Shown here: one piece after another, positions 1 through 64,000 of the stretch | How the letters are laid out: each line of letters opens with the position of its first letter | Position numbering within the stretch: the stretch's first letter is position 1 | Virus record (IMG/VR): IMGVR_UViG_3300017963_000201 | Span: 1 to 64,000 of that record | Length of the DNA: 64,000 nucleotides | Direction: 5' to 3' (one strand) | DNA from: a virus | The notes under the pieces: model-generated | The model's database searches: none | What the model was told of the DNA's origin: nothing | Seen by the model: the letters and a program-made list of their open reading frames with translations, nothing else | Made by a program: the position numbers and the translations under genes

Positions 1-822
1 CGGAAGAGAAAATACTAATTTTATATATTGATCCGATGGGACATTTTTTTTGATTACAGATACCACCGTCTGCTCAGTATCCATGCCCTCATCGTAACCA
101 ACTTGATAGGTTACTTTCTTAGGCAAACTAAGATCATACCTAGTAGTTTTGATCTGATTCTGCTTTAGCTCAACATGGATCAGCCCATCTTCACATGCAA
201 AGGTTTTTTGCACCAAAGCACCGGGATACCAACATCGATCATGGAGCTGCAAACACTTGTGGATATCACCTAACGCAAGATAATCCGCACCCGTTTTTTC
301 TAGCAGATCAGCTACCGCTTTCTTTACGCTCTTCTCAGCCTGTATATTCTTAATATTCAATCTCGGAAAAATCCCATGCCATACCAGAATTTTATATTTG
401 CCTTCTTCTTCACACTGCAAATCCGCATTAAGATTCTCAGGCAAAGAACAAATGATACAATCGTCGTATACTATACTTTGCCCTTTATCCTGCAAATTTT
501 CCAAAACCCTAACATTACCAAGTTCATCTTCCAACAGCTTTAGATACTGTAAGCTGTGATAGGTCCGTTCCTTATCCTCGTAGTCGTGATTACCTGGAAA
601 GAAGACAAAATTCTGATCCTTATACTTGATAATCTTCTTAAGCAGATGATCTTTGATCCGCTGTGTCGGAGCATGTGAATCAAAGATATCCCCTGCACAC
701 AGGATAAAATCAACATCTAACCTACGTGCAAGGGATACCATACGATCTATAGACTCTTTCCTATACGAAGAAGGATGACTCAGAGCACCTAAGTGCCAAT
801 CGGCTGTATGAAGAAAGTTCAC
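1..822 (-). CDS. SbcD/Mre11-like metallophosphoesterase nuclease (runs off the left end of the window)
   Basis: Not in the ORF track. Reading - strand from GTG at 822 gives VNFLHTADWHLG...CAGDIFD...FPGNHD...WHG...LALGDIH, the calcineurin-like phosphoesterase motifs of SbcD/gp47. Confidence 0.85.
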   Translation of the reverse strand, partial: MNFLHTADWHLGALSHPSSYRKESIDRMVSLARRLDVDFILCAGDIFDSHAPTQRIKDHLLKKIIKYKDQNFVFFPGNHDYEDKERTYHSLQYLKLLEDELGNVRVLENLQDKGQSIVYDDCIICSLPENLNADLQCEEEGKYKILVWHGIFPRLNIKNIQAEKSVKKAVADLLEKTGADYLALGDIHKCLQLHDRCWYPGALVQKTFACEDGLIHVELKQNQIKTTRYDLSLPKKVTYQVGYDEGMDTEQTVVSVIKKNVPSDQYIKLVFSLP

Positions 823-828
823 TCAACC

Positions 829-1581
829 TCAAAAATCAAAGACATCGTCATCGTCGTCGTCTTCCTCTACAACTTGTTTTGATTTCTTTTGGCTCTTTTT
901 CTTTACTGGTGGCGGATCATCTTCTTCTTCCTCATCGTCCTCGTCTTCAAGTAGATCATCATCGTCGTCTTCTGGAGGAGGTGGTGCCTTTTTCTTGCTC
1001 TTCTTACCTTTAGCCTTTTTCTTTTTCGGCTTTACTTCTTCTTCCTCATCATCCTCTTCCTCTAACAGATCCTCATCGTCATCCTCTTCTAATGCCAATA
1101 CTTTCTTAGAGGGTTTTTTGGCCTTTCTTTTCTTTTTTGGGGTATCGTCTTCCTCATCGTCCTCCTCAACTACATTTTTCTTCTTCTTCTTTTTACAAGC
1201 CATGTAATCCGTCACTTTGTTAAAGATAGCACCGTCATCCCGTTTTTCATTTTTTATTGTTAGTCTAACACTTTCACCGACCAAAGTTTCTAGGTCAAGT
1301 TGCTCACCCTCATCAAGATCCTTACCCAGCACAGCAGTTACAAGCTTATTCAGATAACTCTTCTTCGAAAACCTCTTACTCGTTGCAAAACTTATATATA
1401 CATCTTCGTCCAAATCTTCCCCATCGTATACCGGATCTTTTACTTTAGCCTTCCAGATCAAAAAAGCTTCACTAGGTTTACCTCTTGATTCTGTACGTTC
1501 TTCCACATTCGTCAGCACGGCATCATACGTATCTTCATCGAGTAGCTGACCCCCTTGAGATTTAGTCACTACAATAGCCAA
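829..1581 (-). CDS. ssDNA-binding protein-like (OB-fold N-terminus, long Lys/Asp-Glu low-complexity tail)
   Basis: Compact beta-rich N-terminal ~125 aa, acidic tail ending DDDDVFDF, AAAGGAGG RBS, located near recA. Confidence 0.6.
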   Translation of the reverse strand: MAIVVTKSQGGQLLDEDTYDAVLTNVEERTESRGKPSEAFLIWKAKVKDPVYDGEDLDEDVYISFATSKRFSKKSYLNKLVTAVLGKDLDEGEQLDLETLVGESVRLTIKNEKRDDGAIFNKVTDYMACKKKKKKNVVEEDDEEDDTPKKKRKAKKPSKKVLALEEDDDEDLLEEEDDEEEEVKPKKKKAKGKKSKKKAPPPPEDDDDDLLEDEDDEEEEDDPPPVKKKSQKKSKQVVEEDDDDDDVFDF

Positions 1582-1598
1582 AGCAGTTCCTCCTTTGT

Positions 1599-2171
1599 TT
1601 AGTACGCACCAGGGCGCTCAGTTTCTAATGCTCTTATTTGACGATTGAGATTCGTTATAATAGATTGTAGATCCTTTTTCTTAATCTCAACCACCTTGTA
1701 AAAGGCTTCAGCCTCCAAATACTTATCCTGAAAGTGATTCATGGTTTCATAAATTCTACGAAGTTTATTTCTAACCGCAGATTCTCTTATCTTTGCATTA
1801 GGTAACTCTACTATTTCCTGCGTAACATAAATTTCACTTTCTTTGTCCGCAAGATACTCTTTCATAAGCAATAGCAAACGTCTCCAATTTGTACTGTTAC
1901 TTATAGCTTCACTTTCTATAGCGGACATGCGCGTAAGGTATGCTTGAGTTTCAGCATACAGCTTATTAATATTGGATACCTGCGGCATATCAAAATCGTT
2001 TGGAAGGTCAATATGATATTCCTGCATTTCCAACTTACGTTGATCATACGGTACATTAATCTTTTTCAAAGTACGGTACTGGCTTTTGATTAAGTCAAGT
2101 TTGTCATCCGGTTTAATCATTGCCGTATTACCCAAACCTGCGTGTGAAACTTTTGTTACAGTAATTCCCAT
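1599..2171 (-). CDS. Helical coiled-coil protein, possible UvsY-like recombination mediator
   Basis: All-helical composition and position between recA and the SSB-like gene; function is inference. Confidence 0.35.
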   Translation of the reverse strand: MGITVTKVSHAGLGNTAMIKPDDKLDLIKSQYRTLKKINVPYDQRKLEMQEYHIDLPNDFDMPQVSNINKLYAETQAYLTRMSAIESEAISNSTNWRRLLLLMKEYLADKESEIYVTQEIVELPNAKIRESAVRNKLRRIYETMNHFQDKYLEAEAFYKVVEIKKKDLQSIITNLNRQIRALETERPGAY

Positions 2172-2172
2172 A

Positions 2173-2409
2173 TCACATCTTACTTTCAGTATCGACACCT
2201 TTCTTCAACTTACGCCAACAAACTCTAGCTATAGGATCTCGTTTTACTGTTTTCTTTATATCTGCCAAAGTTGCCTGATATACCTTGTCAAAAACGCTAT
2301 TCACGTCATCAGTATCTTCTTCTATGTAAGTCTGAAATTCCATACTCACAATGGAATTATTCGGTAGCGTAGCGCTCATTAATAATTTATACTTTTTGCC
2401 AACTAACAT
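2173..2409 (-). CDS. Hypothetical protein
   Basis: Tightly packed ORF overlapping the recA stop. Confidence 0.6.
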
Positions 2410-3428
2410 AACTTCCCCTTCCGCAACTCCATAACTACTTTTTTGTACACATCCTTATTATTTTTCAAATAGCTTAAAGTTGCATCCAACCCCTGACCCA
2501 ATTTAGCATTTCCATATGAATACCAAGAACCACTCTTATCTATAATATTGTTTGCGACAGCCAAGTTTAAAATCTCCCGTTCCTTAATAATACCAGAACC
2601 AAAAAATAAATCTGTTTCTACTTTCTTAAATGGAGCTGCAAGTTTATTCTTTACCACCACGATCTCTAGCTGATTACCCACAGGATCATCTTTGACCTTT
2701 ATTACCCCTTTTCTCTTAACTTCCAAACGAACACTCGAATAGAATTTCAATGCATTCCCGCCCGTAGTTGTAGACGGATTACCAAACATAACCCCAATTT
2801 TATCTCTAACCTGATTAATGAATATGACACAAGTATTAGACTTAGACACTATACCCGTGAGCTTGCGCATAGCCTTGCTCATCAATCTTGCCTGTAATCC
2901 AATATACTGACTTTCCATTTCACCTTCTACTTCGGCCTTTGGCACCAAAGCAGATACTGAGTCAATCACCACCAAAGCCAGACTACGAGACGACACTAAC
3001 ATCTGCACCACATCTAAAGCCTGCTCACCGTAATCCGGTTGACTAACCAGTAAATCATCCATAACAACGCCCATACTAGTTGCCATTCCAGGATCCAAAG
3101 CATGTTCTGCATCTACAAAAGCGCAAGTTTCTCCTTTAGCCTGAGCATTAGCAATTATCTGCAGACTCAAAGTAGTTTTACCAGACATCTCACGCCCAAA
3201 AATCTCGACAATCCGACCCCGAGGGACACCCCCAATACCCAGAGCCCGATTTAACAAAATAGATCCGGTTGGGATTACCTCAACCTTAACCACTGGAGCT
3301 TCCCCATATTTATAAAGCAAACCTTTACCGTACTTTTTTGTGGCCTCAGAGATAGCAGCAGCATACCCATCGATAGATTTCGATTTCTTTGTCTTATCGT
3401 TTTCTTTCTTAGTAACTGAAATAGCCAT
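2403..3428 (-). CDS. recA: RecA recombinase
   Basis: [53 protein letters not shown]. Confidence 0.98.
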
Positions 3429-5944
3429 TATACTTCCACCTCTTTAACTGAACCCCACGTATCACCCATTTTGAATTCTAGCTCCATTGGGCATCTAAAG
3501 TCAGGATATCCAGTGTCTACAACATGCTTCATAATTTTCATAAGTTTTTTAGCATGCTCCTTTTTCACTAAAAATGCATTTTCGTCATGAGTAGTCAAGG
3601 CAGGGTAACATTTTATCCCTTCTCTCCTTGCCAACGTAAGCATCTTAACCATATACCCATTGTTCATATCAGAAGCTTGGCCCTGAATAGGACTATTCTT
3701 TGCTTGCCTTTCGGCTTCAGCCACTACTCCCGGGTCCTCATTAGTATCTACTAATAAAATAGGAAGGCGACGCTTTCTCCCAAACCATGTCTTAACATAA
3801 CCATAAGTATGCCCAAACTTAACTATCTCATCCAACCAATTTTTAGCAATCGGGTAGGTACTAAAAAACGTATCGCGCATAGTAATAGCAGTCGATTCAG
3901 GTATCTGGAAGGATGCCGCAATATCTTTAGTACCACGACCATACATTAACCCAAAATTAACAGTTTTTGCCATGTTACGCTGTTCTTTCGTAACTTCCTC
4001 TTCAGAGATCCCAAACACAGCCGCAGCGGTCTTGCGATGAATATCAAGCCCATGAGCAATGTCGTATAGCATATCGCGGTCATTCGAATAGTGAGCCCAA
4101 CATCTAAACTCTGCTTGTGCTAGATCTGCCTTGACAAATACGTACCCGTCATCTGCTACAAAGCATTCCTTAAAATCAATAGCATCACGAGGTATGTTTT
4201 GCATATTAGGATCACGGGAGGCTAACCGCCCAGAAACCGTCGCATGCTGCAAATAACTAGTATGAATCCTACCATCGTAAGCAGACTTTTCGTACACAGA
4301 AACCAAGTACGTTGATATATATTTAGCCAATTTTCGATAAGACACAATTATACTAGCAATTAATACACCCTGTTTACTAAGTTCGGACAGAACAGTGGCA
4401 TCTGTACTATTACCTGTCTTTGTTTTTTTAATCGGTTTAATGTGCATATGATCAAAAAATAATTCTGACAATTGCTTAGGCGATCCAAAATTAAACTGCC
4501 AATCCCCAGATTTCAACATAGCTTTTGCATATGATTTCGCACCATCAGGGTATCTTGACTTTAGCATTTTTGAATTTTCGTATTTAATTACTAATTTTTT
4601 AACTGCAGCTTTCTTTCGTATTTTTTGATAATCCAATACGTCTTCATCCTCATAAAGATCGCTCTTAATTTTTTCTAACTTATCTTCGTATATATTAATG
4701 AGTTCTCTTAACTTATCCCGATCTACCTTTATCCCTCTATATTCCATCTCCATAATTATAGGCATAATAGGTAAAGTGTGTTTTTTATAAAAACCCATCA
4801 AATCTTCATTTTTCAGCATTACCCGAAAAAGCTCAAATAACCTAAAAGTAGCATCTGCATCTTTAGCCCCATATAGATAAAGAACATCTTTTGGAAGCAT
4901 AGAAAAACTAATATCATCCTTCTTAATTTTATTCTTTTTTACCAACTCGGCTAGGCACTGATCTCTCTCAAACCAATAAGGACCCATATCAGTATAGCGT
5001 AAAGTTAAATCGTCTAGGCCATGACGGGCATTTTCGTCTAATAGATGATGGGCCAACATAGTATCAAAAATAGGACCTTTGATCTTAAATCCCTGAGCAT
5101 GTAAAACATGAATATCAAATTTAGCATTATGCCCAATCTTTATCTTATTTGTATTTAATAGATCTTGTAATCTATCCCGATACCCGTTCTTTACCATACC
5201 CCAAGGGATTGCCACCCCTAAGCCTTTTTTCCAACTAAACTGAATACACAAAACATCCGCAGACAAGTAGTGTAAAGAACTAGTCTCAACATCAAATGAA
5301 AATGCACGAGATTCAGACAAAGCACGAAATACTTTATCCACTTTTTCTGGACTATCAGCTACTAGATATTTTGTTTTTGTCTCCTCTTTTTGTAGGACTT
5401 TTTTAGACCCTGATTCAGAAACAATCAGTTTTAGTGCCTTTTCGATCCAAGGTCTTTCCGATAGATTACGCAGGATATACGCTGGATGATAAGAGGGTAT
5501 CACCTTAACCTTAAACTCAGCACTATATTGAATGGTGTTTTGGTATTTCGATATCACGCCCTTTTTAAGAACAGCTTTTAATGCTGTGTTTCCCAAAACA
5601 CCAATGACATACGGTTTGACCCTTTTTATCTCCTCTTCAAGGTAGAACCTACAAAACCCAATTTCTTTATTATCTGGCGTGGTTTCCTTTTTCCGTGTAA
5701 AGCATTTCACAGCATTAGTAAGATATATATCTCCCCGATCAACACCTAGATCGTATAGTATCTCATTAATTAATGCTCCCGAACGCCCAGCAAACGGGGT
5801 GCCTTCTTCGTCTTCAGATGCCCCAGGATTTTCACCAACGAGCATAATCCGTGATCGCTTCGGGCCACACCCCATAACGCATGGGTTTTTTATTTTTTGG
5901 GTATACCTAGGACATTCTTTGGGGCAACGTTTGCGGGGATCCAT
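3428..5944 (-). CDS. polA: Family A DNA polymerase with N-terminal family-4 uracil-DNA-glycosylase-like domain and 3'-5' exonuclease
   Basis: UDG4 motifs ([29 protein letters not shown]); Exo motifs (FDVET, HNAKFD, YGAKDAD); Pol motifs ([40 protein letters not shown]). Confidence 0.95.
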
Positions 5945-5965
5945 GATGATATATTTTAATTATGC

Positions 5966-7459
5966 TTAACGGATTTGGTACAAGCCACGGCTTACACGCT
6001 CAACTTCAATACCGTCTTTGGCTTTTAAGTTGTGGAGCATAACAGACACAGTTTGAGTAACTTTATTAATATCCGTTTGTGACGTGAGCTTCTCATCAAT
6101 AATAGCCTGCGCCAAATCTTTACGAGTTTTCTGACCCGCCTTCAAAAGACTAATGACCAAGGACTTTGCCGTTTGCTTCTTAACCTTCTTAGTTTTCTTC
6201 ATCGATTTTTTTTCAGCAGGTTCATCCGAAACACTAGTTACTTCATCTAAACAAGAATCATCAACATCGGGAGACGCTACAGCGTCACATACTTCCGCAA
6301 CAGGATCGTCCTCAAAGACAGTCAATTCCTCTGTTACGTTTGGGGAATCCTCATCTAAAACATATTCTAGAGTATCGTCTTGGGGTACATCCACGTAATC
6401 AACTTCGGTGCTTTGATCAGGGACATCCTTTACTACATCCGGTTTTAAATCTTTTTCGGATACCCTTATAGTTGTATCCTCCGCAGCTTTTTTATTTTCT
6501 TGAGTATTCAATACGGCTTCCACAGGGTCCTTATCCAAAGAGTCATTTGGTTGAGGATGGCACCTAGTAGCCCTATTCTGGATATATTCAAAATTAACAT
6601 TAACTTCTTGTCCCGTAGCTCTCACAAGAACTTTATACCCATTGGCCGTCTTTGACCTTATTTCAATGAGCTTACTCAAAGGGGTCAAAAACAGATCCCC
6701 CGGTTTTACTTTATTTAAATCGTTCTTCGGCATGTTATCCTCCGTGAAGTTTTCCATTATAAATTTTGCCATCTCATCCTCATTATACAAAAACTTATTA
6801 AGTGCCCACATATTGTTAAACATTAACTTATACGTGTTCTCCACCTTCTTAGGGCTCTGATCAAACAGCAAACCAGCAAGGTCGAAAAACACTGTGCGCC
6901 TTTGATTAGGTGCCATCTTGCATATTTTATCCCAGAGGTAACTCAACATAACCTCCTTATCCGGTTTGCTAATCCTAGTAGTCGATAATAATCTATCCAA
7001 TAAACAGTGAAAAATATCCGAAGTATATGGGTGATGGTATGGCAATCTAGAAAATTTTACTCGTGGTTCACCTCCAATAAAGTTATCATGGAAATTAACT
7101 AAGGTATCCCAGGATTCGGACATATAATTCAGCTTATTCTTTGCTGATTTACGCTTATTAGCCCGATTTGTTAATATATTATTCGTCTTTAATTGTACCG
7201 TAGCCTTAAATGGAAACCCATTTGGCCTAGCCCCATACCTCTCCAAACAACGCCAGATATTTAGCTTAACTTCCGCACAGGCATCCTCTGGATCATACGG
7301 ATCAGACTTATAAGAAGCCTTAGTAATATAGGGATCAATTATGTTAAAAAACTTAGCCGCATAAGTATGATCAAGAAGCCAAAGGTTACCATTTTTTCCT
7401 TTGACAATCCTGTCTACCACTAACTGCAGCTTACGCGCATCGAGTGACAAGACACACAA
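5966..7459 (-). CDS. Multidomain protein: sigma-70 region-2-like N-terminus, acidic linker, C-terminal winged-helix-like domain
   Basis: DPEDACAEVKLNIWRCLERY...FKATVQ resembles ECF sigma region 2; C-terminus TRKDLAQAII...IEVERVSRGLYQI resembles wHTH; GGAGG RBS. Confidence 0.4.
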   Translation of the reverse strand: MCVLSLDARKLQLVVDRIVKGKNGNLWLLDHTYAAKFFNIIDPYITKASYKSDPYDPEDACAEVKLNIWRCLERYGARPNGFPFKATVQLKTNNILTNRANKRKSAKNKLNYMSESWDTLVNFHDNFIGGEPRVKFSRLPYHHPYTSDIFHCLLDRLLSTTRISKPDKEVMLSYLWDKICKMAPNQRRTVFFDLAGLLFDQSPKKVENTYKLMFNNMWALNKFLYNEDEMAKFIMENFTEDNMPKNDLNKVKPGDLFLTPLSKLIEIRSKTANGYKVLVRATGQEVNVNFEYIQNRATRCHPQPNDSLDKDPVEAVLNTQENKKAAEDTTIRVSEKDLKPDVVKDVPDQSTEVDYVDVPQDDTLEYVLDEDSPNVTEELTVFEDDPVAEVCDAVASPDVDDSCLDEVTSVSDEPAEKKSMKKTKKVKKQTAKSLVISLLKAGQKTRKDLAQAIIDEKLTSQTDINKVTQTVSVMLHNLKAKDGIEVERVSRGLYQIR

Positions 7460-7502
7460 CCTCCATAGGATTTCGCCGTTAAACTATACCCAATAATCAC
7501 TG

Positions 7503-7964
7503 TCAAGCATTTTTCGCATACTCTGAAAGCCTATTAAAATGGGACCTAACAGCTAAAAGTACCCGAACTAACTCAACTTCTGGATCACTTAAACAAACGC
7601 GGGCCTCCAACCAAAAGTCATCAAATTTTTTCCACACAAAAGACTTGACAGAGTAATCCTTAGTGAATAAGATCCGCCGCAATTTTGATTCTTGAGCTTT
7701 TTGGGCAGATATCATATCAAATAAAGACCGCTCTACTATACTATTCAATTCCCCTAATTCGATATACTCACCCGCATCACCCACCCTGTCCAAAAAGTCT
7801 TTATACGTCCCATGCGCTTGGCATCCAAAGCAGTGATAAGATCCATCCTCATATACAACAAATGATGTTTTACTATCCTTATGAAAAGGGCACAGACCAA
7901 AAAAGTACTGACCTATTTTGGTAAGGTGGACATTGTGTTGACTATAGGAATTAATTAGATTCAC
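7503..7964 (-). CDS. Stand-alone CHC2 zinc-finger protein (DnaG primase Zn-binding domain)
   Basis: GLCPFHKDSKTSFVVY...YHCFGCQAHG; no TOPRIM domain follows. Confidence 0.85.
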   Translation of the reverse strand: MNLINSYSQHNVHLTKIGQYFFGLCPFHKDSKTSFVVYEDGSYHCFGCQAHGTYKDFLDRVGDAGEYIELGELNSIVERSLFDMISAQKAQESKLRRILFTKDYSVKSFVWKKFDDFWLEARVCLSDPEVELVRVLLAVRSHFNRLSEYAKNA

Positions 7965-9319
7965 TCTTTCACCACGGGTATACCACCCATAACGCGGTCC
8001 CCAATATATGTTCTATCAAACAAGCATAATAATTGAATCTCTTTTTGCGATGCCCCATACCGATACTTATCAATAGACACTCTTAATCTATTTTGCAAAG
8101 CATCTCTCTCCGTTTGCTTTAATCTCAATACAGTCTCACAGTGAATAGCAGCATAATTAGATAGCCCAATATTATGGACCCCATCAACCTCTTTCTTTTT
8201 TTTATCAGAACCGAGCATTGCTTGAGTAGCATCTCGGCTTTCTTGCATCATAGTCAAACTACTTAAATTATAAACACGAGACATCTGCTTAAGTTCGAGC
8301 AACAAATTATCATAGCGCTCAGATCGATCACGGTATCTTTTATCAGGCTCTAGTAGATTGGCATAATCAATTATAACTAAATCAGGCATACAACCCCGAA
8401 TGGATTCATAGATCTCAATCTCTTGGTATATTTTACTGACTGTTGCACCTTGCGGTATATCGCTAATATACACATTGAGTTTATCCAGGGCTTGTTTTTT
8501 TAACGCTTGCACAAAACATTTCTTATCTTGCTTTTCTAGCTTACCAAAAATTATTTTATGACTGTCGATAGCCCCTATCCGAGAATCAAAGCAATTGGCA
8601 AGAAGATCGTATGCCATCTCTAAGCTAACAAACATTACATTATGCCCAGCAACAGCGGCATTGTATGCAACATTGATCCCAAATCTACTTTTACCACCTC
8701 CGGTCTTCGAATAAATAAGAGTTACAAAACTTTTACGCATACCCCCAAGATAATTATCCAGGTCACGCATGCCATACGGAATAACATCTTCCTGCACACC
8801 CTTAGCCGTCTTTTTATACTGATCCCAACGATCTCTAACAGTATCATAGATCATGCCCCGTTTTATCCCTTGCTCATCTTTTCCCATTAGTAAAAGGTTT
8901 TGAATAAGGACCTTTCGAAGATCGTTAAAGTCAACCTCATTATCTTTTAAACTTTTTGTAATATAATCATGTAAATCACAGATTGATCTACCAACCTTGT
9001 AGTTTTCAGCGCGTTCAAAGTAATAAGGAGCTTCTTGGGTACGTACCTTCGGTAAATCCGACAGCAGACTCAAAGCATCGGGTATCTTCTCTATAGATTT
9101 CTCGTTGATTACCTTGGTATTCGCAAAACTAATCAAAGCCTGTTTTGTTGGGGCTGATTTATACTTAACTACATATTGCTTTATCAACCTCGCTAAGTCT
9201 CGATGTTTTTCAAAAGCAAAATACTCGGTATCCAAATCAAGTACTTTGACGTGGTATGGGGGTACAAAAAATAGAGCGAGTAATTTACGCTCTACAGCTT
9301 TTGAACTAACACGAGCCAC
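7961..9319 (-). CDS. dnaB: DnaB-like replicative helicase
   Basis: Walker A KTGGGKS, FVSLEM, LVIIDYANL, IDKYRYG. Confidence 0.9.
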   Translation of the reverse strand: MARVSSKAVERKLLALFFVPPYHVKVLDLDTEYFAFEKHRDLARLIKQYVVKYKSAPTKQALISFANTKVINEKSIEKIPDALSLLSDLPKVRTQEAPYYFERAENYKVGRSICDLHDYITKSLKDNEVDFNDLRKVLIQNLLLMGKDEQGIKRGMIYDTVRDRWDQYKKTAKGVQEDVIPYGMRDLDNYLGGMRKSFVTLIYSKTGGGKSRFGINVAYNAAVAGHNVMFVSLEMAYDLLANCFDSRIGAIDSHKIIFGKLEKQDKKCFVQALKKQALDKLNVYISDIPQGATVSKIYQEIEIYESIRGCMPDLVIIDYANLLEPDKRYRDRSERYDNLLLELKQMSRVYNLSSLTMMQESRDATQAMLGSDKKKKEVDGVHNIGLSNYAAIHCETVLRLKQTERDALQNRLRVSIDKYRYGASQKEIQLLCLFDRTYIGDRVMGGIPVVKE

Positions 9320-10044
9320 TATGATAAAGAAATTCGTCTTCCGGATTGTTTACCAGTAAAACTCAAATAGTCAAGTTGACTTAATCTATCCGAAATAAAA
9401 TTAGGAAACTTGCTTAGTGTAGTATCCCGTTGCTCATTCGATGTTAGTAATAGAACCTTGTTAGAATCGTATATATCAGATATAAACTCATAAAAAAGAT
9501 GATCGTGCATAGAGTCCTCACCTAGTATTCTCACTTTTTCAATTTCTTCAATCGCCAAAACATCTATGCTACTTACTAAGTAATCAAGGAAATCTCGTAC
9601 CTGCGGATTCCCCAAAGAATCGAATTTTTTTGAGATCACATGTGAAGCACGAGTAAAGTAAGACTTATAACCTAACCTAATCGCCATTCTCAGAACATAA
9701 GATATAATAGAGCTTTTAGCTAAACCGGGCGGGGAAGAAATCCAAAAACCAACACCGTTATCCACATTATCTTTTAAGTTATCTATGTACGATTTTATAT
9801 ACTCATACTGTTCTGGGTTATCCTGTTTAAATTGATTCGTCAACATTCTTAAATCCCAAGAATGATAACGCGGAGGGATATTCGCATCTAGTAACTTCAA
9901 CCTCTTCCTAATCCTCAGAACACACTCACAGTCGTCAAATCGTATCTTATCTTTTAATTGAACTACTATGTACCCTTTGCCTTTACACTTATTACATTGC
10001 TCTTGCGTCTTGCGAAGTTTTCCAATTTCTTCTTTGGTGTCCAT
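9319..10044 (-). CDS. DnaC/IstB-like helicase loader ATPase
   Basis: N-terminal CNKCKGKG...CEC Zn motif, ANIPPRY, variant Walker A SPPGLAKS, LAIEEI, LLTSN. Confidence 0.75.
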   Translation of the reverse strand: MDTKEEIGKLRKTQEQCNKCKGKGYIVVQLKDKIRFDDCECVLRIRKRLKLLDANIPPRYHSWDLRMLTNQFKQDNPEQYEYIKSYIDNLKDNVDNGVGFWISSPPGLAKSSIISYVLRMAIRLGYKSYFTRASHVISKKFDSLGNPQVRDFLDYLVSSIDVLAIEEIEKVRILGEDSMHDHLFYEFISDIYDSNKVLLLTSNEQRDTTLSKFPNFISDRLSQLDYLSFTGKQSGRRISLS

Positions 10045-10585
10045 AAATAATTGCCCCTTGGTTCTGTATCGATCGTTCAAATATCTTGTTTTCTTCTTCG
10101 ATTCTACGATCCAGGGCGGTGAGATCGTCCCTACTTTTCACACGATTACCACAAGAATTCGGATGCATAATTCTATTATACAAACTAGGACTACAAATAC
10201 TACCGATAGCAGGAATTACAAAAAAATTAAAGTACCGAGAAAATGCTAAGTCTATAAACTCTTTGTAATCCGCATGAGAAATACCATACTTACTAATAAA
10301 CTCCTCAATCCTAAGATACGCCTTTACGACGTTACCCCGCAAAGTATAAGGCTTATCGTATTTTTCTTTGTACTTAAAATTGAAGTAATTGAAAAAATCA
10401 TATGCTTGCCATGTTTTTAGATCCTTAAGATGTATCCAACGCCCAGTATCTTCGATATGCTTCTTAAATTTCCTATTAAGAACCTGCAGCTCTTTAAGAT
10501 ATTTCAAAATGTGTAATTCTATCGGATCGTCTGTACGAGCAATACTCAATGAGACAGTAATATCAGCGGTTCTGGGCATGGGCAA
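9992..10585 (-). CDS. Hypothetical replication-associated protein
   Basis: In operon between helicase and loader; no motif recognised. Confidence 0.55.
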   Translation of the reverse strand: MPMPRTADITVSLSIARTDDPIELHILKYLKELQVLNRKFKKHIEDTGRWIHLKDLKTWQAYDFFNYFNFKYKEKYDKPYTLRGNVVKAYLRIEEFISKYGISHADYKEFIDLAFSRYFNFFVIPAIGSICSPSLYNRIMHPNSCGNRVKSRDDLTALDRRIEEENKIFERSIQNQGAIIYGHQRRNWKTSQDARAM

Positions 10586-12038
10586 TCATCTCCAATTCGA
10601 AATGGCGCGGAACACGGCGTTTCTTAACGATAAAGCCGGGCAATTGCTGATACAACTGATAACGCTTGCTTGAATGATTCCTCAAGTACTTTCCTTTGTC
10701 AAGGAAATCTATCACTAACCCGTATTCTTTTTCGCTCGATGCCGTAAGTGACCGCATCTTTTGAATAGTAACATTCTTAGCTTTATACCCTTCAGCATTA
10801 ATAACAGCACTTAGCTTAGGGATATTCAACCCAAGTTTAGCCACCGTAGTAATAATGCAATTTAAGCTGCCTTCTTGAATCCTATCATACAAGCATCGAC
10901 GAAAAGACGAAGAGTCATCCCCACAGATATAAACAGATTCCGGTATCAATTCTTGAAGAAGCTCCCCATGATACCTACGTCTTACTAAGATCAAAGAACT
11001 CTTACCTTTCTTATTTAGCTCCTGCACTACACGAGCAATAAATAGATTCCTTCTATAGTTCTCTACTAAGTTATTAGTCTCGACATCCGCATATCTAGGC
11101 CAACCAGCTTCATACCATTCCACTGGCATATCGTACACAACCACTACAGGCTGCGCCACACGACCTTGCTTAATAAGCTTATCGAAAGTGATATTAGTAC
11201 GAATGGGACCAAAGACAGACTCCAATTCGATCTGAGATTTACTATCGGGTCTAGGCGTACCAGACAACCCTATGCGATACCCTACGTTTGTAAAATAGCG
11301 TAAAGCCGCTCTACGCTTTACAGATAAGCCACAATGACACTCATCAGCAATCAATACCTTGGTACGTGCTACCCATTCTAACACTTCCTCGTTGCGTTTT
11401 TTAATTGCTGTAGATAGTTTTTTCGAATTTTTAGACTTAGTACCCAAAGAATGAGCTAAAGCCTCATAACTAGTAACAACAATGTCACCAACTTCCCATT
11501 TACCTTCTGAAAAAAATCCAATCTTAATATCATCTTTAATAAGATGCCCCCGAATATCTAAGGTTGCTTGTTTAACCAGATCCTTACCCTGGGTAACAAC
11601 ACAGGCAGGATAATGCCCAATATACCTAAGACACCCAGCTATAATAGCAGTTTTACCCGCTCGAACGGCTGCAGAAACGATAGAGTATTTAGACTTGACA
11701 GCTATACGTATAGCATGATACTGAAATTCACTAAGCTCTAAATCATCTACCTTAATCTCCCCTTTTGGCTCATACTCTTTTGTAAAAGACACGGCACAAG
11801 AATTTTCGGTTGACTTTAATAAATTCTTTAATCTATTCCAACACCCCGAAGGTAGCGTTTGCGTTTTCTCATTGTAAAGACAACAGGTGCCATCCCACCC
11901 ATTCTGATAGGCTTGTGTGTATTCATACCCAGGGACCGTATACGAAAATGACTTCTTAATTAACTTATGGAGCTGCTTGTCCCGAATGGTCGGATAAAGA
12001 TAAAGTCTCTGCGGGGATACTTGTATTAGAAATTTCAT
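10563..12038 (-). CDS. Superfamily 2 DExH helicase (UvsW-like)
   Basis: AVRAGKT, LIADECH, IGLSGTP, GLNIPKL. Confidence 0.9.
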   Translation of the reverse strand: MKFLIQVSPQRLYLYPTIRDKQLHKLIKKSFSYTVPGYEYTQAYQNGWDGTCCLYNEKTQTLPSGCWNRLKNLLKSTENSCAVSFTKEYEPKGEIKVDDLELSEFQYHAIRIAVKSKYSIVSAAVRAGKTAIIAGCLRYIGHYPACVVTQGKDLVKQATLDIRGHLIKDDIKIGFFSEGKWEVGDIVVTSYEALAHSLGTKSKNSKKLSTAIKKRNEEVLEWVARTKVLIADECHCGLSVKRRAALRYFTNVGYRIGLSGTPRPDSKSQIELESVFGPIRTNITFDKLIKQGRVAQPVVVVYDMPVEWYEAGWPRYADVETNNLVENYRRNLFIARVVQELNKKGKSSLILVRRRYHGELLQELIPESVYICGDDSSSFRRCLYDRIQEGSLNCIITTVAKLGLNIPKLSAVINAEGYKAKNVTIQKMRSLTASSEKEYGLVIDFLDKGKYLRNHSSKRYQLYQQLPGFIVKKRRVPRHFELEMIAHAQNR

Positions 12039-12864
12039 TGGCTCTTTGTATGTTGGTTTCTATTTCTTTGTATTTAACCGAATTACGTTTCAGTACCCTA
12101 ATAGCATTACGACGAACACTATCTACTCCAATTTTCAAAGCATTAAAAGTTGTCCTGTGGTAGTGCCTCACAAAACAACCCAAAGCCAAGAGCTGGTGAT
12201 ACCCATAAGCAGCCATACGAATGGCCATATCATCGTCGTCACCAAGACCAATCCCAAAGGCTTCGTCTAGAGTACCAATATCTTTAAACAAGGAACGAGG
12301 AACACAACAGCAAAAGAAGGATAAAGGGAGTTTTCTACCACCCACAACAATACACTTAAACTTAAACTTGGCATCCAGTTTAAGTGCATACTTATGAACG
12401 TCGCCCGTAAACTTGGGTAATCCTAATCGCCATCGGTGATTAACATTAAGTAGCCCCTGCCAAGCAATATTGCTATCCGTTACAGGACCTACAGCACCTA
12501 TTTTCTTATCCGAAGCAAATGGTCTAAGAAGTTTCTTATCCCACCCAGCCGTAACTTCTGTATCATTATTCAGCAAAATAATAAATTTACCTTTGGCTTC
12601 AGCAATCCCCTGATTAACAGCTTTAACGTAACCTAAGTTTTTTAAGTTCCGAACAAGTTTACAATGCACTCTCGGTCTCGTTGCTTGTCTTCGTATCATG
12701 GAAAACGCATCTGGTGAACTAGCATTGTCTACCCAGATCAGCTCATAAGGAGTTGAGGTATGTGCCCGAATACTCGCAAAACACTGAACCGTCTTATGCG
12801 TCTCATTATGAACCGGAACAATTATAGATATATCGGGTTTGAATTTTTTTATAGGTTTAGACAT
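11965..12864 (-). CDS. Glycosyltransferase family 2
   Basis: ISIIVPVHN, VDNAS, LLNNDTEV, LDEAFGIGLGDDDD. Confidence 0.9.
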   Translation of the reverse strand: MSKPIKKFKPDISIIVPVHNETHKTVQCFASIRAHTSTPYELIWVDNASSPDAFSMIRRQATRPRVHCKLVRNLKNLGYVKAVNQGIAEAKGKFIILLNNDTEVTAGWDKKLLRPFASDKKIGAVGPVTDSNIAWQGLLNVNHRWRLGLPKFTGDVHKYALKLDAKFKFKCIVVGGRKLPLSFFCCCVPRSLFKDIGTLDEAFGIGLGDDDDMAIRMAAYGYHQLLALGCFVRHYHRTTFNALKIGVDSVRRNAIRVLKRNSVKYKEIETNIQRANEISNTSIPAETLSLSDHSGQAAP

Positions 12865-13585
12865 GTAGTGGTGCTCCAGCAGATTTTAAACATTTATTTT
12901 TCATTGCTCGATATTTTGGAGTATCCGAAAAGCCCGCATGTATTACTAACTCATGCGAATGGAAAAATCCCGTATACAAACCCTTTCTAGCAGCTCTCTT
13001 CGACACTTGATAATCAACACCGTATATTATACCTTTGGGGTGCCCTCCCATTTCCAAAAACATTTTTCTAGGAGACAAGCGACATACCCCATTGACCATC
13101 CACGTATCCGGATGGTACGTATAATAAACAGTACCCCCAGGAACATGAGCACGACTACCACGAGGTTTTCGATACATACCCCTACCAGATCGCAAAGCAA
13201 ATGTGTTATTACGCCAAGGCATATCCCATGATAACATACAAAGCTTAGGCTCATTTGTTACTTCATACGCGGTTATTAATTTCTCAGGGAAATTATAAGG
13301 AACCTCCACATCGTCGTCTACTTTAATAATATAGTCACCCTTGGCCGCTTCGGCTAAATAATTAATAGCCTCCATACCTATATTCTTATTAGAACCAAAC
13401 ACATTGGATATACGATCATCGCATTTTTTGTAGTCCTGCAACCAATCAAAAGTCCCATCGTTGGAAAAGTTATCCCAGATCAAAACCTCACATTCCACGT
13501 CACCCAAATTAGACACTAACTCTGGTATATACTTTGTAGAGATTTCAAATCTATTATAGGTTAATATTAAAATTGATACTAGCAT
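12857..13585 (-). CDS. Glycosyltransferase family 2
   Basis: SILILTYNR, WDNFSNDGT, KVDDDV. Confidence 0.9.
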   Translation of the reverse strand: MLVSILILTYNRFEISTKYIPELVSNLGDVECEVLIWDNFSNDGTFDWLQDYKKCDDRISNVFGSNKNIGMEAINYLAEAAKGDYIIKVDDDVEVPYNFPEKLITAYEVTNEPKLCMLSWDMPWRNNTFALRSGRGMYRKPRGSRAHVPGGTVYYTYHPDTWMVNGVCRLSPRKMFLEMGGHPKGIIYGVDYQVSKRAARKGLYTGFFHSHELVIHAGFSDTPKYRAMKNKCLKSAGAPLHV

Positions 13586-13586
13586 A

Positions 13587-14150
13587 TCAATCTTTAACCG
13601 CATACCAAACTGAAGATTTTTTTGTAAGTACAGGATTCCCGATTAGTTCCATAACAGCACGCTTTACCCCACTAAACTGCGTACTAAAATCATGACCAGC
13701 TATAATCCCACCCTTTTTAACTTTTGGTAACCACAAAAAAATATCATTACGAACAGAGCTATATGTATGATCTGCATCAATAAAAACCATATCAAACTGT
13801 TCTATCTTAGGGTATAACTTAGATGCATCATCCGTTTTTAATCGATGGATCTTAACAGATTTATAAATACCATACCTAACAAGATTTTTTCTAAAAGCTT
13901 TCTCAAAATCCTCCTTATAATACTTAGCATAAATCTTTGGATCCGTATGTTTTGTACCCAAAAACGTGTCTACCGCAATAACTTTTATACGCTTATTAAC
14001 TATTAAATCCGCAACAGAACATATAGATCTACCCCTGTACACACCCAATTCTACGGACAAAGATCCCTTTGGTAGCATACTGTACAAAGACCTGTATACA
14101 GAGACATCACCCGCTGAAAACCAACCATTTGGAAGTGTTTTAACATTCAT
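13587..14150 (-). CDS. Class I SAM methyltransferase (Methyltransf_24-like)
   Basis: VELGVYRGRS, FIDADHTY, KKGGIIAGHD. Confidence 0.9.
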   Translation of the reverse strand: MNVKTLPNGWFSAGDVSVYRSLYSMLPKGSLSVELGVYRGRSICSVADLIVNKRIKVIAVDTFLGTKHTDPKIYAKYYKEDFEKAFRKNLVRYGIYKSVKIHRLKTDDASKLYPKIEQFDMVFIDADHTYSSVRNDIFLWLPKVKKGGIIAGHDFSTQFSGVKRAVMELIGNPVLTKKSSVWYAVKD

Positions 14151-14158
14151 GTTTTTCT

Positions 14159-14722
14159 CTACTTTACTCCTTGAACATTTAGACTAATTAATAAACCATT
14201 CTCTTTATCCATGTGCGGATAATATGCTTGAGAATAATCGTCAAATCCAGCATGAATTCCTGTAAAAACTTTTGACCAATCCCAATACTCAATATCATGA
14301 AATCCCGAATTAGTCAGTATTTTATACAGACTGCTGTAGTCATAAACGGTTTTATGATATATAAACCTATTCGGTAATATTTCCCACCTGCCATACAAGG
14401 GACCAACAACCCGATCCAGATCCCCAGAATCTTCATAAACCTTAATCAATTTATGAAAATCCGGTACGGCTATTCTAAGTATACCTTTTGGGTGCAAAAC
14501 ACGATGCCATTCTTTAAGTACAGAAACAACCTCGGTACGATCAAAATACTCCAGGACATGGGAAGCATAGATTAATCCAATAGACTCATTAGCAAACATC
14601 TCTAAAGAAGTAACGTCAGTCTTAAAATCGACATGGGAATAATCACTAACATCAACGTGTATGTAACCCGGTAAAAAGCGCTTACCACAACCAAGATGTA
14701 CTTTAGGAAGGTGATCAAGCAT
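14159..14722 (-). CDS. SAM methyltransferase (type 11-like)
   Basis: HLGCGKR, IYASHVLEY, RVLHPKGILRIAVPD. Confidence 0.85.
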   Translation of the reverse strand: MLDHLPKVHLGCGKRFLPGYIHVDVSDYSHVDFKTDVTSLEMFANESIGLIYASHVLEYFDRTEVVSVLKEWHRVLHPKGILRIAVPDFHKLIKVYEDSGDLDRVVGPLYGRWEILPNRFIYHKTVYDYSSLYKILTNSGFHDIEYWDWSKVFTGIHAGFDDYSQAYYPHMDKENGLLISLNVQGVK

Positions 14723-15824
14723 TTTTATCCTCTAGGAAGAAGGTATTTATTGACACACAGATCTCGCGAATGTCAACCTTTTCCAAAGTCAGAGAAGATG
14801 GTAACCAAAGACCCCTGCTAGAGATATCAGACGAAACGGACAATGAAGAAATACACGAAATACCTCTGTATGGTTTCTGAGAATGAATCGGAGGATAAAA
14901 TTTTCTTGTCGCTATATTTTGATTTCTAAGATACTCATGCAAACGATCCCTTTGATCTTGGCTATCTAAGAGAATGCTCATAAACCAAGGAATAGCATCC
15001 CCGTCAACCGGGCATAAGATTTTTGGGTTTCTTAAATACTTACTGTATTGCTTATGAATTAATCTTTTCAAAGCCATTCGATCTTTAATGTTGGACAACT
15101 GAGAAAGACCCAAAGCCGCTTGAAGATCTGTAAATTTAAAATTGTACCCTATGGTGTCGTGAATATCCAATCCGGGCTGTAATCTTCCAAAGTCTTTTAG
15201 TTTAACAATCTTTTCAAAAATATGGTCATCATTAGTTACAATGCACCCACCCTGACCCGTTGTAATGAGTTTATGAGGCGTAAAGGAGTATACCCCCACA
15301 TCCCCATAGGTACCTGCAAAACGCCCCCTCAGACAGCTCCCAAACGCCTGACAAGCATCTTCTATAAGCCAAAGCCCATGATCCCGACAATAAGACCGAA
15401 CTCTATCAATATGACCTAAATTACCATTAATATCTACGTATATAAGAGCCTCAATTCCACTAATTTTTTGAGTACACCACCGAATTTGATCAGAATCCAC
15501 ACAAAAATTTCTACGATCAATATCTATTAATATTGGCTGCGCCCCTGCCCACACCACAGAATTCACAGAAGCGATCATGGTATAGTCCGGAACGACAACT
15601 CCCGTAATCTTACCAGGGGTTATCCCAACACCTCTAAGAGCCAAATACAGACCAACAGTACCACTAGGAACCATAATGGCATAGCGAGCCCCCACAAAGG
15701 AGGCAATAGCCTGCTCTAGTTCTTTAGTCTTTTTATGTTCTGTAATCCATCCCCCACTTAACAAATATTCGTTAACGGCTGCAATATCATGCGGGGTAAT
15801 CCACGGCTCTACCTGATGGATCAT
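14715..15824 (-). CDS. DegT/DnrJ/EryC1/StrS PLP aminotransferase (perosamine synthase-like)
   Basis: IEDACQAFGS, YSFTPHKLITTGQGG, GYNFKFTDLQAALGLSQL, LWLPS. Confidence 0.92.
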   Translation of the reverse strand: MIHQVEPWITPHDIAAVNEYLLSGGWITEHKKTKELEQAIASFVGARYAIMVPSGTVGLYLALRGVGITPGKITGVVVPDYTMIASVNSVVWAGAQPILIDIDRRNFCVDSDQIRWCTQKISGIEALIYVDINGNLGHIDRVRSYCRDHGLWLIEDACQAFGSCLRGRFAGTYGDVGVYSFTPHKLITTGQGGCIVTNDDHIFEKIVKLKDFGRLQPGLDIHDTIGYNFKFTDLQAALGLSQLSNIKDRMALKRLIHKQYSKYLRNPKILCPVDGDAIPWFMSILLDSQDQRDRLHEYLRNQNIATRKFYPPIHSQKPYRGISCISSLSVSSDISSRGLWLPSSLTLEKVDIREICVSINTFFLEDKNA

Positions 15825-16237
15825 AGTATCAGCTCTCTATCCTCGTTGTCATCATTAACATCATAAGGCCCATTCTTAGCTTCTAACATTCGAGTATCAT
15901 TCTCCAACACAGTAAATCCACAACCACCCCAGTAAGAAATATAAATATCCCCAGCATGCAAAACACACGTATCAACCAAAGTATTGGATCCGTCTTCTTT
16001 TGAGTATGTTCTAGCTTCTACGGACCCAGAAAAGACAACAACTATTTCTTGTGTTTTTATATTTACCCGTGGTCTAAATATATGCCTATGGTTTCGCATA
16101 ACCTGATCTTTGTTGTAGCAAAACGATCCAACCTGCAAAAAATCATACTTACTCCCATAAAAGTGTAAACCTTTTTCAAAGTTATTAAAATTATCTACAA
16201 TCGCCAAAGTAAAACCATCCTCTTTAATTTCGCGCAT
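15821..16237 (-). CDS. Cupin-fold protein (WbuC-like / sugar isomerase-like)
   Basis: HRH...QEIVVV, LHAGD, MLEAKNGPY; lies between gmd and the aminotransferase. Confidence 0.65.
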   Translation of the reverse strand: MREIKEDGFTLAIVDNFNNFEKGLHFYGSKYDFLQVGSFCYNKDQVMRNHRHIFRPRVNIKTQEIVVVFSGSVEARTYSKEDGSNTLVDTCVLHAGDIYISYWGGCGFTVLENDTRMLEAKNGPYDVNDDNEDRELIL

Positions 16238-17204
16238 ATTTCTCTTCCTCCATCACGTTAAATATCATATCATCTATCAAAGCGTCTATCTTTATTCTAG
16301 GTTCCCAACCTAATACCCTATGTATCTTCTCCGGATCACCCCGGAGATCTGGCACCTCTTTAGGTCGTTTATACCTATCATCAAACTTAACATAATCATG
16401 CCAATCCATACCCAATCGATCAAATACTTTTGCAACAAACTCCTCAACACTATAGTGTTCCCCGGTGGCCACTACAAAATCGTCAGGCTCATCGTGCATC
16501 AAAATCTTGTACACAGCTTCCATGTAATCCTTACTATGCCCCCAATCCCTCCTAGCAGAGAGATTACCCAAAGTTACATTGGGCTGCTTATTTAACTTTA
16601 TTCTTACAGCAGAACGCACTACTTTCTTTGTAACAAAAGTTTCACCACGCCTAAAACTCTCATGGTTAAAAAGCACCCCATTACTCACAAACATACCGTA
16701 CCCATCTCTGTATGTACGAAACATCCAATACGCAGCTAACTTTGCTACACCATACGGTGAACAAGGCTGGAATTGTGTTGTTTCATTCTGAAGTGGTGGG
16801 GACATACCAAACATTTCACTACTAGATGCCTGATAAATCCTCGTATGATTCTTCAGCGATGAGTTCCGCACAGCCTCCAAGACCCTAGAAGGCCCAATAG
16901 CATTCGCATCCAACGTATATAAAGGCAAATCAAAACTAACTCGAACATGACTCATACTAGCCATATTGAAGATAAGATCTGGTCTTAGGTCATGTATAAT
17001 ATTTTCGATGCTTCCGTTCAAATCTCCATACACTAAATGCACAAGCTCTTGGGGTTGTAAAAGATGATCAATTCTACTAGTAGCAATACTACTAGATCGC
17101 CTAACAATACCATACACATCGTATCCCTTCTCTAAAAGTAGCTCTGCAAGATAGCTACCGTCCTGGCCCGTTATTCCTGTGATCAAAGCTATTGGATTTG
17201 TCAT
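16224..17204 (-). CDS. gmd: GDP-mannose 4,6-dehydratase
   Basis: ALITGITGQDGSYLAE, YQASSSEMFG, SPYGVAK, LFNHES.RRGETFVTKK, RDWGH. Confidence 0.97.
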   Translation of the reverse strand: MTNPIALITGITGQDGSYLAELLLEKGYDVYGIVRRSSSIATSRIDHLLQPQELVHLVYGDLNGSIENIIHDLRPDLIFNMASMSHVRVSFDLPLYTLDANAIGPSRVLEAVRNSSLKNHTRIYQASSSEMFGMSPPLQNETTQFQPCSPYGVAKLAAYWMFRTYRDGYGMFVSNGVLFNHESFRRGETFVTKKVVRSAVRIKLNKQPNVTLGNLSARRDWGHSKDYMEAVYKILMHDEPDDFVVATGEHYSVEEFVAKVFDRLGMDWHDYVKFDDRYKRPKEVPDLRGDPEKIHRVLGWEPRIKIDALIDDMIFNVMEEEKYARN

Positions 17205-17211
17205 ATTAACC

Positions 17212-18147
17212 TCATAGTACATTCGATAAAACTTTTTTAAACTGTTTAATCCTTACAGGCCATGAATGGTACTCTAGAGCATGAGCACGACCCATCTTAG
17301 CAATCTCTTCGCGCTTACCTGGATGATTCAAATAATATTTAATCTTTTGTAAACCATCCTCTACCGTATTGAAAGTAATTAAATGCTTACCCGGCAAAAA
17401 ATGTTTTTCCATACCGTTAATTCTATAGGTAATGTGTAATCTCCCAGATGCTACCGATTCAAATAATCTTCTATTGTAGTAGCCATAAACATCATAATGA
17501 TTAATCCCAAGATTAATACTAGCACGACGAAGAACCTTAGCATACTGATCTCGCATAACCCAAGGTTTTGAATGGAATGGCCACTTACCCCCATACACAA
17601 CCAGATTAAACTTTCTATTAACTCGGACAATAAATTCTTTTCTCAATTTACTTAACGGAAATTTATTCGAATTAAAATTAGACCCACCAAAAAAAACTTC
17701 CTTATCCACATCACATTCCCATTCTTTAAACTCCTCTGGACAAAAAGAATGATAGAAAGTCCCAACATGTTTAATACCAACCTGATGATACAGACCTATT
17801 TGTTTTTGACTCTTATTAGTAATTAAAATACTATCTAAGTATTTGGCCCTGGCTGATATTAAGGGCACTACTCTATCACCTCTCTGATCTCCATACCACA
17901 TAATTATCTTTGTTCTTGGTGATACTCGCTTAATACCCTGAAATACATTGGGGGTAATATGTTCATTCTTTAATACAAAAAACACATCTGGCTTTATCTT
18001 AGATAATTCCTGAATAAAATTATTAATATCTTTTGGAAGGCTCTTCCACTTTGTAACCTTCGGTAGAGGCACTCTTATGTAATTGACCCCAATTAAATGC
18101 AAATGCCTCTCCAACATACCCTGTTGAATAGATACTAGAGTAGTCAT
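17212..18147 (-). CDS. Glycosyltransferase, CgeB/Glyco_trans_1_2-like
   Basis: ASINLGIN...YNRRLFESVASG...KIKYYLNHPGKREEIAKMG...HSWPVR. Confidence 0.85.
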   Translation of the reverse strand: MTTLVSIQQGMLERHLHLIGVNYIRVPLPKVTKWKSLPKDINNFIQELSKIKPDVFFVLKNEHITPNVFQGIKRVSPRTKIIMWYGDQRGDRVVPLISARAKYLDSILITNKSQKQIGLYHQVGIKHVGTFYHSFCPEEFKEWECDVDKEVFFGGSNFNSNKFPLSKLRKEFIVRVNRKFNLVVYGGKWPFHSKPWVMRDQYAKVLRRASINLGINHYDVYGYYNRRLFESVASGRLHITYRINGMEKHFLPGKHLITFNTVEDGLQKIKYYLNHPGKREEIAKMGRAHALEYHSWPVRIKQFKKVLSNVL

Positions 18148-18905
18148 TGCATACCCCAAGACTTTCCAACATTAACAACAACCTGTTTTTTTGTTTTACA
18201 TTCACTATACAATTTTTTATTTTTTGCAAAATAAGTAGTCTGATTATAATAAACCGAATTTTTCCCATGAGGTAAATGAATCATACTTGTTAGATTATTC
18301 AATAGAACTGGTTTAAATCCAGCTATACGTGCCCTATATATTACGTCACTGTCCTCTGCCCCATACCCTATATATCGCTCATCCCAGCCATTAACATGCC
18401 GCAGCCAAGCAGTAGGTAAACCAATACAACACCCTTCCCCATGCATCTTCGTATGCTTATCCTGCCTACACCTTGCTAATAAAGCATCGTATTGTTTTTG
18501 AATATGGATTGGATCATCATTAATTTTATACCTCAAAAAGTATGTCCTACACAAAACCATATATTTTTTATTCCTGCGTAATTGGTTATACACAACCGAA
18601 AAAAAGTTAGTCGCAAAAATCTGATCGGCATCTGTAGAACAAAACCACTTAGTATCTGTTTCTTTAATACCTATATTAATTGCCCTAGCCTTATGAAAAA
18701 TTTTGGTGTTTCTATTAACTCTAATTACGCGGACAAAATCATATAGTGAGGAAAAAGGAATCAAGCTATTAGAACTACCAAAATCTACAATTACAACTTT
18801 TGGTACCGTATCCTGATTAGAAAGCGAGCTAAGGCAATATGATAAATGCTTTTCCCTATCTTTACAGGCTATAACAACAGTGAGATCCATAATATTAAAA
18901 CTCAA
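18144..18905 (-). CDS. Glycosyltransferase family 2 with GT7-like C-terminus
   Basis: VDFGS, TDADQ, NGWDERYIGYGAEDSD. Confidence 0.88.
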   Translation of the reverse strand: MSFNIMDLTVVIACKDREKHLSYCLSSLSNQDTVPKVVIVDFGSSNSLIPFSSLYDFVRVIRVNRNTKIFHKARAINIGIKETDTKWFCSTDADQIFATNFFSVVYNQLRRNKKYMVLCRTYFLRYKINDDPIHIQKQYDALLARCRQDKHTKMHGEGCCIGLPTAWLRHVNGWDERYIGYGAEDSDVIYRARIAGFKPVLLNNLTSMIHLPHGKNSVYYNQTTYFAKNKKLYSECKTKKQVVVNVGKSWGMQ

Positions 18906-19519
18906 AAAGTATATTGAAATACATAATTATCACGTTCAAACGCCCTTTTTACTATTTTAATAGAATTGCTATCATAGTATACCCTATAATGTTTATGCTT
19001 CGTAACATTTTTTCTAGGTAATTTAATCTTAGCTATGTTTAAAAGATCGCATACCTTAGAAAAGTCCTTATCCATAAATTCCTGCTTTCCAATAAAGTCT
19101 AAAACATCTTTACCACTTATCCTTAAAAAGTCACTGAACCCATTTTTAAATCTATGAAGCCCATCAAAGTTAAAGTACCAATCAATATATTGATTAAATG
19201 ATAATGATTTTGCTTTTTTTGCTAAAACACTCCCACCAGGATTAGTCTTAAAATACAAATAATGGGATAGCATCACAGACCAGGGATTTCGCACAAAAGC
19301 AAATTTAAAAGTTGTATCCCACACACTAGGTAAAACTATATTTTTTATTTCCAATGCTGTTAAATGCTCATTCAATAGCATTTTCTTCTTAGTCAAAAAT
19401 GTTAACTTTATCGTCATAGCATCTTTACGATCAAGACTACCAAGAACACTACGTATACTAGTACCTCCAGTCTTCGGTACATGAACAAAAATAAACTTAT
19501 GCCTATTAGAACAAATCAT
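18902..19519 (-). CDS. Sulfotransferase family 2
   Basis: FIFVHVPKTGGTSI (5'-PSB loop), FAFVRNPW (3'-PB motif). Confidence 0.88.
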   Translation of the reverse strand: MICSNRHKFIFVHVPKTGGTSIRSVLGSLDRKDAMTIKLTFLTKKKMLLNEHLTALEIKNIVLPSVWDTTFKFAFVRNPWSVMLSHYLYFKTNPGGSVLAKKAKSLSFNQYIDWYFNFDGLHRFKNGFSDFLRISGKDVLDFIGKQEFMDKDFSKVCDLLNIAKIKLPRKNVTKHKHYRVYYDSNSIKIVKRAFERDNYVFQYTF

Positions 19520-20409
19520 GCAAAAACTTTACGGTAGCGATCTATGATCTGAGCAGGATCCAAAAATCCCGGCAATTTATTATCATTGTACCAAGGCTCT
19601 AACAAATATTTCGCATATAGGTCGTCATCCTTATCGATCTTAATTACCAAATCCATCAAATAATCCAAAATTTCATTCTCTTTTAGATTTTCACCATAAG
19701 GATGGATAAAACTTTTTGGATTAAAATCCTTATGAATAAGAGGATTTCCCCAATATATTGGAATGGAATTAACTAACATAGGATCAGTTAGCTTTTCAGA
19801 TATATACCCTGGATACGAACTATTTTCAAAAGCTACAACGAACTTATATGGCTTAATAAAATTTACCTTTTGAGTATAAAAATCATGTGCAAATCTAGAT
19901 GCACGCGCATTATTATAATTACCAATAAAGGGCATATTGTTGCGACAACCACCGGGAGAATCAACCCTCTTATACTTAGAAAGCATATCAAAAAATTTAT
20001 TTCTAATTCCAACATTATGACCAAATATAAAAGCACAAAACTTAGTCTTACTGCGGATAGTTTTCTCTACATCTAAAGACTTCTTAACTTCGATTAAATT
20101 ACTACCAACACCCAATTTAACTATATTCGGTTGGCGAAAATATTTTGGGTTCTTAATCATACTTTGATAATCTGGCCCAAAAAGCCAATCGGCACGCCCA
20201 ATAGGTGGTCTAACATTTTCCGGGTTATAATATATTCTCTTATACCTTCCCGGCTTTATAACCCGATTACTAATAATAAAATCAGGATTATTGGATAGTA
20301 CAAAATTAAAATGTTTTTTTATATAGTGCATTTTTAAGAAAAAATGATCTATATTGGTTGGCTTACCAAAATAAAGAATATTATGAAACGCAATCTTAAT
20401 AGTTCTCAA
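19516..20409 (-). CDS. Glycosyltransferase family 10 (alpha-1,3-fucosyltransferase-like)
   Basis: YKFVVAFENSSYPGYISEKL...SIPIYWG, the GT10 signature. Confidence 0.92.
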   Translation of the reverse strand: MRTIKIAFHNILYFGKPTNIDHFFLKMHYIKKHFNFVLSNNPDFIISNRVIKPGRYKRIYYNPENVRPPIGRADWLFGPDYQSMIKNPKYFRQPNIVKLGVGSNLIEVKKSLDVEKTIRSKTKFCAFIFGHNVGIRNKFFDMLSKYKRVDSPGGCRNNMPFIGNYNNARASRFAHDFYTQKVNFIKPYKFVVAFENSSYPGYISEKLTDPMLVNSIPIYWGNPLIHKDFNPKSFIHPYGENLKENEILDYLMDLVIKIDKDDDLYAKYLLEPWYNDNKLPGFLDPAQIIDRYRKVFA

Positions 20410-21230
20410 TTAATTAAACTCCTAATATGTTTTCGCTTTCGTAAATGAACACTAACTACATATTGCATCTCTTCTCGAATATCCTTACGATTTAATAAAT
20501 TATTTATTTTATCTACTTCCTTTGCTGGGATTTCCTTTTTCCATTTTCTATTAGGTCTCGTATCTGGAACACTCTCTTTATTTGCTTTAACTTTAAATCC
20601 TAAAAAATTTGAAATAAGACGTAGTTGATTAGGCAAATCCCGTATAAGCTTTTCATACGAGACAACGAGCAACTGATCCTTAATCATGCGCTTCATTTGT
20701 TCCATCTTAGCTCTGTGAGCAATCCATACCAGCGTAGCTCGCTCATACATGGATAGTCTATGGTAATACTCAGCAATAGTATGAGTAATCCCAGAAGGTC
20801 CTGTAGGTATCGAAAACTTCTTCCACCTATTCCCAGATCGCCTAGTACGCATAGAACTATTACGATGGATCAAACTAGTAATAGTTGGTAGTGCATTTCT
20901 TTCAATACCAATAAATCTTGCATGAGGAAACATATACAACAGCGAATCGGCTATCCATATAGCCCCATGAGTTTTGTCTGCATAATGTCTAGGATAATAT
21001 TTCCTCTGATATTTATTATATGCATGATATATCTTAGGCAATACCGAATCTAATTTATTGGGATAGTAAATCCCTTGCTCACACCAATTCCTAATCAGGA
21101 CAATCAAACTTCCTTCTTTTTTATCTACATCCGTTACGGTACCCGCACATACAGGATTACTGGTAATGATACGCCCCAACCAATGAGTACCAGATCGCCC
21201 ACACCCTACAATAAATATCTTCTGAGCCAT
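20406..21230 (-). CDS. Sulfotransferase (Sulfotransfer_3-like)
   Basis: IFIVGCGRSGTHWL, DKT, FPHARFIGIER, VSYEKL. Confidence 0.85.
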   Translation of the reverse strand: MAQKIFIVGCGRSGTHWLGRIITSNPVCAGTVTDVDKKEGSLIVLIRNWCEQGIYYPNKLDSVLPKIYHAYNKYQRKYYPRHYADKTHGAIWIADSLLYMFPHARFIGIERNALPTITSLIHRNSSMRTRRSGNRWKKFSIPTGPSGITHTIAEYYHRLSMYERATLVWIAHRAKMEQMKRMIKDQLLVVSYEKLIRDLPNQLRLISNFLGFKVKANKESVPDTRPNRKWKKEIPAKEVDKINNLLNRKDIREEMQYVVSVHLRKRKHIRSLIN

Positions 21231-22271
21231 CTAGCACCCTTCACCGATCTCAAACTTAGGACCGAACCTAGAATAGTATGCAACCTCCTTATTAGAGGCC
21301 GGAACATAATCCCATGGATTAAATCCATACCAAAGACCCCAAAACGGAGTACCACAGTATTTTGCAGGGCACGGGGTTGGTCCATTAGTCAATCGAATAT
21401 TACCCTCTTTCAAATTACCCAAACGCCTACCCCGCAAACCATAACAGCGAGAAACGTTACCATCAATGTCCATAAATAAAAAACTATTGCCAGCATCACA
21501 CTGCATGCCGTGAAAGAAGCCAGCACCGTTAGCATACATCCGCTGTTCCTCAGCTCTATACTTATTAATTTTTCTAAGTACCCGTCTATGTTTAACCGTA
21601 TAAGCTTGAGGATAAGCCCCTCTATGATCCTTAATACTTCCCGGCTTTCCCCTAATAAAAGGCCATGTTAATACAGGCGATCCTGCAGGTATCATCTTTT
21701 TTAGTCTCTTTATTTTATCTTCATACCCACCAACCTCCCAGGGACAAACAACGGTCTTAAGAATCATCGTGTAACCACGTCGCCATCCATAACTAAAATT
21801 TTTCATATATAGATCTTGCGCTTTCTTGTCTTTATCTAAGCGCCAACCATGGTAGGTTGCTGTTACTTGACCTAACATATCTGGATCTACTTTATCAATA
21901 GAGGAAGCAAATCTACTGTTAGTTAAATTAGTATGAAGTTCTACTTGAATGTTTTCCTTATTTAGGGCTACAATTAAAGGCCCAATCTGCTTTACCAAGG
22001 TAGGTTCGCCACCACTAATCGTAATATATATATTTTTATGGTATTTATCTCGTACTTTTTTAAATCCATCTACTACTTTACTAATCCCACCCATCTTATC
22101 AATCAAGGTAGGAACTGAAGTTTTACTCTTCCAGCCAATGCAGTAGGGACAACCCATAACACAATGATGAGTAATAACCCAAACCCAGTTCAGTCCATCA
22201 GGATCTCTTCTATTAGGGTAGTCACCTAACTGAAAATCACCATTCGGAAGCTTGTAAATATGCCGCTTCAT
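21231..22271 (-). CDS. Radical SAM protein with SPASM/twitch-like C-terminus
   Basis: CVMGCPYC (CxxxCxxC), SGGEPT, HTN, CDAG...DIDGNVSRC. Confidence 0.88.
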   Translation of the reverse strand: MKRHIYKLPNGDFQLGDYPNRRDPDGLNWVWVITHHCVMGCPYCIGWKSKTSVPTLIDKMGGISKVVDGFKKVRDKYHKNIYITISGGEPTLVKQIGPLIVALNKENIQVELHTNLTNSRFASSIDKVDPDMLGQVTATYHGWRLDKDKKAQDLYMKNFSYGWRRGYTMILKTVVCPWEVGGYEDKIKRLKKMIPAGSPVLTWPFIRGKPGSIKDHRGAYPQAYTVKHRRVLRKINKYRAEEQRMYANGAGFFHGMQCDAGNSFLFMDIDGNVSRCYGLRGRRLGNLKEGNIRLTNGPTPCPAKYCGTPFWGLWYGFNPWDYVPASNKEVAYYSRFGPKFEIGEGC

Positions 22272-23155
22272 GTCTGACTCCTTGGAAACAAATCAAAGGA
22301 ACGAGCCCAAGTAAAGAATGAATTTTTAATTTCTTCTAAATAAGTAACGTACACATCGGGCGTACAGTACTTAAGAGGGAAATTTTTTCCTATGGGATTT
22401 ATCTTAATACCAAAATACTTCAACAAAGAAAATCTTGAATCATTATTATCACCAAAAAATAATACAGGTTTTCTCTGGGACATAGCCGGTAATATCCCAT
22501 GCAATCTACCAGTGAATACACGAGAGCTTCTTGAGTATTGACGTAAAGCTATACTTGGATTACCATAATCAAATATATGGCTAGTCACATTCTTAGCAAA
22601 CTTCCTAGAAAATTTGTTCTCTTGAATCGCAATAACTTTTTTCCCCGGAAGTCTATTAAACATATTAATCTGCCAATTTACTAGATCCCTAGCGAAACCA
22701 AGAATTGTATACCCTTCGGGGGTTAAGTCTAAGGGATCAAAATAAGCAGTAGGGCACCCAACAAATGTAGCAGGGATACCACATTTTTTACAGACTGATA
22801 CAGTTTCCGGATCTCTACAACCAATTGGGGGTGTGATATATTTAATAACTTCAGTATAATACTTAAATCTAGGGCCCCAACCACTTGCAGAAATACAAAT
22901 TTTTGGTACATTGATCTTTGGCAAAATAGCCATTGCATCGCTATTTCTCGGTGCTTTAGCCAGTATAGTCGATCCGGGGAGCAAAACAAAATCGCAAGAG
23001 TTTAGCCTAGCAATAGCCTTATTATCAGGGATCGAGAACATAGAATATGACACATGCGGTTTTGGTATATCCAAAAGAGTAGTTATAGCATGCTCAATTA
23101 ATCTATTACCCAAGTTGCCTTTTGGCTGATCTATAGTAATAAGACCATATTTCAT
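22268..23155 (-). CDS. Polysaccharide pyruvyl transferase family protein
   Basis: GNLGNRLI, IGCRDPET, FVGCPT, TGRLHG. Confidence 0.8.
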   Translation of the reverse strand: MKYGLITIDQPKGNLGNRLIEHAITTLLDIPKPHVSYSMFSIPDNKAIARLNSCDFVLLPGSTILAKAPRNSDAMAILPKINVPKICISASGWGPRFKYYTEVIKYITPPIGCRDPETVSVCKKCGIPATFVGCPTAYFDPLDLTPEGYTILGFARDLVNWQINMFNRLPGKKVIAIQENKFSRKFAKNVTSHIFDYGNPSIALRQYSRSSRVFTGRLHGILPAMSQRKPVLFFGDNNDSRFSLLKYFGIKINPIGKNFPLKYCTPDVYVTYLEEIKNSFFTWARSFDLFPRSQT

Positions 23156-23156
23156 A

Positions 23157-23897
23157 TTATTCCTTTTTTCCAGTACGCCTGTACTGCCAATACCTAGCAC
23201 GGTTTAATTTCAAAGTATTTTTTTGCACCGCAGAAAGCCCATCTCTGTTCATTAGTTCCTGCCACGTAGGGTGATATAAGTGAACCGGCATTGCCTTTAC
23301 TTTATGGGACTTCATCCCAAACCTAGTTAACCTAAGAAATATGTCATTATCTTCAGCCCCCCACCCTCGATAAGTCTCATCAAATAAACCCACAGAATCC
23401 ACAACCGATCTCAAAATACACTGATGACTGTGGCAATTGGGTAATGGAGGCTTTATGCATTTCTTTTGCTTCATCAAAGCCAAGTGCTCTCCCGATTTTT
23501 TAATCTTCGGATCAGTGTTGTAAAATTCACTGTAAGTAAAAACAGTAGAAGATGCATGATTAAGATGATCTTTTAAATAAAATTTAGGTATAACGCAGTC
23601 CGAATCCACAAATAAAACATAATTCCCCGATGCAACATTAATCCCACAATTCAAAGCACGACCACGAGCCCATATCCTATCATCCCTATCCACTCTAACG
23701 TATTTTGCTCCATACTTATCAGCCATTTTATTAATACGAAGTGCGTATTTGGAAGCACTAATGTAGTCAACCAAAATAATCTCATACGATGGATGATTTT
23801 GCATATTTGCAGCATGCAAACAGAAATCCAAATGCTCCAAGTATACTAGAAAAGTATCTGATCTAACTTGAATCGGAATTATAATTGAAGCATCCAA
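23157..23897 (-). CDS. Glycosyltransferase family 2
   Basis: LVDYIS, FVDSDC, FDETYRGWGAEDND. Confidence 0.88.
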   Translation of the reverse strand: MDASIIIPIQVRSDTFLVYLEHLDFCLHAANMQNHPSYEIILVDYISASKYALRINKMADKYGAKYVRVDRDDRIWARGRALNCGINVASGNYVLFVDSDCVIPKFYLKDHLNHASSTVFTYSEFYNTDPKIKKSGEHLALMKQKKCIKPPLPNCHSHQCILRSVVDSVGLFDETYRGWGAEDNDIFLRLTRFGMKSHKVKAMPVHLYHPTWQELMNRDGLSAVQKNTLKLNRARYWQYRRTGKKE

Positions 23898-23904
23898 ATT
23901 ACCC

Positions 23905-24609
23905 TCAAAAACGATTATAATATAGATTGTTTATAAACAAGGCATCTCCAGCCGTAAGTTTACCCAACTTATGAGTAGAAAGATTATATAGATTAAAAAG
24001 CTGAAATCCGTAACCCTCAAGCAAACTATTAATCTCACAAAAAAGAGGTTGATCTTTATAAGCTGCATAAAACATAACTTCAGTTACAATAATCTTAATT
24101 CGATCCATAACAGTACCAATACCATTAATAGCACCAACCTCCCCTCCTTGTATATCCAGCTTAATCATATCAGCCTTTGGTACCATCTTATCAATCCTAA
24201 CCATAGGGACATTAACCGTATCAACTATTTCAACTCGTTGCCCATTATAACGAGCAGATTGAGCACTAGGAGATAACACAGATCCAGTACCTATATATTT
24301 TGTTATATTAAATTTAGTAGACCCATTAACTTCACCAAGAGCAAAATTATAAACTTTAACATTGATCTTATCCCTAAACTGCTTTCTCAGACCTTTTGCT
24401 AAATCTGGGCGACCCTCAAATGCATGAACAACACAGTTAGGCCATAGTTTTAAAAAAGTCTGTGTCGTTGATCCTACACAAGCTCCACCATCAACTATAG
24501 TTGGTTTTTTTATACCAACTAAAGATAATAAAGCCCGAGCATCATGATAAATACTACGTTTGGCCATTTTACCATGAACTCCAGGGACAGAGGCAGTTAC
24601 TTTACCCAT
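23905..24609 (-). CDS. FkbM-family methyltransferase
   Basis: VDGGACVG, HAFE, MIKLDIQGGE. Confidence 0.9.
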   Translation of the reverse strand: MGKVTASVPGVHGKMAKRSIYHDARALLSLVGIKKPTIVDGGACVGSTTQTFLKLWPNCVVHAFEGRPDLAKGLRKQFRDKINVKVYNFALGEVNGSTKFNITKYIGTGSVLSPSAQSARYNGQRVEIVDTVNVPMVRIDKMVPKADMIKLDIQGGEVGAINGIGTVMDRIKIIVTEVMFYAAYKDQPLFCEINSLLEGYGFQLFNLYNLSTHKLGKLTAGDALFINNLYYNRF

Positions 24610-25282
24610 TATATACTCTCCGGATATTCTTTTTACGCAAACTAATCAAATCTTTTTTATTCTTTCGATCTTTCAACCACACAAAAAGATACATACCAGT
24701 GTATAAAGGGTAGGAAAATTTTACATCCACCTTACTACTATGGACATTAGAATCATAATTAAATTGATCTTTAGGAGATTCCCATGGGTGAATACACGCA
24801 GCCTGAGAAGAATTAACTGGACCATACCTAACTAAGGAATACTGACTAATGCCCAAATCATTAAGCATGGATATCAATAGAGTTGAGGTTACATGCGTAG
24901 GGTGCCCAACCCAATTAGACCAATAAAAGCGCAAATTATGGGATTCCAAAAGTTTGTCAAAATCGAAGCACGGACCTTCAATATAAATATACTCATCAGC
25001 CGTTTGCAAAGCTTTACTCAAAACTGAATATACCATGTCCGTAGACTTCAAATGCTCCAAAAAGTGCCCCATCGTTACAACCCTAACACACTTTCTAGGT
25101 AGATCTAATGCGGTCACATCTTGCAATAAACAAGGAATACCAATTTTATTTAAATTTTTTACTTTATGCGGATTAAGATCAAACCCCAAACCTTTTTTTA
25201 ACTTCATCTTTTTCCTAGCAAACTCATAGCAATAACCCTTACCTGTACCGAAGTCAAAAAAGTCATATCCAGTAAACTGCAT
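24602..25282 (-). CDS. SAM-dependent methyltransferase
   Basis: FDFGTGKG, GFD, HFLEHL. Confidence 0.75.
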   Translation of the reverse strand: MQFTGYDFFDFGTGKGYCYEFARKKMKLKKGLGFDLNPHKVKNLNKIGIPCLLQDVTALDLPRKCVRVVTMGHFLEHLKSTDMVYSVLSKALQTADEYIYIEGPCFDFDKLLESHNLRFYWSNWVGHPTHVTSTLLISMLNDLGISQYSLVRYGPVNSSQAACIHPWESPKDQFNYDSNVHSSKVDVKFSYPLYTGMYLFVWLKDRKNKKDLISLRKKNIRRVYNG

Positions 25283-25355
25283 AGAAACTCCTAGCTACGA
25301 TTCTTAGCCCGATTATCCCCCACGATCATACTTAAAATTAAATTAATGTTTAAAA

Positions 25356-26267
25356 TTATTGAAGTATGTGTAAAAAGTATTGTTCAAGCTCTTCAGTAAC
25401 ATTATCCCAGGAAAACTTAGGATCTTGGGATGTGACTAAGCCATTTCGCCTAAGTTTGGCTCTCAGATTCTTATCACCTAACAAAATAGATGCCCCTGTC
25501 TGAAGTCCAGAATGGCTTCTAGATACCACCACAGCATTGTACCCTGACTTGATATAGTCCTGACTTCCCCCGTCGTCAGTAGTAACTACAGGGCAGCCAC
25601 AAGCCATTGCTTCTAACTGCATAAAAGAAAACCCCTCCATTTGATTCGCCGAAACAAATATCGTAGACTGGTTATACAGCTCGTGGATCTTATCCTGAGG
25701 CGTATTCAATCCGTGCATCTTAAGTAGCTTATATCCCCGCAAAGACCCTTCCACCAGATGACCACCCTTCCAAGGTCTTGGTGATCCATAATATAGAATG
25801 TCATACTTTTTAGGAGTCTTCGGTACAAATTTAAAATGCTCAGGGTTAATACCCCCAGGGATGATAGGAATATGCTCTTTTACTTTTCTAAAACGCTTTA
25901 TATAGTTGGCAGAGAAAGTAGAATTTGCTAAAAAATGAAAATTCTGCCGAAGTGCTTTGATTGGGATGTTCGGATCTTTATACAAAGCCTCGGGGGCCAA
26001 AACCCAAAACACCCGCATCCTAGCTTTAGTTTCTATGGCTACTGGGTATTGCTCTGCAAGATTAAACAAAGCAATGTCGTAGACACGATGAGGTAACTTA
26101 GAAATCTTTTCTACTTCAACATCGCTTTCCATCCAGCCGCACGGTCTTCCGGGTGGGGTATAAATTCTAACAAAGTGCCCACGTTTTTTTAATCTATTAG
26201 CAACTTCTATAATTCTTCTAATACCCCCCACACACAATAAATGCGGTTCGATAAAACATATTCTCAT
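25356..26267 (-). CDS. Glycosyltransferase family 4
   Basis: GGIRRI, EGFSFMQLEAMACGCPVV. Confidence 0.92.
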   Translation of the reverse strand: MRICFIEPHLLCVGGIRRIIEVANRLKKRGHFVRIYTPPGRPCGWMESDVEVEKISKLPHRVYDIALFNLAEQYPVAIETKARMRVFWVLAPEALYKDPNIPIKALRQNFHFLANSTFSANYIKRFRKVKEHIPIIPGGINPEHFKFVPKTPKKYDILYYGSPRPWKGGHLVEGSLRGYKLLKMHGLNTPQDKIHELYNQSTIFVSANQMEGFSFMQLEAMACGCPVVTTDDGGSQDYIKSGYNAVVVSRSHSGLQTGASILLGDKNLRAKLRRNGLVTSQDPKFSWDNVTEELEQYFLHILQ

Positions 26268-27259
26268 TGAATGATACCTTTGACTGCAGCAATAAAGTTA
26301 TTAACACACTTACTCCATGTAAAGCGTTTTACTAGCTGTAAACCATTAGACACTAATCTACTTCTTTTTTCTGAATCACGGAGTAACTGAATTACTGAGT
26401 CCGCAAGAGCCTCTTTATTTCTTGGGGGAATTAACAAACAATTGTAATCATTTTTCAGATACTCATCAAGGCCAAAATTTCGTACTGAAACAACGGGAGT
26501 ACCACAAGCCATTGCTTCCAAGGTAGGAAGCCCAAAACCTTCATTAATAGACGGTGATACCCACACAGTACAAGAAGAATAAATATGAGGCAAAACTTGC
26601 TGTGGTGGATTTATTATAAGACTGTGCGGGCTTAATAATTTATGGAACTGGGTAGTGTCTTTCGGTGTCTTTGCAGATAAATATAAGAACAGAGTTCTAG
26701 GGAAGTTCTTAATAATACGATGAGACGCTGCCATAAAAACATCAGAGGATTTAGCAGATGATTCATGATACAAAGTACCCACTACAGGAACAGCTTTAGT
26801 AGGAAGATGGTGCGACACAAAATAGTCATCTACCCCAGGATGAACGACGTAGATCTTAGTATGCCTAGCTTGTCTAGCAACTTGTGCTAACCAAGCAGAA
26901 GTAGCAATAATCCCATCGTAGCGAAAATTAAGATTAGCCACCTCCTTTGCATAATCCTGCGTACCAAACCCTTGAAGAAATAATATATGAGGAACATCAG
27001 GCATGCTCCCAAAAGATACCCCATCAGCAAAATTAATCAAAACATCGCACGGGGGTATTGTATATCTATTGGGCTCAGATACCTCAACGATCTCATACGG
27101 AGGGTTCTTAGGCCCATACCAAAGAATCTGCTTTGGAGAATATTTATAGGCACCGACTATAACACTATGACCCGCATTAGCCACATGATGAGCTAATCGC
27201 AAAATAACTTTGGTCCCCCCAGACAACTTAGTATGAGGGCACATAAAAGTAAATCTCAT
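26264..27259 (-). CDS. Glycosyltransferase family 4
   Basis: SGGTKVI, EGFGLPTLEAMACGTPVV. Confidence 0.92.
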   Translation of the reverse strand: MRFTFMCPHTKLSGGTKVILRLAHHVANAGHSVIVGAYKYSPKQILWYGPKNPPYEIVEVSEPNRYTIPPCDVLINFADGVSFGSMPDVPHILFLQGFGTQDYAKEVANLNFRYDGIIATSAWLAQVARQARHTKIYVVHPGVDDYFVSHHLPTKAVPVVGTLYHESSAKSSDVFMAASHRIIKNFPRTLFLYLSAKTPKDTTQFHKLLSPHSLIINPPQQVLPHIYSSCTVWVSPSINEGFGLPTLEAMACGTPVVSVRNFGLDEYLKNDYNCLLIPPRNKEALADSVIQLLRDSEKRSRLVSNGLQLVKRFTWSKCVNNFIAAVKGIIQ

Positions 27260-27894
27260 ATCTTTTTCCCCCTATCTGCCCAATACAACTTACGAGCAAT
27301 TTTTCTTTCTTTGTCTGCATCATACTTATGAGCATTGACACTAGCTTCGCCTTTATGATAGACAAAAGCATCCTTACGCCATGCAACTTTATATCCTAAC
27401 CTCTGGGCACGATCAATGAAGTCACTCTCTTGCCCATAAAGCTTGTACTTAGGATTGAATCCTCCTAATTCTGTCCAGAGTGCTTTTCTAAATACTAAAC
27501 AGAAACCACTAATAGGATCTTTCATAATCTCGATTTTTCCCTCATACTTGGTTGCTTCTTCGTAGGTAGCTATTCTTTTTTGTGGGCTATGGCAATTATT
27601 AGTAGACGGGCCTACAAATGCAATCTTTTTGTCAGATCCCAAAGGGTCAATTAGTTTCTTAAGCCAACCTGGATACACAATAGTATCCGAATTCAATAAG
27701 CAAACATACTTCAATGGGCTTTTATCGATAAGAAAATTCCAAACTTCAGTAAGGCTCAACCCACTACCATAATTGTCAAAAAAGGTTAATAGATAAGGAT
27801 AGTTTGTATTTTTTATAATGCTACCGACACAAGCATGCTCAATCTTAGGTACCTTGTAGCCCACAACAATAATATTGACAGCATTACCGTTCAT
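27256..27894 (-). CDS. Glycosyltransferase family 2
   Basis: LLNSDTIV, ISGFCL, GGFNPKY..YGQESDF. Confidence 0.85.
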   Translation of the reverse strand: MNGNAVNIIVVGYKVPKIEHACVGSIIKNTNYPYLLTFFDNYGSGLSLTEVWNFLIDKSPLKYVCLLNSDTIVYPGWLKKLIDPLGSDKKIAFVGPSTNNCHSPQKRIATYEEATKYEGKIEIMKDPISGFCLVFRKALWTELGGFNPKYKLYGQESDFIDRAQRLGYKVAWRKDAFVYHKGEASVNAHKYDADKERKIARKLYWADRGKKI

Positions 27895-28589
27895 AATTCA
27901 TCTTCCTCACCTTGGACTAACCACCCCCTACCCAGTATATTTATAGGATATAGCTTAGTAGTTCTGTTAAATACTCGTATCTGTTTTTCAGCCAAGGAGT
28001 TGAGTAAAACTTCACCTTTCCTGAGACTCACCTCAGTCCACAACAATTTAGCAATACCATAGGCATCGTATAGATCTTCACTAACTTCAGTGTTGTTAGC
28101 TTTTGACGTAGGATCATAAGGGCGAAAATCCACACCCCACTTTTTCTTAATCGCACGACCCATCATAAACTTGTCCGCATGGCCATGATCCGCAGAAAAC
28201 ATTTTTACAGAAAAAGGATCATATAAACGCAAAGGTATTCTTTTTCGAAAGCATACCATACGAGCAATAGCCCCAATCTCGCCAATATAATGAGATCGAC
28301 GCACTTTACCTAAAGCGTAGTCTTCAATCGCAACGTAATCCGGATGATGAAGATCTAACATACTACTCAGCATATTCTCCCAAACAAGCAGCCTGTACAA
28401 AGAAAAGAGCTGCCAATCCCCATGATCTTTTTTTATCTGCTTTAGCGGCAAGTGCCATAGATGCTCTTTTAGGTTTTTTTCTAGTGTATGCTTGTCTGAT
28501 ACAAACCAAAAGTTACTCAGTGCCCCATCCGTAAGCTCAACAATCCCTGAGTGATTTAATGAAATGTCCCAACCTTGAACCTTAGTCAT
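27891..28589 (-). CDS. RuvC-like Holliday junction resolvase
   Basis: GWDISLNHSG, VAIEDY, GHADK, EDLYDAYGIA acidic catalytic pattern. Confidence 0.8.
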   Translation of the reverse strand: MTKVQGWDISLNHSGIVELTDGALSNFWFVSDKHTLEKNLKEHLWHLPLKQIKKDHGDWQLFSLYRLLVWENMLSSMLDLHHPDYVAIEDYALGKVRRSHYIGEIGAIARMVCFRKRIPLRLYDPFSVKMFSADHGHADKFMMGRAIKKKWGVDFRPYDPTSKANNTEVSEDLYDAYGIAKLLWTEVSLRKGEVLLNSLAEKQIRVFNRTTKLYPINILGRGWLVQGEEDEL

Positions 28590-29154
28590 TACTAACTGCC
28601 TCAAACACAGGAACATAATGCTTATCACCGCTCAAAGGAGGATAACTCTCCACCTCAATCAACAAATCTTTAAAATGATCAGGACTATCATGTGCAATAA
28701 AATGACTATTCAATAGATAGTCAAGTAAAGCAAAAGAACTGGTCAATACGTTGTGAGATTTTGTATAGAATGAATAAGACGAAGGATCTTGTAAACCCAA
28801 GTTCGAATCCGCAATTGAGAAGTCTAACAAATTCATATCCAAGGGGTAACATGTCTTTTTTGGATCATCTATTTTAATTATGTCTTTGATACTTTGGATT
28901 CGGTAACATACTTCTTGCCTAGATCCATCAATAACCGTTACTAAGATTTTCAAAGCCCATGGATACTTCTTATGAATTAAAAAACCACCACGTTGTTCTT
29001 GACGTTGCGCTGCACTCTGCTCTGCATCTAGGATAGGTAGTTCGTGGAACTGATCAATACCATCCCAAGAAACCGTGTTAGAAAAGCACAGTAAATTTAG
29101 ATAATCTATTATATATTTCTGGGTCAATCTAAGAATCTGTCGATTCACGTCCAT
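28582..29154 (-). CDS. Hypothetical protein
   Basis: Packed, overlapping ORF in operon. Confidence 0.6.
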   Translation of the reverse strand: MDVNRQILRLTQKYIIDYLNLLCFSNTVSWDGIDQFHELPILDAEQSAAQRQEQRGGFLIHKKYPWALKILVTVIDGSRQEVCYRIQSIKDIIKIDDPKKTCYPLDMNLLDFSIADSNLGLQDPSSYSFYTKSHNVLTSSFALLDYLLNSHFIAHDSPDHFKDLLIEVESYPPLSGDKHYVPVFEAVSND

Positions 29155-29515
29155 TAGGATAATCCTTAAACATAGCTATTGATATTGGATCCTGCGAAAT
29201 AGAAGACCATTCTTTACTCAACCTGTCCCCTACTTTATAAATAGATAATTCTAAATTTTTTACTAGATCAAGAAGATCAAGTAGAGGTTTTGTATTAGGC
29301 ATCTTTCTGCCCTTTACCCGCGCACTATACTTAGCGTAACCCCGAATAGCATCCCCGATCTCTGCGTAATAATAATGACTAGTCCATACCGCCTGTTTAT
29401 CTTTTGTAATTCTTAACTTTTGAATAATGAAGGTATGGGTATCACTAACTAATCTTGTATGGCTATCGAGAAGACCTAGTATGTGATATCCAGTTGGTTT
29501 TTTCGCATCAGACAT
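29129..29515 (-). CDS. Hypothetical protein
   Basis: Packed ORF; likely start MSDAKK after AAGGA. Confidence 0.6.
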   Translation of the reverse strand: MSDAKKPTGYHILGLLDSHTRLVSDTHTFIIQKLRITKDKQAVWTSHYYYAEIGDAIRGYAKYSARVKGRKMPNTKPLLDLLDLVKNLELSIYKVGDRLSKEWSSISQDPISIAMFKDYPNGRESTDS

Positions 29516-29519
29516 TACA

Positions 29520-29978
29520 CTACTTCCTTTTTCCCCACGGACCATTGAGTATCGGGCTTGTTTTATTAATATTAGCCAGGTCATCAGCCGTAGGAACAGC
29601 CAATCCCGAGATTTGCATTCGCCAATCCTTGATCATACTTATGTATGGCCGTAAAATCTCTTGAGGCAGATCCTTACCAGTAATCTCGTAACCCGACCCT
29701 ACATTACATTCCCCCAAAATTTCTAAACCCGTCATATCAAACAGCATAGATTCCTGTTTACTGTGGATAGGATGAATAGGAGAAAAAGCAACATTGTGCC
29801 CAACTACCTGGTTATTTTGCCGCACAGGAAGGAGTAGCAAACCTTTAGGAAACCTAAGCTCAAGCCGACTAGATCCCCCTTTCCATAAATTAAGATTAAA
29901 CTCGTTAGCAATGCCCAACACAAGTTTGCCGGAGTACGTCTCACCGATACACAAAAAACTTTTAGACTCTTCGATCAT
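29520..29978 (-). CDS. Hypothetical protein
   Basis: GGGGTGA RBS, packed in operon. Confidence 0.6.
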   Translation of the reverse strand: MIEESKSFLCIGETYSGKLVLGIANEFNLNLWKGGSSRLELRFPKGLLLLPVRQNNQVVGHNVAFSPIHPIHSKQESMLFDMTGLEILGECNVGSGYEITGKDLPQEILRPYISMIKDWRMQISGLAVPTADDLANINKTSPILNGPWGKRK

Positions 29979-29987
29979 GAATCACCC

Positions 29988-30989
29988 CTAACTAGAAATA
30001 ATCTCGTCTATAGCATTTTTCCAAAGTTTATAGTTTTTGCTCATGTCGTAATTCTCAAGAACATAATTCTTAGCGTTATCCAACAAACGCATTCTAAGAT
30101 CAATATCCTCTACCAAGTACATAACGGCATCGTACCAATCCTTCGGATTATTAATCAGCAATCCAGTCTCACCATCCTCAATTGTTTCTTGATAAGGACC
30201 AAAATCAGAAGCAATGGTTACAGCACCTTGGGCTGTATATTCGATAAACTTAAGATTAGATTTTCCTCTATTAAAATTAATATAGGTAATAGGAGCAAGA
30301 CCAATATCAAAACTTAACTGACTAAACATCGCATGAAAGCATTCGAATGGCACAAAAGGAACCACGTAGGTATTCGGTATTCCCAGATCAATACGCCATA
30401 GCTTAATGTATACTTCATCTTCCCTGGCAAGTCTTTCGATAGCAGATTTTGCCAGAGCAACATCTTTTTCATGCGTGTGTGATCCTTGCCACCCAACCAC
30501 TGTCTTTGCTGAATTTTTAGGTGGTGTATGGAACGCACTTAATTCTAAAGAATTTGGCAACACATATATTCGTTTACAGTAGGGCTCATAGACTTCCTTT
30601 AGATTCTCCGTAGCAACAAATAACGCATCCACCTTTCCCAGAAAGTACTTAATGTTATCCTTTACCGCTTTTTTACCAAGGATATTATGCGCAGGATTCC
30701 AGGGCTCGACACAAAAAAGATTATCGTCTATCTCGTAAACTATCTTACAGCCTTTGGCCTGCATCCGAAGCATGTTCTCAAAAACTTCAGCTTTGTACTG
30801 CCTTTGAAAAATTGCTAAATCATATACCCCCAATTGATTAGTTTCCATTTTATCAGTAGGGTAAATATAATAATCTTCTTTATGATTCTGTGCCAAAAAC
30901 TTTAAGGGCAAGAAGAGACGGTGGTAGTAACAACTTCCATAGTCGGCACGGTAAGCAATAACCTTCTTCCGATCATCACTAAAATTCAT
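29988..30989 (-). CDS. Glycosyltransferase (GT4-like, phage type)
   Basis: YHRLFLP, VYEIDDNL, VGWQGSHTH, DIGLAP...FNRGKSNLKFIEY. Confidence 0.88.
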   Translation of the reverse strand: MNFSDDRKKVIAYRADYGSCYYHRLFLPLKFLAQNHKEDYYIYPTDKMETNQLGVYDLAIFQRQYKAEVFENMLRMQAKGCKIVYEIDDNLFCVEPWNPAHNILGKKAVKDNIKYFLGKVDALFVATENLKEVYEPYCKRIYVLPNSLELSAFHTPPKNSAKTVVGWQGSHTHEKDVALAKSAIERLAREDEVYIKLWRIDLGIPNTYVVPFVPFECFHAMFSQLSFDIGLAPITYINFNRGKSNLKFIEYTAQGAVTIASDFGPYQETIEDGETGLLINNPKDWYDAVMYLVEDIDLRMRLLDNAKNYVLENYDMSKNYKLWKNAIDEIISS

Positions 30990-32115
30990 GTTTAGCGCCC
31001 TTCGGCTTTGCGTTTCTAGCCTCTTCCAAAGTATCATGGCGATCAGATTTTTTCTCTTCTACCATTTCCAAAAAGGCTTTTTCAAGCATCTCGGGCTTCA
31101 TACGTGCGCACTTTTGATCCCTACACTCCCAAAGACCCCTACTCTTAGTTTGTTTAGGATTCTTGTAACCCGCGTGCAAATCAAGTAAGGCACCCACAGG
31201 CCGATTGCAAGGGTAATCAACACAGCCACCACTATCAGAAATATTCTTGTGTATCGGGTAGCCAAAAAAATCAGGATCGGTATTTTGAAAAACAGTTATC
31301 ACAGGCTTCTCTAAGGCAGCGGCAGCGTGCATAAATAAGGACTCAATCACAATAGCTGTTTTTACCAAGGGGTGCTGGAACAAAGCAATGGTATCCCTCA
31401 AAGGCATACCTAAACAGTCAAAAGCACCCTCAATCCTCGTTTCGTACTCAAGACCTATTTGCAAAAAATTATACTTATCTTTATACTTCATCACCAAAGG
31501 ACTGACAATTTTAGGATCAAGATCCTTAAGTACATTGGTTTTTTGATACACTTTAATCATCCCCGATCCACCGCATTGGTTACAGGGACCTGGATTATTA
31601 GCAACACCACGACCTCCACACTTACCACAAGGCTTAGTCTGTACATCCCCATCCGAAGGAACTGCACCTTGAATATGTAGCAAAACAACAGGTTTCTTAT
31701 CCTGGCCCAATAACGTATCAGCCGCTCTTTTCTCATAGTCTGTGACATAATAATCCGGAGTACCATTATCAAAGTTCTCTTCAAAACCATACAGGCGGGC
31801 AATAAAGTGCGGAAGATTTTTAGCCCCATGGGCTGCATCATTCATAATATGATCATAGGGAAAAAACTTTTTAAAGTACCGTACCCTTTTATCTTTAACT
31901 TCTCTAGAAAAAAAATCCCCCACAGCATCCTGATCACCCAAAGATATTAATTTATCTATATTAGGGTTATGCCTAAGAACTCTTTCGTAAGTACATAAAA
32001 CTATAATCTCGTCTTCGGGATGTGTTTTCCGGGCAGATCTAATCATAGGAGTTGCCGCTATAACATCCCCACACCCACCCTGAACTAAAAGAATAATCTT
32101 TTGTCTATCTGACAT
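30979..32115 (-). CDS. GT9 (heptosyltransferase-like) glycosyltransferase with inserted DnaJ-type zinc finger
   Basis: GGCGDVIAATPMIR, FLQIG, IESLFMHAAAALEKP; internal CGKCGGRG...CNQCGGSG; GGAGG RBS before ATG 32115. Confidence 0.8.
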   Translation of the reverse strand: MSDRQKIILLVQGGCGDVIAATPMIRSARKTHPEDEIIVLCTYERVLRHNPNIDKLISLGDQDAVGDFFSREVKDKRVRYFKKFFPYDHIMNDAAHGAKNLPHFIARLYGFEENFDNGTPDYYVTDYEKRAADTLLGQDKKPVVLLHIQGAVPSDGDVQTKPCGKCGGRGVANNPGPCNQCGGSGMIKVYQKTNVLKDLDPKIVSPLVMKYKDKYNFLQIGLEYETRIEGAFDCLGMPLRDTIALFQHPLVKTAIVIESLFMHAAAALEKPVITVFQNTDPDFFGYPIHKNISDSGGCVDYPCNRPVGALLDLHAGYKNPKQTKSRGLWECRDQKCARMKPEMLEKAFLEMVEEKKSDRHDTLEEARNAKPKGAKHEF

Positions 32116-32148
32116 GTACCCTCCAAAGTGTAGTCTCTGAAGGGTATA

Positions 32149-32330
32149 ATACAAGAATACTAAGAATCCCATTCGAGACTTAAACTATGCTAAAATTGGT
32201 TAACACAGCTGCTCGATTCCTGCTCAACCAAGAGTTTCGTCTTCCCTTTGATGGAAAGACCAGCGCTCTCAGGGCAGCAGGCTGTCACCGCGTAGGTCGC
32301 GGCCAATTGTTTCAAATTTTCTGCAGCGTT
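32149..32330 (-). ncRNA. Predicted TnpB omega/reRNA (scaffold overlapping tnpB 3' end, guide from phage flank ~GATTCTTAGTATTCTTGTAT)
   Basis: Inferred from the known TnpB architecture; the element 3' end reads ...GAGCAGGAA...GTCTCGAATGG, resembling IS607-type right ends; 5' boundary is approximate. Confidence 0.5.
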
Positions 32331-33392
32331 CTCATCCCGGTCGTGCTTTGTCCCGCACTCACAAAACCAGTGGCGTTCGCTGAGGCTAAGCGCGTCGTAG
32401 ACAAGACCACAGGTCGAACAAGTTTTGCTCGAAGCGAACCAGCGGTTTGCTCGAACGACCGTTGTACCGGCAAACTTAGCTTTGTAGTTGAGCTGCCGTC
32501 CGACTTCGGCCATCGCGGCGTCCATTATGGACTTAGCGAGACGGCGATTCGCTACCATTCCTCTGATGTTCAAGTCTTCAATGCCGATCCAACGGAAACG
32601 TCGGACCAACTGCGCAGTCAATTTGTGCGTCACGTTCTTACGTACGTTGGTGCTTCGTTCGTACAGCCGCTGGAGCTTTGTTCTCGTCTTTTGCCAGTTC
32701 TTCCCTCCTTTGTGTCGACGAGACAACTCTTTGTTCAACATCCGCTGACGCTTTTCTATTTGACGCAACGCTCTAGGTGCTTCGATACGTTCTCCGGTCG
32801 AAAGAACGGCAAGGTTTACGACGCCCAAATCTACTCCGACAGCTGCTTGGGTTTCACAGCGGTGGGGATAAGACCAGCGGGCTTCGTCGACCTTGACCTG
32901 TACCGATACATACCAGTGCCCTGCGTGCTTAGAGAAGCGTGCAGAAAGGATGTTGCCCGGAAAGCGCAACGCTTGCCGGGTTCTAATCCATCCAATCTTT
33001 GGCACTTTGATTCGGAGTGCGTCAAACTGTATTGCTCTTCCCTCAATGCTAAAAGCAGGTTTTGTCCGCTTTTTACTTTTGAAACGCGGGTAACCGGGCT
33101 TTTCTCCGATTTTTACGCGCCGAAAAAAGTGCTGAAAAGCGTTGTTCAAATCTTGCAGAGCGCTATTGGGTACCGCCCAGGGAAGTTCTTTGAGCCAAAA
33201 CAGGTCGCTTCGTTTGCGCGCATTAACTTCGCGATTAATGCTTTGCCAGTTGGGCTTGCCGCCCGCTTTATATACCTGCTGCCAGCGATCCAAACCGAGA
33301 TTGTAAACAAAACGCGCCGCACCAGCAAACCGTTCCAGCTGCGTCATTTGCACGTTGTTCGGGTCGAGCCGAATCCGCTGTCCCAAAATCAT
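32190..33392 (-). CDS. tnpB: TnpB RNA-guided endonuclease
   Basis: HTH_OrfB start (RIRLDPN...ARFVYN), YPRFKSKK, RuvC-I GVDLG, RuvC-II IEDLN, Zn finger CSTCG..CECG, RuvC-III DRDENAA; catalytic D-E-D intact. Confidence 0.97.
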   Translation of the reverse strand: MILGQRIRLDPNNVQMTQLERFAGAARFVYNLGLDRWQQVYKAGGKPNWQSINREVNARKRSDLFWLKELPWAVPNSALQDLNNAFQHFFRRVKIGEKPGYPRFKSKKRTKPAFSIEGRAIQFDALRIKVPKIGWIRTRQALRFPGNILSARFSKHAGHWYVSVQVKVDEARWSYPHRCETQAAVGVDLGVVNLAVLSTGERIEAPRALRQIEKRQRMLNKELSRRHKGGKNWQKTRTKLQRLYERSTNVRKNVTHKLTAQLVRRFRWIGIEDLNIRGMVANRRLAKSIMDAAMAEVGRQLNYKAKFAGTTVVRANRWFASSKTCSTCGLVYDALSLSERHWFCECGTKHDRDENAAENLKQLAATYAVTACCPESAGLSIKGKTKLLVEQESSSCVNQF

Positions 33393-33544
33393 TTGGCGTT
33401 CATTGCCTTTCGTACGATCCGCCGAAGAATTTCGGATATCGACACGTCGTTGCGTTTGGCTTCAAGTCGCAGCCACGCCAAAAGCGGCGGGTCAAAGGAC
33501 AGTTTGATACTCGGCATTCGTTGTAGCTTTTTCGGAGCAGGCAT
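33389..33544 (-). CDS. Ribbon-helix-helix (CopG-like) protein, 51 aa, ATGA-coupled to tnpB
   Basis: Below the ORF track cutoff; translates MPAPKKLQRMPSIKLSFDPPLLAWLRLEAKRNDVSISEILRRIVRKAMNAK. Confidence 0.75.
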   Translation of the reverse strand: MPAPKKLQRMPSIKLSFDPPLLAWLRLEAKRNDVSISEILRRIVRKAMNAK

Positions 33545-33551
33545 GGTGGAG

Positions 33552-33580
33552 AGTATAGCTACGCCCAACGATTACGTCAA
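33552..33580 (-). promoter_or_regulatory. sigma70 promoter for RHH-tnpB (probably leaderless mRNA)
   Basis: TTGACG-17 nt-TATACT, with ATG 7 nt downstream. Confidence 0.75.
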
Positions 33581-33620
33581 GAGGCAACTTGATGGCTGTC
33601 TAGTTAACAAAGGATACACC

Positions 33621-35692
33621 GTGGAAAATACAAGCGAATTAAAATTTCGTCGGAAAGGTTGAATGGGATTATTGCCCATATTGACGCAGGCAAGACCACC
33701 GTAACCGAAAGGTTTTTGTACTATACGGGCGTGACTCATCGCATGGGAGAGGTCCACGATGGACAGGCCGTCATGGACTGGATGCCCCAGGAACAAGAAC
33801 GTGGTATTACCATTACCTCGGCGGTCACCGTGCTGCCCTGGCGCAAACATGAAATCCACCTCATCGACACACCGGGGCACGTGGATTTTACCGTTGAAGT
33901 CGAACGCAGCTTGCGAGTCCTCGACGCAGCGGTTGTGGTCTTTTGTGCCGTGGGAGGAGTCGAGCCCCAATCAGAGACAGTATGGCGACAAGCAGATCGC
34001 TACCAGATCCCCAGATTGGCCTTTATCAACAAAATGGATCGTGTCGGGGCAGACTACGAAGGTTGTGTCGAGCAAATGGTCGACAAGCTGGGCTGCGTTC
34101 CCATGCCAATCCAGATTCCCCTGGGAAAAGAAGAAAACCTCCAGGGAGTGGTCGATCTAGTCAGAATGGAGATATTGCGCTGGCATACTGAAGACCTTGG
34201 GGCCACCTTCGACCGCTCACCCCTCAATGACGACCCTGAAATTGCCGCCCTAGCCGCTCCGTGGAGAGACCGGCTGCTCGAGATTCTGGCGGATGACGAC
34301 GACCAAATCGCCGAGGCTTATCTTGCCGGAGATACCATTGCCACTGAAAAAATCATGGCCGCGGTTCGCAAGCAGTGCCTGTCCAACCGTGCGGTGCCGG
34401 TTTTGTGTGGCTCGGCCCTCAAGAACAAGGGAGTTCAACCCTTGCTCGATGCAGTCGTCGACTTTTTACCAGCGCCGGTGGAATTGCCTCCAGTCCAGGG
34501 GACCCATCCCCAGACCAAAGAACCGGTCGTCATGGAGCGTAATCGCAACGAGCCCTTTTCCGGCGTCGCGTTCAAGGTCCAACTCTGGGACGGACGCAAA
34601 CACACGTATCTACGCATCTACTCGGGCTCGCTGAGCGCCACTGACACGGTCTACAACCCGAACAAGGACGCCAATGAAAAAATAGCTCGCCTTCTGAAGC
34701 TGCACGCCGACAAGAAGTCCCGTATCCAACGGGCTGACGCAGGCGACATCGTGGGCGTCGTGGGGCTGAAAAAGGCGACAACCGGAGACACCCTGTGCAC
34801 CCGAGCCCATCCGGTCGTCTTTGGGCAAATGACGTTCATGACCCCAGTCATCTCCATGGCGGTGGAGGCCAAAACCAGCCGAGTGGAAGAAAAACTCAAA
34901 GAGGTCCTGGTAAAAATGGTCGAAGAAGACCCCACCTTTACCGTGACCCAGGATCCCGACACTGGGCAAACCATTTTGAGCGGTATGGGCGAGCTCCACC
35001 TCGAAATCATCTGTGATCGTCTGGAGCGAGAATTCCACGTTCCGGTCAATGTCGGCAAACCCCAGGTTGTCTATCGCGAGACCTTGTCACAGGCAACCGA
35101 AGCCTCGGAACGCTTCGAGAGAAAATTCGACGAGACAGCCAAGGCCAAAAACATGTTCGCTGGGATAACCCTCAAGGCCGAACCTCTAGGTCGGGGACTC
35201 GGTCTAAAGTTCACAAACACCATCGTCCGCCCCCCGGAAGCACCCCCGATTCCCGCAGACTTCATCCAGGCCGCAGAAGAAGGGGTCCGGGAGGCTGCTG
35301 GCGCCGGGCCGCAGTCAGGCTATCCCATCACCGACATAGCGGTCTCGCTCAAGGGCATCGAGTTCAAAGAGGGTGACACAACGCCCATTGCGGTTCACAT
35401 CGCCGCAGCGGGTGCTTTTCGGCGTGCCTGCGAAAAAGCCGGAACGGAGCTACTGCTTCCCATAATGGCGTTGGAAGCAGTGACGCCCGAAGATTTCACG
35501 GGGGCCGTTATTGGAGACATCAACTCACGGGGAGGCAAGGTCGAAGAGCTCGAGAAGAAAGCATCCAGGACCATCATCCGGGCCCAGGTTCCGATGACCA
35601 AGATGTTCGGCTATGCCACCAGCCTCCGTTCATTGACTGAAGGCCGGGGTACTTTTAGCATGCGGTTTCTCAAGTTTGATAGGGCGTCCTGA
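33621..35692 (+). pseudogene. fusA: Elongation factor G, host-like, 5' end split: GTG 33621 gives [13 protein letters not shown]-stop, and the body continues in the -1 frame from TTG 33659
   Basis: AAAGGA RBS before GTG 33621; body has [57 protein letters not shown]; conserved RNIG is replaced by CGG AAAGGTTGAAT GGG. Could still be expressed via the TTGA stop/start overlap. Confidence 0.85.
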
Positions 35693-35698
35693 CCGGGT

Positions 35699-35890
35699 AT
35701 GAGCAACCAGCCCCCAACCAGTAGCGAATCACGGTGTTACAGGGGCCTGGTCTTGTGGCTTGTGTTGGTCGCAGCCGGAATCCTAGGCATGCTTTTGGGG
35801 TTTTGGATAGGACGTCGGGCCGATTCGTCTTACCTCGAGCTTCAGGTTGTCTCCGATCGTATAAATACCAGACAAAAACGTCAAGAGTAA
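35699..35890 (+). pseudogene. 5' fragment of a single-pass membrane protein gene, truncated at the island border
   Basis: TM segment GLVLWLVLVAAGILGMLLGFWIG; GC-rich codons change abruptly to AT-rich sequence near 35855. Confidence 0.55.
35856..35884 (-). promoter_or_regulatory. sigma70 promoter firing leftward into the GC-rich island (antisense to fusA)
   Basis: TTGACG-17 nt-TACGAT. Confidence 0.65.
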
Positions 35891-36387
35891 TTATTTTAAA
35901 TTCCAATCTAACAAATTTATAAATATATCTTTTAGGCTATTATTATTACTAAAACACCTAATTATATTTTTAGTTAGTTTCAAAATTCTGGCATAAAACT
36001 TGCTTAAACTAAATAAAAATCTTACCAAAGAAAACGCGGATTCATACTGTGAATAAAGGGTGAAACGAGAAAAAGCCACTGACACAAAAAATTACACATA
36101 TATCAAACAACAAATCAAAGAATGGCATATTCTTTTGTACATTTAGGATTATAAGACCGATTTTTTTGATTAAATTTAAGTTATATAAAACAATGACATA
36201 AAAACACAAACAGAAATAATTCCGTAGTTGAACAAAAAACACAGGAATTTTTAGATTAAGGTTTGTATGGAGCACCTCAATAATTAAGGCATTTTTATCG
36301 AAAAAATACAAAAAAAATCCAGGGAATAATTCTCTATATATTACATAGTTATACCCCCATGTACGATTTAACTTGACAAAGTTTTTG
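35890..36387. other. AT-rich, A-tract-rich intergenic region at the strand divergence; candidate replication origin or control region
   Basis: No credible ORF, many A4-A8 tracts, phage gene orientation flips here. Confidence 0.45.
35989..36004 (+). promoter_or_regulatory. sigma54-type -24/-12 promoter
   Basis: TGGCATAAAACTTGCT = GG-N10-GC, close to TGGCAC-N5-TTGCW. Confidence 0.55.
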
Positions 36388-36987
36388 GCTTGCGATTTGC
36401 TACCTTTCTTGCAAGAAGCCGAACAGCGATAGCTGTTTGGATCGCGCAAGCACGGACCCCGTAAGGGGTTCGTGGACCTAACATTTGCCCCTTGCCTCTT
36501 ATGTTTTTATCATGCATGTTAAAAAATATACAAGCCATTTAGAGTATGCCATTCATGGTGGGTTTTAACCCACCATTAGAAGGCATTTAAATCAATTGAG
36601 GCCGAGCAGGTTGATACTGCTCGGGTGATAATTGGTTTGAATGACTTCTCTTTCGTTTGATATTTGATTTATGATTTGCAAAACATATCTTAAAACTTAG
36701 ATTTTGTCCTTGTAAGCAGAGATCTGTCTTTTTGGTAAATCAAAATATTCAGTAATAATTAATAAGTTAATGTTCTTTCAAAGGGGATGTGAATGGAACT
36801 ATAGTCTCATTTACCCTATCGGGTATGGGTGATGGTGCTACGCACCTATCACCCACCATTCGACTCGTTCCATCCACATCCGAAACATGAGAATAGGCAG
36901 AAGCCTGCACTCGTGCTTCGCTTATGCGAAGCACTCCTTTGTTCCTGCCTAGCTACCGGCTCAGAAAAAATCCGGTATTATATTCTC
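36388..36987. ncRNA. ~600 nt highly structured non-coding element (candidate large ncRNA or ssDNA origin hairpins)
   Basis: More than 10 stems including 36419-36440, 36451-36474, 36546-36586, 36587-36641, 36659-36750, 36785-36881, 36889-36987. Confidence 0.6.
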
Positions 36988-36988
36988 T

Positions 36989-37366
36989 ATGAAAACCATC
37001 ATTGCAGGATCCAGAAATATAGAAGACTATATTTTAGTCTGTGATGCTGTGGCAGAATCTAAGTTTACTATTACTGAGGTAGTATCTGGTAGTGCTAAGG
37101 GTATTGATCAACTTGGAGAACGTTGGGCAAAAGAGAATAATATACCTATTACTAAATTTCCTGCTGATTGGGAAAAGTATGCTAAGAAAGCAGGATATAT
37201 CCGTAATCAAAAAATGGCCAAGTATGCTGATCAATTAATCCTAGTTTGGGATGGATTTTCTCGTGGATCTAGTGGTATGCTTCGCACAGCTTATTTTTTA
37301 GGTTTGAAAGTCTATGTCAAACTTGTTAGTAAAGGAGGGCCATATGCCCAGAAAAAAGAAGGTTAG
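36989..37366 (+). CDS. SLOG/YspA-like (DUF2493) protein
   Basis: MKTIIAGSR, EVVSGSAKGID, ADWEKY.K.AG.IRN.KMA, WDG.SRG. Confidence 0.85.
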   Translation: MKTIIAGSRNIEDYILVCDAVAESKFTITEVVSGSAKGIDQLGERWAKENNIPITKFPADWEKYAKKAGYIRNQKMAKYADQLILVWDGFSRGSSGMLRTAYFLGLKVYVKLVSKGGPYAQKKEG

Positions 37367-37853
37367 GAAGGAACCCCTTAGTTACGATCCAATTAATGAT
37401 TACGTCGTAGACATGGCAAATCAGCTTATCGCTAAACACCATCCCCACCTTGCAGATGCTAAAATGGCATATCTTTGGCGCAATAAACCTTTGATGGAAT
37501 CTGGACAAGCGGTATTTGCTAAAGCCAAAAAAATCACAGGAGAGATGCACGCTCTTTGTGATAAAGAATTTTTGATCGTGATTGTCTACCCTATGTGGAA
37601 TGATTTAAAAGAAGAAGAAAAGTGGGCCATATTGGATCATGAACTTACTCATTGCTTTGTAGACGAAGACGAAGAAGGCGAACGAGTATGTAAGATCCTA
37701 CCCCATGACTTTAGTGATTTTGGAGAAATTATAGTCAGACATGGTTTATACGGGAATCTAAAAGTCATTGCTGAAGCTATGAAAATAAGAAAGCTAAAGA
37801 AAGAAACAAAAGTTACAAAAGCGGCTCAAGAAGAAGCACCGGCTCTACAGTGA
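37344..37853 (+). CDS. Putative phage metallopeptidase
   Basis: HHPHL, ILDHELTHC, PHDFSDF (HExxH). Confidence 0.75.
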   Translation: MPRKKKVRKEPLSYDPINDYVVDMANQLIAKHHPHLADAKMAYLWRNKPLMESGQAVFAKAKKITGEMHALCDKEFLIVIVYPMWNDLKEEEKWAILDHELTHCFVDEDEEGERVCKILPHDFSDFGEIIVRHGLYGNLKVIAEAMKIRKLKKETKVTKAAQEEAPALQ

Positions 37854-38677
37854 AACTTGTCCTAGCAGACTGCTTCGATCTTTGTAAGCGTATCCCTTCT
37901 GGTAAGATTAATCTTGTCTATGTGGATCCCCCATTCAACACAGGTAAAAAACAAAAAGGAGGGCGTATAAAGTTTACATCCTCTAACTCTGGATCTCGAA
38001 AAGGTTATGCTGGTAGAAAATACAAAACTGAAAGCATACCTGGCCCCTCATACCAAGACATCTACAAAGATTATATTTCTTATTGGGGGCCGAGATTTTT
38101 AGAGATGGCTCGAATATTAACTTCTAACGGATCTTTGTTTATTCATATTGATTACCGCCAAGCCCCTTACGTGCGGGTATTTCTTGATCAGCATCTTTAT
38201 TTTATGAACGAAATAATTTGGGCATACGACTATGGAGCACGCACAAAAAAGAGGTGGCCAGCAAAACACGATAATATACTTTGGTACGTAAAGGATCCTG
38301 CAAATTATGTTTTTAACTATTCGAAAATTGATCGGATACCTTACTTGGCTCCCAGCCTTCAAACTCCAGAACGAAGACAATTGGGAAAAACACCGACTAC
38401 CGTTTGGTGGGGTACCATTGTCCCAACCAATTCAAAAGAACGCACAGGATACCCAACCCAAAAACCAAGATGGCTACTAGAGCGGATTTTGAAGGTGCAT
38501 ACAAAGCCCCGAGATTGGGTCTGTGACCCTTGTGCTGGTTCAGGTACCCTAGGGGCTGTAGCTAGTTCCCTAGACCGTAGGTGCCTTCTCGGGGACTCTA
38601 GCGAAGAAGCAATAGAGTGTATGCAGAAAAGACTCTCTCAGTACAGTCCCCAAATCATTAAAATAGGCAAAAAATAA
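37850..38677 (+). CDS. DNA N6-adenine/N4-cytosine methyltransferase (beta class)
   Basis: VDPPFNT, YPTQKP, DPCAGSGT. Confidence 0.93.
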   Translation: MKLVLADCFDLCKRIPSGKINLVYVDPPFNTGKKQKGGRIKFTSSNSGSRKGYAGRKYKTESIPGPSYQDIYKDYISYWGPRFLEMARILTSNGSLFIHIDYRQAPYVRVFLDQHLYFMNEIIWAYDYGARTKKRWPAKHDNILWYVKDPANYVFNYSKIDRIPYLAPSLQTPERRQLGKTPTTVWWGTIVPTNSKERTGYPTQKPRWLLERILKVHTKPRDWVCDPCAGSGTLGAVASSLDRRCLLGDSSEEAIECMQKRLSQYSPQIIKIGKK

Positions 38678-38681
38678 AGGA

Positions 38682-38711
38682 TTGACATCTGTAACGCAAT
38701 AGTGTTACACT
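38682..38711 (+). promoter_or_regulatory. sigma70 promoter with overlapping palindromic operator
   Basis: TTGACA-18 nt-TACACT; TGTAAC (38690) / GTTACA (38704) inverted repeat. Confidence 0.7.
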
Positions 38712-38728
38712 CGCATTAGGAGGACGGT

Positions 38729-38935
38729 ATGCTACACAACACTTCAATAAGGCTATCGAAGCAAGAAAAAAAATGGCTTGCTTCGTTTGGGAGACCAGTT
38801 GGGGAGCAAATCAGGATACACAATAGGCTTGTGCGAAAGTTGTATGCCCTGGCCGAAAAAAACAAGACGATTACCTTAGCAGAAGCTCTATCAATATTAG
38901 ATAGCGATCCACTTGAGGAGTCTGATGCAGAATAA
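38729..38935 (+). CDS. Small RHH-like DNA-binding protein
   Basis: TSIRLSKQEKKWL...PVGEQIR beta-alpha-alpha pattern; AGGAGG RBS. Confidence 0.55.
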   Translation: MLHNTSIRLSKQEKKWLASFGRPVGEQIRIHNRLVRKLYALAEKNKTITLAEALSILDSDPLEESDAE

Positions 38936-39899
38936 GTACGAAATTATCCGAGAGCTGTTCAAAGAATATAGCTTGCTAAACTACCCACTAGCAAGCTACG
39001 ACGAGTTTATTCAACGAATAATGCCCGAAAGGTGCTTCAAGCTACTCTACGCGGCGACTCAAAAAATGGGCTACAGCCAAGCTGATTTTGTCGCAATGCC
39101 CCAACTAATGTACACGGTTTGGGTAACTGAAAAAACAGGTCGTCCTGTTTTTGAAGTCCGTCCCGATATTATGGAAGCCTTACGGGATACGGACATTCCA
39201 GACTTTCCTTTGGAAGATCTAAAACTACCATTCGAAGGAATAATATTAAAGATCGATCAAGACACTTTTCATGGGCCTGCAGCTAACACGGGAGTTTTGT
39301 ACGTAACCCAAGTAGACTCTGATCGCTTTCGTGTCGTCTTTGATATTAACGACGAAGATACACATTTTATGAACCTTACCACAGATGGGTGCCATACTCT
39401 TAAACAATCAATTGAGAAATCGACACAGGCCACAAAAGAGATCCCCGAGCATATTCTTAAGCAATACGAAGAGTCACGAATCTACTTTGATTACTATGAC
39501 TCTGATGTTTTTCGCTTTGTAATTAATCTTGTTTTGTACATTACAAGTCCAGATAGCGATGTGAAGCAAGACAAAACCAAGATACATGCTTTACATCAAA
39601 AGTTACAAGCGACAAAAAAGAAAAACAAAAGAGAAATTATTCTAAAGCAACTTAGAAAAGCTAAAGACCACAAAAGATATATCGTAGGTGCAAATACTAA
39701 ACTTACGAAAGAGTACAAGGCATCGCTGACTGATGCCGGAAAAAAGTGGGCACTCACTCACAGATTCAAAGTACGGGGACACTTCAGAAAGCAAGCCTGT
39801 GGTAAAGGTTATCAAGACCACAAGCGCATTTGGGTTTCTCCGTATTGGAAAGGTCCTACCTACGCAGAAATGCTAGGTATGAATTACGTGGTAACATGA
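38925..39899 (+). CDS. Conserved-type phage hypothetical protein (VRGHFR.Q.CG motif)
   Basis: C-terminal KVRGHFRKQACG...RIWVSPYWKG. Confidence 0.65.
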   Translation: MQNKYEIIRELFKEYSLLNYPLASYDEFIQRIMPERCFKLLYAATQKMGYSQADFVAMPQLMYTVWVTEKTGRPVFEVRPDIMEALRDTDIPDFPLEDLKLPFEGIILKIDQDTFHGPAANTGVLYVTQVDSDRFRVVFDINDEDTHFMNLTTDGCHTLKQSIEKSTQATKEIPEHILKQYEESRIYFDYYDSDVFRFVINLVLYITSPDSDVKQDKTKIHALHQKLQATKKKNKREIILKQLRKAKDHKRYIVGANTKLTKEYKASLTDAGKKWALTHRFKVRGHFRKQACGKGYQDHKRIWVSPYWKGPTYAEMLGMNYVVT

Positions 39900-40219
39900 C
39901 AGATAGAAAAAAAGGCATCGAAAATATTTTAATCTTCCTAACAAACAGCGTACCTAAAAAGTATAAAAAGTATATCGGGATTAGCATAGAACCCGCACAG
40001 TTAATAACGGATATTATAACTATTGGATCCGAGTTTGCCATACAAATGATCTATGTTTTGCATCGTATGAGTGCTTCTAATACTGCAGCATCCCAAGAGT
40101 TTTTCAATATGCTAATCGTAAAATTAATCTATCGAGCAAACGAAGAAGGTTTTCTAGCAGAAAAACTAAAAAAACAGCTAGAAGGTTGGATCATACCCGA
40201 AAACGCTTTACTTAACTAG
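39896..40219 (+). CDS. Hypothetical protein
   Basis: ATGA-coupled to the upstream gene. Confidence 0.55.
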   Translation: MTDRKKGIENILIFLTNSVPKKYKKYIGISIEPAQLITDIITIGSEFAIQMIYVLHRMSASNTAASQEFFNMLIVKLIYRANEEGFLAEKLKKQLEGWIIPENALLN

Positions 40220-40238
40220 GAATCAAATAGGAATCAAA

Positions 40239-42113
40239 ATGGATATCGAAAAATTAGCTAAGAAACTAAAGAAAGCCCAAGACGCTTATTACAATAAGTC
40301 ACCGATACTAACCGATTCTGAATACGACAGACTTTATCTGACTTTGAAAGAATGGGATCCAAATCATCCCGTCCTAAAGAACGTAGGGGCTCCACCAAGT
40401 AACCATTTAAAAAAAGTCAAACACACTATCCCAATGGGTAGCCTGAATAACGTATTTACCACGGAGGAGTTTCTATCTTGGGCAAGAAAAACCAAAGCCG
40501 AGTTTTTTGTCATCCAGGAAAAACTAGATGGGATTTCTATCGAGTTAGAATATAAAAATGGGTGTCTCTTGCAAGCATCTACTCGTGGTGATGGTCGGGT
40601 AGGCGAAGACATTACGTTTAATGTCCGGAAAATGAAAAACGTTGTGCATCGGTTCAAAAAACCGTTCACGGGTACTTTACGCGGAGAAATTATTTGTCGC
40701 AATTACGAATTCAATGAATACTTAGCAGAGAATTATGCTAATCCTCGCAATGCAGCATCCGGTATCTCAAGAAGAAAAGATGGTTGGTATTCAGAACATC
40801 TTACCATTCTTTATTTTGATGTCTTCTCAGAGTTAGTACCACCCGTTAAAGAATCCCAAAAATTGTATTTTATCGAAGATACTCTAAATCTTTCTACAGT
40901 ACCTTCTAAAATAGTCCGGATAGACAATGCGGTCGAGTGGTATAATTGGTATTTAGATACTGGAAGAGCGGGCCTCAATTATATGATCGATGGCCTAGTT
41001 ATCAAAGTTAATAGACTGTCCATCCAAGAAAGTTTAGGTACAGTAAATAATCGACCAAAAGGTCAGATAGCTTGGAAGTTCCCTGCAGCGGTAAAGACTA
41101 CGGACGTTACCGAGATTCGTTGGGAGGTAGGCAGAACGGGGCGTATAACGCCTGTGGCGCATTTAGAGCCCATAGAGGTAGGTGGGGTTACCATCTCAAA
41201 AGCAACGCTCCACAACGTATCTAACGCCATAAATCTTGGGGTAGTAGAAAAATGCACTGTGATAGTTAGTCGAGCAGGGGATGTTATTCCTCAGATAGAC
41301 AGAGTTGTCACAAAAGTGGGCGACTATGTTTTAGACGTTCCACTGCATTGTCCTGTTTGTGGTGCCAAGACTAAATTTGAAGGTGAGTTTTTGATCTGCC
41401 ATAATAATGCATGCCCAGCTCGGCATAAAGGCGACATTGACAAATGGATCGAAATTACGCAGATCGATCTGGCCGGAAAGAGCTTTATTGAAGATGTTTA
41501 TCGATCACAACTAGTAAAGGACCCATCTGATCTCTATACTTTGACAGTCCATGATCTATTAAAGATCCCGGGGTACAAAAAAACTAAGGCAAGTAAAATC
41601 TTAAAAAATATCCAGGACAAAAAAATACTCAGGTTAGAAGTGTTCATGGCAGGGCTAAATATCCCCAACGCTTCTTTATCTACGTTCCAAGAGCTTGTAG
41701 AAAATGGCTTTGACACCTTAGAAAAAATAAGAAAAGCCACGGTAAAAAAATTGTCTAGGGTACATTCCATTGGGGAAATCACAGCCGAGAGTATTGCTGT
41801 GGGTATCGAAAATAAAGATGCAATCATTGATAAGTTATTAAAGAATGGGGTTATTATAGAAGAGTGCAAACAAGGGGAGCTTAGTGGGATGTCCTTTTGT
41901 TTTACCGGATCACTTTCTGAGATGAAAAGAGGTGACGCACAAAACTTAGTCAAAGAAAAAGGTGGAATAGTAAAAAGCGGGGTATCAAAAGGGCTAACAT
42001 ACTTAGTCCAAGCTTTCCCTGATTCGCAATCAAGCAAAAGTCAAAAAGCTAAAAAATACGGAACCAAGATTATTAACGAGCATGAATTTTACAAAATAGT
42101 GGGTTTGCTGTAA
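40239..42113 (+). CDS. ligA: NAD-dependent DNA ligase
   Basis: EKLDGIS, TRGDGRVGEDIT, NPRNAA, DGLVIKV, SRAGDVIP, Zn finger, BRCT FCFTGSL. Confidence 0.97.
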   Translation: MDIEKLAKKLKKAQDAYYNKSPILTDSEYDRLYLTLKEWDPNHPVLKNVGAPPSNHLKKVKHTIPMGSLNNVFTTEEFLSWARKTKAEFFVIQEKLDGISIELEYKNGCLLQASTRGDGRVGEDITFNVRKMKNVVHRFKKPFTGTLRGEIICRNYEFNEYLAENYANPRNAASGISRRKDGWYSEHLTILYFDVFSELVPPVKESQKLYFIEDTLNLSTVPSKIVRIDNAVEWYNWYLDTGRAGLNYMIDGLVIKVNRLSIQESLGTVNNRPKGQIAWKFPAAVKTTDVTEIRWEVGRTGRITPVAHLEPIEVGGVTISKATLHNVSNAINLGVVEKCTVIVSRAGDVIPQIDRVVTKVGDYVLDVPLHCPVCGAKTKFEGEFLICHNNACPARHKGDIDKWIEITQIDLAGKSFIEDVYRSQLVKDPSDLYTLTVHDLLKIPGYKKTKASKILKNIQDKKILRLEVFMAGLNIPNASLSTFQELVENGFDTLEKIRKATVKKLSRVHSIGEITAESIAVGIENKDAIIDKLLKNGVIIEECKQGELSGMSFCFTGSLSEMKRGDAQNLVKEKGGIVKSGVSKGLTYLVQAFPDSQSSKSQKAKKYGTKIINEHEFYKIVGLL

Positions 42114-42186
42114 ATTCGTTTTGCTATTTTTTCAAGTTAATATAGATACATAGTAACAAACTGAAAACTAATTTTGGAGAAATCTC

Positions 42187-42474
42187 GTGGAAGTATTCGT
42201 TTCGTACCAAAAAAATATAATTGAAGATTCCATCTTATTTACTGAGATCCAAGATAAGTTTGCTTATAGAGTTAAAAAGATAGTACAAAAGCACTTCCCC
42301 GATACTGATAAATGTTGGGCGGTTTGGTATCAGTTCCCCAAAAATGTACCAGGACCATGTGTAATAATTTTTGATTCTCCCTTTGATCCCATAAATGTTA
42401 AACTTATTGAAGAAGAAATTGCGTCTTTAGTATTGGGTGTTGCTAAAGAAATCGAAATAGAGTATGGGCGGTAG
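42187..42474 (+). CDS. Hypothetical protein
   Basis: GGAG RBS, GTG start. Confidence 0.6.
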   Translation: MEVFVSYQKNIIEDSILFTEIQDKFAYRVKKIVQKHFPDTDKCWAVWYQFPKNVPGPCVIIFDSPFDPINVKLIEEEIASLVLGVAKEIEIEYGR

Positions 42475-42949
42475 GAAGTATTACAGAGTCCCAATTTGTG
42501 CCCAAGGTATATTGACCAGAGACAATTATGTCTTTTGGCTAAGACGAGAGAGCCGCGCAATTTATCAACGTTTTGGGATATACTCGCAAGTAAAACCCCA
42601 ACCTACTTGCAAAGAAATCGTAGAACAGATAAATACCTTAGCGCACTTAAAAGGTTATCGTTGTTATTATACAAACGTATTATTGGATTGGTCACTGTTA
42701 CTATACAGCGAACGTTTGCCAAAAAGAAATAGAAGAAATCCGCTATTAAGTAAATTCGATAAAATGCCTGCCGTAGACATTGCATTACAACCTACAGGGA
42801 AGTACAATCTTCGTATATGTTCTTGGTTAGTTGCTGAAATGAAATATAATGTTTTGGAACCAGAATTCATCGATATATGTTCTGCTATTTCCTTGAATAT
42901 GAAATTACCACGTTGGGAGGGAAAAAATGGAAAAATATCTTCTACCTAA
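42464..42949 (+). CDS. HNH-like protein, paralog 1
   Basis: CYYTN..LDWSL, KFDKMPAVD, ICSW. Confidence 0.5.
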   Translation: MGGRKYYRVPICAQGILTRDNYVFWLRRESRAIYQRFGIYSQVKPQPTCKEIVEQINTLAHLKGYRCYYTNVLLDWSLLLYSERLPKRNRRNPLLSKFDKMPAVDIALQPTGKYNLRICSWLVAEMKYNVLEPEFIDICSAISLNMKLPRWEGKNGKISST

Positions 42950-43367
42950 ATTTTTAAAAAACATATTATCCCCTAAAGATTATCGAAAGTGGCTTGAAAA
43001 TCGCGCTAATGCGTTACACAGAAGAGATAAAGCAAACAATAAGGCAATAGGACCCAGATCAAAGTATAAAGAATTAATTAATAAAGCAGTATGTCGAGAT
43101 ACCAATGTTTGTCATCATACGGGTTGGATTATGGATTGGTCTTTAATTAATCTTTTGGATGACAAAGAAGCTCAAGCTAAAAGAAATGGATACAAAAGAA
43201 AGTTCGATATGCTTCCGACCGTGGATCATGAATGGAACGGAAAAAACTACGATTTTAGTATTTGCTGTTGGATAATCCACGATATTAAAAACAACCTCTC
43301 AATGCCAGAACTGATTGATGTTTGTGGTGCGGTAGTGCGGCATTACACACCCAACCAACAAACTTAA
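42927..43367 (+). CDS. HNH-like protein, paralog 2
   Basis: CHHTG..MDWSL, KFDMLPTVDH, ICCW...KNNL. Confidence 0.55.
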   Translation: MEKYLLPKFLKNILSPKDYRKWLENRANALHRRDKANNKAIGPRSKYKELINKAVCRDTNVCHHTGWIMDWSLINLLDDKEAQAKRNGYKRKFDMLPTVDHEWNGKNYDFSICCWIIHDIKNNLSMPELIDVCGAVVRHYTPNQQT

Positions 43368-43409
43368 TCCCTTTATTTTTACCAACATACGCAAATTCAA
43401 AAATTTTTG

Positions 43410-43438
43410 TTGACTTTTTACTTTTTCTTATTTACGGT
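43410..43438 (+). promoter_or_regulatory. Possible sigma70 promoter
   Basis: TTGACT-17 nt-TACGGT upstream of an AAGGAG RBS. Confidence 0.45.
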
Positions 43439-43467
43439 CACTCCGAATATTTAATAAGGAGATAACC

Positions 43468-44052
43468 ATGCGTATTGTCATCCCAGAAGAGAAAAATTAT
43501 ATTAAGCGTCTCAGGGAAAACTCAGTTAGAGGGGAATTAGAATTTGAAAACTTGTGTAAAATCTACGAAGAAATTTACGATCATAAGTATTGGGCATATT
43601 GGAATTATCCTAGTTTTAGAAGTTTCTGCATGGCAACCAATAAAGATTACGGTCTATACTCCTTTGGTATGGTCCGATTATATCTTCGTTGTGCTAAATT
43701 ATTGCCTGCCTATTACTTTCGGATTTATTCTAGAGGGCAATGCCTAGCCATTGCGCATGGAGCAACCGAAGATATTCGAGATGCTATTTCACAAGCCACA
43801 GATCAATTGCGGGTAAAAGATCTAACCCGCCTTGCCCTAAATCTAAATAAAGAGTATAAGAATGGAAATAAAAAATCGGAATTACCGCTTCGAATCCCAA
43901 GTCAGGGGGAATTCGAAGTTAATCTATTGACCAAAAAACCTAGATCATATCAAGGTTATTTATCATTAAATAATCAAAACTATATCGATATTACGTTCAA
44001 TCCACGAGCTAAAAAAGCATTTTATATAATACGTAGCTGTAATATTGATTAG
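43468..44052 (+). CDS. Hypothetical protein
   Basis: AAGGAG RBS, own promoter. Confidence 0.65.
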   Translation: MRIVIPEEKNYIKRLRENSVRGELEFENLCKIYEEIYDHKYWAYWNYPSFRSFCMATNKDYGLYSFGMVRLYLRCAKLLPAYYFRIYSRGQCLAIAHGATEDIRDAISQATDQLRVKDLTRLALNLNKEYKNGNKKSELPLRIPSQGEFEVNLLTKKPRSYQGYLSLNNQNYIDITFNPRAKKAFYIIRSCNID

Positions 44053-44100
44053 TAATTTCAATAATCTGTAAATTAAATTAATGCTAAGTTAATTTAGTGC

Positions 44101-44130
44101 TTGACTTAAAAACGTAATCTGTATTACAAT
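44101..44130 (+). promoter_or_regulatory. sigma70 promoter
   Basis: TTGACT-18 nt-TACAAT. Confidence 0.6.
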
Positions 44131-44172
44131 CGTGATAATTTCGTAATACTAAACTTTTGGAGGGACTGTACA

Positions 44173-44514
44173 ATGGCAAATACCAAAAAAGAAAAAACCA
44201 CAAAGAAGACGAAAAAAACCCCAACGGGAAAAAGGGGGAAACACTACACCCCCGCACAAAAACAAAAGATCCTTGCAAGGTATAGGGATCTGAGGACGCA
44301 CGGCGTTAAAGCCGTGGAAGCTGCCAAAAAAGTTGGCGTCTCGTATCTTACGATTCAAAAATGGGGAGCTAACGGGCTAGAAAAGGTGCGGACCAAGCCC
44401 CGCACAAATTTAAAACCAGACCCCTTTGAGGGAATCACGTTGAAAACCCCGGGAGGGTTTGTCATTGAAAACCTATCCCGACAAGATTTAATTGCGGTCC
44501 TTCAAGCTCTTTAA
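44173..44514 (+). CDS. HTH protein resembling IS66 accessory TnpA
   Basis: YTPAQKQKIL...AAKKVGVSYLTIQKW HTH plus C-terminal LKTPGGFVIENLS..DLIAVLQAL; GGAGG RBS. Confidence 0.6.
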   Translation: MANTKKEKTTKKTKKTPTGKRGKHYTPAQKQKILARYRDLRTHGVKAVEAAKKVGVSYLTIQKWGANGLEKVRTKPRTNLKPDPFEGITLKTPGGFVIENLSRQDLIAVLQAL

Positions 44515-44570
44515 TTTTTGTGTCAGATCCAACCGGGAAGAACGTCTTAAGAGGAAAAGGAGGGATTGAT

Positions 44571-44861
44571 ATGTTAGACAAAAACGACGTAGGTTTCGGA
44601 CGGCGGGCCATTCGGATGGCCGTAAAGATGGACCCCGATGGTGGCCCCCACGGGTTGGGCGTAAACCTGGGAGTGCCCCCTGAGGACAATTGGGGGTGGA
44701 GATGGTGGCTCCATCCGTCCGGGAGGGTGGTCCGAGTACGTCAGGGAGGGGATCTAGATCAGATCCCAGAAGACGTTGGTGAGATCACCTTGGACCTCCA
44801 GGGTGCGATTTTCCTGGCCCGGATGATCACGGGCGACTGGGGGGAGGATTACAATTTCTGA
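44571..44861 (+). CDS. Hypothetical protein (GC-rich)
   Basis: AGGAGG RBS before ATG 44571. Confidence 0.6.
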   Translation: MLDKNDVGFGRRAIRMAVKMDPDGGPHGLGVNLGVPPEDNWGWRWWLHPSGRVVRVRQGGDLDQIPEDVGEITLDLQGAIFLARMITGDWGEDYNF

Positions 44862-44885
44862 CCCTCTCCCCTCCCCCCTCCCCCC
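44862..44885 (-). repeat. C-rich tract (G-tracts on - strand, G-quadruplex-capable)
   Basis: + strand ccctctcccctcccccctcccccc. Confidence 0.6.
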
Positions 44886-44995
44886 GGAAAAAAGTTCCTA
44901 AACTTTTTTCCAATCCCGCAACTTATTCATACCATTTTCCCCTCAAAAAAACGACCAACATCAAATAAAATGAACACTTATGTGTAATACATCTG

Positions 44996-45011
44996 TGGTA
45001 CACATTTTGCA
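44996..45011 (+). promoter_or_regulatory. sigma54-type -24/-12 promoter
   Basis: TGGTACACATTTTGCA = GG-N10-GC, directly upstream of a run of small genes. Confidence 0.5.
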
Positions 45012-45027
45012 TAAGTTAATGATCGGT

Positions 45028-45534
45028 ATGCGTGATTCACTTAAAAAGGGGCTCAAAGGGGTAGCAGAAGTCACCAGGATTTCTGTCTCCCGATGGGGCT
45101 CAGAGTACTACCAGATCCGCTATCTAAAAGGCCCACGGAAGGGCCAGTCCTACCGCGTAAGGATTTCCAACCACAATACCACGGGAAGTTACCAGGGCCA
45201 ACAACAAGGCGTGTCTGGAGACTTCCGGACTGTGCCAGAAGCCGTAGAAGATCTTCTGCAGTGGAACACCGCAGAAGATATCGCTGACCAAGCCCAAGAA
45301 CTCAAAAAAGCACAGGAACAAAAGGATAGGTCAGAAGACCTAAATCGCAAAGCCGCTGAGATTCGACAATTAGTTTTTCGCGGCCTGGTTGACCGTGGGT
45401 ATTCAAAGCGGAAAGCGAAAAAAATTGTCGCTGACGCTACAGTTACGAAACAGGCTGCGGTAGCAGCCAAAGAGGGCATAAGTTTTGAAGTGGCTTCCGA
45501 AAAAATTTTGGAGGAAATATTCAATGTCAGCTAA
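45028..45534 (+). CDS. Hypothetical protein
   Basis: S.WGSEYY...VRISNH motif followed by coiled coil; start uncertain. Confidence 0.6.
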   Translation: MRDSLKKGLKGVAEVTRISVSRWGSEYYQIRYLKGPRKGQSYRVRISNHNTTGSYQGQQQGVSGDFRTVPEAVEDLLQWNTAEDIADQAQELKKAQEQKDRSEDLNRKAAEIRQLVFRGLVDRGYSKRKAKKIVADATVTKQAAVAAKEGISFEVASEKILEEIFNVS

Positions 45535-45700
45535 AATATACTACAACACCGAATTATGCGAAAAATGCGGGAGTTCTATTTGCTTGCTGCCGAGCGAGCG
45601 AGAGAACCCCCCTCTTCTATGCAAGCACTGCGAACTCGAAGAGAGAACCACGAGATCTTTCAAAGCCGTCGCAAGAGACGGCGGTATACTTTTTGATTAA
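45524..45700 (+). CDS. Small zinc-ribbon protein
   Basis: CEKCG...CKHC; GGAGG RBS. Confidence 0.6.
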   Translation: MSAKIYYNTELCEKCGSSICLLPSERENPPLLCKHCELEERTTRSFKAVARDGGILFD

Positions 45701-45715
45701 AAGGAGAAAAAAAAA

Positions 45716-45931
45716 ATGAAAAGCTGGAAAATTTACAACAGGACCACTGGTATTGAGCTTGGTATCTACCGGGCTCATACAGAAGAAGGGGCGCTTGATG
45801 CCCTAGCCAGGGATGCCGGATACGTAAGCCACGCCCTTGCGGTCGGCGAGATCCTTGGTACCAATGACGATATGGTCGTAGAAGAAGCCAAAAAAGACGA
45901 GGATAACTTTTCAAGGGGAGAAAAATCATGA
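45716..45931 (+). CDS. Small hypothetical phage protein
   Basis: AAGGAG RBS; LGIYRAHTEEGALDALARDAGY. Confidence 0.65.
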   Translation: MKSWKIYNRTTGIELGIYRAHTEEGALDALARDAGYVSHALAVGEILGTNDDMVVEEAKKDEDNFSRGEKS

Positions 45932-46164
45932 TTGCATATTGTGGGCTGCTTGGATCGGTCCATCACCGATGGGTCAGAGTTGGTCGCTCGAAAAAAGAGG
46001 CATGGGCCGAAGCCGAAAGGCTTTGGCGCGAGGAACAGGACACACACCCGGCATGGGTCGGAAACTACGGGGTGATGACCGAGCGGGAAGCGGAAAAACA
46101 ACGCTATCGGGACGGGACGAAAATTTATCCGACCCGCGATAGCCAGGGATATAATCCCTACTAA
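45928..46164 (+). CDS. Small hypothetical protein
   Basis: GGAG RBS, ATGA coupling. Confidence 0.6.
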   Translation: MIAYCGLLGSVHHRWVRVGRSKKEAWAEAERLWREEQDTHPAWVGNYGVMTEREAEKQRYRDGTKIYPTRDSQGYNPY

Positions 46165-46177
46165 AAAGGAGAAAAAA

Positions 46178-46840
46178 ATGAAGACCTCATTTCTATTTAT
46201 TTTAATTTTCGTTGTGGGTTGTGGGGGTAGCGATACGATCCCTCCGGGATTTTCGCCGGATCAAATTAAAACATTCTGTGAAACAAGCGAGGATTGTTCC
46301 ACAAAGGAAGAATGCGTTTCGGGTGCCTGTGTATCTGATCAGCATGTGATGGAATGTTATGCCGATCAAGATTGCGAAAAGCAAAACAAATGCATTTCTA
46401 ATGTTTGCGTTTTTCAACCGGAATGTTTAGAAACAGAGAATTGTGACGATCCTCGCATGGAATGTATTTTGGGTCGGTGCGTGGATTATATTGAGCTGGA
46501 TGCCTGCACCGAAAAAGAATGCTCAGATTCCTGTGCTGAATGCGGTCCCTATACCTTATGTAATGAAAAAAACATCTGCGAGGATGCTTGCGTCTATCGG
46601 GAGCGCATAGAGTTAATTGCGATGAAAATGGCTTGTGCTGATTTTACCGGGTGTGTCTTCTGTGATTGTTGGTCTATCGGACTAAAATACGATGGTGGGA
46701 TTCATGGGTGTGGGGATCCGTTCACAATGGGTTGCAATTTTAATAATACCTATGCAGACGATTTAAGGAAAATTAAAGATTGGGAAGGGGTATTGTCTGA
46801 TAACATACAAGAGCATGCCGAATCAATGTGTGACTTATAA
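46178..46840 (+). CDS. Cysteine-rich lipoprotein
   Basis: Signal peptide with lipobox VVGC; repeated C-x5-C-x5/6-C-x4-C units. Confidence 0.75.
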   Translation: MKTSFLFILIFVVGCGGSDTIPPGFSPDQIKTFCETSEDCSTKEECVSGACVSDQHVMECYADQDCEKQNKCISNVCVFQPECLETENCDDPRMECILGRCVDYIELDACTEKECSDSCAECGPYTLCNEKNICEDACVYRERIELIAMKMACADFTGCVFCDCWSIGLKYDGGIHGCGDPFTMGCNFNNTYADDLRKIKDWEGVLSDNIQEHAESMCDL

Positions 46841-49618
46841 TGCGCCCATAGTACACATTGGAATTGCTAGAGTATGCGTATCAACCCCATCATAATACCT
46901 AACAATAACTGCTGCGTGTAAAGCCCCCGTCCCGGTTACTGAACACCGATCAAATGCTAAGGACCCAGAACCAAACTCAGCCATAATATTATCCCCTATG
47001 CCTAAGTTTACAAAAAGACCTGCTGTATCCGCATCAGCTCCGTACACACCAACACCATTACCGATTCCCCATACACCCGTAGATGCTGCACCTATAACCC
47101 CATAAACGTCCCCATTGCCCCGAACTCCAATACTGTCCCCTTCCCCATAGATACCCGTAATCGCTGTAGCCACAATACCCGTAGCATTAGCTGCTGTAGC
47201 AGCCGCATCAGTGCAAGCAAAAAAACCGGCTGTATTTGTTATAGCTTCGCCGTATAGTCCCGTTTCGGTTTTTGCCGTAAAAGAACCGCCGTAATTAGCA
47301 GCTTTGCCGCAGACCCCCACATCCCCAAATGCTGTACCAAAAACACCTGAATTAGTAGCAGCACTACCATATACCCCAAAATTTTTACCCCGACCATATA
47401 CGCCAAAATCCTCGTCCGCAGTCCCATAAACTCCAAAATCATTTTTTGCTGAACCGTAAACTCCATAATCAGAGTCGGCTATGCCTTTAACACCCGCATT
47501 ATTTTTCGCTGACCCAAATACCCCAGAGTTGGTAGCTGCAATTCCATATACGCCTTCATTAGGTGCTGATCCGTAAATTCCGGTTGCCGTAGCTGCAATC
47601 CCACAAACAGCGGTATTTGGGGCTGAACCGTAAACCCCATAAACATTATCAGCTTCTCCATAAACCCCATAGTCATTAGTCGCTGAACCATAAACCCCAT
47701 AATCATTATCGGCTTCCGCATAAACTCCGTAGTCGCTGGCTTTAAAATAACCACCGTAAGATCCGGCAGCGGTTCCTTGAACCGCTACATCCCCAGTTTT
47801 CACTTCACCATAAATAGCCGATCCACTCTCGGCTGTAGCAATAAAAGCGTTAGACTCAACTGCGACTCTAAGTTGATTTCTAAAAGCCTTTGTGTGATAA
47901 CCATCCTCGTCGTGTTCTTGCTCTAGTATTGGTCTAGTATCCGAAGTAGTAAATCTTCTAATATCTCTTAGATTAGATAAAAGTTCTGTAGTATCTCTCC
48001 AATGCACAATAGCTAATTTTAGTAAGCTATCCTCGGGGTAATCAGTTTCATCCATATCAATTGTAACCGTACTATTGTTTGCAGCCCCTAACGCACCTGT
48101 GATATTAACAATAATCCAATTATCCGTATCACTAGAAAATAATTTGTAATAACCGCTTGGGTTCGACCCAGTTGCGAACGTAGTTCCTGCTACATGTACC
48201 TCATCCCCAGCAGCCCCATCTCCAGGGGCCTGCCAAGTTAAAGTCTCAGTGGTATCATCCCAAGTTATAGTTCCATTGCCAGCGGTCTTATTTCTAATAT
48301 CTATTAGCTCAATGTCTGAATCCCAAAATGGCTGTGCAGCATCTCTACCCGCAACAAGTAGTTTTTGCGGGGCACCAGAACTATCTAAGTATATTAAATA
48401 ATCACCACTATCAGGTATCGGTACTATATCAAATGCAACCGAACCGTTACTGCCAACATTAACTCCTGTTATATTCTCATACGTAACACCATCGATTAGA
48501 AAAGAATTCTTAAAACCACCGTTGTTATTTATTAATATTTGATCATTAACGGCATCGATTTGACACTGAAGCTGTGTAGAATCCGCATCGTTTGAGATAC
48601 CGTTTATATGAAATAGATCTTGGTGATCAAAACCACCCCCGGATATGTCATCTAGACTTAATCCATGTGGGTTATTAGTGCTTAAAGTCCCGCTCCCAAC
48701 CATATCTCTGTGCTCTTGATCAATAGCGCATGCCATCGGTATATCCCGACCGTATAAAGATGTAATCTCTACGGTATCGGTAACGTTTGCTGCAGGAAGC
48801 GATGTAAATACAACAGCTATAATAATATAATAGGATGTATTGTTTGAGTAGACAGTATAAGTGCCAGACGAAGGGGCAGCCGTTCCAGATCCCTCGGCAT
48901 CACCGGGGGCAGTAAAATATATTGTATTTGTAGCAGATACATATCTTAAAGTTGCCGTACCTATAGGCGTTTCGTCAGAACAAGAATTTACGGTAACACC
49001 CGTTAAAGTATCAGGGTCCGAAGATACGGGGTGGGTTTTTGGTTGAATAAACTGATCAATACTAGCCGATGTCAAAGCATTGCCAGCGCCGTTAGCTGTA
49101 ACAATTGCAACCAATATTAAGTTTGATAATTCTACCGTACTAAAAGCCGCAAACTGAATCCTTGTATATACTTGTACACTAAATGTTTCGGATATAATAG
49201 TGTTATGAGAAGTAAGTGGATAAAACCTTTGGGCCAAAGGGGTACTTGAAGATTCGTCGTACTCCAAGCAAATATAGTTTTTTGTCCCGTTGGAATAATC
49301 AGCTAAAGCAACACCCGTAGCAGTAGGGGTATATCCCGGAGTACCAGATCCTGCATCAGTCAAGGTAGAGATACGTTCCCCAGATCCCGTATCACGAACA
49401 TTAACATCCGGATAAAACCCTCCTGTATACCCATCACCCGGACCTATATCTATCTTAGTTGTGTTACCCGAATTGACCGTAACACGGAAACCAGTTCTAA
49501 TACCGAATTGATTGTTTGAGCGCATTCGGTACAGAATTGCTCTAATCTTAGAGTCCTCAGTGTTGTTTAGCTGCGTCTGAGATGGCTTCGTATGATTAAA
49601 ATATTCTGTGCGTTCCAT
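46835..49618 (-). CDS. Tail fibre-like structural protein with GVYG repeats
   Basis: N-terminal phage structural-type domains; C-terminal 10-11 aa GVYG/GVFG repeats; lies in the baseplate operon. Confidence 0.7.
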   Translation of the reverse strand: MERTEYFNHTKPSQTQLNNTEDSKIRAILYRMRSNNQFGIRTGFRVTVNSGNTTKIDIGPGDGYTGGFYPDVNVRDTGSGERISTLTDAGSGTPGYTPTATGVALADYSNGTKNYICLEYDESSSTPLAQRFYPLTSHNTIISETFSVQVYTRIQFAAFSTVELSNLILVAIVTANGAGNALTSASIDQFIQPKTHPVSSDPDTLTGVTVNSCSDETPIGTATLRYVSATNTIYFTAPGDAEGSGTAAPSSGTYTVYSNNTSYYIIIAVVFTSLPAANVTDTVEITSLYGRDIPMACAIDQEHRDMVGSGTLSTNNPHGLSLDDISGGGFDHQDLFHINGISNDADSTQLQCQIDAVNDQILINNNGGFKNSFLIDGVTYENITGVNVGSNGSVAFDIVPIPDSGDYLIYLDSSGAPQKLLVAGRDAAQPFWDSDIELIDIRNKTAGNGTITWDDTTETLTWQAPGDGAAGDEVHVAGTTFATGSNPSGYYKLFSSDTDNWIIVNITGALGAANNSTVTIDMDETDYPEDSLLKLAIVHWRDTTELLSNLRDIRRFTTSDTRPILEQEHDEDGYHTKAFRNQLRVAVESNAFIATAESGSAIYGEVKTGDVAVQGTAAGSYGGYFKASDYGVYAEADNDYGVYGSATNDYGVYGEADNVYGVYGSAPNTAVCGIAATATGIYGSAPNEGVYGIAATNSGVFGSAKNNAGVKGIADSDYGVYGSAKNDFGVYGTADEDFGVYGRGKNFGVYGSAATNSGVFGTAFGDVGVCGKAANYGGSFTAKTETGLYGEAITNTAGFFACTDAAATAANATGIVATAITGIYGEGDSIGVRGNGDVYGVIGAASTGVWGIGNGVGVYGADADTAGLFVNLGIGDNIMAEFGSGSLAFDRCSVTGTGALHAAVIVRYYDGVDTHTLAIPMCTMGAL
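47030..47830 (-). repeat. Imperfect 30-33 bp tandem repeats encoding (D/N)YGVYG(S/E)A units
   Basis: Recurrent ccataaacccc / ccgtaaac units on the + strand. Confidence 0.8.
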
Positions 49619-49627
49619 GGATCACTC

Positions 49628-51283
49628 CTAAGGCTGTCTCTGGGTCCAATCCCTGCTACAATAGTACGGTCTGAAGCATAAGCCTATAAACTCATAATCT
49701 ATACGTCTTAATAGATCTACTACCGTTAGTTTAATCTGAATATACGTAGAAGTTAAAGTAATGACTTCCCCAATCGGGTATGTTACCTCCGTCCAACCAC
49801 TCATCGAACTAAGATCTTCACCTTGTCTGTAATAAATCTTACGTGTAATATTTTCGGAGTATACACGATCCAATACCGATAATTCAACATCCCCTGAAGC
49901 CGAAGCAGTAGCTGTAGTAGTTGCGACCATAAGAAGGGGGGTATGTAAACTTGCATCTTGATCAATATCGTGTACATCTATATTAAAGTCTTCGTTATAA
50001 CGCATATTGCTTAGGAGACAATTCTCAAAACCATTCCACCGCTCAGTAAAGAGATAATAATTTGGGGGTTGGGGCTCATGATGCAAAACCCAGTAAACCG
50101 GAGCTATGTCAGCAACCGAACTCATAACGTTGTTGTAACACTCTCCCGAAGCATTAGTGGACAGAGTAGAAAGACCTAATACGTCTATAGCAATCCCGTA
50201 TTTTTGATCTTCCATACCTAACAGATAATTATCATAATCAACATCGGATACGGATATGATCCACCCATCTTCATAATCTTCGAGCCTTTTGAAAAAACTT
50301 GGGAATAAATTATACCCACCTATGGCATTGTTATATGCCGTCAAAGTCCCCACATTCTGACTAGCATACCACATATCCATAACTCGTTTATTAAACTTTG
50401 TGCCACTTGCAAAATAAGCATACATGGGCCAAAGCTCAGAAAAACGGGTCACAGAGGTTGCCGTTTTTATATAATAGTTGGCCTCCATACTCTTTTCAGC
50501 CAGATCACTATTAACGATACCTCGGCTTTGCATTGCTTTAATAAATGAGGTTTCCCCAGAATAAGGATCTTGTACATTCCAAAAATCGTTATCTATAAGC
50601 TCGTAGTGATAATCTTTCTTTGCTGTCTCTTCGTCAGTAACCTCACTTTGAATTCCCCCAATAGATGGGTATGTATCTTCAGTAGGATTTGCCGTTCCCG
50701 TGTTTACTAATATTGATATATGGTCTGGAGTAAGATCATCGTTTTCCTCATCCATATAAACAATCTGTTCATTGTCTACAGTTGATCCTTCGTTGAAGGC
50801 CCCTCCAGTATACAATGATCCAAGGTTATAATACTTAACATAGTCAGCCGTAACTGTTGTCCCTGCTCCCAAAGTAAACCCTACCGCTGTGACGTAGTAT
50901 CTAGTATTTGGGTATGCCGACAATGCTATATTGTAGAATTCCCCAGATACATTAGTTACAATACACTGCATACAGTTATGGGCTGTTAGGTTATAGACTT
51001 TCAAAGTTGTTATCGAATCAAAGTAGAATCCACGATCACATCGACTAGCAACATTATAAAAAGGAAAAACGTCTGTACAATTTGAAAACTCAAAACCAGT
51101 GCTTTGTGTCTTAGCCTTTAATCTTATGCACTTATTATCTTTTGCTCTAACAGTATCTGCATGTGTAACTTTAATTCCAGTAATAGTGCCCCCATAAATA
51201 TCCGATACTACATTCCCACGGACAGAGGTAGTACGGGACGCTATAACATTCACATTGTCTGGGTAAAAAGTAGGTACTGTCAT
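49628..51283 (-). CDS. Baseplate/tail-associated protein with N-terminal beta-helix-like region
   Basis: Position downstream of baseplate J; beta-helix-like repeats at the N-terminus. Confidence 0.5.
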   Translation of the reverse strand: MTVPTFYPDNVNVIASRTTSVRGNVVSDIYGGTITGIKVTHADTVRAKDNKCIRLKAKTQSTGFEFSNCTDVFPFYNVASRCDRGFYFDSITTLKVYNLTAHNCMQCIVTNVSGEFYNIALSAYPNTRYYVTAVGFTLGAGTTVTADYVKYYNLGSLYTGGAFNEGSTVDNEQIVYMDEENDDLTPDHISILVNTGTANPTEDTYPSIGGIQSEVTDEETAKKDYHYELIDNDFWNVQDPYSGETSFIKAMQSRGIVNSDLAEKSMEANYYIKTATSVTRFSELWPMYAYFASGTKFNKRVMDMWYASQNVGTLTAYNNAIGGYNLFPSFFKRLEDYEDGWIISVSDVDYDNYLLGMEDQKYGIAIDVLGLSTLSTNASGECYNNVMSSVADIAPVYWVLHHEPQPPNYYLFTERWNGFENCLLSNMRYNEDFNIDVHDIDQDASLHTPLLMVATTTATASASGDVELSVLDRVYSENITRKIYYRQGEDLSSMSGWTEVTYPIGEVITLTSTYIQIKLTVVDLLRRIDYEFIGLCFRPYYCSRDWTQRQP

Positions 51284-51284
51284 T

Positions 51285-52625
51285 TTATGGCCCATTCAAG
51301 ATAGGGGTTCCAACAACATTCCAAATATAAGGGGCATTCGTTCCACTACTTATCTCTGATTCGTAAGTGGCTCCAACGGCTTTGTGAAAGTCTACATAAC
51401 ACATTGGACTAAAATCCCAGGGTTTTGCGGTTCCATTGTACAAAGCATTTAAATTAGCGTCCGATAATTGACTATTGTAAAAGGCTGCCCAATATAAATG
51501 ACCTTTGAAGTAATTAATGGTCATAGGTGCTTCATCAATAACTTCCCCAGCAAGGTAAACATCAATGCCCGCATTTTGTTGTGGAGGCCAAGGTAAAATT
51601 AAACTAGACTTCTTATCTTGCCCTATTACAGAATTAATCTGATATAAATACTCTTCGTTATTAGCTGCCCCCACATGATTAACTGTCATAGCATACAGAG
51701 TTGTCGTTCCTGCTGGATTAATCAAACTAGTAAGTGGGTAATCAAAATTGTTATTTCCTGTGAATTGGCATAATCTATGCCTAAGATCCCAAACTCTATC
51801 CCCAACAGCAGCACCATAACGTTTATTTGCTAAACAAGAATCCCCAGCGGCATTATCTTTGTTGGCAAGCATAACAATGGAAAAACTGTCTGCGGGTAAC
51901 CAGTCTTGCTCCATACTACCGTTACCAAGAATTAAGTAAGCATCAACCCCATTGAAATACCACCACGAAGCTGTAGGATCAGCTTCGTATGGTTGTATGG
52001 CTGGAGTATTCCCTCCTGGTGTTACATCTCCTGGCACAAACCCGATCTCTATTGGAACAACATCGCAGTTGCTTGTTCCACTCAACTCTAGTACAGAACA
52101 GTCTATAACATCGAATCCAGAAGTCTTTATTCCCCTAAGAGTATCACCACCACAAATAATATCGGAGACACTACAATTTTCTATCCGACCTAAAGATCCA
52201 AAAGCATAGATCCCATAGGCATTACCGCTAGGGACATCAAATCCAGTTACGTTAACGGTATAGCACAGGAATTTATCAACGTCCTCTGCGTATAGCCCGA
52301 TAAAGCTATTATTAGTATTAGATGCCTGTAATATATTTATTCCCTGTACATGAAACCTTGGAGAATTAATTATTGCGATAACAGCCTGATGCTTTTCTGT
52401 TTTGATTGGTTGTATAGTAACCGTATCTTTATTTTCTGCAAAAATAGATCCTTCTAACCCAGAGATTACTAAAGAATCTGTTGGGATATATTTACCGTCA
52501 AGGATTCTTATCTGATCCCCACTTGAAAAGTTGTCAATTGCTTTTTCTAAAGTAGCATAGGGCAGATCTCTAGATCCGTTTCCTGTTGTGTCACTGCCAG
52601 AAGTTGATACCCAAATAATTGTCAT
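51285..52625 (-). CDS. Virion protein: pectin-lyase-like beta-helix N-terminus plus one LamG/ConA-like domain
   Basis: IWVSTSGSDTTGNGS..LPYATLEKA; WYFNGVDAY...YFKGHLYWAAFYNSQLS. Confidence 0.65.
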   Translation of the reverse strand: MTIIWVSTSGSDTTGNGSRDLPYATLEKAIDNFSSGDQIRILDGKYIPTDSLVISGLEGSIFAENKDTVTIQPIKTEKHQAVIAIINSPRFHVQGINILQASNTNNSFIGLYAEDVDKFLCYTVNVTGFDVPSGNAYGIYAFGSLGRIENCSVSDIICGGDTLRGIKTSGFDVIDCSVLELSGTSNCDVVPIEIGFVPGDVTPGGNTPAIQPYEADPTASWWYFNGVDAYLILGNGSMEQDWLPADSFSIVMLANKDNAAGDSCLANKRYGAAVGDRVWDLRHRLCQFTGNNNFDYPLTSLINPAGTTTLYAMTVNHVGAANNEEYLYQINSVIGQDKKSSLILPWPPQQNAGIDVYLAGEVIDEAPMTINYFKGHLYWAAFYNSQLSDANLNALYNGTAKPWDFSPMCYVDFHKAVGATYESEISSGTNAPYIWNVVGTPILNGP

Positions 52626-54784
52626 CCTGGTATACCGTTGGTCCAATCGTATTGCGTGATTCCACCACTCGAAACAAAATTATAGTTGCCTATCTCAGAC
52701 ACGTAGTTTGCGCCCGCTGCTTTGTCGAAATAGATTGCCATAAGTGGATTCGTGTCTGCTATGCTTACAGCACCGCACCTAAGATTTTCAACTTCTGTGG
52801 GTGTCAAACACCTTTGCCAATACGCAACCCAATAAAAATGCGCCCTGGTGCTTGCACCCGCATGCGCTTTATTGATGCACAGATCGCTCGGCGATCCAAC
52901 GAACACGGGACCGCAAGCATCACTTCTGCTGACGACCGATTTGTTATAGTATAAATGCATTTCGTTGTTCAGGGCACCGCCATTATAGTGATATGTTCCA
53001 CACAAAAAACTGATGGGGTGCCAATATCTCGGAGATCCTTGGCAGTTGTACACCGTTATTCCGAGTTCCCCATTCACAGGATCGTAAGCACCTGTATCCG
53101 TCACCCAAAATCGAAAATCAACATGATCAATACTGCCATCATCATATTGCCCCAAAGACCATGAACGTTGCCCTACTCCCGCGCCTCCAGTGTTCCACTT
53201 TGAAAAGAAATGTTTGTATCCCACCGCTGCTGGATTTACAATCGCTGAGAATGCTGCAACAGAAAAATCGTGCCCGTTGTTTGCTGGATTGAAGTCATCA
53301 GCTTGGGCATCAGGCAAAGTATAATCAGTGCCATCAGGTAAATAATGGTTGTGCTGCACCCATTCGCCTCTATGCCTTGCAAGCTCATGATCGGGGTTGC
53401 CAACGATCTGTGTCTTGGTCAATATATATGGCGCAGCAGAACCCGTGCCTATCTCTGTTTGATAATTCATGGCTCCCGTGCTGTTTTCATACTTGGAGAA
53501 GTCAATATACATTTGCGGACTGGCGTTGTATGGCATCACAACGCCATCTTTCAAATTTTCAATCTCTGTATCTGTCAAAGCACGCGGCCAAAAAGCCAAC
53601 CAAAAATACTTTGAATAAAAACACTCATTGCCAGTATTATCAAACGCACCTATCAACAAAGGATAGCTTCTAGTCGATATCAACCACGCTGAATTATTTG
53701 TATACGTATCAGTGTTGATCCAAAACTTCATCAGAGAAGAACCTTGACCAACCGCTGTATATCTCCCACACACGAAAAATAATTTCTCTCTGAATAGATC
53801 GGTGCTAGGACCTGCGACGGTATCACCGAAACCAGCGCGACCAATTTTAAACTTGAAAGCTGGCGAAGTAGAATATTTTTCTATGGCCCACTCTACGCCT
53901 GCACCGCCGAATTGGCGTTTGCCGATCATAGTTTCTGTGTATATCGAACTTCTTAGTTGACAGTTGGGCATGATCACGCCCATCACGGTAAAATCACCAC
54001 CCCATTCTGCTGGAGAAAAATCAGACATCACAGGATCGCCAGCAGCGACGGTCAAGTAACCACCACGATTATTTATCGACGGTGCGAACCGATCAAACTG
54101 CCAATAGTAAAAATACGGATCATAATAAGTAGGACCAGGACTAGGACCAGGACTAGGACCAGGGCCAGGTGGTGTATAAGGACCAATCTCTACAGGAACA
54201 ACCGTACAATTCCCTGCCCCACTTAAGTTTCTAACACTACAATCTATAATATCAAGACCCCCAGATGCCCCGCTACTAGCCGTAAAAATACCCTTAAGAT
54301 TATTTCCACCACATACTAAATCTTCTACCTGACATTGTTCAATTCGACCTAAACCACCATGAGCCAAAATTCCATAAACATCACCGCTAGGTGATGTAAA
54401 ATCAGAGATAAAACAAGTAGAGCATAAAAAATTTTCTACATTTTCAGCGTAGATTCCCATTAAGTTATTGTTAGAGTCTATAGCCTGAATTACATTTATA
54501 CCCTGAATAGAAAATCGATTACTAGAAGCAATCTTTATACAAGCTGTGCTTGTAGTTGTTTTTCTTGGTCGGATAGTTGCCCCACCCGGGTTTTCTGAAA
54601 ATAAAGATCCTTCTTTGTTAGAAATTACTAAAGAGTCAGATGGGTAATAAACCCCATCTAATAGTCTAATTTGATCTCCGTTTTCAAAAACAGTTAATGC
54701 CTTATCCAAAGTTGCATAGGGTAAATCTTTACTACCATCCCCTGTTGTATCGCTGCCTGTTGTAGCAACCCAAATAATTTTCAT
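52622..54784 (-). CDS. Virion protein: same beta-helix N-terminus, PGPS linker, two LamG/ConA-like domains
   Basis: IWVATTGSDTTGDGS..LPYATLDKA; FWPRALTDTEI and YWQRCLTPTEV LamG-like ends. Confidence 0.65.
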   Translation of the reverse strand: MKIIWVATTGSDTTGDGSKDLPYATLDKALTVFENGDQIRLLDGVYYPSDSLVISNKEGSLFSENPGGATIRPRKTTTSTACIKIASSNRFSIQGINVIQAIDSNNNLMGIYAENVENFLCSTCFISDFTSPSGDVYGILAHGGLGRIEQCQVEDLVCGGNNLKGIFTASSGASGGLDIIDCSVRNLSGAGNCTVVPVEIGPYTPPGPGPSPGPSPGPTYYDPYFYYWQFDRFAPSINNRGGYLTVAAGDPVMSDFSPAEWGGDFTVMGVIMPNCQLRSSIYTETMIGKRQFGGAGVEWAIEKYSTSPAFKFKIGRAGFGDTVAGPSTDLFREKLFFVCGRYTAVGQGSSLMKFWINTDTYTNNSAWLISTRSYPLLIGAFDNTGNECFYSKYFWLAFWPRALTDTEIENLKDGVVMPYNASPQMYIDFSKYENSTGAMNYQTEIGTGSAAPYILTKTQIVGNPDHELARHRGEWVQHNHYLPDGTDYTLPDAQADDFNPANNGHDFSVAAFSAIVNPAAVGYKHFFSKWNTGGAGVGQRSWSLGQYDDGSIDHVDFRFWVTDTGAYDPVNGELGITVYNCQGSPRYWHPISFLCGTYHYNGGALNNEMHLYYNKSVVSRSDACGPVFVGSPSDLCINKAHAGASTRAHFYWVAYWQRCLTPTEVENLRCGAVSIADTNPLMAIYFDKAAGANYVSEIGNYNFVSSGGITQYDWTNGIPG
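54131..54170 (-). repeat. 12 bp tandem repeat encoding a Pro-Gly-Pro-Ser linker
   Basis: (aggaccaggact)n on the + strand. Confidence 0.85.
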
Positions 54785-56196
54785 ATTAACGTGGCACTCC
54801 CATACAGAGCATATTCTTTATTTGATACCGTAATAACCTCACTTACAGGACTTCTTTGTGTACCCGAAGAATCTTGAAGGTAGTAGCTACTCAATACTAC
54901 AGCATCTACCTCTGTAACCGTATAATCGCCATACCCGTTTTGTAAAACAACTATAAGATCTGACTTTTGAATAGCATCACCTAATCGATATGTAGCCATG
55001 AATTGCCCAAGAGCATTCTTAATCCTATTTCTTGTTGTAGGCCCATCGGCATTCGATTTTAATGTTAGAGTAGCATTCAGATAGAGATAAAGGGGTATTG
55101 CTCTTTTTACCAATGGATCCGCCGTAAGAACATTATTCGCATTGAGATCCAAAGTTCCTTGAACTTGCCTTACTAAAGACGCATAGTTATAGGTTACAGT
55201 CATAACCTCCCCTGCCGACATATTAGCAGAATGATCTATAACTATATAATCTTGTGCATAGATACTCCTTCTTAATCCCGTTGTGTTATCTATATAAGCG
55301 CTGTATTGTGAGCTACTCAAAGTACCAACTATTGATCCTACAACCCCTGTGACTGCAATTACTGGTCTTTGGGTAAGGTAATATCTTGTTTGAGCAGGAT
55401 CGTAGGTCATGGTTTCGGTATAGGCAGTAGAAGATGTATTAATTACAAAAACGTCAATCCCAGTAGCCCTTTCAGCATCGGCATCCTCCACACGCACTGG
55501 GTATGCATCAAGAAAACCAGCAGTACGCATATACTCTTGAAGCCCACTAACTGTATTTAGGTCTCTTCCGGTCTTAGCTTTTTTGATTCTTTCGCCCAAA
55601 TCGTCATCGGATTCTGAATCAGAACCACCAGTAGCAGCGGTAAGATTAGTAACCCCAGAAATACCAGATATGGTACTAGACAATTTGGTAATCAGATTTG
55701 AAGCTACGTTACCAATACTTCCAATAGTTGTAGCAATAGCTGTAACCGGAAATTCATAACGATCTCTGTCGTAGTTATAGTACGATTCAAAATCGCTTAA
55801 AGAAAATCGACTTTCAGCAACGGTAGAAAAAACAACAGGCGATACGAAAGAAGTCCCTGCAGTGGTCGCCTGCGTATTTCCGGGTATCACAACATCAGAG
55901 GTCGGTGCTGTAGTGGTATAAAATGTTAAAGTGGCTGCAGCATAGTTTCCAGGTAATCTTTCTAGGTTATAATTTGTAGCCTCTTGATCTAAGTTTGTTC
56001 CAGTTAATTTTGACAGTATACCCAAATCTCTTGCAATAGCTACCTGATCCATTACAGCAGCAATGCCTATGGAATACGGCAACAAAAGAAGATCCTTGGC
56101 CAAACTATTATCACTAGTATCTAAGCTATTGTTGTATGCTTTCAAAAATGCACGGAACTCAGAAAGCAAAGTATCTTTAGATTTAATATCGACCAT
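54781..56196 (-). CDS. Baseplate J / gp6-like wedge protein
   Basis: LTGTNLD...NYNLERLPG, GSIGNV, VTNLTAATGGSDSESDDDL.ERI. Confidence 0.9.
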   Translation of the reverse strand: MVDIKSKDTLLSEFRAFLKAYNNSLDTSDNSLAKDLLLLPYSIGIAAVMDQVAIARDLGILSKLTGTNLDQEATNYNLERLPGNYAAATLTFYTTTAPTSDVVIPGNTQATTAGTSFVSPVVFSTVAESRFSLSDFESYYNYDRDRYEFPVTAIATTIGSIGNVASNLITKLSSTISGISGVTNLTAATGGSDSESDDDLGERIKKAKTGRDLNTVSGLQEYMRTAGFLDAYPVRVEDADAERATGIDVFVINTSSTAYTETMTYDPAQTRYYLTQRPVIAVTGVVGSIVGTLSSSQYSAYIDNTTGLRRSIYAQDYIVIDHSANMSAGEVMTVTYNYASLVRQVQGTLDLNANNVLTADPLVKRAIPLYLYLNATLTLKSNADGPTTRNRIKNALGQFMATYRLGDAIQKSDLIVVLQNGYGDYTVTEVDAVVLSSYYLQDSSGTQRSPVSEVITVSNKEYALYGSATLI

Positions 56197-56930
56197 TACG
56201 CCCTCAAATTGGATGCCATTAATCTATAGGCGGTTAAGTTGTTTTTATTCCCTAAATGGTCTTCTACTGTAAACTCTACAGTGTATTTTCTAGGATCTGT
56301 TTTACTTTGGGTTACGTAAATATTACTAATTTCCTCGGATAATTCGGATGCCTTAAACAATCTATTATAATTTACGTAAAATGTAATATTCTTATTCCCA
56401 GACATTGCAACTACGTCTTGCCCCATAACTGTTCTTTGGTTCGTAGCATTAGAAGAGGGCCTTATCGAGAATTTATCTAAATAACTTGTCTCAAATGTAT
56501 TTCTAAATACTTTGGTTACCCCATATTCATATAAAGTATCATTGAATAAATTATTATCTATGAATCGCCACTTCACGGGATTCTTAGACACTAAAGCATA
56601 AGTACCTCGGGTTCCTGCTGCTCTACGATAAAAGTTAAAACCATTAAAATTTACATCGGTAGTATTTACTTCCTCAACCTGTACCGATCTGAAATTACGA
56701 AATACAGAAGTTAGTAGGGCTGTAAGGCTCCTTTCAAGATTAACTTTTTCATTAATCATATTTCTGGTAATAGTATCTTCGTTTACTACTGCCCGGATAA
56801 GCTGGCTTACTAATTTCTCAGTCCCATCACATGTTACAAGATCTCCTGTTTCTGATATTTGTAAAGTGCATCGCTGATGCACATCCCCCGGCAAATTAAT
56901 CTTAAAATCTGTTTGTACTGGCGTGGTCAT
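56196..56930 (-). CDS. Baseplate wedge (gp25-like) protein with inserted FN3-like segment
   Basis: TGDLVTCDGTEKLVSQLIRA; GFNFYRR...FIDN..YEYGVT; TDPRKYTV; directly upstream of J. Confidence 0.5.
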   Translation of the reverse strand: MTTPVQTDFKINLPGDVHQRCTLQISETGDLVTCDGTEKLVSQLIRAVVNEDTITRNMINEKVNLERSLTALLTSVFRNFRSVQVEEVNTTDVNFNGFNFYRRAAGTRGTYALVSKNPVKWRFIDNNLFNDTLYEYGVTKVFRNTFETSYLDKFSIRPSSNATNQRTVMGQDVVAMSGNKNITFYVNYNRLFKASELSEEISNIYVTQSKTDPRKYTVEFTVEDHLGNKNNLTAYRLMASNLRA

Positions 56931-57385
56931 TCGATACATTGCTCCAAAGCGTCTTTAATGTTTTGCAAAGCATCAATCATCCTATCTATGTAATCTATCT
57001 CTCTATCCTTAGATTCCATAGCTTCTAAGTATTGCTCGGCTTCGTAATACGCTTCGTATACGGCTCCAAATACGTAATTTTTTACTTGCTTTACAATTTT
57101 TGCAAAATTATTTACAGGAGGACAATCAGAAAAAGGTTTTGTATAACCCAATACTATAGAAAAAGGTGCTTCTACCGGAACTAGTACAAGATCCACGGAT
57201 TCGAGTAATAACTCCAATGCTTGCTGTCTAGCCAAATCCTCTAGGTCAACGTTAGCAAGTTGTATAATGACTTTTATAGCGTATAATTGCGCAACAAGGG
57301 CATCTATGAGCCCTACAATGGTAGCCTTTGTCGGACCAAGTAATTTAGCAAAACCACATATACATTTTTCTAAATCATTTGACAC
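56927..57385 (-). CDS. Hypothetical helical virion-associated protein
   Basis: In structural operon. Confidence 0.6.
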   Translation of the reverse strand: MSNDLEKCICGFAKLLGPTKATIVGLIDALVAQLYAIKVIIQLANVDLEDLARQQALELLLESVDLVLVPVEAPFSIVLGYTKPFSDCPPVNNFAKIVKQVKNYVFGAVYEAYYEAEQYLEAMESKDREIDYIDRMIDALQNIKDALEQCIE

Positions 57386-57493
57386 AAAGCACCACCATAT
57401 AAAGTTTCGCGAATCTTAATGTACCATATGGCCAGAATTTTAGTTTAATTATCGTCTGTTTCTTCTTGTATTATGTTTTCAAGGAGGTCATTT

Positions 57494-58438
57494 ATGCCAC
57501 AAAAAAATTACCTAATTACCCATGGCGATCTAGACGGAGTAGGATGCGCTGTACTAGTAAAAGCGCTCCTTCATCAATACTATTGGGATGTATCTTTTGT
57601 TAATTACCAAAACATCGATGACATAGTTTTAGAAAAGATAGAACAACTAAGAAAAAATCCCGACTCATCCCTACTAATAACAGATATCTGCCCTACGGAA
57701 GAAATATGCAAGATAATCGATCAAGCGTATAAGAAAAATTTATCTATTAAAGTAATAGATCACCACAAAACAAGATCTTTTGTCTGTAAGTACCCATGGG
57801 CCATATTTAATACAGAATACTCAGGTACCTTATTAACTTACGCTATGCTTTTAGAGGTACCACCGGATCGGGCATTCCAAGAACAAGAAGAGGCTGTGTA
57901 CTTCTTCCGGTTTGTAAGAGGAATTGATGCATGGGATCGGTGGCAATTAAAAGATCCATACCGAAAGCTTGGAGAAGATCTCAATTCTCTAAGGTATGCC
58001 GTGGGAAACCAAAAGGCCCTTCAGATCTGGATCAATGACGTAGCTGCTCACGAAAAAGAGCCATACCGGACTATATTAGAAAACATTGAGGATGATAAGA
58101 AAAAAGCTATTGCCAAAGGTATAGCAGAAGCGCAAAAGACAGAATACCAAATGGATGGATTAGGAAATACCTATAAATTAATATTTGGATCCGAATTTAC
58201 ATCTGAAGTTGCAAGTGCCATTCTATCTCATAGTGACTTTTCAGATCTTCATTATGTCGCAATCATTAATATTCAATACGATAAATGCGAATTACGCTCT
58301 AAAGAAAATGGTACTGACGTAAGCTATATTGCAAAAACTATGAGGGGTGGGGGTCACCCAACAGCAGCCGGATTTCCTTTAAATGAATTAAGAAAAATAT
58401 ACCGTAGATTAAGTGCTAAACTTCAAGATATTAACTAG
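57494..58438 (+). CDS. DHH/DHHA1 phosphoesterase (nanoRNase NrnB-like)
   Basis: THGDLDG, ITDI, IDHHKT, DAWDRW, GGGHPTAAG. Confidence 0.92.
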   Translation: MPQKNYLITHGDLDGVGCAVLVKALLHQYYWDVSFVNYQNIDDIVLEKIEQLRKNPDSSLLITDICPTEEICKIIDQAYKKNLSIKVIDHHKTRSFVCKYPWAIFNTEYSGTLLTYAMLLEVPPDRAFQEQEEAVYFFRFVRGIDAWDRWQLKDPYRKLGEDLNSLRYAVGNQKALQIWINDVAAHEKEPYRTILENIEDDKKKAIAKGIAEAQKTEYQMDGLGNTYKLIFGSEFTSEVASAILSHSDFSDLHYVAIINIQYDKCELRSKENGTDVSYIAKTMRGGGHPTAAGFPLNELRKIYRRLSAKLQDIN

Positions 58439-59480
58439 TCATAGTTTTGGCTGACAAAGCAGCACTTCTAGCGCTGTCGTAGGTGCTCACAGCCGTAGCC
58501 AATGTATTAGCAAGTGCTCCAATAGCTTGCACCGCAGCCGTAGTGCTTCCCGGATCAACAGCCCCTGCAGCGGCTGTACCAACCCCCTGAGCAAAGGTAC
58601 TCAATGCACCTAAAAAGGTTGATTCGTAACCTAAATACTCTGTTCCCTTAATTACAGGTTGCGCTGCAGTGAGGCCACCCAACTGAATCATTGTGCCATC
58701 AAACATCACAACCGCAGCCGAAGAAGAAAGCTCTATATTGCCCGCTTCGTCGATTTTCAAAGCTGCATTTGTAACCCCTGCAATTGCCGTTTCCAAAATC
58801 GCTCTTAGTCTACCACCCCAACTTCCTGTCTCGGGTATAGCATTCGCATCGACTACATAACCCAGATGAAGCCTTGCTATTCTAAGCAGCGACAACGATA
58901 CGTCAATAAGTCCCTCTACCGCAGGTATTGTAGGACCTAAATCACTAGGGACAGCATATAAACTTCCATTTGTCGCATAGCGATAAACAGATCCAAAAGC
59001 TACGTTGGCACCATTCCCCATTAATCTTAAAGCCATACCAGCCAAGCGTAAAAACCTCTTCTGTTTAATGTACTTTAGCCCATCATTCATCCCGTTCATT
59101 AAAGAGAAATCACCACTGGGGGCTATACTCATCCAAACCCTCTTTACTAGATTACCAAACCATATGCCCCCTTCGGCAACTAATCTGGCTTGTATGGGCT
59201 CTCCCGTACTTGGATCGACAACATTGCCCCTTTCTAACTTTTTAGAGTACCCAAACTGGACAACACCCACACAATAAGCTTGCTCATCTGCAGCTATTAT
59301 TAAGCAATGATCGCCGGTTTTAGGGAACGAATAGTTACCCGGAGGTGCAACAACGCGGACATTATTTCGACCGCGATCTGTGCCCATATAATTAACATCT
59401 ACTGTTCTGTTAGACTCGTCAGTGGCTTTTATCGTTCCTAACAAAACTCTAGGGTATTGTGTTTCTCCTGGTCTTGGCAT
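58431..59480 (-). CDS. Baseplate spike/gpV-like protein
   Basis: OB-fold-like start (GTIKATDESNRTVDV...FPKTGDHCLI), beta-rich C-terminus, AAQPVIKG. Confidence 0.6.
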   Translation of the reverse strand: MPRPGETQYPRVLLGTIKATDESNRTVDVNYMGTDRGRNNVRVVAPPGNYSFPKTGDHCLIIAADEQAYCVGVVQFGYSKKLERGNVVDPSTGEPIQARLVAEGGIWFGNLVKRVWMSIAPSGDFSLMNGMNDGLKYIKQKRFLRLAGMALRLMGNGANVAFGSVYRYATNGSLYAVPSDLGPTIPAVEGLIDVSLSLLRIARLHLGYVVDANAIPETGSWGGRLRAILETAIAGVTNAALKIDEAGNIELSSSAAVVMFDGTMIQLGGLTAAQPVIKGTEYLGYESTFLGALSTFAQGVGTAAAGAVDPGSTTAAVQAIGALANTLATAVSTYDSARSAALSAKTMTS

Positions 59481-59481
59481 A

Positions 59482-61674
59482 TTACAAATTCCTTAAAGCA
59501 TTAAGTCTTTTTTGGAATTGGGCAGCTTGTTTTTTATCTTGAAATTGAGGATCATCCGCATTATACTCAGGTTCCAGTGCTTCCAAAATTTCTTTGTCCT
59601 CCTCACTTGCAGATATCTGAATATAATCTTCGTTGTCTAACGTTTCAATCCATTTTCCGGCAGGGACTGATTGATCAGCAATACCATCAGTAAACTCAGA
59701 TAATTTATAAGAATCCTGTGCAGCCTCCAAAGTAGCTATAAAATCCGGGCTATTTGTATAATAGGCTTCTGTAGCCAACATAAAACTAGATAAATCTGCC
59801 GGATGTTGTGAATCTAGGCGACCAAAGCTACAACTGATAGTAGTTGAAGCGTCACCACCAACGGTTATAGAATGCGAAATACTATTAATATAAAAAACAT
59901 TATTGTTATCTGGAAAAACCACGGGCAAAGCCAGCTCTAGCTCTGGTCTAAATACCAATGTGGTATTATTTGTGTGCAGCTCGGCATTCATATAACGCAT
60001 CAGTACATGCGCAGCCACGTCTAGAAAATGCATAGCGTCATCAGATGACCCACTAATTTCACTGCCATGAATCTTTTCATTAACATTAAACATAGGATTT
60101 TCTACTTCTCTTCTTCTGTATCCATACCTCTCCATTAATCTCTTATCAACCGCACTACCAACAAGCTCTAGTTGCTCAGGTGGTGTATCCGTAAGCGTTA
60201 CGTGCTTTCCGTGTAATCGTAGGAAGGTTACCATCTCTTCTAAATTAAGAGCCACATTGGTACTTATTATTTCATCAGCACCTACAGTTTGAACCCCAAA
60301 AAAGCAGTGCTCGTGTTTTTCTTTTGCTATAATATCATATTTAAAGTAATCGTTACTTAGTCTCATAGGGTGATAGTTAATGGTTCCGTACCCATCAACA
60401 TATAACTCATAGTATACCATACCAGCAATATCTCTAAGGACATCTAATCTACTTGAAAATTCAGATGTATATATCTGTGGGGTTTGAAAATTAAACATTC
60501 GGTACGGAGTAATCTTCTCACCCCATGCAGCCGTTGCCCTTGGTCTATATATATGAGATGTCTTTTCTACTAAATTTCTCATATTGAAATTATCTTTGTA
60601 AATAAATTTTTCTTCTGAAATATTATATATAGAGTTTTTCCCGTCTGCGGAATCATCTGCTCTAACAAAGTTGCCTAAGCTAGTTAAACTAAGCAATTCC
60701 TGTGTACTGTAAGACTCTCTTGGTATTTGGGATAAAATATCCTCTGGTGAGACTATTTCACCACCACCTTTTCCGATATAATTACCATCCTCGTCTTTTT
60801 CTGGTTCCCTATACCTGATTAATCCACCATGGATCATTGTATCGAAGATAACTAAGTGGTCTTGTCCGTATAGCGGTTTTGCAAATATATTTATTGCAGT
60901 TTGCTTTTCAAATTCCTTTATTTGCAAAATTGCCGGATTGAGCATTTCTTGGCTAATACGAGCAAGCTCCAATGTATCCTTACAAGTGATATTTAATGAC
61001 GCATAACCTTGTGCAGTAGATGGGGAACACATAATAGTATACCCATCAAAAATAGGAAAATACCAATCCTTATATAACCGCCCACGAGCCCATATGGAAA
61101 TTGGTAACATTGGGACGAACAATTGCTCCAAAATACTCATATAGCGGTCATTAAATACATTAATCTTTTTTCCATTCTTATAGTTATTGTTATCTTTAAT
61201 TACTACGGTAGCAGAACCAATACCATTCCTTGATCTATCAACGTTAACAGAAGTTAAAAAGTAATTCATTATTGTATTGATAAATATTACCATCTTCTTT
61301 TCATCTTGCGTTGATGCTATATCAGAAAATAATTTCTTAGTCGTAGTATCATTAATACTTAATACATATTCAAAATAATAATACACATACGATGCTAATT
61401 TTCTAGTTATGTCCTGAAGCCTCTGCTTAGATACTGGTCGTTTACCAGTCATGCCTTCCTTCTCACCAGTAAAAACAAACTGATGAGAAAAATCTATACA
61501 TACTCTTATTTCTGGGTGATAAAACTGATCGGCTACTAAGTGGGGAACTTCTTTTAGTACACTACTAAAGTAAGTTCTAGATTCAAAGTATTGTTCATAT
61601 GCATGATCATTTGGACCGCATCTATATCCATAATTAAAATACCTATTGAGTATAACTTGTATTAGATCTTCCAT
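59482..61674 (-). CDS. Baseplate hub (gp27/gpD-like) protein
   Basis: IFDGY, YELYVDGYG.INYHP, RYGYR, RPELELALPV...YINSISHSITVG. Confidence 0.7.
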   Translation of the reverse strand: MEDLIQVILNRYFNYGYRCGPNDHAYEQYFESRTYFSSVLKEVPHLVADQFYHPEIRVCIDFSHQFVFTGEKEGMTGKRPVSKQRLQDITRKLASYVYYYFEYVLSINDTTTKKLFSDIASTQDEKKMVIFINTIMNYFLTSVNVDRSRNGIGSATVVIKDNNNYKNGKKINVFNDRYMSILEQLFVPMLPISIWARGRLYKDWYFPIFDGYTIMCSPSTAQGYASLNITCKDTLELARISQEMLNPAILQIKEFEKQTAINIFAKPLYGQDHLVIFDTMIHGGLIRYREPEKDEDGNYIGKGGGEIVSPEDILSQIPRESYSTQELLSLTSLGNFVRADDSADGKNSIYNISEEKFIYKDNFNMRNLVEKTSHIYRPRATAAWGEKITPYRMFNFQTPQIYTSEFSSRLDVLRDIAGMVYYELYVDGYGTINYHPMRLSNDYFKYDIIAKEKHEHCFFGVQTVGADEIISTNVALNLEEMVTFLRLHGKHVTLTDTPPEQLELVGSAVDKRLMERYGYRRREVENPMFNVNEKIHGSEISGSSDDAMHFLDVAAHVLMRYMNAELHTNNTTLVFRPELELALPVVFPDNNNVFYINSISHSITVGGDASTTISCSFGRLDSQHPADLSSFMLATEAYYTNSPDFIATLEAAQDSYKLSEFTDGIADQSVPAGKWIETLDNEDYIQISASEEDKEILEALEPEYNADDPQFQDKKQAAQFQKRLNALRNL

Positions 61675-62412
61675 TTACGATGCCTGAATATTTCCATGGT
61701 AGCTTGAATTCTCTATTTTTAATGCAATCGTTAGATCATCTAGAGCTACGAAACTTATAGTGTACTTCCAATTCCAAGGGTTATCTGCAGTCATAGTAAA
61801 GGAGAAATCCATAAAGTACCCTCGGTAGACCTTCTCATCCATTTCTAAAGTCAAGACATCATAATCCCCATCAAATTTTTTGTATAGCATTCTTAATTTC
61901 TCAAACGTTCTATATTTTGTGGACATATTTAATACTTCATAATATGTCATACTTCCAATAACTATATCACTGATAAATGAATTAACAGAACCAAGAGCGG
62001 ACGTGGTTTGCTTTCTAGCCTTAACTGTCGCAGCACCACCACCTAATTCACTTAGTTCAACTGCCATAGACGTAAACGGATCTTTGTAACCTTCCGCAAT
62101 AATACTAGGAAGCATATTTCCTGTATTACCTGAGATATTCATTGAAAGCAAATCTGTACCCCAATCAAAAATAATAAATCGATTTGGGTGACTTGTTTGT
62201 ACCTTTTGCGTTATTTTTGGTTCAGAAAAAGCTATCTCCTGTGGATTAATCTTCAGAGTGACAGACTCTACTTTCACTTTTGATGAATCAAAGTTTGCTG
62301 CAGCCTGAGCTAAAGAATAACCATCATATCTTCTGAATTTTAACTTTGATACTTGGGTTGTAGCTAAAGCCGCATTAATCGATTTTTTTGCAAGCTGCCC
62401 TAATTTGCTCAT
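61675..62412 (-). CDS. Tail tube initiator-like protein
   Basis: LKINPQEI, ISGNTG, YRGYFMDFSFTM.AD.PWNWKYTISF. Confidence 0.6.
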   Translation of the reverse strand: MSKLGQLAKKSINAALATTQVSKLKFRRYDGYSLAQAAANFDSSKVKVESVTLKINPQEIAFSEPKITQKVQTSHPNRFIIFDWGTDLLSMNISGNTGNMLPSIIAEGYKDPFTSMAVELSELGGGAATVKARKQTTSALGSVNSFISDIVIGSMTYYEVLNMSTKYRTFEKLRMLYKKFDGDYDVLTLEMDEKVYRGYFMDFSFTMTADNPWNWKYTISFVALDDLTIALKIENSSYHGNIQAS

Positions 62413-62422
62413 ATGTTAAACC

Positions 62423-64000
62423 TCAACCAACTTCTGCGTATTTAGAAGTAGGTTCTTTAGTTTTTACAGCCCTTTCTCTATTTTGATTCTCTTTTAAGAT
62501 TCTTTGTACTTCTTGTAGAATTATATCCCGGTCTCTTGTTTGTCCGGCTTTGAGTAATTCTTGTATAGCAGCGTTTCCTCCCACTCTAGCTAATGACCCA
62601 AGTTTTTCGTAAGCTGCACCTTGCCGAAAAGTTGCTGGTGCGGCATTCTTTAATAAGGCACTTCGAACAGACTTATATCTATTAATTTCTTCTTTAGTTA
62701 AATCAGATCTAATAGCTGATATTAATTCACTAGCACCAGCCTTACCAGAATATAATTTAGAAAATTCTTTAGCTTCTATTGTTTTTTCAAGTACTTTTTC
62801 CCCTCTTACAGTAGCAGCCGGTAAACCTGATCGCACATTGTATGTCGATTTCCCCCCGACAATATCAATGATAGTATTCATTAAATCAAATATCGTTTCG
62901 AACCATTTTCTTAGTGTAGTTTCAATCCACTTCTTTATTCTAGCCTCCGTACCCGCTAACTTTTTAGCAATTTCAGCACCTTTATTTACAAGTACGTTTC
63001 TATTCTTTTTATACTCCGCTTCAGCATCTTTCATTTTTTCTCTGGCTTTACCAACCTCTTTAGCAAACTTAGCCAACCCTTCCCCACCTAACCCACCTCG
63101 GGTAAATGCTTGAGCCATTACCTTTTGTACTTCTTCAGAAGTAAAATTAAATTGTTTTAATAGTTTTCTAACCGCAATCTCTCGGGTATCTCCCGTAAAT
63201 TGCTGTGTATGCTTTTGTATAAATTGCCCTATGCGTTCAAACTGCTGCTCAGGAAATAAGCGTTCAAATTGTAATATCCGCGATGCTGCCGTAGATCCCT
63301 CACCTAAAGCAGCCTTCCATCCGTCTTCTAACTCGGAAGAAAATCCGGATATTGTTTTAACAATCTCTTTTCTAACTTCTCGGGGTGCCTCCCCTAGACC
63401 CAACTTCTTTGCTACATCTTTACTGATCAGAGTATTATATAAACCAAGTACACCCAAAAGGTCGGCACTATATGATCTAGTTTTATCGGTTAATTCCTTT
63501 ATGTCGCTTATAGCCTCATCCATAGAAAGCATAGGTATTGTTGCAGACGCTTCTCTAATCGTATTAAGATAACCCGCTGCCACAGACGATGTTTTATTAT
63601 AGTTTGTAACTAAATTCTTAATACCTTCAACTTGGGATTGTACATTTTGCCCATGTAGATATTCAACGGCTAATAACTCCTTTGATAGTCTTTTCATATC
63701 TTCCATTTCAAAGCCAGCACGAGCCAAACTTACATTATACTCCCCAGCAACTTCTAAGCTCTTTATAAAACTTTGTTCTATCTTGCTAATAGACGAAGAT
63801 GCAACACTGAAATTTTTATTCCCAGCAGCCCATTGCACATTTATCTGCTGGCTCATAGCACCAATTTTATCCAATTGATCCTTAAATCCTATTAATAATT
63901 TAATTATCCCACCGAGAGTCAAAGGTATAGCAGCCATATTAGCGGACCACTTACCAACCGCAGCTCCATATCTTTGAGTATCTTTAAGTATAGACCGACT
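62423..64000 (-). CDS. Tape-measure-like protein (5' part outside the window)
   Basis: Long helical Ala/Lys/Glu-rich ORF; frame stays open upstream of ATG 63937 to base 64000. Confidence 0.6.
   Translation of the reverse strand, partial: SRSILKDTQRYGAAVGKWSANMAAIPLTLGGIIKLLIGFKDQLDKIGAMSQQINVQWAAGNKNFSVASSSISKIEQSFIKSLEVAGEYNVSLARAGFEMEDMKRLSKELLAVEYLHGQNVQSQVEGIKNLVTNYNKTSSVAAGYLNTIREASATIPMLSMDEAISDIKELTDKTRSYSADLLGVLGLYNTLISKDVAKKLGLGEAPREVRKEIVKTISGFSSELEDGWKAALGEGSTAASRILQFERLFPEQQFERIGQFIQKHTQQFTGDTREIAVRKLLKQFNFTSEEVQKVMAQAFTRGGLGGEGLAKFAKEVGKAREKMKDAEAEYKKNRNVLVNKGAEIAKKLAGTEARIKKWIETTLRKWFETIFDLMNTIIDIVGGKSTYNVRSGLPAATVRGEKVLEKTIEAKEFSKLYSGKAGASELISAIRSDLTKEEINRYKSVRSALLKNAAPATFRQGAAYEKLGSLARVGGNAAIQELLKAGQTRDRDIILQEVQRILKENQNRERAVKTKEPTSKYAEVG

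Follow-up and report, generated by a model that had tools for sequence, protein, structure and literature searches.

How does the gene of a bacterial elongation factor, together with the first codons of its chromosomal neighbour, come to lie beside a TnpB element within a phage operon? The question arises in the window analysed here, a stretch of 64,000 nucleotides (positions 1 to 64,000 of IMG/VR virus record IMGVR_UViG_3300017963_000201) in which GC content is 0.51-0.57 over 32001-36000 and 0.36-0.41 on either side. In BLAST of two contigs of a sibling phage (L175 and L177) against the window, homology ends at 32167 and restarts at 35856, and we thus place the GC-rich island at 32168..35855, 3,688 bp that are not in the sibling. 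The initial annotation had described a block of about 3.7 kb, richer in GC than the phage and of foreign origin, that contains tnpB, an RHH gene, fusA and the start of the next host-like gene. The GC difference is borne out, the foreign origin is supported, and all four components are identified within the island. The edges given there fall within 1-3 nt of 32168 and 35855, and one of them is exactly a true element end, as claimed; that right end, however, lies at 32166 and not at GAATGG/32169, with the AT at 32166-32167 common to the element and the phage.

The island is genuine and not an assembly artefact, because contigs of two studies bridge both junctions. A chimera fusing phage and bacterial reads, which the abrupt GC step at each edge might suggest, is extremely improbable, given that a separate assembly of one run yields the same junctions in a single 35.6 kb Logan contig covering the whole region (99.99% identical over 22 kb), that contigs of a second study from a different year and habitat span each joint by at least 31 nt, and that depth is flat across the island in run X1. 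The island allele is present in samples of 2018 and 2021.

The other allele shows what the island displaced. In run X3, a 157-nt contig loses homology at 32166, and the joint from 32167 to 35856 is occupied by 757 other letters. The 757 nt at this position in the sibling encode a 252-aa gene of phage-native GC (0.37), and this allele is found in at least four contigs from two archives. Its flanks are 99.2% identical to the window on the left and 97-99% on the other side, with only 1-2 nt of shared letters at the joints (AT at the left, A or AT at the right). The comparison of alleles indicates that the island took the place of a phage gene, a replacement and not a plain insertion, and that its acquisition is recent. 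Among the contigs carrying the 252-aa gene, none has the intermediate allele that combines this gene with the element.

The lost gene is leaderless and the first gene of a leftward operon. In the sibling, 6 nt separate the promoter-like site TTGACG-17-TACGAT from the ATG of the 252-aa gene behind it. The same site is present in the window where the initial annotation had it (35856..35884, minus strand), and there it reads antisense across the captured DNA and, beyond that, towards the element. The first surviving gene of the operon encodes a GT9-like glycosyltransferase (30979..32115, minus strand), whose true start is the ATG at 32115 with GGAGGG upstream. The initial annotation had proposed that joining two GGs would rebuild the empty site TACGATCGGGATTCTTAG ahead of this gene. 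That sequence has no IMG/VR match, and the relatives show a different empty-site sequence, the outcome that the proposal itself had named as refuting it, with the sibling carrying the 757 nt instead. Moreover, neither sibling junction has GG, and the right end of the element finishes in AT.

The element itself is non-autonomous, 1.5 kb long (32166..33667, minus strand), and comprises an RHH (Arc-like) gene, tnpB and an omegaRNA between a left end CCCATTCAACC... and a conserved right end ...GAATGGGAT, which finishes at 32166. Conservation of the ends is seen with relatives L007, L008, L293, L276, L268 and L014/15. The right-end terminus is defined by 13 relatives (...ATGGGAT type), with GGGAT in 11 of them and divergence directly after. 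There are no long terminal inverted repeats, and a hairpin (GGCGAAC..GTTCGCC type) with changes on both arms is conserved some 18 nt away from the edge of the left end. Ahead of the left end stands CCAT in five RHH-type relatives and TCAT in two others, whereas the joint in the window is TAAT (TAAT|CCCATTC). This atypical joint is better matched by an aberrant event at a later stage than by a normal insertion.

Homologs of tnpB at 60-80% identity sit on phage-like or IMG/VR contigs, and a search of 185,579 species genomes of bacteria and archaea gave no close relative (best match 44-46%). The clade looks phage-specific, so far occurring only in phage-like contigs. The description of the element as tnpA-less agrees with our searches, in which the 145 kb phage record gave no PF00239 (resolvase) or PF01797 (Y1) match and no Y1 TnpA was seen next to the closest relatives. 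The record is about 79% complete, and a transposase could sit in the missing part.

Both tnpB and the omegaRNA look intact. The 400-aa TnpB (32190..33392, minus strand) matches the Pfam families HTH_OrfB_IS605, OrfB_IS605 and Cas12f1-like_TNB, all past their cut-offs (E 1e-13, 9e-27 and 1e-18), and aligns at full length with ISDra2 TnpB (8bf8, E 7e-64). Its RuvC residues D188, E272 and D353 fall in columns that are invariant in a 30-sequence alignment, and the zinc-finger cysteines C325, C328, C344 and C346 are all kept. The omegaRNA scaffold (32166..32369, minus strand) overlaps the 3' end of tnpB and, 7 nt short of the right end, has a pseudoknot stem (TCGAG/CTCGA). In a 13-sequence alignment its 39 pairs are paired in 95.3% of cells, 25 of them with compensatory changes; none of 500 shuffles reaches this pairing, and slid controls are 34-43% paired. 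The predicted guide TCTTAGTATTCTTGTATTAT (32146..32165, minus strand) consists of the first 20 nt of phage sequence past the right end, which take in the final codons of the lost 252-aa gene and the spacer before the GT9-like gene. It has one copy in the genome and, consistent with the guide match predicted earlier, is identical in the sibling, where it is preceded by ...CTACAT. The ACAT adjoining the predicted target differs at one position from the YCAT of the relatives, a putative TAM based on seven elements only. RNA-guided cutting of the island-free allele at ACAT+TCTTAGTATTCTTGTA is plausible.

The RHH gene (33389..33544, minus strand, 51 aa) is conserved in six relatives, with its stop codon and the start of tnpB overlapping in ATGA. 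Upstream lies a promoter-like site, TTGACG-17-TATACT (33552..33580, minus strand), whose -35 region AAGTTGC..CTTGAC is kept in relatives; the ATG follows 7 nt past the -10 box, making the gene leaderless. Pfam RHH_1 is matched by all six aligned RHH members (best E 2e-6), with the window protein alone reaching 19.4 bits vs a cut-off of 20.5, and a PDB profile search gave no RHH match. Published work on related proteins suggests that it may repress the element's own promoter.

Joined exactly, by position, to the left end of the element are 2.19 kb of bacterial DNA (33668-35855) holding an EF-G paralogue and the start of a syntenic membrane gene. The EF-G ORF as called (33659-35692, plus strand) has all five domains (GTP_EFTU, D2, III, IV and C) and the G1-G4 motifs, including NKMD; it deviates at 7 of 234 conserved columns (0-8 in controls), and its identity to chromosomal paralogues does not exceed 74%. 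The paralogue is nonetheless 5'-truncated (33668..35692), with about the first 13 codons gone and the rest of the ORF intact. Its homologs begin 10-20 residues upstream (..RNIGIIAH), where the window has the element's left end, and the GGG before ATT ATT in the ORF lies at the left-end position, the register being set by position. The residues taken by the initial annotation as the EF-G start belong to the conserved left end of the element. In frame, the available start codons are limited to a TTG immediately behind an SD-like run and an ATT.

Downstream of EF-G, a 52-codon fragment of a bacterial membrane-protein gene (35699..35855, plus strand) is cut at the island edge, its ORF continuing in phage DNA to 35890. 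The fragment's motif SSYLELQVVSD resembles YLDLQAYSD and YLQLQANSD, the N-terminal motifs of the ORF that comes after EF-G in two bacterial contigs (L299 and L262) with the same order of EF-G and membrane ORF. This synteny supports the reading of both genes as one contiguous piece of bacterial chromosome, in keeping with the claim that fusA and its neighbour were adjacent in the host.

For the origin of this arrangement we give about even odds (a probability near 0.5) to a composite history, in which host DNA was swapped in at the left end of an element already borne by the phage, and in which EF-G is inert. The element would first have landed in the phage at ...CTACAT|TCTTAG..., the clade's usual YCAT-type site. 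An aberrant recombination anchored at the left end would then have put host DNA in place of the stretch from the promoter to that end. The dinucleotide AT marks all three joints, although on the donor side of the promoter joint it is no more than a prediction based on the Asp codon of homologs. Such joints would fit a small serine recombinase acting in trans, and microhomology joining would give the same picture. TnpB may now cut island-free genomes at ACAT and the adjoining target, with repair copying the whole island, passenger included. We infer the order of the two past events, since no donor genome was found. A single event would be more parsimonious than these two steps.

In such a single event, the origin proposed in the initial annotation, an element residing in a bacterial fusA paralogue would have moved to the phage by one-ended or pseudo-end transposition, pairing its genuine right end with a surrogate left site located 2.2 kb past its left end and taking the flanking host DNA along, with 757 bp deleted at the target. 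This would account for the exact right-end joint, for captured DNA that continues from the left end as one chromosomal piece, and for the AT that the promoter joint has on its phage side; furthermore, transposition of IS607-type relatives proceeds via excised circles, with cuts made at core dinucleotides (bioRxiv 10.1101/2023.11.20.567912). The close relatives of tnpB, however, sit on phage-like contigs and not in the species genomes searched, and the CCAT of all five RHH-type relatives is missing at the joint of fusA with the left end. Circle integration would also produce an insertion and not a 757-bp replacement, so that a second step is still needed, and the predicted empty site was not found. 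We consider this origin doubtful, if still the better placed of the alternatives to the composite history.

Plain illegitimate recombination between phage and host during infection, guided by microhomology and involving no transposon chemistry, appears improbable. The minimal sharing of letters at the joints and the lack of a transposase match in the 145 kb record are what it would predict. It leaves two positions to chance, however: the island's left edge is the conserved right-end terminus of 13 relatives, within the 2-nt AT overlap, and the internal joint of host DNA and element lies exactly at the left-end boundary by position. If breakpoints fell at random in a block of some 3.7 kb, each coincidence would have a chance of about 1 in 1,000.

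The captured EF-G looks like a passenger, inert cargo with some expression possible. The initial annotation had proposed delivery of a translation factor to the phage, which finds no support given that the native start is lost and that the only promoter-like site placed to transcribe across the gene runs antisense to it. It is improbable that EF-G is selected functional cargo, either as translation factor or as antisense RNA against host fusA, expressed from left-end signals. Such a role could draw on an undecayed ORF with all GTPase motifs, on deviating columns inside the control range, and on the presence of the allele in both sampling years. In addition, the left end in four RHH-type relatives abuts the ATG of a phage gene, with an outward GGGAG(G) 9-12 nt away, and the window has the SD-like GGAAAGG at the same position. 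Against it stand the missing first codons, the absence from the element of any promoter-like site facing the gene, and the 52-codon neighbour fragment that came along, as expected for random cargo. Because so little time has passed since the capture (the sibling is at 99%), the intact ORF is itself uninformative on selection.

We propose only tentatively that the element acts as a functional RNA-guided homing drive in the phage population, and that its whole clade may be adapted to a position exactly between the SD and the ATG of phage genes, with the left end replacing the SD. If so, island-free genomes would be cut in mixed infections, the element and its 2.2 kb passenger copied in and the phage gene deleted, a natural 'drive with cargo' spreading host DNA among phage populations. 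With both alleles available and their flanks about 99% identical, the locus provides a dated, nucleotide-resolved case of a phage gaining chromosomal DNA beside a TnpB element. It makes testable the spread of transposase-less TnpB elements in phages by RNA-guided homing, their dragging of unrelated host genes, and the TAM and end chemistry of a phage-specific IS607 offshoot with terminal AT in place of GG. An EF-G that is decapitated, antisense to a promoter-like site and accompanied by a neighbour fragment also warns against adaptive readings of phage 'auxiliary' genes.

Elements of the IS91, ISCR and ISEcp1 type mobilise flanking chromosomal DNA using one true end and a surrogate site or none. 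The island resembles their products in that flanking chromosomal DNA would have been mobilised with one true element end, but those elements carry their own HUH or DDE transposase and the phage element has none. We know of no established case of adjacent-gene capture by IS607- or IS605-type elements.

The affinity with IS607, as first claimed, and with the IStrons is real. The nearest genome relatives of the TnpB (42-45% identity) have a serine TnpA of MerR HTH and resolvase domains overlapping tnpB; relatives with TnpA are L183, L186, L188 and L237. Both place the 3' pseudoknot stem of the omegaRNA 7 nt away from the right end; shared, too, are a guide drawn from the DNA past that end and the lack of long terminal inverted repeats. 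Unlike IS607, the phage element has an RHH gene in the position of TnpA, and its close members have so far come only from phage-like contigs. Its right end is ...TGGGAT and not ...GG (bacterial relatives end ...GGAACGG), and the flank before its left end is YCAT and not TGGG (bioRxiv 10.1101/2023.11.20.567912), so the IS607 GG core dinucleotide is absent at both boundaries.

Work on Arc-containing IS605-family TnpB transposons (Moon et al., bioRxiv 10.64898/2026.09.24.754181) has shown that Arc represses a promoter inside them, with arc typically placed divergently to tnpB and accompanied by Y1 tnpA. The phage element likewise encodes a small RHH protein beside its promoter, but this gene is leaderless, co-directional with and coupled to tnpB (ATGA), there is no tnpA, and the relatives are IS607-type. 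With ISDra2 TnpB (8bf8, 8exa and 8h1j) the element shares full-length homology, the domain set, the catalytic triad and an omegaRNA over the 3' end of the gene. The role proposed for the phage element matches the published function of TnpB homing, in which the element-free allele is cut and repair restores the element (bioRxiv PMC10055086). The TAM of ISDra2 is TTGAT, whereas YCAT is predicted for the phage element, whose host is a virulent-looking 145 kb phage and whose copied unit would add 2.2 kb of unrelated bacterial DNA and delete a phage gene.

Comparison with a closely related phage that lacks the GC-rich island (the sibling) delimits the island to 32168–35855, a length of 3,688 bp. 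The sibling contig L175 (49.7 kb, from sequencing run X3) matches the window at 29500–32167 and 35856–38500 and has 757 different letters between these stretches. The left flank is 99.2% identical to the window across 6.1 kb, the right flank 97.2–98.9%. The same allele is present in an ENA/JGI assembly (L177 and L302). The sibling's 757 nt contain a 252-aa ORF (L175:6098–6856, minus strand; GC 0.37) whose ATG lies 6 nt past the TACGAT box of a promoter-like site, and the replaced stretch begins 6 nt upstream of this ATG and stops 8 nt short of the end of the stop codon. The 252-aa protein has no match in Pfam or PHROGs; in the Atlas, weak DUF669-like phage protein leads score 0.88–0.89 with TM values of 0.33–0.37 (<0.5). 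No copy of the gene was found elsewhere in the virus record, and the contigs encoding the protein show the sibling arrangement only, with no intermediate allele. The native GC content of the sibling allele, together with the bacterial synteny within the island, indicates that the island is the derived state. The simple insertion reconstructed in the initial annotation is not supported, since 757 bp with the 252-aa gene were replaced; its rebuilt empty site fails likewise, as relatives carry another sequence and the predicted 18-mer has no match in IMG/VR.

An assembly chimera is excluded by contigs from two studies that cross the joints, and the feature is real and well delimited. A 35.6-kb Logan contig with 99.99% identity to the window along 22 kb covers the island and both flanks. 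When contigs of public sequencing runs are aligned to window 29500–38500, a 2018 sediment run has the same arrangement on one contig with flat depth, and in a 2021 seawater run (X2) from another study separate contigs cross the joints by 327 nt (left) and 36 nt (right). The record may derive from one of the two runs; the second study provides independent data. Four contigs are on record with the EF-G protein. No RNA data set was listed among the runs.

Two further features of these samples can be noted. In the seawater run the island forms a separate 3,422-nt contig with a depth of 7.6, versus about 10 in both flanks. Contigs break there at window 32470–32494 and 35872–35891, the left break falling 300 nt inside the island (omegaRNA region), away from the joint. 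This pattern may reflect mixed alleles or another copy of the element in the sample. Run X3 contains a 157-nt low-depth contig ~87% identical to the right end of the element (window 32166–32219); the match ends exactly at 32166, which points to a related element in another context in the sibling's sample.

The window covers the first 64 kb of a single 144,959-bp virus record (CheckV completeness about 79%), which carries genes for a portal protein, large terminase, DNA polymerase, helicase and NAD ligase. GC content is about 0.38 throughout, a few richer patches excepted; it reaches 0.51–0.57 over 32.0–36.0 kb and drops to 0.26–0.31 right after 35.86 kb. Gene orientation switches at ~36 kb, with the minus strand used to the left and the plus strand to the right, which places the island where the leftward gene block starts. 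The promoter-like site (TTGACG-17-TACGAT) occupies 35884–35856 on the minus strand. Rfam and tRNA scans of the window gave no matches, a search of IMG/VR found no relatives of the GT9 gene, and phage GenBank records offer nothing beyond generic fusA similarity of 65–71%.

Several other regions of the phage genome deserve mention. The stretch 35900–36990, where leftward genes give way to rightward ones, is very AT-rich (GC 0.26–0.31) and non-coding and contains the minimum of the cumulative GC skew. It may be a replication origin or a divergent control region; in the sibling, 5 nt are inserted at 36685. A second GC-rich patch (0.49–0.52) at genome positions 83114–85099 (L005:1115–3100, plus strand) holds a gene for a 661-aa SNF2-family helicase and may be another foreign acquisition. 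The ORF at 38913–39899 (plus strand), a few kb from tnpB (a Cas12 ancestor), is labeled PF26125 AcrVA2-like (anti-Cas12a family) in the precomputed annotation of Logan contig copies; our Pfam scan of this ORF gave no match at E 0.001.

The initial annotation of the island as TnpB, RHH, EF-G and part of a next gene proves nearly exact. The tnpB gene is complete (33392–32190, minus strand; Pfam), and its product retains the D-E-D triad and zinc-finger cysteines and matches ISDra2 TnpB over its full length. Homologs number in the thousands. The closest 120, at 59–80% identity, are nearly all metagenomic proteins, several of them encoded on contigs of 80–290 kb, and the neighborhoods examined are all phage-like, with many small unannotated ORFs, Phage_base_V, Prim-Pol or IMG/VR records. 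Among 185,579 species-representative genomes a single-protein scan found no relative and a profile scan reached 44–46% identity at best, while a scan of JGI metagenomes gave no more than three close elements. In three IMG/VR relatives (L014, L015 and L016) the tnpB genes are 64–68% identical to that of the window and have a GC content of 0.53 in phages of 0.34–0.40; these elements have no RHH gene and a different left end. Having a higher GC content than the phage seems to characterize the clade and not just this island.

The right end of the element, ...AAGTC(N4)A(T/G)GGGA(T), is common to 13 elements, beyond which their sequences are unrelated, and falls at window position 32166. The last ~200 nt before it form a strongly covarying structure of 39 pairs, 25 of which show compensatory changes (95.3% of cells paired), with a pseudoknot stem 7 nt from the right end; none of 500 shuffles is as good, and slid alignments are 34–43% paired. 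The ~200-nt structure represents the omegaRNA scaffold.

Upstream, a 51-aa RHH ORF (minus strand; Pfam) overlaps the tnpB start by ATGA and is kept in six relatives. All six aligned members match Pfam RHH_1; the family profile gave no RHH match against PDB sequences, with one spurious match at 0.026. The gene starts 7 nt past the −10 box of a conserved TTGAC-type promoter-like site, and a conserved hairpin lies upstream of this site, in the left end. In a recent study, RHH ('Arc') proteins encoded within TnpB transposons were shown to act as repressors of the transposon's promoter (bioRxiv 10.64898/2026.09.24.754181). By position, the left end starts with CCCATTCAACC at 33667, an alignment (flank TAAT) whose best fit is L008, an RHH-type relative. 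An alternative register, with a left end 5 nt shorter and the canonical CCAT flank, was considered, as was a nested insertion as the source of an inverted 10-mer, GAATGGGATT. This 10-mer is found at the right end (32165–32174) and, inverted, at the joint of left end and EF-G (33661–33670). By position the left end of the window reads CCCATTC versus GGGATTC in L008, and the window copy has a 7-nt terminal inverted repeat with AT on both sides that is absent from relatives.

The remainder of the island carries a five-domain EF-G ORF (33659–35692, plus strand; Pfam), with at most 74% identity to anything among 5.8 billion proteins, and an ORF that starts at 35699 (plus strand) and crosses the right edge. 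The best EF-G relatives lie in bacterial contigs with a conserved order of PilZ, isochorismatase-like, EF-G and a 325–362-aa membrane ORF, and are chromosomal paralogues of EF-G that lie away from the str operon. The 52 codons past the end of the window EF-G close with ...SSYLELQVVSD, and the membrane ORF has a counterpart in the same place (YLDLQAYSD or YLQLQANSD), which indicates that the captured piece is one contiguous stretch. Judged by these sequence comparisons, the right 2.19 kb of the island is bacterial chromosome.

The EF-G gene did not arrive whole. Its N-terminus is clearly host-derived only from IIAH..., the preceding GGG belonging by position to the element, so that relative to homologs the gene lacks its start codon, its RBS and about 13 codons; the start previously read at 33621–33653 falls inside the element's conserved left end. 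The rest of the ORF is undamaged, with all G motifs present and seven of 234 conserved columns deviating (control range 0–8), although an intact ORF is expected anyway because the transfer is so recent. EF-G is antisense to the phage promoter-like site, the sole such site placed to transcribe across it, and no promoter-like site facing EF-G was found in a scan of the element. Without start and RBS and opposed to the promoter-like site, EF-G lends no support to the proposal of a translation factor delivered to the phage.

The island has three joints. J1 joins the right end to phage DNA (window GGG[AT]TCTTAG, sibling CTAC[AT]TCTTAG), J2 joins host DNA to the left end (...GGCAATA[AT]CCCATTCAACC), and J3 joins the phage promoter to host DNA (window TACG[AT]CGGAGA, sibling TACG[AT]GCAACT; homologs have GAY as the host Asp codon there). 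The two termini of the element fall at J1 and J2, and AT is found at all three joints. The GG expected at the junctions is absent from both sibling sequences, TACGAT/GCAACT and CTACAT/TCTTAG. At J1 we find CAT, as before the left end in all seven relatives, and at J2 TAAT, not CCAT. Joints as precise as J1 and J2 favor end-specific chemistry over random breakage. One possible history is a single event in which the element came from a host fusA locus together with its flank, but this model still requires a deletion step. A two-step history is favored because the clade is phage-only, J1 is canonical and J2 is not: the element would have been present in the phage first, and the host DNA that now separates promoter and left end would have been acquired afterwards. 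We infer this order; neither an intermediate allele nor a donor was found in our searches.

The predicted guide, 20 nt past the right end (32165–32146, minus strand), occurs once in the genome and is unchanged in the sibling, in agreement with the initial suggestion that it matches the phage site. The matching target is TCTTAGTATTCTTGTATTAT, preceded by ACAT in the sibling. TnpB homing reportedly proceeds by cutting the element-free allele, after which recombination copies the element in (PMC10055086). If ACAT is an acceptable TAM, TnpB would be predicted to cut island-free genomes in mixed infections, and the whole island would then be copied into them by recombination with a genome that carries it.

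Immediately before the left end, five RHH-type elements have CCAT and two other elements TCAT. In six of the seven relatives with a definable left end, the preceding CAT serves as start codon (ATG) for a long phage ORF (144–744 aa), unrelated and divergent. DNA past the right end, read in the reverse direction, supplies the divergent gene's Shine-Dalgarno (SD) sequence (GGAGGGTGAG/ATG in L008, GGAGAAGGCGAG/ATG in L007). Elements thus lie exactly between SD and start codon, a placement seen at the RHH-type loci L007, L008, L293 and L276 and at L014 and L015. RHH-type left ends also have an outward GGGAG(G) at 9–12 nt from their edge, a possible substitute for the SD that was displaced.

No transposase was found in the element or in the 144,959-bp record, itself ~79% complete. 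Among the nearest genome relatives (42–45% identity), L183, L186, L188 and L237 encode a MerR+Resolvase TnpA overlapping tnpB, which is the IS607 arrangement. The IS607 assignment of the initial annotation is accordingly upheld in kinship by these TnpA-bearing relatives, but not in its GG core and exact end, as the phage clade ends in AT. A GG core within ..ATGGGAT was rejected, as it would need GAT as a conserved flank in 11 unrelated contexts. The element is a transposase-less RHH-TnpB of an IS607-related phage clade with AT termini, and the island combines it with a recently acquired stretch of bacterial chromosome. The right-end geometry of the IS607-type relatives is the same as in the window element, and they finish in ...GGAACGG, matching the GG core of IS607-type TnpA_S (bioRxiv 10.1101/2023.11.20.567912), whereas in the phage clade the last two right-end bases are AT.

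Follow-up and report, generated by a model that had tools for sequence, protein, structure and literature searches.

Prophages in which a TnpB-family gene travels with a host-gene copy were reportedly described by Wiegand et al. in 2024 as TldR and fliC pairs, where TldR is said to be nuclease-dead and to carry a fixed guide against a host gene. Imperfect inverted repeats lie near the ends of IS607 elements, which need a GG (PMC6188088; PMC10690162), and subunit rotation in the IS607 paired-end complex would give an inversion-type exchange (PMC6188088). Ribbon-helix-helix (RHH) repressors have been described in IS605 elements (bioRxiv 10.64898/2026.09.24.754181). Our literature search found no paper joining TnpB, inverted ends and RHH, and none on IS607 with start-codon insertion. 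Here we analyse a phage locus in which a tnpB element with an RHH gene adjoins a captured host translation-factor gene.

The window, the whole 64-kb stretch of DNA analysed, is the beginning of a 145-kb phage record (G000) of ~39% GC, and between 32.2 and 35.9 kb its GC content is ~54%. A second GC-rich stretch (~51%) of the record, at G000 83115-85100 (L388:1615-3600), encodes a 661-aa SNF2-like helicase ORF, judged by its motifs. As the preliminary description had noticed, the 10-mer GAATGGGATT occurs in inverted orientation at 33661-33670 (+) and 32174-32165 (-); the window holds no other exact copy. A third copy lies in unrelated DNA at position 101552 of G000, so the word alone is not rare and it is its position that needs explaining. 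With one mismatch allowed, the window has 8 matches against 6.9 expected. Both copies were thought to lie exactly on lesions, and they do coincide with the exact termini of a 1,502-bp element (Table 1). Because a given 10-mer recurs within a 3.7-kb insert with p ~0.007, and both copies fall exactly on element termini, we do not attribute their placement to chance. The 10-mer is best read as a terminal inverted repeat of 8 bases with two further bases from the flank; the ninth base would be set by the target (A at the left, T at the right) and the tenth would be coincidental.

Table 1. Features of the insert and its borders in the 64-kb window
Feature	Position	Strand	Basis or remark
Phage right flank, predicted omega-RNA guide	32147..32166	-	Unbroken in sister allele L013 behind ...CTACA
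Whole RHH-tnpB element, without transposase	32167..33668	-	1,502 bp
Right terminus GAATGGGA, 8/10 bases of first 10-mer copy	32167..32174	-	GGGA at 25/25 clade right ends; sister-allele identity starts at 32167
Predicted omega-RNA scaffold, overlapping tnpB 3' end	32167..32330	-	Conserved in relatives up to GGGA
tnpB, 400 aa	32190..33392	-	Pfam PF01385, PF07282, PF12323
51-aa RHH (Arc-like) gene, overlapping tnpB	33389..33544	-	PF01402 E 0.001, just under cut-off
Element left end (formerly 'scar' or apparent EF-G leader)	33545..33668	-	Ungapped alignment to five related insertions
Element promoter, sigma70-like, 10/12	33552..33580	-	-35 box 88 nt from left junction
Left terminus, + strand reads GAATGGGA, 8/10 bases of second 10-mer copy	33661..33668	+	In register with relatives' CA|TNNN left junctions
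Host fusA paralogue, without first ~14 codons	33669..35692	+	GC 57%; TIGR00484 799 bits
Small host membrane-protein ORF, 5' part, cut by far junction	35699..35855	+	GC 57% to 35855, then phage sequence
Far junction of insert	35844..35856	-	Weak left-end look-alike, 9/13 bases; from sister allele
Phage promoter of lost 252-aa gene	35856..35884	-	-10 box ends at junction; ORF 6 nt beyond in L013

The element encodes a TnpB whose RuvC residues (D188, E272 and D353) and zinc finger are intact, as judged from conserved columns. The RuvC D-E-D triad, the zinc finger and a conserved scaffold reaching the right end are all present, as predicted for an OMEGA TnpB nuclease. The scaffold folds with a z-score of -2.7 and has no match in Rfam. 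By analogy with IS605 and IS607 TnpB, the adjoining phage flank would act as the guide, and the target-adjacent motif (TAM) predicted from the left flanks is (C/T)CA or (C/T)CAT. Homologues of the RHH gene precede tnpB in five related loci (L007, L288, L307, L375 and L385). A search for longer or fused versions of the RHH protein found none, which is weak evidence. The distance between the -35 box and the left junction is constant at 88 nt in four of six cases (the window, L288, L375 and L385), and the length from left T to right A is 1,502 bp in the window, L375 and L385, and 1,504 bp, with the same end bases, in L288. Around the -35 boxes, 10 bases are common to the promoter of the element and the phage promoter of the far junction (33575-33584 and 35879-35888, minus strand).

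We compared the ends with those of close TnpB relatives (57-80% identity) from viral contigs and assemblies. GGGA forms the right terminus in all 25 distinct right ends of the clade and is followed by T (14), A (8), C (1) or G (1), so the GA in the GG|GATT proposed earlier as a target is element sequence. The proposed GG|GATT preference is not borne out by the collected insertion sites, since GATT follows the right end in 1/24 cases, the window only, and the left flank ends in CA in 15/15 related insertions (with C or T before the CA in 14) and in GG in none. We thus read the element's target as CA^T/A from these flanks. Other target models were rejected: a GG core (left junctions are without GG), a fixed AT duplication (the bases after the A differ between left and right in 4/15) and variable left bases as a memory of earlier flanks (1 match in 9). 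A 5-base duplication, in which left end and right flank begin with the same five bases, occurs in L297 and L385 (2/15 insertions).

The left end of the window element aligns without gaps upstream of RHH-tnpB in the same five loci (L007, L288, L307, L375 and L385), none of which is inserted near fusA or at a site related to it. Identity is 17-22/30 inside the junction (bases 5-34) versus 5-9/30 just outside, L386 being left out of this comparison; against the native fusA 5' part it is 8/45. The GAAT that had been assigned to a scar in fusA is, by this alignment, the element's left end. The two 10-mer copies do mark junctions and are the ends of a tnpB element that adjoins fusA, but the supposed scar is an intact left end. 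A native leader peptide before fusA was rejected because the same short frame and stop position can be read from the left ends of L288, L307 and L375. The 41-aa cluster member P0241 and loci L015-L022 proved unrelated. Four overlapping pieces (G001-G004) represent a multi-copy phage in which the final ~40 bases of the right end recur, inverted and decayed, as the left ends; no empty alleles were found among these pieces. Left termini of the related phage copies are exactly TCCC in 1/9 and end in CC in 4/9.

Rebuilt empty sites make sensible gene junctions, with TGATG overlaps in L297 and L375 and a ribosome site 8 bases before the ATG in L385. All six RHH-type relatives (L007, L288, L297, L307, L375 and L385) are cut inside the ATG of a long opposite-strand ORF, and in each of them the left end restores the A of the split ATG. 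The first five left-end bases copy the target in two of these six. In 5/6 the left end also carries a purine-rich, GGAG-like stretch resembling a ribosome site 10-14 bases upstream of the split ATG, so that operons stay readable. One element copy (G001:783-2174, L342) occupies a tRNA D-loop, and its rebuilt site restores AGCTCAGTTGG; the 3' half of this tRNA is ~200 bp away, with another tRNA between.

A sister phage (L013/L014), found via a variant of the flanking glycosyltransferase, provides the ancestral allele. It matches the window at 99.4% from 32167 leftward and at 97.5-98.9% from 35856 rightward. Between these points lie 757 bp (37% GC) with a 252-aa ORF unassigned to any known family; in place of this segment the window has 3.69 kb (32168-35855), the element plus 2.2 kb of host DNA with the 5'-clipped fusA paralogue. 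Thus, the insert replaced a gene, and the phage empty site ATCGGGATT reconstructed in the preliminary description is absent from the sister, which has 757 other bases there. That ORF (L013:9198-9956, +) has no Pfam or NCBIfam match and opens the glycosyltransferase operon. At the right junction the sister sequence is CA^T; at the far junction it is GA^T, and this position is the last base of a promoter -10 box. The likeness of the far junction to the left end is equalled by 5/4,376 cargo positions and ranks 26/4,348 with a profile (top 0.1-0.6%), which may favour joint movement of element and host flank via a cryptic end, and is suggestive only. Differences between window and sister are dense at 38000-40999 and 44000-45060 (24-77 per kb versus 2-19 elsewhere), which suggests recombined tracts.

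The fusA frame opens at a TTG at 33659 and runs for 677 aa with no stop within. Its product is closest to EF-G of Myxococcota/Deltaproteobacteria (65-74%), and these relatives lie outside the str operon. An insertion may have been tolerated because the gene is a stand-alone paralogue outside that operon. The left junction reads ATT inside the N-I-G-I-I-A-H motif, which places it ~14 codons into the gene, and its AA^T departs from the CA consensus of the other 15/15 left flanks. In two related fusA genes this point reads AAC ATC GGC ATC, a CA^T target on the sense strand, and GGC is the commonest Gly codon of the window fusA (16/50). The GGGATT formerly taken as native fusA holds from TT onward; the A is common to both partners and the GGG is assignable to neither, so that GGG (33665-33667) may stem from the repeat of the element, from a Gly codon of fusA or from an earlier right end. 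The in-frame TTG of the left end gives M-N-G-I-I-A-H, close to the native R-N-I-G-I-I-A-H (33659-33670), and an N-clipped EF-G could be made from this frame. A search for a + strand promoter upstream of it found none.

None of ~16 distinct elements sampled has a tnpA. Serine recombinases (PF00239) were not found in G000 or four related phage records, nor was a Y1 TnpA (PF01797) in G000, in related records or upstream in any locus. Resolvases and Y1, tyrosine and large serine recombinases were likewise absent from the phage records searched (9-85% complete), and no DDE gene was seen next to any element copy. The nearest TnpA-bearing relatives (42-45%) have a MerR-HTH plus serine recombinase. 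In a midpoint-rooted tree with no verified IS605 outgroup, 15 TnpA-less rows nest (100/100) among IS607-linked rows; 7/16 of the 'tnpA' labels were checked by Pfam. NCBIfam does not bear out this placement, as it scores the protein higher with IS200_TnpB (312 bits) than with IS607_TnpB (248), both under the cut-off.

We consider it probable that each 10-mer marks one terminus of a single RHH-tnpB element, non-autonomous, with short imperfect inverted ends and a CA^T/A target, which mobilised its host flank. Acting in trans, a transposase (most likely an IS607-type serine TnpA of the host) would first have inserted the element into a stand-alone fusA paralogue of the host, at the 5' end of that gene. 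The right end would later have joined a phage CA^T and the left-end look-alike 2.2 kb away a second phage site, with the clipped fusA carried as cargo and the phage gene between both sites lost. The guide would then be a fixed phage flank, and TnpB would cut sister genomes with the old allele, favouring the insert. In mixed infection TnpB could cut the sister allele and convert it, since the predicted guide matches that allele behind a CA. This order of events is inferred, and the host fusA allele was not found. This reading is favoured by the gapless left-end alignment, constant spacing and identical 1,502-bp length, by the uniform GGGA and CA (25/25 and 15/15) and the ~40-bp inverted ends of related phage copies, by the on-consensus CA^T of the sister at the right junction and the same structure in independent assemblies, and by the IS607-type TnpA relatives surrounding the TnpA-less clade and the intact catalytic residues. 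Against it stand the off-consensus AA|T at fusA, a perfect TCCC left terminus in 0/6 RHH-type relatives, a far junction whose left-end match is weak and whose phage side (GA^T) is off-consensus, the lack of a transposase in cis or in five phage records, and the higher IS200_TnpB score.

The preliminary description had proposed that a related element once sat in fusA. Its target preference and empty site fall away, and its 'remnant' is the conserved left end, although the last 4-8 bases may still derive from a right end. A modified form keeps the same element limits. A copy at GGCA^T on the sense strand of the host gene would have had its right end against the fusA 3' part; through the ATTC/GAAT that the two ends share, this right end would have recombined with the left end of a copy carried by the phage, leaving GGGA as a right-end remnant and joining fusA to the phage, and a second crossover would have closed the insert. 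We regard this as a tentative alternative, well short of probable. It would put both junctions on consensus (the related fusA codons and the sister phage site), agrees with the codon usage for Gly (GGC, 16/50) and could draw on subunit rotation in the IS607 complex (PMC6188088), but it needs two copies and an exchange within 4 bases. TCCC-like left termini also occur anyway in related phage copies (1/9 exact; 4/9 CC), and with target-copying left ends in 2/6 relatives the GGG may be a native Gly codon. Somewhat more doubtful is an element that entered the phage CA^T first, without an earlier insertion in fusA, and captured host DNA later by illegitimate or one-ended recombination at the promoter -10 box and its own left end. 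The contrast between an on-consensus phage right junction and an off-consensus fusA junction, outer junctions with only AT in common, and a clade found almost only in phage-like contigs are consistent with this order; yet capture would have to meet the left terminus to the base, and the left-end look-alike at the far junction is left without explanation.

The 10-mers had also suggested a switchable guide, in which the element inverts between them and the guide changes from phage flank to the G1 region of fusA. A trans-acting serine recombinase would occasionally invert the 1,502-bp element, and a minority of phages would have a guide matching the intact host fusA paralogue. A TnpB guide that could be flipped onto a host translation factor would be a striking finding, and we rate it very unlikely. 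The ends do form a perfect 8-bp inverted repeat in symmetric A/T context; after inversion the guide would correspond to fusA sequence, with a CA-type TAM if the codon there is GGC. However, searches of viral contigs and of 385 loci returned no inverted junction (the phage's own and near genomes may be left out of them, and contigs drop minor variants), and all assemblies show one orientation, including L001, a further run and, for relatives with ~40-bp repeats, four overlapping assemblies. CA lies on the left-end side in 15/15 insertions, no resolvase or Y1, tyrosine or large serine recombinase that could serve as invertase was found in the phage records searched, and the gene so targeted would stand alone, as a paralogue outside the str operon. 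A guide against fusA, even under the modified two-copy history, would be the ordinary flank-derived guide of a fusA insertion. A chance 10-mer or an assembly chimera is scarcely credible: the third copy of GAATGGGATT and the GC step from 39% to 54% at the insert are compatible with one, whereas the copies sit exactly on element termini and four contigs of separate assemblies contain the insert. The same EF-G in these contigs and the L001 match in the same orientation (99.99% over 22 kb) argue that the insert is no assembly artefact.

The locus is thus a clean natural case, with a known ancestral allele, in which a TnpB element that lacks a transposase brought 2.2 kb of host DNA into a phage, probably by the flank mobilisation favoured above. 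It leads to the prediction of a TnpB with a non-GG TAM and of drive against the sister allele. It also points to a TnpB clade, associated with phages, that matches neither IS607 nor IS605 in its ends and its target (CA^T/A): the element appears to work like a non-autonomous IS607/IS605-type OMEGA element and fails membership of either. Like the IS607 family (IS607, IS1535, ISC1926; CboIStron; ISFba1), to which its TnpA-bearing TnpB relatives belong by type (PMC6188088, PMC10690162, PMC11061315), it has an imperfect inverted repeat between its ends, no regular target duplication, a right-end omega-RNA and an intact RuvC. It differs in carrying an RHH gene in place of tnpA (in IS607 an HTH serine-recombinase TnpA lies upstream of tnpB), in targeting CA^T/A rather than GG, TGGG or AGGAG, and in having terminal repeats and a right end of GGGA. 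The IS607 hallmark of GG at both junctions and in the empty target is lacking, with no GG at the left junction or in the sister's empty site.

With the Arc-containing IS605-family elements (bioRxiv 10.64898/2026.09.24.754181) it shares a small RHH gene beside tnpB and a promoter that the RHH protein could repress. Unlike them it has no Y1 TnpA, its first left-end bases vary between close copies, and its shared sequence runs 14 bases beyond the position of their right end (TCAA/TTCAA). IS200/IS605 elements combine a fixed 4-5 base target with an invariant left end directly against it; in this clade (C/T)CA is fixed, but the four bases that follow differ between close copies, and the right end extends to GGGA. 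DDE-associated TnpB elements with symmetric ends (DDE-6/IS630 and others; PMC10691335) likewise have inverted terminal sequences around tnpB. Here, in contrast, the left terminal bases are the least conserved and there is no fixed target duplication; repeats are present but decayed at the very end, and duplication is irregular. The pairing of a TnpB-family gene with a phage-borne host-gene copy recalls prophage TldR and fliC. In contrast to TldR, the nuclease here is predicted to be intact, the guide would be a phage flank, and the host gene is clipped cargo in one phage strain.

Follow-up and report, generated by a model that had tools for sequence, protein, structure and literature searches.

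In the stretch of viral DNA analyzed here (the window, 64,000 nucleotides, positions 1 to 64,000 of IMG/VR record IMGVR_UViG_3300017963_000201), the 5' end of a gene for elongation factor G (EF-G) is a junction and not a scar. Very probably, the left end of a minus-strand insertion sequence (IS) here abuts a captured EF-G gene that lacks its first ~13 codons, and what looks like a leader peptide ahead of the gene is the tail of a frame that runs in reverse along the element.

33659 to 35692, plus strand: 5'-truncated EF-G paralog frame, 677 codons from TTG; homologous to EF-G from GGG 33665
33652 to 33670, plus strand: terminus of the IS left end read outward, with an SD-like GGAAAGG, TTG 33659, TGA 33660, an out-of-frame ATG 33663, and ATT 33668 in the EF-G frame
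33621 to 33662, plus strand: the "leader peptide" of the first-pass annotation, corresponding to the last 13 codons and stop of a 491-codon frame
32187 to 33662, plus strand: 491-codon stop-free frame, from ATG 32187, on the strand opposite tnpB, arc, and the left end

The first-pass annotation had read the letters of this region correctly. A Shine-Dalgarno (SD) sequence, AAAGGA, is present at 33609-14 ahead of GTG 33621, the 13-codon frame from that GTG ends at TGA 33660-62, TTG 33659 overlaps this stop to give TTGA, and the frame from TTG 33659 to 35692 is unbroken and is EF-G by score, with motifs G1 to G5 all there. The upstream codons had been taken for a typical EF-G start, but they sit in a transposon left end (LE), and homologous LEs adjoin unrelated genes. 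The count of 11 nt where 6 were expected holds only if the upstream frame is EF-G, and the supposed 13-codon leader is not a separate open reading frame (ORF), GTG 33621 being an internal codon of the 491-codon frame. The label of fresh pseudogene is a fair one, and the EF-G indeed has no normal N terminus, but there is no small scar in an otherwise complete 5' end: the native promoter, ribosome-binding site (RBS), start, and ~13 codons are all gone, and the DNA to the left of ~33663 is the LE of an arc-tnpB element. As judged by alignment, every part of the supposed EF-G start (RBS, GTG, "leader," and TTGA overlap) is found within the transposon left end.

An arc-tnpB element adjoins the EF-G gene

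About 32166 to 33667, minus strand: arc-tnpB element of the IS200/IS605 family, without tnpA; Pfam OrfB_IS605, HTH_OrfB_IS605, and TNB; both ends conserved in relatives
32190 to 33392, minus strand: tnpB, 400 aa, identified by Pfam domains and a phrog_506 match
33389 to 33544, minus strand: arc (ribbon-helix-helix [RHH]) gene, 51 aa, sharing ATGA with the start of tnpB; Pfam RHH_1 E value of 0.0015, below the gathering score
33552 to 33580, minus strand: promoter-like site for arc-tnpB (TTGACG, 17 nt, TATACT), its TTGAC invariant in the left-end alignment
33545 to 33667, minus strand: left end of the IS, holding the RBS, GTG, and "leader" of the first-pass annotation; gapless alignment (A2) with five other LEs
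32166 to 32189, minus strand: right-end terminus CATAGTTTAAGTCTCGAATGGGAT, directly after the tnpB stop
32146 to 32165, minus strand: phage DNA adjoining the right end, TCTTAGTATTCTTGTATTAT, also present in the sister phage L293, there after ...CTACAT

All three domains expected of a TnpB protein were found in the tnpB product, with E values of 1e-13 for HTH_OrfB_IS605, 9e-27 for OrfB_IS605/RuvC, and 1e-18 for the zinc-ribbon family TNB, and the protein matches phrog_506 with an E value of 2e-106. Across 25 homologs, D188, E272, and D353 show little or no variation, and from their position alone they are predicted to be the catalytic acidic residues of RuvC. Small ORFs homologous to arc lie upstream of tnpB in six relatives (L005, L013, L212, L214, L018, and L302). 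Searches with PF01797 for a Y1 (HUH) TnpA gave no match across the 145-kb record, although control searches matched; the IS would depend on TnpA supplied in trans. From its gene content, the element is classed as a non-autonomous, IS1341-like TnpB element of the IS200/IS605 family, ~1.5 kb in length; four complete copies measure 1502-1504 nt.

Two described systems offer the closest comparison, the IS605 elements with an Arc (RHH) gene reported by Moon et al. (bioRxiv 10.64898/2026.09.24.754181) and the ISDra2-type elements with their TnpB and omega RNA (Karvelis 2021, PMC8612924). In common with these systems, the TnpB of the window element has HTH, RuvC, and zinc-ribbon domains, a small RHH gene lies upstream behind a strong promoter-like site, the ends are conserved and asymmetric, the right end directly follows tnpB, and there is no terminal duplication. 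Unlike the arc-linked and ISDra2-type elements, the window element has no tnpA within the 145-kb record, its arc and tnpB form one co-directional operon with an ATGA overlap, its LE hairpin is degenerate, and a stop-free antisense frame extends along its whole length.

The ends of the element

On the minus strand, positions 33535-33676 give a gapless alignment with the DNA ahead of arc in five relatives (L005, L302, L214, L300, and L212), whose LEs adjoin unrelated phage genes, and mean column identity across the six LEs, window included, is 67%. Read outward, the LE of L005 ends in ...EHEVRREG*, with the same TGA as the window. The TTG and TGA of the window both fall inside the terminal hexamer GGTTGA of the LE, which is found in full in L005 also; in the LE stop codon, TGA or TAA, the T and the final A are invariant in all six left ends. 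The SD AAAGGA and the GTG, by comparison, show no conservation in the other LEs. A subterminal hairpin, GGCGAAC..GTTCGCC, is strong in L005 (z of -3.4), weak in L302, and degenerate in the window.

At the other end, 10 relatives have a near-invariant terminal ...CGAATGGGAT, with one or two changes in L005, L015, and L016, and their sequences part company right after it. The last two of these relatives, which are arc-less, have inverted-repeat-like ends. Positions 32146 to 32165 are predicted to be the guide portion of the TnpB omega RNA, a position deduced from the known IS605 layout (PMC8612924); Rfam gave zero matches over 31900-36000. A perfect TATAAT with a poor -35 region occurs on the plus strand at 32145-32150, and it was not among the results of the promoter scan.

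Placing the boundary between the IS and EF-G is less certain. Three models (after CAT, 5 nt later, and inside ATG) were compared on six diverged copies, and from these alignments the boundary can be placed only within 33663-33670. The flanking trinucleotide is CAT in five relatives and at the phage target and AAT in the same columns of the window, so the junction may not be a canonical product of transposition. Multiple copies of the IS that might have fixed the ends were not found: the 12 contigs with P0127 represent a single site in a single phage, and G001 has only one close copy. A scan of viral_contigs with the LE motif TCAACCNTNCCGNCGAA gave at least 116 matches, which we take to be chance because none of the fetched stretches lies beside an arc-tnpB unit of the clade.

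An inverted 10-mer, GAATGGGATT, is present at 32165-32174 and 33661-33670. A remnant of a second IS copy, an inversion between ATTCAA and TCGAAT, and self-targeting by TnpB were each considered as its source, but no one of them accounts for the two junctions together. The left copy is nothing more than the conserved terminus of the right end, and the right copy is the TTGAAT of the LE followed by GGG ATT.

A paralog of EF-G without its N terminus

Against TIGR00484, the 677-codon frame scores 799.5 bits (cutoff, 659.4), and all five EF-G domains are matched (GTP_EFTU, D2, III, IV, and C), so that it classes as full length, with profile positions 1-13 unmatched. G14 of Escherichia coli EF-G aligns to residue 3 here, and E. 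coli residues 1-13 have no counterpart. All of 80 GTDB matches begin at residue 3, bar one that begins at residue 2 and those on cut contigs, and the contigs that carry other EF-Gs resemble the window only from 33665-33669. All of the closest homologs, at 65-74% identity, place ~11-14 residues followed by RN[IML]G ahead of a shared IIAH, where the window has LNG. Likeness to EF-G begins at Gly 33665, and therefore ~13 codons, those for the R, N, and I of RNIG included, have been lost and not scrambled.

The tip of domain IV reads FKEGDTT, in keeping with the x[RK][ED]GxT found in all 30 clade members, and the canonical YHDVDSS was not found; the clade is one of paralogs. Its identity to the canonical EF-G type is 56% or less. 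In metagenome-assembled genomes (MAGs), the synteny is isochorismatase, EF-G, membrane protein, and TPR protein, marking this gene as a second copy outside the str operon. The window protein shares its five-domain architecture and motifs G1 to G5 with bacterial EF-G paralogs (TIGR00484; EF-G2-type second copies) and, unlike them, lacks the residues equivalent to E. coli EF-G 1-13. A check for decay found four private changes at columns otherwise invariant in the clade, a number that other members also show within their range. Searches of viral_contigs for the EF-G and for the GT9-like neighbor gave no related locus. Most likely, the EF-G is a freshly truncated passenger, although 677 lesion-free codons would also fit ongoing selection.

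The EF-G gene lies in an island of host DNA

The IS and the EF-G gene belong to a larger block of foreign DNA.

32168 to 35855, 3,688 nt: GC-rich island of host origin, comprising the IS, the 5'-truncated EF-G gene, and a 3'-truncated membrane-protein gene
35699 to 35890, plus strand: chimeric 63-codon ORF, the first 52 codons being the 5' part of the host membrane-protein gene and the last 11 being phage DNA
35856 to 35884, minus strand: phage promoter-like site (TTGACG, 17 nt, TACGAT), directed antisense through EF-G; in sister phages it precedes a 252-aa gene

The GC content of the island is 0.545, versus 0.39 and 0.38 in its flanks. Two sister phages (L293 and L295), which match the window at 99.4% identity to the left of the island and at 98.1-98.9% to its right, carry in its place a 757-nt stretch with the 252-aa gene; run X3 has this alternative allele as well, with the same break points. 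One end of the island is the exact right end of the IS, and the other is an intergenic site of the sister phage. Although the IS is absent from the sister phages, the event is not a simple insertion, 3,688 nt having replaced 757 nt. In the chimeric ORF, host DNA meets phage DNA at 35855/35856, and its N-terminal layout and motif YL[EDQ]LQ..S[DN] are common to genes downstream of EF-G in the MAGs L311 and L003. The captured block points to a Myxococcota-like host. The phage operon around the island runs in the direction opposite to EF-G.

Our preferred order of events is that the IS inserted into the EF-G gene first, in a bacterial donor, and that the IS, the truncated EF-G gene, and the truncated downstream host gene were then taken up by the phage as one block, replacing the 252-aa gene. 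The capture was probably recent, and the EF-G would be a passenger, expressed poorly or not at all. As in other cases of host gene capture by phages (morons and the translation genes of large phages), the block is foreign in GC content and polymorphic between near-identical phages; unlike morons, the captured genes are truncated at both ends of the block and oriented against the operon, which gives the island the look of collateral DNA and not of an adapted auxiliary gene.

A stop-free frame on the reverse strand of the element

The 491-codon frame opens 21 nt within the right end and closes 6 nt short of 33667, the nominal boundary of the left end. Codon-aligned antisense frames of 426-500 codons were found in all 12 clade loci examined, and 13 of 14 clade tnpB genes, that of the window among them, have no TTA, CTA, or TCA codons, as against 1 of 48 distant TnpB genes at a GC content of about 0.5. 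In the neighboring EF-G gene, the same three codons encode 7 of the 54 Leu residues and 6 of the 24 Ser residues; from its codon usage, about 10 of them would be expected in tnpB, and the probability of none is about 1e-5. The openness of the antisense frame thus exceeds what composition gives, and it is clade-wide.

The frame stays open, with a sequence barely conserved beyond the constraint imposed by tnpB. Amino acid identity of the antisense frame between copies is 38-40%, versus 32% expected from synonymous shuffling (z of about 3.5), and no Pfam family is listed for the frame in the public record. With identity only slightly above the shuffled level and no Pfam family, a specific protein product is unlikely, and a protein-coding role was set aside.

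In relatives, the antisense frame ends (TGA or TAA) 5-7 nt before the ATG of the neighboring gene, behind a GGGAGG-like SD run (L005, L212, L302/L304, L018, and L214), and two of the flanking genes open to checking are N-terminally complete. Judging from this arrangement, the most likely purpose of the frame would be to carry ribosomes over the insertion, so that they could begin again on the neighboring gene. In the window, ATT 33668 occupies the alignment position of the relatives' ATG, and the frame faces a truncated gene and runs opposite to the surrounding phage operon. A comparable arrangement is known from the MIRU-type repeats of mycobacterial operons, in which the inserted element has an open frame co-directional with the interrupted operon and the end of that frame adjoins the start of the next gene, suggesting translational coupling over the insertion.

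A further parallel is offered by the IStrons (PMC10690162), in which an IS605 or IS607 element is joined to a group I intron. Here too, an IS605-family element carries a device that would ease the damage from landing in expressed genes; the IStron device is RNA splicing, unlike that of the window element, which would be read-through translation and restart.

Alternative readings of the junction

The most serious alternative is that ribosomes on the 491-codon frame stop at TGA 33660 and reinitiate from either TTG 33659 or ATT 33668, in which case the product would be a P-loop-containing EF-G without ~13 N-terminal residues, used by the phage to alter host translation. Such coupling of a shortened EF-G, which the first-pass annotation had also raised, is possible by analogy, as it fits the geometry of the IS family beside other genes, and overall we consider it unlikely. 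An SD-like run, a stop, 5 nt, and a start position fall in the same alignment columns as in relatives, both candidate starts are in frame, and the EF-G coding sequence is undecayed. Moreover, the P-loop is kept only with a start at TTGA (or ATT 33668), the next in-frame starts lying behind it. Against this, a promoter scan found no sigma-70-like plus-strand promoter at 32000-33660, and both the phage operon and the promoter-like site at 35884-35856 point antisense through EF-G. The starts are weak, the TTG follows the SD-like run without a spacer, and the out-of-frame ATG 33663 competes. Finally, the first beta strand of the G domain has lost its R, N, and I, and the sister phages live without the island. 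That the EF-G is a passenger is nevertheless not proven, because TTG 33659 and ATT 33668 share the EF-G frame and follow a stop and an SD-like run, as the starts of a working coupling site would.

Much less probable is the interpretation of the first-pass annotation, a pseudogene in which a 5- or 8-nt lesion between FRR and G interrupts a complete EF-G 5' end. ELKFRRKG is loosely like the QLRIRNIG of homologs, and the SD is well spaced ahead of GTG 33621; yet the stretch that includes the stop is homologous to the LEs of IS copies beside unrelated genes, in which this SD and GTG are not conserved, and the frame reaches back through tnpB as 491 open codons and not 13.

An assembly chimera or consensus indel is less probable still. 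The change in GC content is abrupt, and the evidence inspected consists of contigs and not reads. However, the consensus error envisaged in the first-pass annotation is not borne out by Logan contigs assembled from two runs of two different studies, in which the junction sequence is identical and free of indels. One 35.6-kb contig in run X1 covers everything; in X2, which comes from another study and another year, three contigs that overlap cross both island junctions with no differences; and both island ends fall on meaningful features (the IS right end and the intergenic site of the sister phage). Least probable of all is a programmed -1 ribosomal frameshift that would fuse the GTG frame to EF-G: the EF-G frame does lie at -1 to the GTG frame, with a stop after it, but, as the first-pass annotation had stated, no X XXY YYZ heptamer occurs at 33640-33662 and a -1 shift does not restore an EF-G start, the shifted product being unlike EF-G upstream, and in addition the homologs are single frames and the upstream frame is of IS origin.

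Implications

For annotation, an apparent leader peptide with a stop/start overlap before a translation factor proves to be a transposon end, which corrects a tempting misreading; in public collections, gene callers had even annotated the back-strand frame of 491 codons instead of tnpB and arc. For phage evolution, the locus documents, in both alleles, the uptake by a phage of host chromosomal DNA that lay beside an IS. If infected cells did make an EF-G paralog lacking ~13 residues through restart at the junction, the phage would interfere with or retune host translation. For transposon biology, the element represents an arc-linked, phage-borne TnpB clade whose reverse strand is open up to the start codon of the neighboring gene. 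If ribosomes do cross the insertion, this would be a cost-lowering strategy of IS605-family elements, beside the splicing of IStrons. The arc-linked TnpB clade occurs mostly in large phages.

The transposon end at the 5' boundary of EF-G

The first-pass annotation read several features at the 5' end of EF-G correctly: AAAGGA at 33609 and GTG 33621 open a short peptide ending at TGA 33660-33662, TTG 33659 overlaps this stop, and the 677-codon frame extending to 35692 is an EF-G (TIGR00484 score of 799.5 bits, above the 659.4-bit cut-off for an EF-G call; five domains, with motifs G1 to G5 readable). It had also taken the peptide to be a 13-codon leader formed from the start of EF-G itself, and this did not hold. 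The 13 codons are the tail of a frame open for 491 codons from ATG 32187, and they sit in the left end of an arc-tnpB transposon of the IS200/IS605 family, homologues of which adjoin unrelated genes.

Coding features of the transposon and its surroundings
32190-33392, minus strand: tnpB, 400 aa, with HTH_OrfB_IS605, OrfB_IS605 and TNB domains
33389-33544, minus strand: arc, ribbon-helix-helix (RHH), 51 aa, with an ATGA overlap with tnpB
32187-33662, plus strand: stop-free frame of 491 codons; ATG 21 nt inside the right end, TGA at 33660
35699-35890, plus strand: chimeric 63-codon ORF; 52 host-like codons, then 11 codons of phage DNA

The 130 nt upstream of arc (33545-33667, minus strand) align without gaps to the left ends of five relatives (L005, L302, L214, L300 and L212), in which TnpB is 65-69% identical to that of the window and the neighbours are unrelated genes. 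Read outward, the L005 left end closes with EHEVRREG and then the same TGA. The Shine-Dalgarno (SD) sequence AAAGGA and GTG 33621 are unconserved across the aligned left ends. Because ribosome-binding site, GTG, leader and TTGA all lie within this conserved end, and the SD and GTG are themselves unconserved, the peptide is not the start of EF-G; its faint likeness to QLRIRNIG is coincidence. In the five aligned relatives, CAT, which read on the other strand is the flanking gene's ATG, occupies the columns where the window has AAT (ATT 33668), and the boundary between transposon and EF-G falls within 33663-33670. A -1 frameshift is contradicted, the slippery heptamer being absent, and the small-indel scar proposed within the 5' end of EF-G is contradicted by the left-end homology of the upstream stretch.

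The right end, CATAGTTTAAGTCTCGAATGGGAT (32189 down to 32166), directly follows the tnpB stop. The terminal ...CGAATGGGAT hardly varies among 10 relatives, with one or two changes in L005, L015 and L016, and immediately beyond it the 10 sequences part ways. The arc-less relatives L015, L016 and L215 (TnpB identity 63-64%) have inverted-repeat-like ends, the outward-read left end resembling the right end over about 27 nt. L016 and L215 are two different copies on one 75.6-kb phage contig, and ATG ACA AA opens the genes flanking both L015 and L016.

Upstream of arc lies a promoter-like TTGACG-17-TATACT; such RHH genes of IS605-family elements have recently been described as encoding Arc proteins that repress the transposon promoter (bioRxiv 10.64898/2026.09.24.754181). 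No Y1 transposase was found in the 145-kb record. Gene callers of public collections predict the back-strand frame (491 aa) but neither tnpB nor arc (window 32187-33662; a further locus, L002:4529-6004), which is why the window's own TnpB is missing from the protein collection (best match 80%).

A truncated, divergent EF-G

The nearest homologs of the window EF-G (65-74% identity) belong to uncultured Myxococcota and 'Deltaproteobacteria'; in all of them the shared stretch is preceded by some 11-14 residues ending in RN[IML]G, and in the corresponding place the window has L-N-G. One homolog, P0005, seemed to be truncated likewise, but its start was mis-called: the DNA reads ...AQQRRRNMGIIAH from a TTG. 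In alignment, G14 of E. coli EF-G pairs with residue 3 of the window EF-G; the 80 GTDB matches begin at residue 3, the exceptions being one at residue 2 and cut contigs; and EF-G contigs of other organisms show similarity to the window only from 33665-33669 on. The EF-G gene is therefore without its promoter, ribosome-binding site, start and about 13 codons. Among the missing codons are those for R, N and I in the first beta strand, and the L and N, possibly also the G, of the EF-G frame are supplied by the transposon end.

The EF-G has not decayed: across the columns that do not vary among 29 clade members it has four private changes, a number in the range of other deep branches. Together with unameliorated GC (0.55 over 32.1-35.9 kb versus 0.38-0.39 in the surrounding DNA), this points to a recent capture. 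Throughout the EF-G clade (P0004-P0033, from Myxococcota-like MAGs), x[RK][ED]GxT takes the place of the YHDVDSS loop at the domain IV tip, and the genes lie outside the str operon, with isochorismatase, membrane-protein and TPR genes as neighbours. The clade is a divergent second paralog of EF-G and does not represent the canonical translocase.

An open frame antisense to tnpB

The 491-codon frame is codon-aligned antisense to tnpB and continues across arc and the left end. Such a frame is open in every clade member examined (426-500 codons), and in complete arc-containing copies, which are 1502-1504 nt long, it spans the element end to end. TTA, CTA and TCA codons are absent from 13 of 14 clade tnpB genes, four of them at GC 0.52-0.53, but from only 1 of 48 distant TnpB genes at GC about 0.5 (median 9). 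Since this avoidance exceeds that of distant genes at like GC, the open frame is no by-product of composition. In the adjacent EF-G, codons of this type serve 7 of 54 Leu and 6 of 24 Ser; at that usage about 10 antisense-stop codons would be expected in tnpB (P(0) ~1e-5). Back-strand amino-acid identity is 38-40%, hardly above the 32% expected under synonymous shuffling, and what is maintained appears to be openness, not a protein sequence. A perfect TATAAT (32145-32150, plus strand) with a poor -35 (TCCAAA) lies 36 nt before the ATG of the frame, in phage DNA common to the sister phage.

In the relatives L005, L212, L302/L304, L018 and L214, the frame ends with TGA or TAA 5-7 nt upstream of the ATG of an outward-facing neighbour, and an SD-like run (GGGAGG, GGAGGG or AGAAGGA) precedes that ATG by 8-10 nt in four of the five, that of L018 being weak. 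The left ends (L005:1220-1352, L302:2958-3092, L214:511-650, L212:1217-1352 and L018:1280-1330) are separated by 0-6 nt from the ATG of a gene that follows on the opposite strand. The flanking genes are mutually unrelated; both that could be judged, encoding a virion protein and a baseplate wedge protein, have a complete N-terminus, and those of L005 and L212 lie in operons opposite to the tnpB direction. The most economical reading is a proposed translational relay, in which ribosomes would cross the element on the open frame and restart at the neighbour's start codon, so that the element would survive in dense phage operons even directly before a start codon. Past the right end, the native SD that the insertion displaced can still be seen in relatives, for example GGAGGGTGAG in L005.

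Fate of EF-G in the phage

In the window, the exit geometry of the family (GGAAAGG, TTG/TGA, ATGGG, ATT) faces the truncated EF-G; this fits an element that, oriented as usual, inserted within the 5' end of an EF-G paralog in a bacterial donor. Coupled expression of the shortened EF-G, which the overlap of TTG 33659 with the stop had suggested in the first-pass annotation, is improbable. The in-frame starts are weak, TTG 33659 abutting the SD-like run and the alternative being ATT 33668, and the out-of-frame ATG 33663 competes with them. The surrounding phage operon is on the minus strand and the whole island (32168-35855, comprising the transposon, the truncated EF-G and a truncated membrane-protein gene) is oriented against it; a promoter-like site at 35884-35856 is directed antisense through EF-G; and no sigma-70-like plus-strand promoter was found upstream of EF-G (32000-33660). 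Because of this orientation, the antisense promoter-like site, the lack of a sigma-70-like plus-strand promoter and the weak starts, EF-G is most likely a recently truncated passenger.

Origin of the island

The window covers positions 1 to 64,000 of a virus record of 145 kb (CheckV completeness estimate 79%), and phage-type genes surround the locus (glycosyltransferases, a phage metallopeptidase, DNA methylase and NAD ligase). A 324-aa gene at 38913-39899, for which a Pfam scan at E 0.01 gave no match, is PF26125 (AcrVA2-like) according to the public record and adjoins an N6/N4 DNA methylase. An assembly artefact is contradicted by contigs from two studies without differences: in one run a 35.6-kb Logan contig covers the whole region, and in a second, from another study and year, three contigs cross both island ends, each time with zero differences.

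A phage without 32168-35855 occurs in a third run and at the sister-phage loci L293 and L295; its identity to the window is 99.4% to the left of the island and 98.1-98.9% to the right. In place of the island are 757 nt encoding a 252-aa, AT-rich minus-strand gene (L293:5098-5856) that gave no match against PHROG and, since a near-identical phage has the island there, is dispensable or exchangeable. On the left, the island breaks exactly at the transposon's right end, where the sister phage reads ...CTACAT/TCTTAG (break at the slash), that is, 3' of CAT; on the right, it breaks 6 nt upstream of where the 252-aa gene starts. The first 52 codons of the chimeric ORF resemble the start of the membrane-protein gene 3' of the EF-G paralog in the MAG loci L311 and L003: common to them are a basic N-terminal region, a single TM helix and the motif YL[EDQ]LQ..S[DN]. 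Given the break at the right end and this match to the MAG neighbour of EF-G, the island is a single contiguous piece of bacterial chromosome, cut at the transposon on one side and joined illegitimately on the other.

The block could have entered through a crossover between phage-borne and host-borne copies of the transposon plus one illegitimate join, or through an aberrant, one-ended TnpA event; both routes are compatible with the exact right-end junction 3' of CAT. The 20 nt past the right end (32146-32165), the expected TnpB guide, also occur in the transposon-free sister phage, directly after ...CTACAT (L293:5080-5110). Speculatively, if both phages infected one cell, TnpB could cleave the allele that lacks the transposon, and its repair would copy in the transposon along with the EF-G block.

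Follow-up and report, generated by a model that had tools for sequence, protein, structure and literature searches.

The window analysed here is the first 64 kb (64,000 nucleotides) of an IMG/VR virus record of 144,959 bp, which is rated linear and ~79% complete and in which a portal, a large terminase and a tail-sheath-like gene are found. Four matches to tRNA models, three of which were also called by ARAGORN, lie at 75.9-77.0 kb of the contig; with these tRNAs and a Ro60-like gene present in the same contig, the phage appears to be rich in non-coding RNA. Its host is likely a relative of the Myxococcota. The genes at positions 1-32172 run leftward; most of them have no family match or were not searched, and the two that were scanned are both glycosyltransferases. 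The rightward genes start at 36989 and include YspA/SLOG, a phage metallopeptidase, an N6/N4 methylase, an AcrVA2-like gene and a NAD ligase. In this strain, the two blocks are separated by a GC-rich block of 3.7 kb (32168-35855), in place of which other strains of the same phage carry a stretch of 757 bp, and by a non-coding gap of 1133 bp (35856-36988) that is common to strains L098-L101 at 98-100% identity. A mobile island adjoins the gap in some strains. The region that concerns us, 36388-36987, is the right half of the gap. A preliminary description of this DNA had placed it at a divergence point of the genome, and in the island-free strains the gene orientation does diverge here.

The promoter-like sites, repeats and folded elements of the gap are collected in Table 1. 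The sigma54-like pattern occurs three times in the contig in its strict form and four times when relaxed, for a chance expectation estimated at well below one. A strict TTGACA-N17-TAnnnT promoter has no match in the gap, including the DNA between the modules and the ATG, and neither a canonical promoter nor a terminator was found bracketing the modules. The direct repeat D1, which has no -35 element, is present in only two copies in the 145-kb contig, and these bracket a segment of 653 bp with the modules inside. The first rightward gene, YspA, has no Shine-Dalgarno sequence, whereas a loose motif gives a purine-rich upstream site in 77 of 135 phage genes; as a TATTAT also precedes its ATG, a leaderless start is possible.

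Table 1. Features of the gap between the leftward and rightward genes (positions in the window; energies in kcal/mol, z against shuffled sequences in brackets).
Feature	Positions	Strand	Folding energy	Remarks
Leftward sigma70-like promoter	35856-35884	-		TTGACG-17-TACGAT; left edge of the shared gap, toward the leftward operon
Putative sigma54-like promoter motif	35989-36004	+		TGGCAT-N5-TTGCT; rightward
Best sigma70-like candidate in the gap	36193-36220	+		ATGACA-16-AATAAT; 10/12, consensus match only
Direct repeat D1, copy 1	36309-36337	+		29 nt (72% similarity to copy 2); ~50 nt upstream of module A
Module A	36388-36477	+	+ strand -44.4 (-5.6); - strand -33.8 (-3.4)	7-bp outer stem around two hairpins (one of 9 bp with GAUA loop), then a 9-10-bp hairpin with GUAA (GNRA) loop
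Stem in A	36419-36440			GATA loop
Stem in A	36451-36474			GTAA loop
Spacer 1	36478-36554			AT-rich, unstructured; weak promoter-like sites on both strands
Weak promoter-like site	36485-36513	+
Weak promoter-like site	36552-36525	-
Module B	36555-36650	+	+ strand -53.4 (-8.7); - strand -40.3 (-8.8)	perfect 9-10-bp hairpin, 73-nt imperfect hairpin (~28 pairs), weak U-rich tail
Stem in B	36555-36576			perfect 10-bp inverted repeat
Long outer stem in B	36578-36650			encloses the stem 36603-36625
Spacer 2	36651-36784			AT-rich, unstructured (z ~0); 5-nt insertion in one strain type
Weak promoter-like site	36732-36759	+
Module C	36785-36987		+ strand -87.7 (-8.5); - strand -96.2 (-8.2)
Module C1	36785-36881	slightly better on -	+ strand -50.8; - strand -56.1	15-bp stem closes a three-way junction with two hairpins
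Outer stem of C1	36785-36799/36867-36881			around two hairpins
Module C2	36890-36987		+ strand -36.9; - strand -40.1	6-7-bp closing helix around two arms
Closing stem of C2	36890-36896/36981-36987			ends 1 base before the ATG at 36989
Terminator-like hairpin (stem in C2 arm)	36913-36934 (site to 36945)	+		the only such site; weak U-rich tail on + only; 55 nt before the AUG
Direct repeat D1, copy 2	36962-36990	+		ends in the ATG of the first gene; TATTAT 7 nt upstream of the ATG
YspA/SLOG (DUF2493)	36989-37366	+		first rightward gene; PF10686, 2.8e-14
Weak promoter-like site	37045-37016	-

The structural anomaly of the region is real and strong. On the + strand, 36388-36987 folds to -216.5 kcal/mol against a mean of -148.5 for its shuffles (z -10.0), and on the - strand to -200.6 kcal/mol (z -8.4). 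A folding energy no better than that of shuffled sequence had been named in advance as damaging to the idea of a structured element; in fact, no shuffle equals the region on either strand, and in a scan of the entire 144,959-bp contig by 150-nt windows the top windows, on both strands, are those of this region. Folding with DNA parameters returned the same structures and ranked the strands in the same way as RNA parameters, so energy alone cannot separate an RNA from a single-stranded DNA. Every stem that the preliminary description had listed was found again (Table 1), and the centroid of the full-length fold contains the same helices as the piecewise folds. However, its picture of almost continuous stems has to be given up, since 36478-36554 (z +1.5 on + and +1.0 on -) and 36651-36784 (z +0.1 and -0.1) fold no better than shuffled sequence. 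A, B and C are thus three modules that fold independently, and not one continuous fold of 600 nt; the modules amount to 389 nt and the spacers to 211 of the 600 nt. Terminal inverted repeats are missing from the modules, which do not resemble one another. Like the spacers, the left half (35856-36387) of the gap folds as shuffled sequence does. The motif GCGAAGC, which had been pointed out as an extra-stable DNA hairpin, is indeed present but turns out to be merely the 3' arm of a 9-bp stem.

We then compared the two strands module by module. The + strand is better by 10.6 kcal/mol in A and by 13.1 kcal/mol in B. Wobble pairs, counted where one strand has G.U and its complement A.C, number two on + and one on - in module A, and four and none in module B. 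The earlier remark that the non-canonical pairs of the left part belong to the + strand, and that the right part favours the - strand, agrees with these counts, which come to six on + against one on - over 36388-36655 and to one on + against five on - over 36780-36990. The contrast between A plus B and C in a Fisher test (p ~0.03) is indicative only, because the pairs counted derive from the folds themselves. Loops of the G...A kind follow the same division, being found on + in A (GAUA, GUAA) and on - in C (GAUA, GUA, AUAA). A and B are clearly folds of the + strand, and C leans slightly to the - strand. The bias of A and B toward +, together with their wobble pairs, fits selection on one strand and not double-stranded palindromes.

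The lean of module C depends on the strain. At position 36792 this strain has an A and the L098 type a G, by which the A.C of the + strand and the G.U of the - strand both become G-C; the energies of C1 in the L098 type are -57.7 kcal/mol on + and -59.0 kcal/mol on -, so that the advantage of the - strand is down to 1.3 kcal/mol. In this commoner strain type, the - preference in C is small (1.3 plus 3.2 kcal/mol). A second change, the C at 36983 found only in L099, converts an A-U pair on + into an A.C mismatch and gives a G.U on -. Both natural variants in the stems of C are wobble-compatible on the - strand only.

Over the 1133-bp gap, comparison with the close strains shows 12 differing positions and one 5-nt indel. 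Within the 389 nt of the modules, the L098 type shows three differences, one in a loop (36613, the terminal loop of B and the sole strain difference of that module), one in an unpaired junction (36417, likewise the only one in A) and one restoring a pair; the 211 nt of the spacers carry four substitutions and the indel, spacer 1 alone holding three of the 12 differences. At four-fold sites of the two adjoining genes, 2 of 113 positions differ (~2%; 6% over the four genes compared). With a local divergence of ~2%, the pattern among strains has no statistical force and a test of constraint is powerless. No relatives of YspA or of the ligase were found between ~64% and 99% protein identity.

The region appears to be non-coding, as judged from translations read by eye and an exact-cluster look-up. 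None of the 20 short ORFs of the gap has a Shine-Dalgarno sequence or looks protein-like by eye, and the two gene calls of 55 and 64 aa were met in the exact-cluster look-up only in strains of this phage, among which they vary by just the one SNP. A pseudogene remnant of YspA or of the metallopeptidase was searched for in the gap and none was found. The modules belong to no known RNA family. With Rfam 15 at gathering scores there was no match in the whole window, ROOL, GOLLD, OLE and HEARO included, and ARAGORN detected neither a tRNA nor a tmRNA in it. The preliminary statement that no family could be assigned also held at E values up to 10, at which 35600-37400 gave only three chance-level matches of 13-18 bits, to be read against cut-offs of 38-60. 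As to an RNA anti-CRISPR, a solitary mimic of a host CRISPR repeat, this permissive search gave a single match, of 14.9 bits, to one CRISPR-DR model; the hairpin did not turn up in 18 genomes from the order of the presumed host.

Copies of the modules were looked for in several ways. In the contig, covariance models built from A, B and C1 matched nothing but the modules themselves, with no paralogue, and a BLAST search with the gap turned up no second copy there. The same models found nothing in the loci of seven relatives, in the whole records of four relatives or in the 18 genomes of the likely host order. BLAST against a phage collection returned no match to the region; four exact patterns derived from the hairpins gave only chance matches or generic hairpins among viral contigs, and the perfect palindrome, searched in metagenomes, only its own contig and four unrelated single hairpins. 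Through the anchor genes YspA, ligase and TerL no syntenic copy was reached.

Syntenic relatives were reached through the first leftward gene, a GT9-like glycosyltransferase. Contigs of large phages that share the divergent layout encode proteins 46-59% identical to it. The non-coding DNA at their divergence point measures 162, 220, 440, 504, 1029 and 1370 bp; in a further contig, which is truncated, it spans at least 650 bp. BLAST among the seven syntenic lineages gave no sequence likeness in this DNA, either to this phage or mutually. The rightward operon of the relatives begins with a small gene whose product looks ribbon-helix-helix-like by eye; no homologue of it was found in the gap of this phage. 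The best 200-nt window reaches z -3.5 in L210, -4.9 in L213, -5.2 in L212, -6.0 in L207, -6.3 in L214 and -14.6 in L211, against -8.1 in this phage; each is the best of many windows, and values near -3 mean little. Six of the seven lineages of this layout lie between -4.9 and -14.6. In L211 the cluster packs six perfect hairpins in tandem into 170 nt (z -13), where a gene caller had placed a 96-aa gene. In one relative the cluster is made of perfect palindromes, equal on both strands. Conservation, which the preliminary description had taken as a test, was found in part: the sequence is conserved at the strain level only, while folded non-coding DNA recurs at the same place. A lineage-specific sequence with recurrent strong folding at the junction argues for a function and against mere debris, and the folding at this junction probably matters. 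Whatever the function, that folded DNA of unrelated sequence recurs at a single syntenic junction makes a pattern open to testing. As it stands, the region is a well-founded curiosity and not a demonstrated new class of RNA.

The preliminary description had also raised the possibility of one large, ornate RNA similar to ROOL or GOLLD. The region does share with ROOL, GOLLD and OLE a span of ~600 nt, a phage setting, and many helices with multibranch junctions (PMC5737381, PMC12286853). In contrast to them, it has no covariance-model match at E up to 10, one third of it is unstructured and its modules fold by themselves, and it is absent from the syntenic relatives; the idea of a single RNA of this kind was abandoned.

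The account that we favour, although tentatively, is that the region specifies a fast-evolving, lineage-specific structured RNA belonging to the rightward early operon, as its leader or as a non-coding RNA. We infer from the sequence that the region is transcribed, which promoter is used and how the folds act. Transcripts started upstream of 36388 would run rightward across the region, giving either an extended leader or a non-coding RNA of its own. Within this RNA, A, B and probably C would form very stable and independent RNA domains carried on floppy AU-rich linkers. Their action would likely be in cis, the domains protecting and processing the transcript and gating entry into the first gene. 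We prefer a structured rightward transcript because A and B are biased to the sense strand, because reasonable promoters are found only upstream, and because the last module ends at a start codon without a ribosome site. The outer stems around two hairpins and the GNRA loop are typical of single-stranded folds and not of operators. Several observations speak against a leader: the modules are bracketed by neither a canonical promoter nor a terminator, the lean of module C to the - strand is unexplained by a purely + strand RNA, relatives with gaps of 160-220 bp manage without such a leader, and the both-strand palindromes of one relative look more like elements acting at the level of DNA.

Structured early-operon leaders are known from lambda (the N leader with nutL and an RNase III hairpin), from HK022 (put) and from T7 (RNase III sites). 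As in these leaders, stable hairpins would stand here between an early promoter and the first gene, and a helix abuts the start codon; moreover, the imperfect hairpin of module B, with its ~28 pairs, is the sort of duplex that RNase III cuts. The leader proposed here differs from them in its length of 760-970 nt, which is several times greater, and no homology is known. If the modules act as RNA, structured RNAs without a family would join the tRNAs and the Ro60-like gene of this phage, and such RNAs could turn over fully between related phages and yet keep their place.

Fairly unlikely, in our opinion, but the strongest of the alternatives, is a transcription-dependent replication origin of the c2 type, in which a structured RNA would prime or open the DNA and the folds of A and B on + and of C on - would be priming or loading signals on displaced strands. 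The ori of Ceduovirus lies between divergent blocks, has no ORF and no RBS, and is flanked by the first two early promoters, PE1 and PE2, of which the PE1 transcript is implicated in initiation; its sequence is more than 90% identical within a type and has no identity between types (PMC7150918). The region described here resembles it as a non-coding stretch of several hundred bases between divergent blocks, with neither an ORF nor a ribosome site, alike within the type (98-100%) and unalike across the seven syntenic lineages. Two similar elements bracket it by the first early gene, here the D1 pair, at most putative promoters. It differs in that the likely host is a Myxococcota relative and the phage a contractile-tail phage of ~145-170 kb, while Ceduovirus is lactococcal; in addition, its modules are much more stable, in part with a preference for the opposite strand.

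In favour of an origin, the site is the divergence of two early blocks with a ligase in the rightward one; AT-rich, readily melted stretches lie beside the modules, the modules favour opposite strands, and near-identity within strains, with none between lineages while place and folding persist, recalls the ori types of Ceduovirus, as does the D1 pair that flanks the region like two similar promoters. Against it, D1 has no -35 element and no further copies, C prefers - by only a small margin in the commoner type of strain, some relatives have just 160-220 bp here, and the usual marks of an origin are missing: a single DnaA box with 8 of 9 matches falls in the gap, the count in the whole window being at chance level and without a cluster, and there are no iterons or repeated motifs in the gap. 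Cumulative GC skew, proposed earlier as a check, has no genome-wide extreme here. It falls almost steadily, with its extremes at the contig ends and slight turns where genes run rightward, 36-37 kb included. The single-stranded DNA origin first suggested is possible, but it gained no support.

RNA-primed origins have parallels in principle in ColE1 RNA II and the R-loop origins of T4. In ColE1, the antisense RNA I covers the 5' end of the primer RNA II, and in RSF1010 the signals ssiA and ssiB of oriV, which resemble each other, lie on opposite strands beside iterons. Common to these systems and to our region are a long structured transcript (here presumed) by AT-rich DNA and hairpins on both strands. 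However, the module leaning to - lies here at the 3' end, unlike in ColE1, and compared with RSF1010 or the ssi signals of the G4/phiX type the AT-rich DNA is present but the modules are unlike one another and iterons are lacking. A bolder version holds that large phages of uncultured Myxococcota-like hosts keep a hypervariable folded module at the junction of their early blocks, which in this phage would be a transcription-primed origin, the transcript of A and B and the displaced strand of C each carrying folding signals, with no sequence family; this version we consider doubtful. If an origin it is, the c2-type principle of diverse sequence with the same function would apply to large phages whose host group is unstudied, and would offer a handle for building replicons.

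It is also unlikely that the region consists of two or three separate small-RNA genes, A and B on the + strand and C as an antisense RNA on the - strand, running from the first codons of YspA over its start. Antisense RNAs to which C might then be likened are sar of P22 and OOP of lambda. The modules are independent, the unstructured linkers between them hold weak promoter-like sites, and C leans to - by energy, by wobble pairs and by its G...A loops. In addition, a stretch at 87.6-88.0 kb of the same phage has strict TTGACA promoters that are each followed by a hairpin and a T-run; like the T4-type PeSLs, it is gene-less DNA with stable hairpins. But the modules lack precisely what marks those units, the TTGACA-N17-TAnnnT promoters and the clear T-run terminators, and no further copy comes up when the contig is searched with the covariance models of A, B and C1.

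We regard as similarly improbable that this is functionless palindromic DNA, either a decayed mobile or inserted element between the D1 repeats or the product of inverted duplication in a hypervariable spacer. A 29-nt imperfect direct repeat does bracket 653 bp, its second copy ending at the ATG; the segment is absent from syntenic relatives, whose spacer varies from 160 to 1370 bp, a mobile island is inserted adjacent to it in some strains, and the strain data give no statistical sign of constraint. What such debris would not be expected to show is the consistent wobble bias of each module and strain differences of the L098 type that spare the pairs, together with strongly folded DNA kept at the same place by independent lineages. 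Nor do single-copy presence in the phage, the lack of a match in the 18 genomes from the order of the likely host, the missing terminal inverted repeats and the unlikeness of the modules to each other suggest an element of this sort.

Finally, double-stranded DNA sites bound by proteins (operators, packaging or partition sites, cruciforms) would suit a divergent control region, the perfect 10-bp inverted repeat of module B and the ribbon-helix-helix-like product, judged by eye, of the relatives' first rightward gene, but they are very improbable here, since this gap holds neither a repeated motif nor a homologue of that small gene, nested stems of 9-15 bp with loops of 3-4 nt are unlike operators, and the strand-specific wobble pairs mean that the arms are not true DNA palindromes.

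The structured modules A, B and C, the strongly folding non-coding DNA between the divergent gene blocks of this phage, are bracketed by the two copies of D1, a 29-nt direct repeat. The copies are 72% alike and are the only two in 145 kb; the second ends within the ATG of the YspA/SLOG gene, the first of the rightward operon. D1 could represent two promoters, be the scar left by an insertion, or supply alternative pairing partners for the GAGAAU at 36890. No Shine-Dalgarno sequence was found for the YspA gene, and a TATTAT stands 7 nt upstream of its ATG, so that, as judged from these signals, its mRNA may be leaderless.

The syntenic relatives are without YspA at this position, and their operon begins either with the metallopeptidase gene or with a small gene for a product that, judged by its translation, resembles ribbon-helix-helix proteins. 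Within the rightward operon of the near-identical strains, 7 of the 27 four-fold sites of a 68-aa gene differ, as against 1 of 53 in YspA, which points to a recombination boundary inside this operon.

In one relative, L211, the metallopeptidase operon opens with a small gene, its product again reading as ribbon-helix-helix-like, and just behind this gene comes a tandem series of hairpins with perfectly paired stems of 6-14 bp and loops of 3-13 nt. The stretch folds at -81.7 kcal/mol (z -13), about equally on both strands, and a gene caller placed a 96-aa gene over it. Another relative, L207, carries an array of TAGAGTCA and its complement in 5-6 occurrences, in which TTAATGA is also repeated and over which a 69-aa gene was called; the array may serve as an operator or as an origin. 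The divergent gap of a third relative, L212, contains the palindromes and long hairpins given in the table and reaches z -5.2 for its best 200 nt.

To the left of the gap, a GC-rich block gives way, in three of the near-identical strains (L098, L100 and L101), to 757 bp that carry a leftward gene of 252 aa. The 491-aa ORF of the block had no Pfam match. The nearest genomic relatives of its EF-G-like gene, at 68-72%, belong to MAGs of uncultured Myxococcales or 'Deltaproteobacteria', which hints at a phage host related to these groups. Across the contig, the sigma54-type motif occurs four times, by our estimate more than expected by chance, and the Ro60-like gene adjoins a tRNA cluster at 75.9-77.0 kb.

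Positions of the features in the phage record and in its relatives
Feature	Position	Description
D1 copies	window 36309-36337, 36962-36990	
YspA/SLOG start	window 36989	ATG
68-aa gene	window 38729-38935	
GC-rich block	window 32168-35855	50-57% GC; 491-aa ORF and 677-aa EF-G-like gene
Sigma54-type motifs	window 35989, 44996; contig 82940 (+), 83255 (-)	TGGYAY-N5-TTGC
Ro60-like gene	contig 77949-79553 (L102:13949-15553)	534-aa protein; matches phrog_850 'RNA-binding protein'
Hairpin cluster	L211:2290-2490 (k141_216156 of ERZ27315072)	six perfect hairpins in tandem within 170 nt
Iteron-like array	L207:350-560 (SRR26786791_16090)	upstream of GT9-like gene
Palindromes	L212:4600-4680	GC-rich CGCGTGCG palindromes and two more long hairpins
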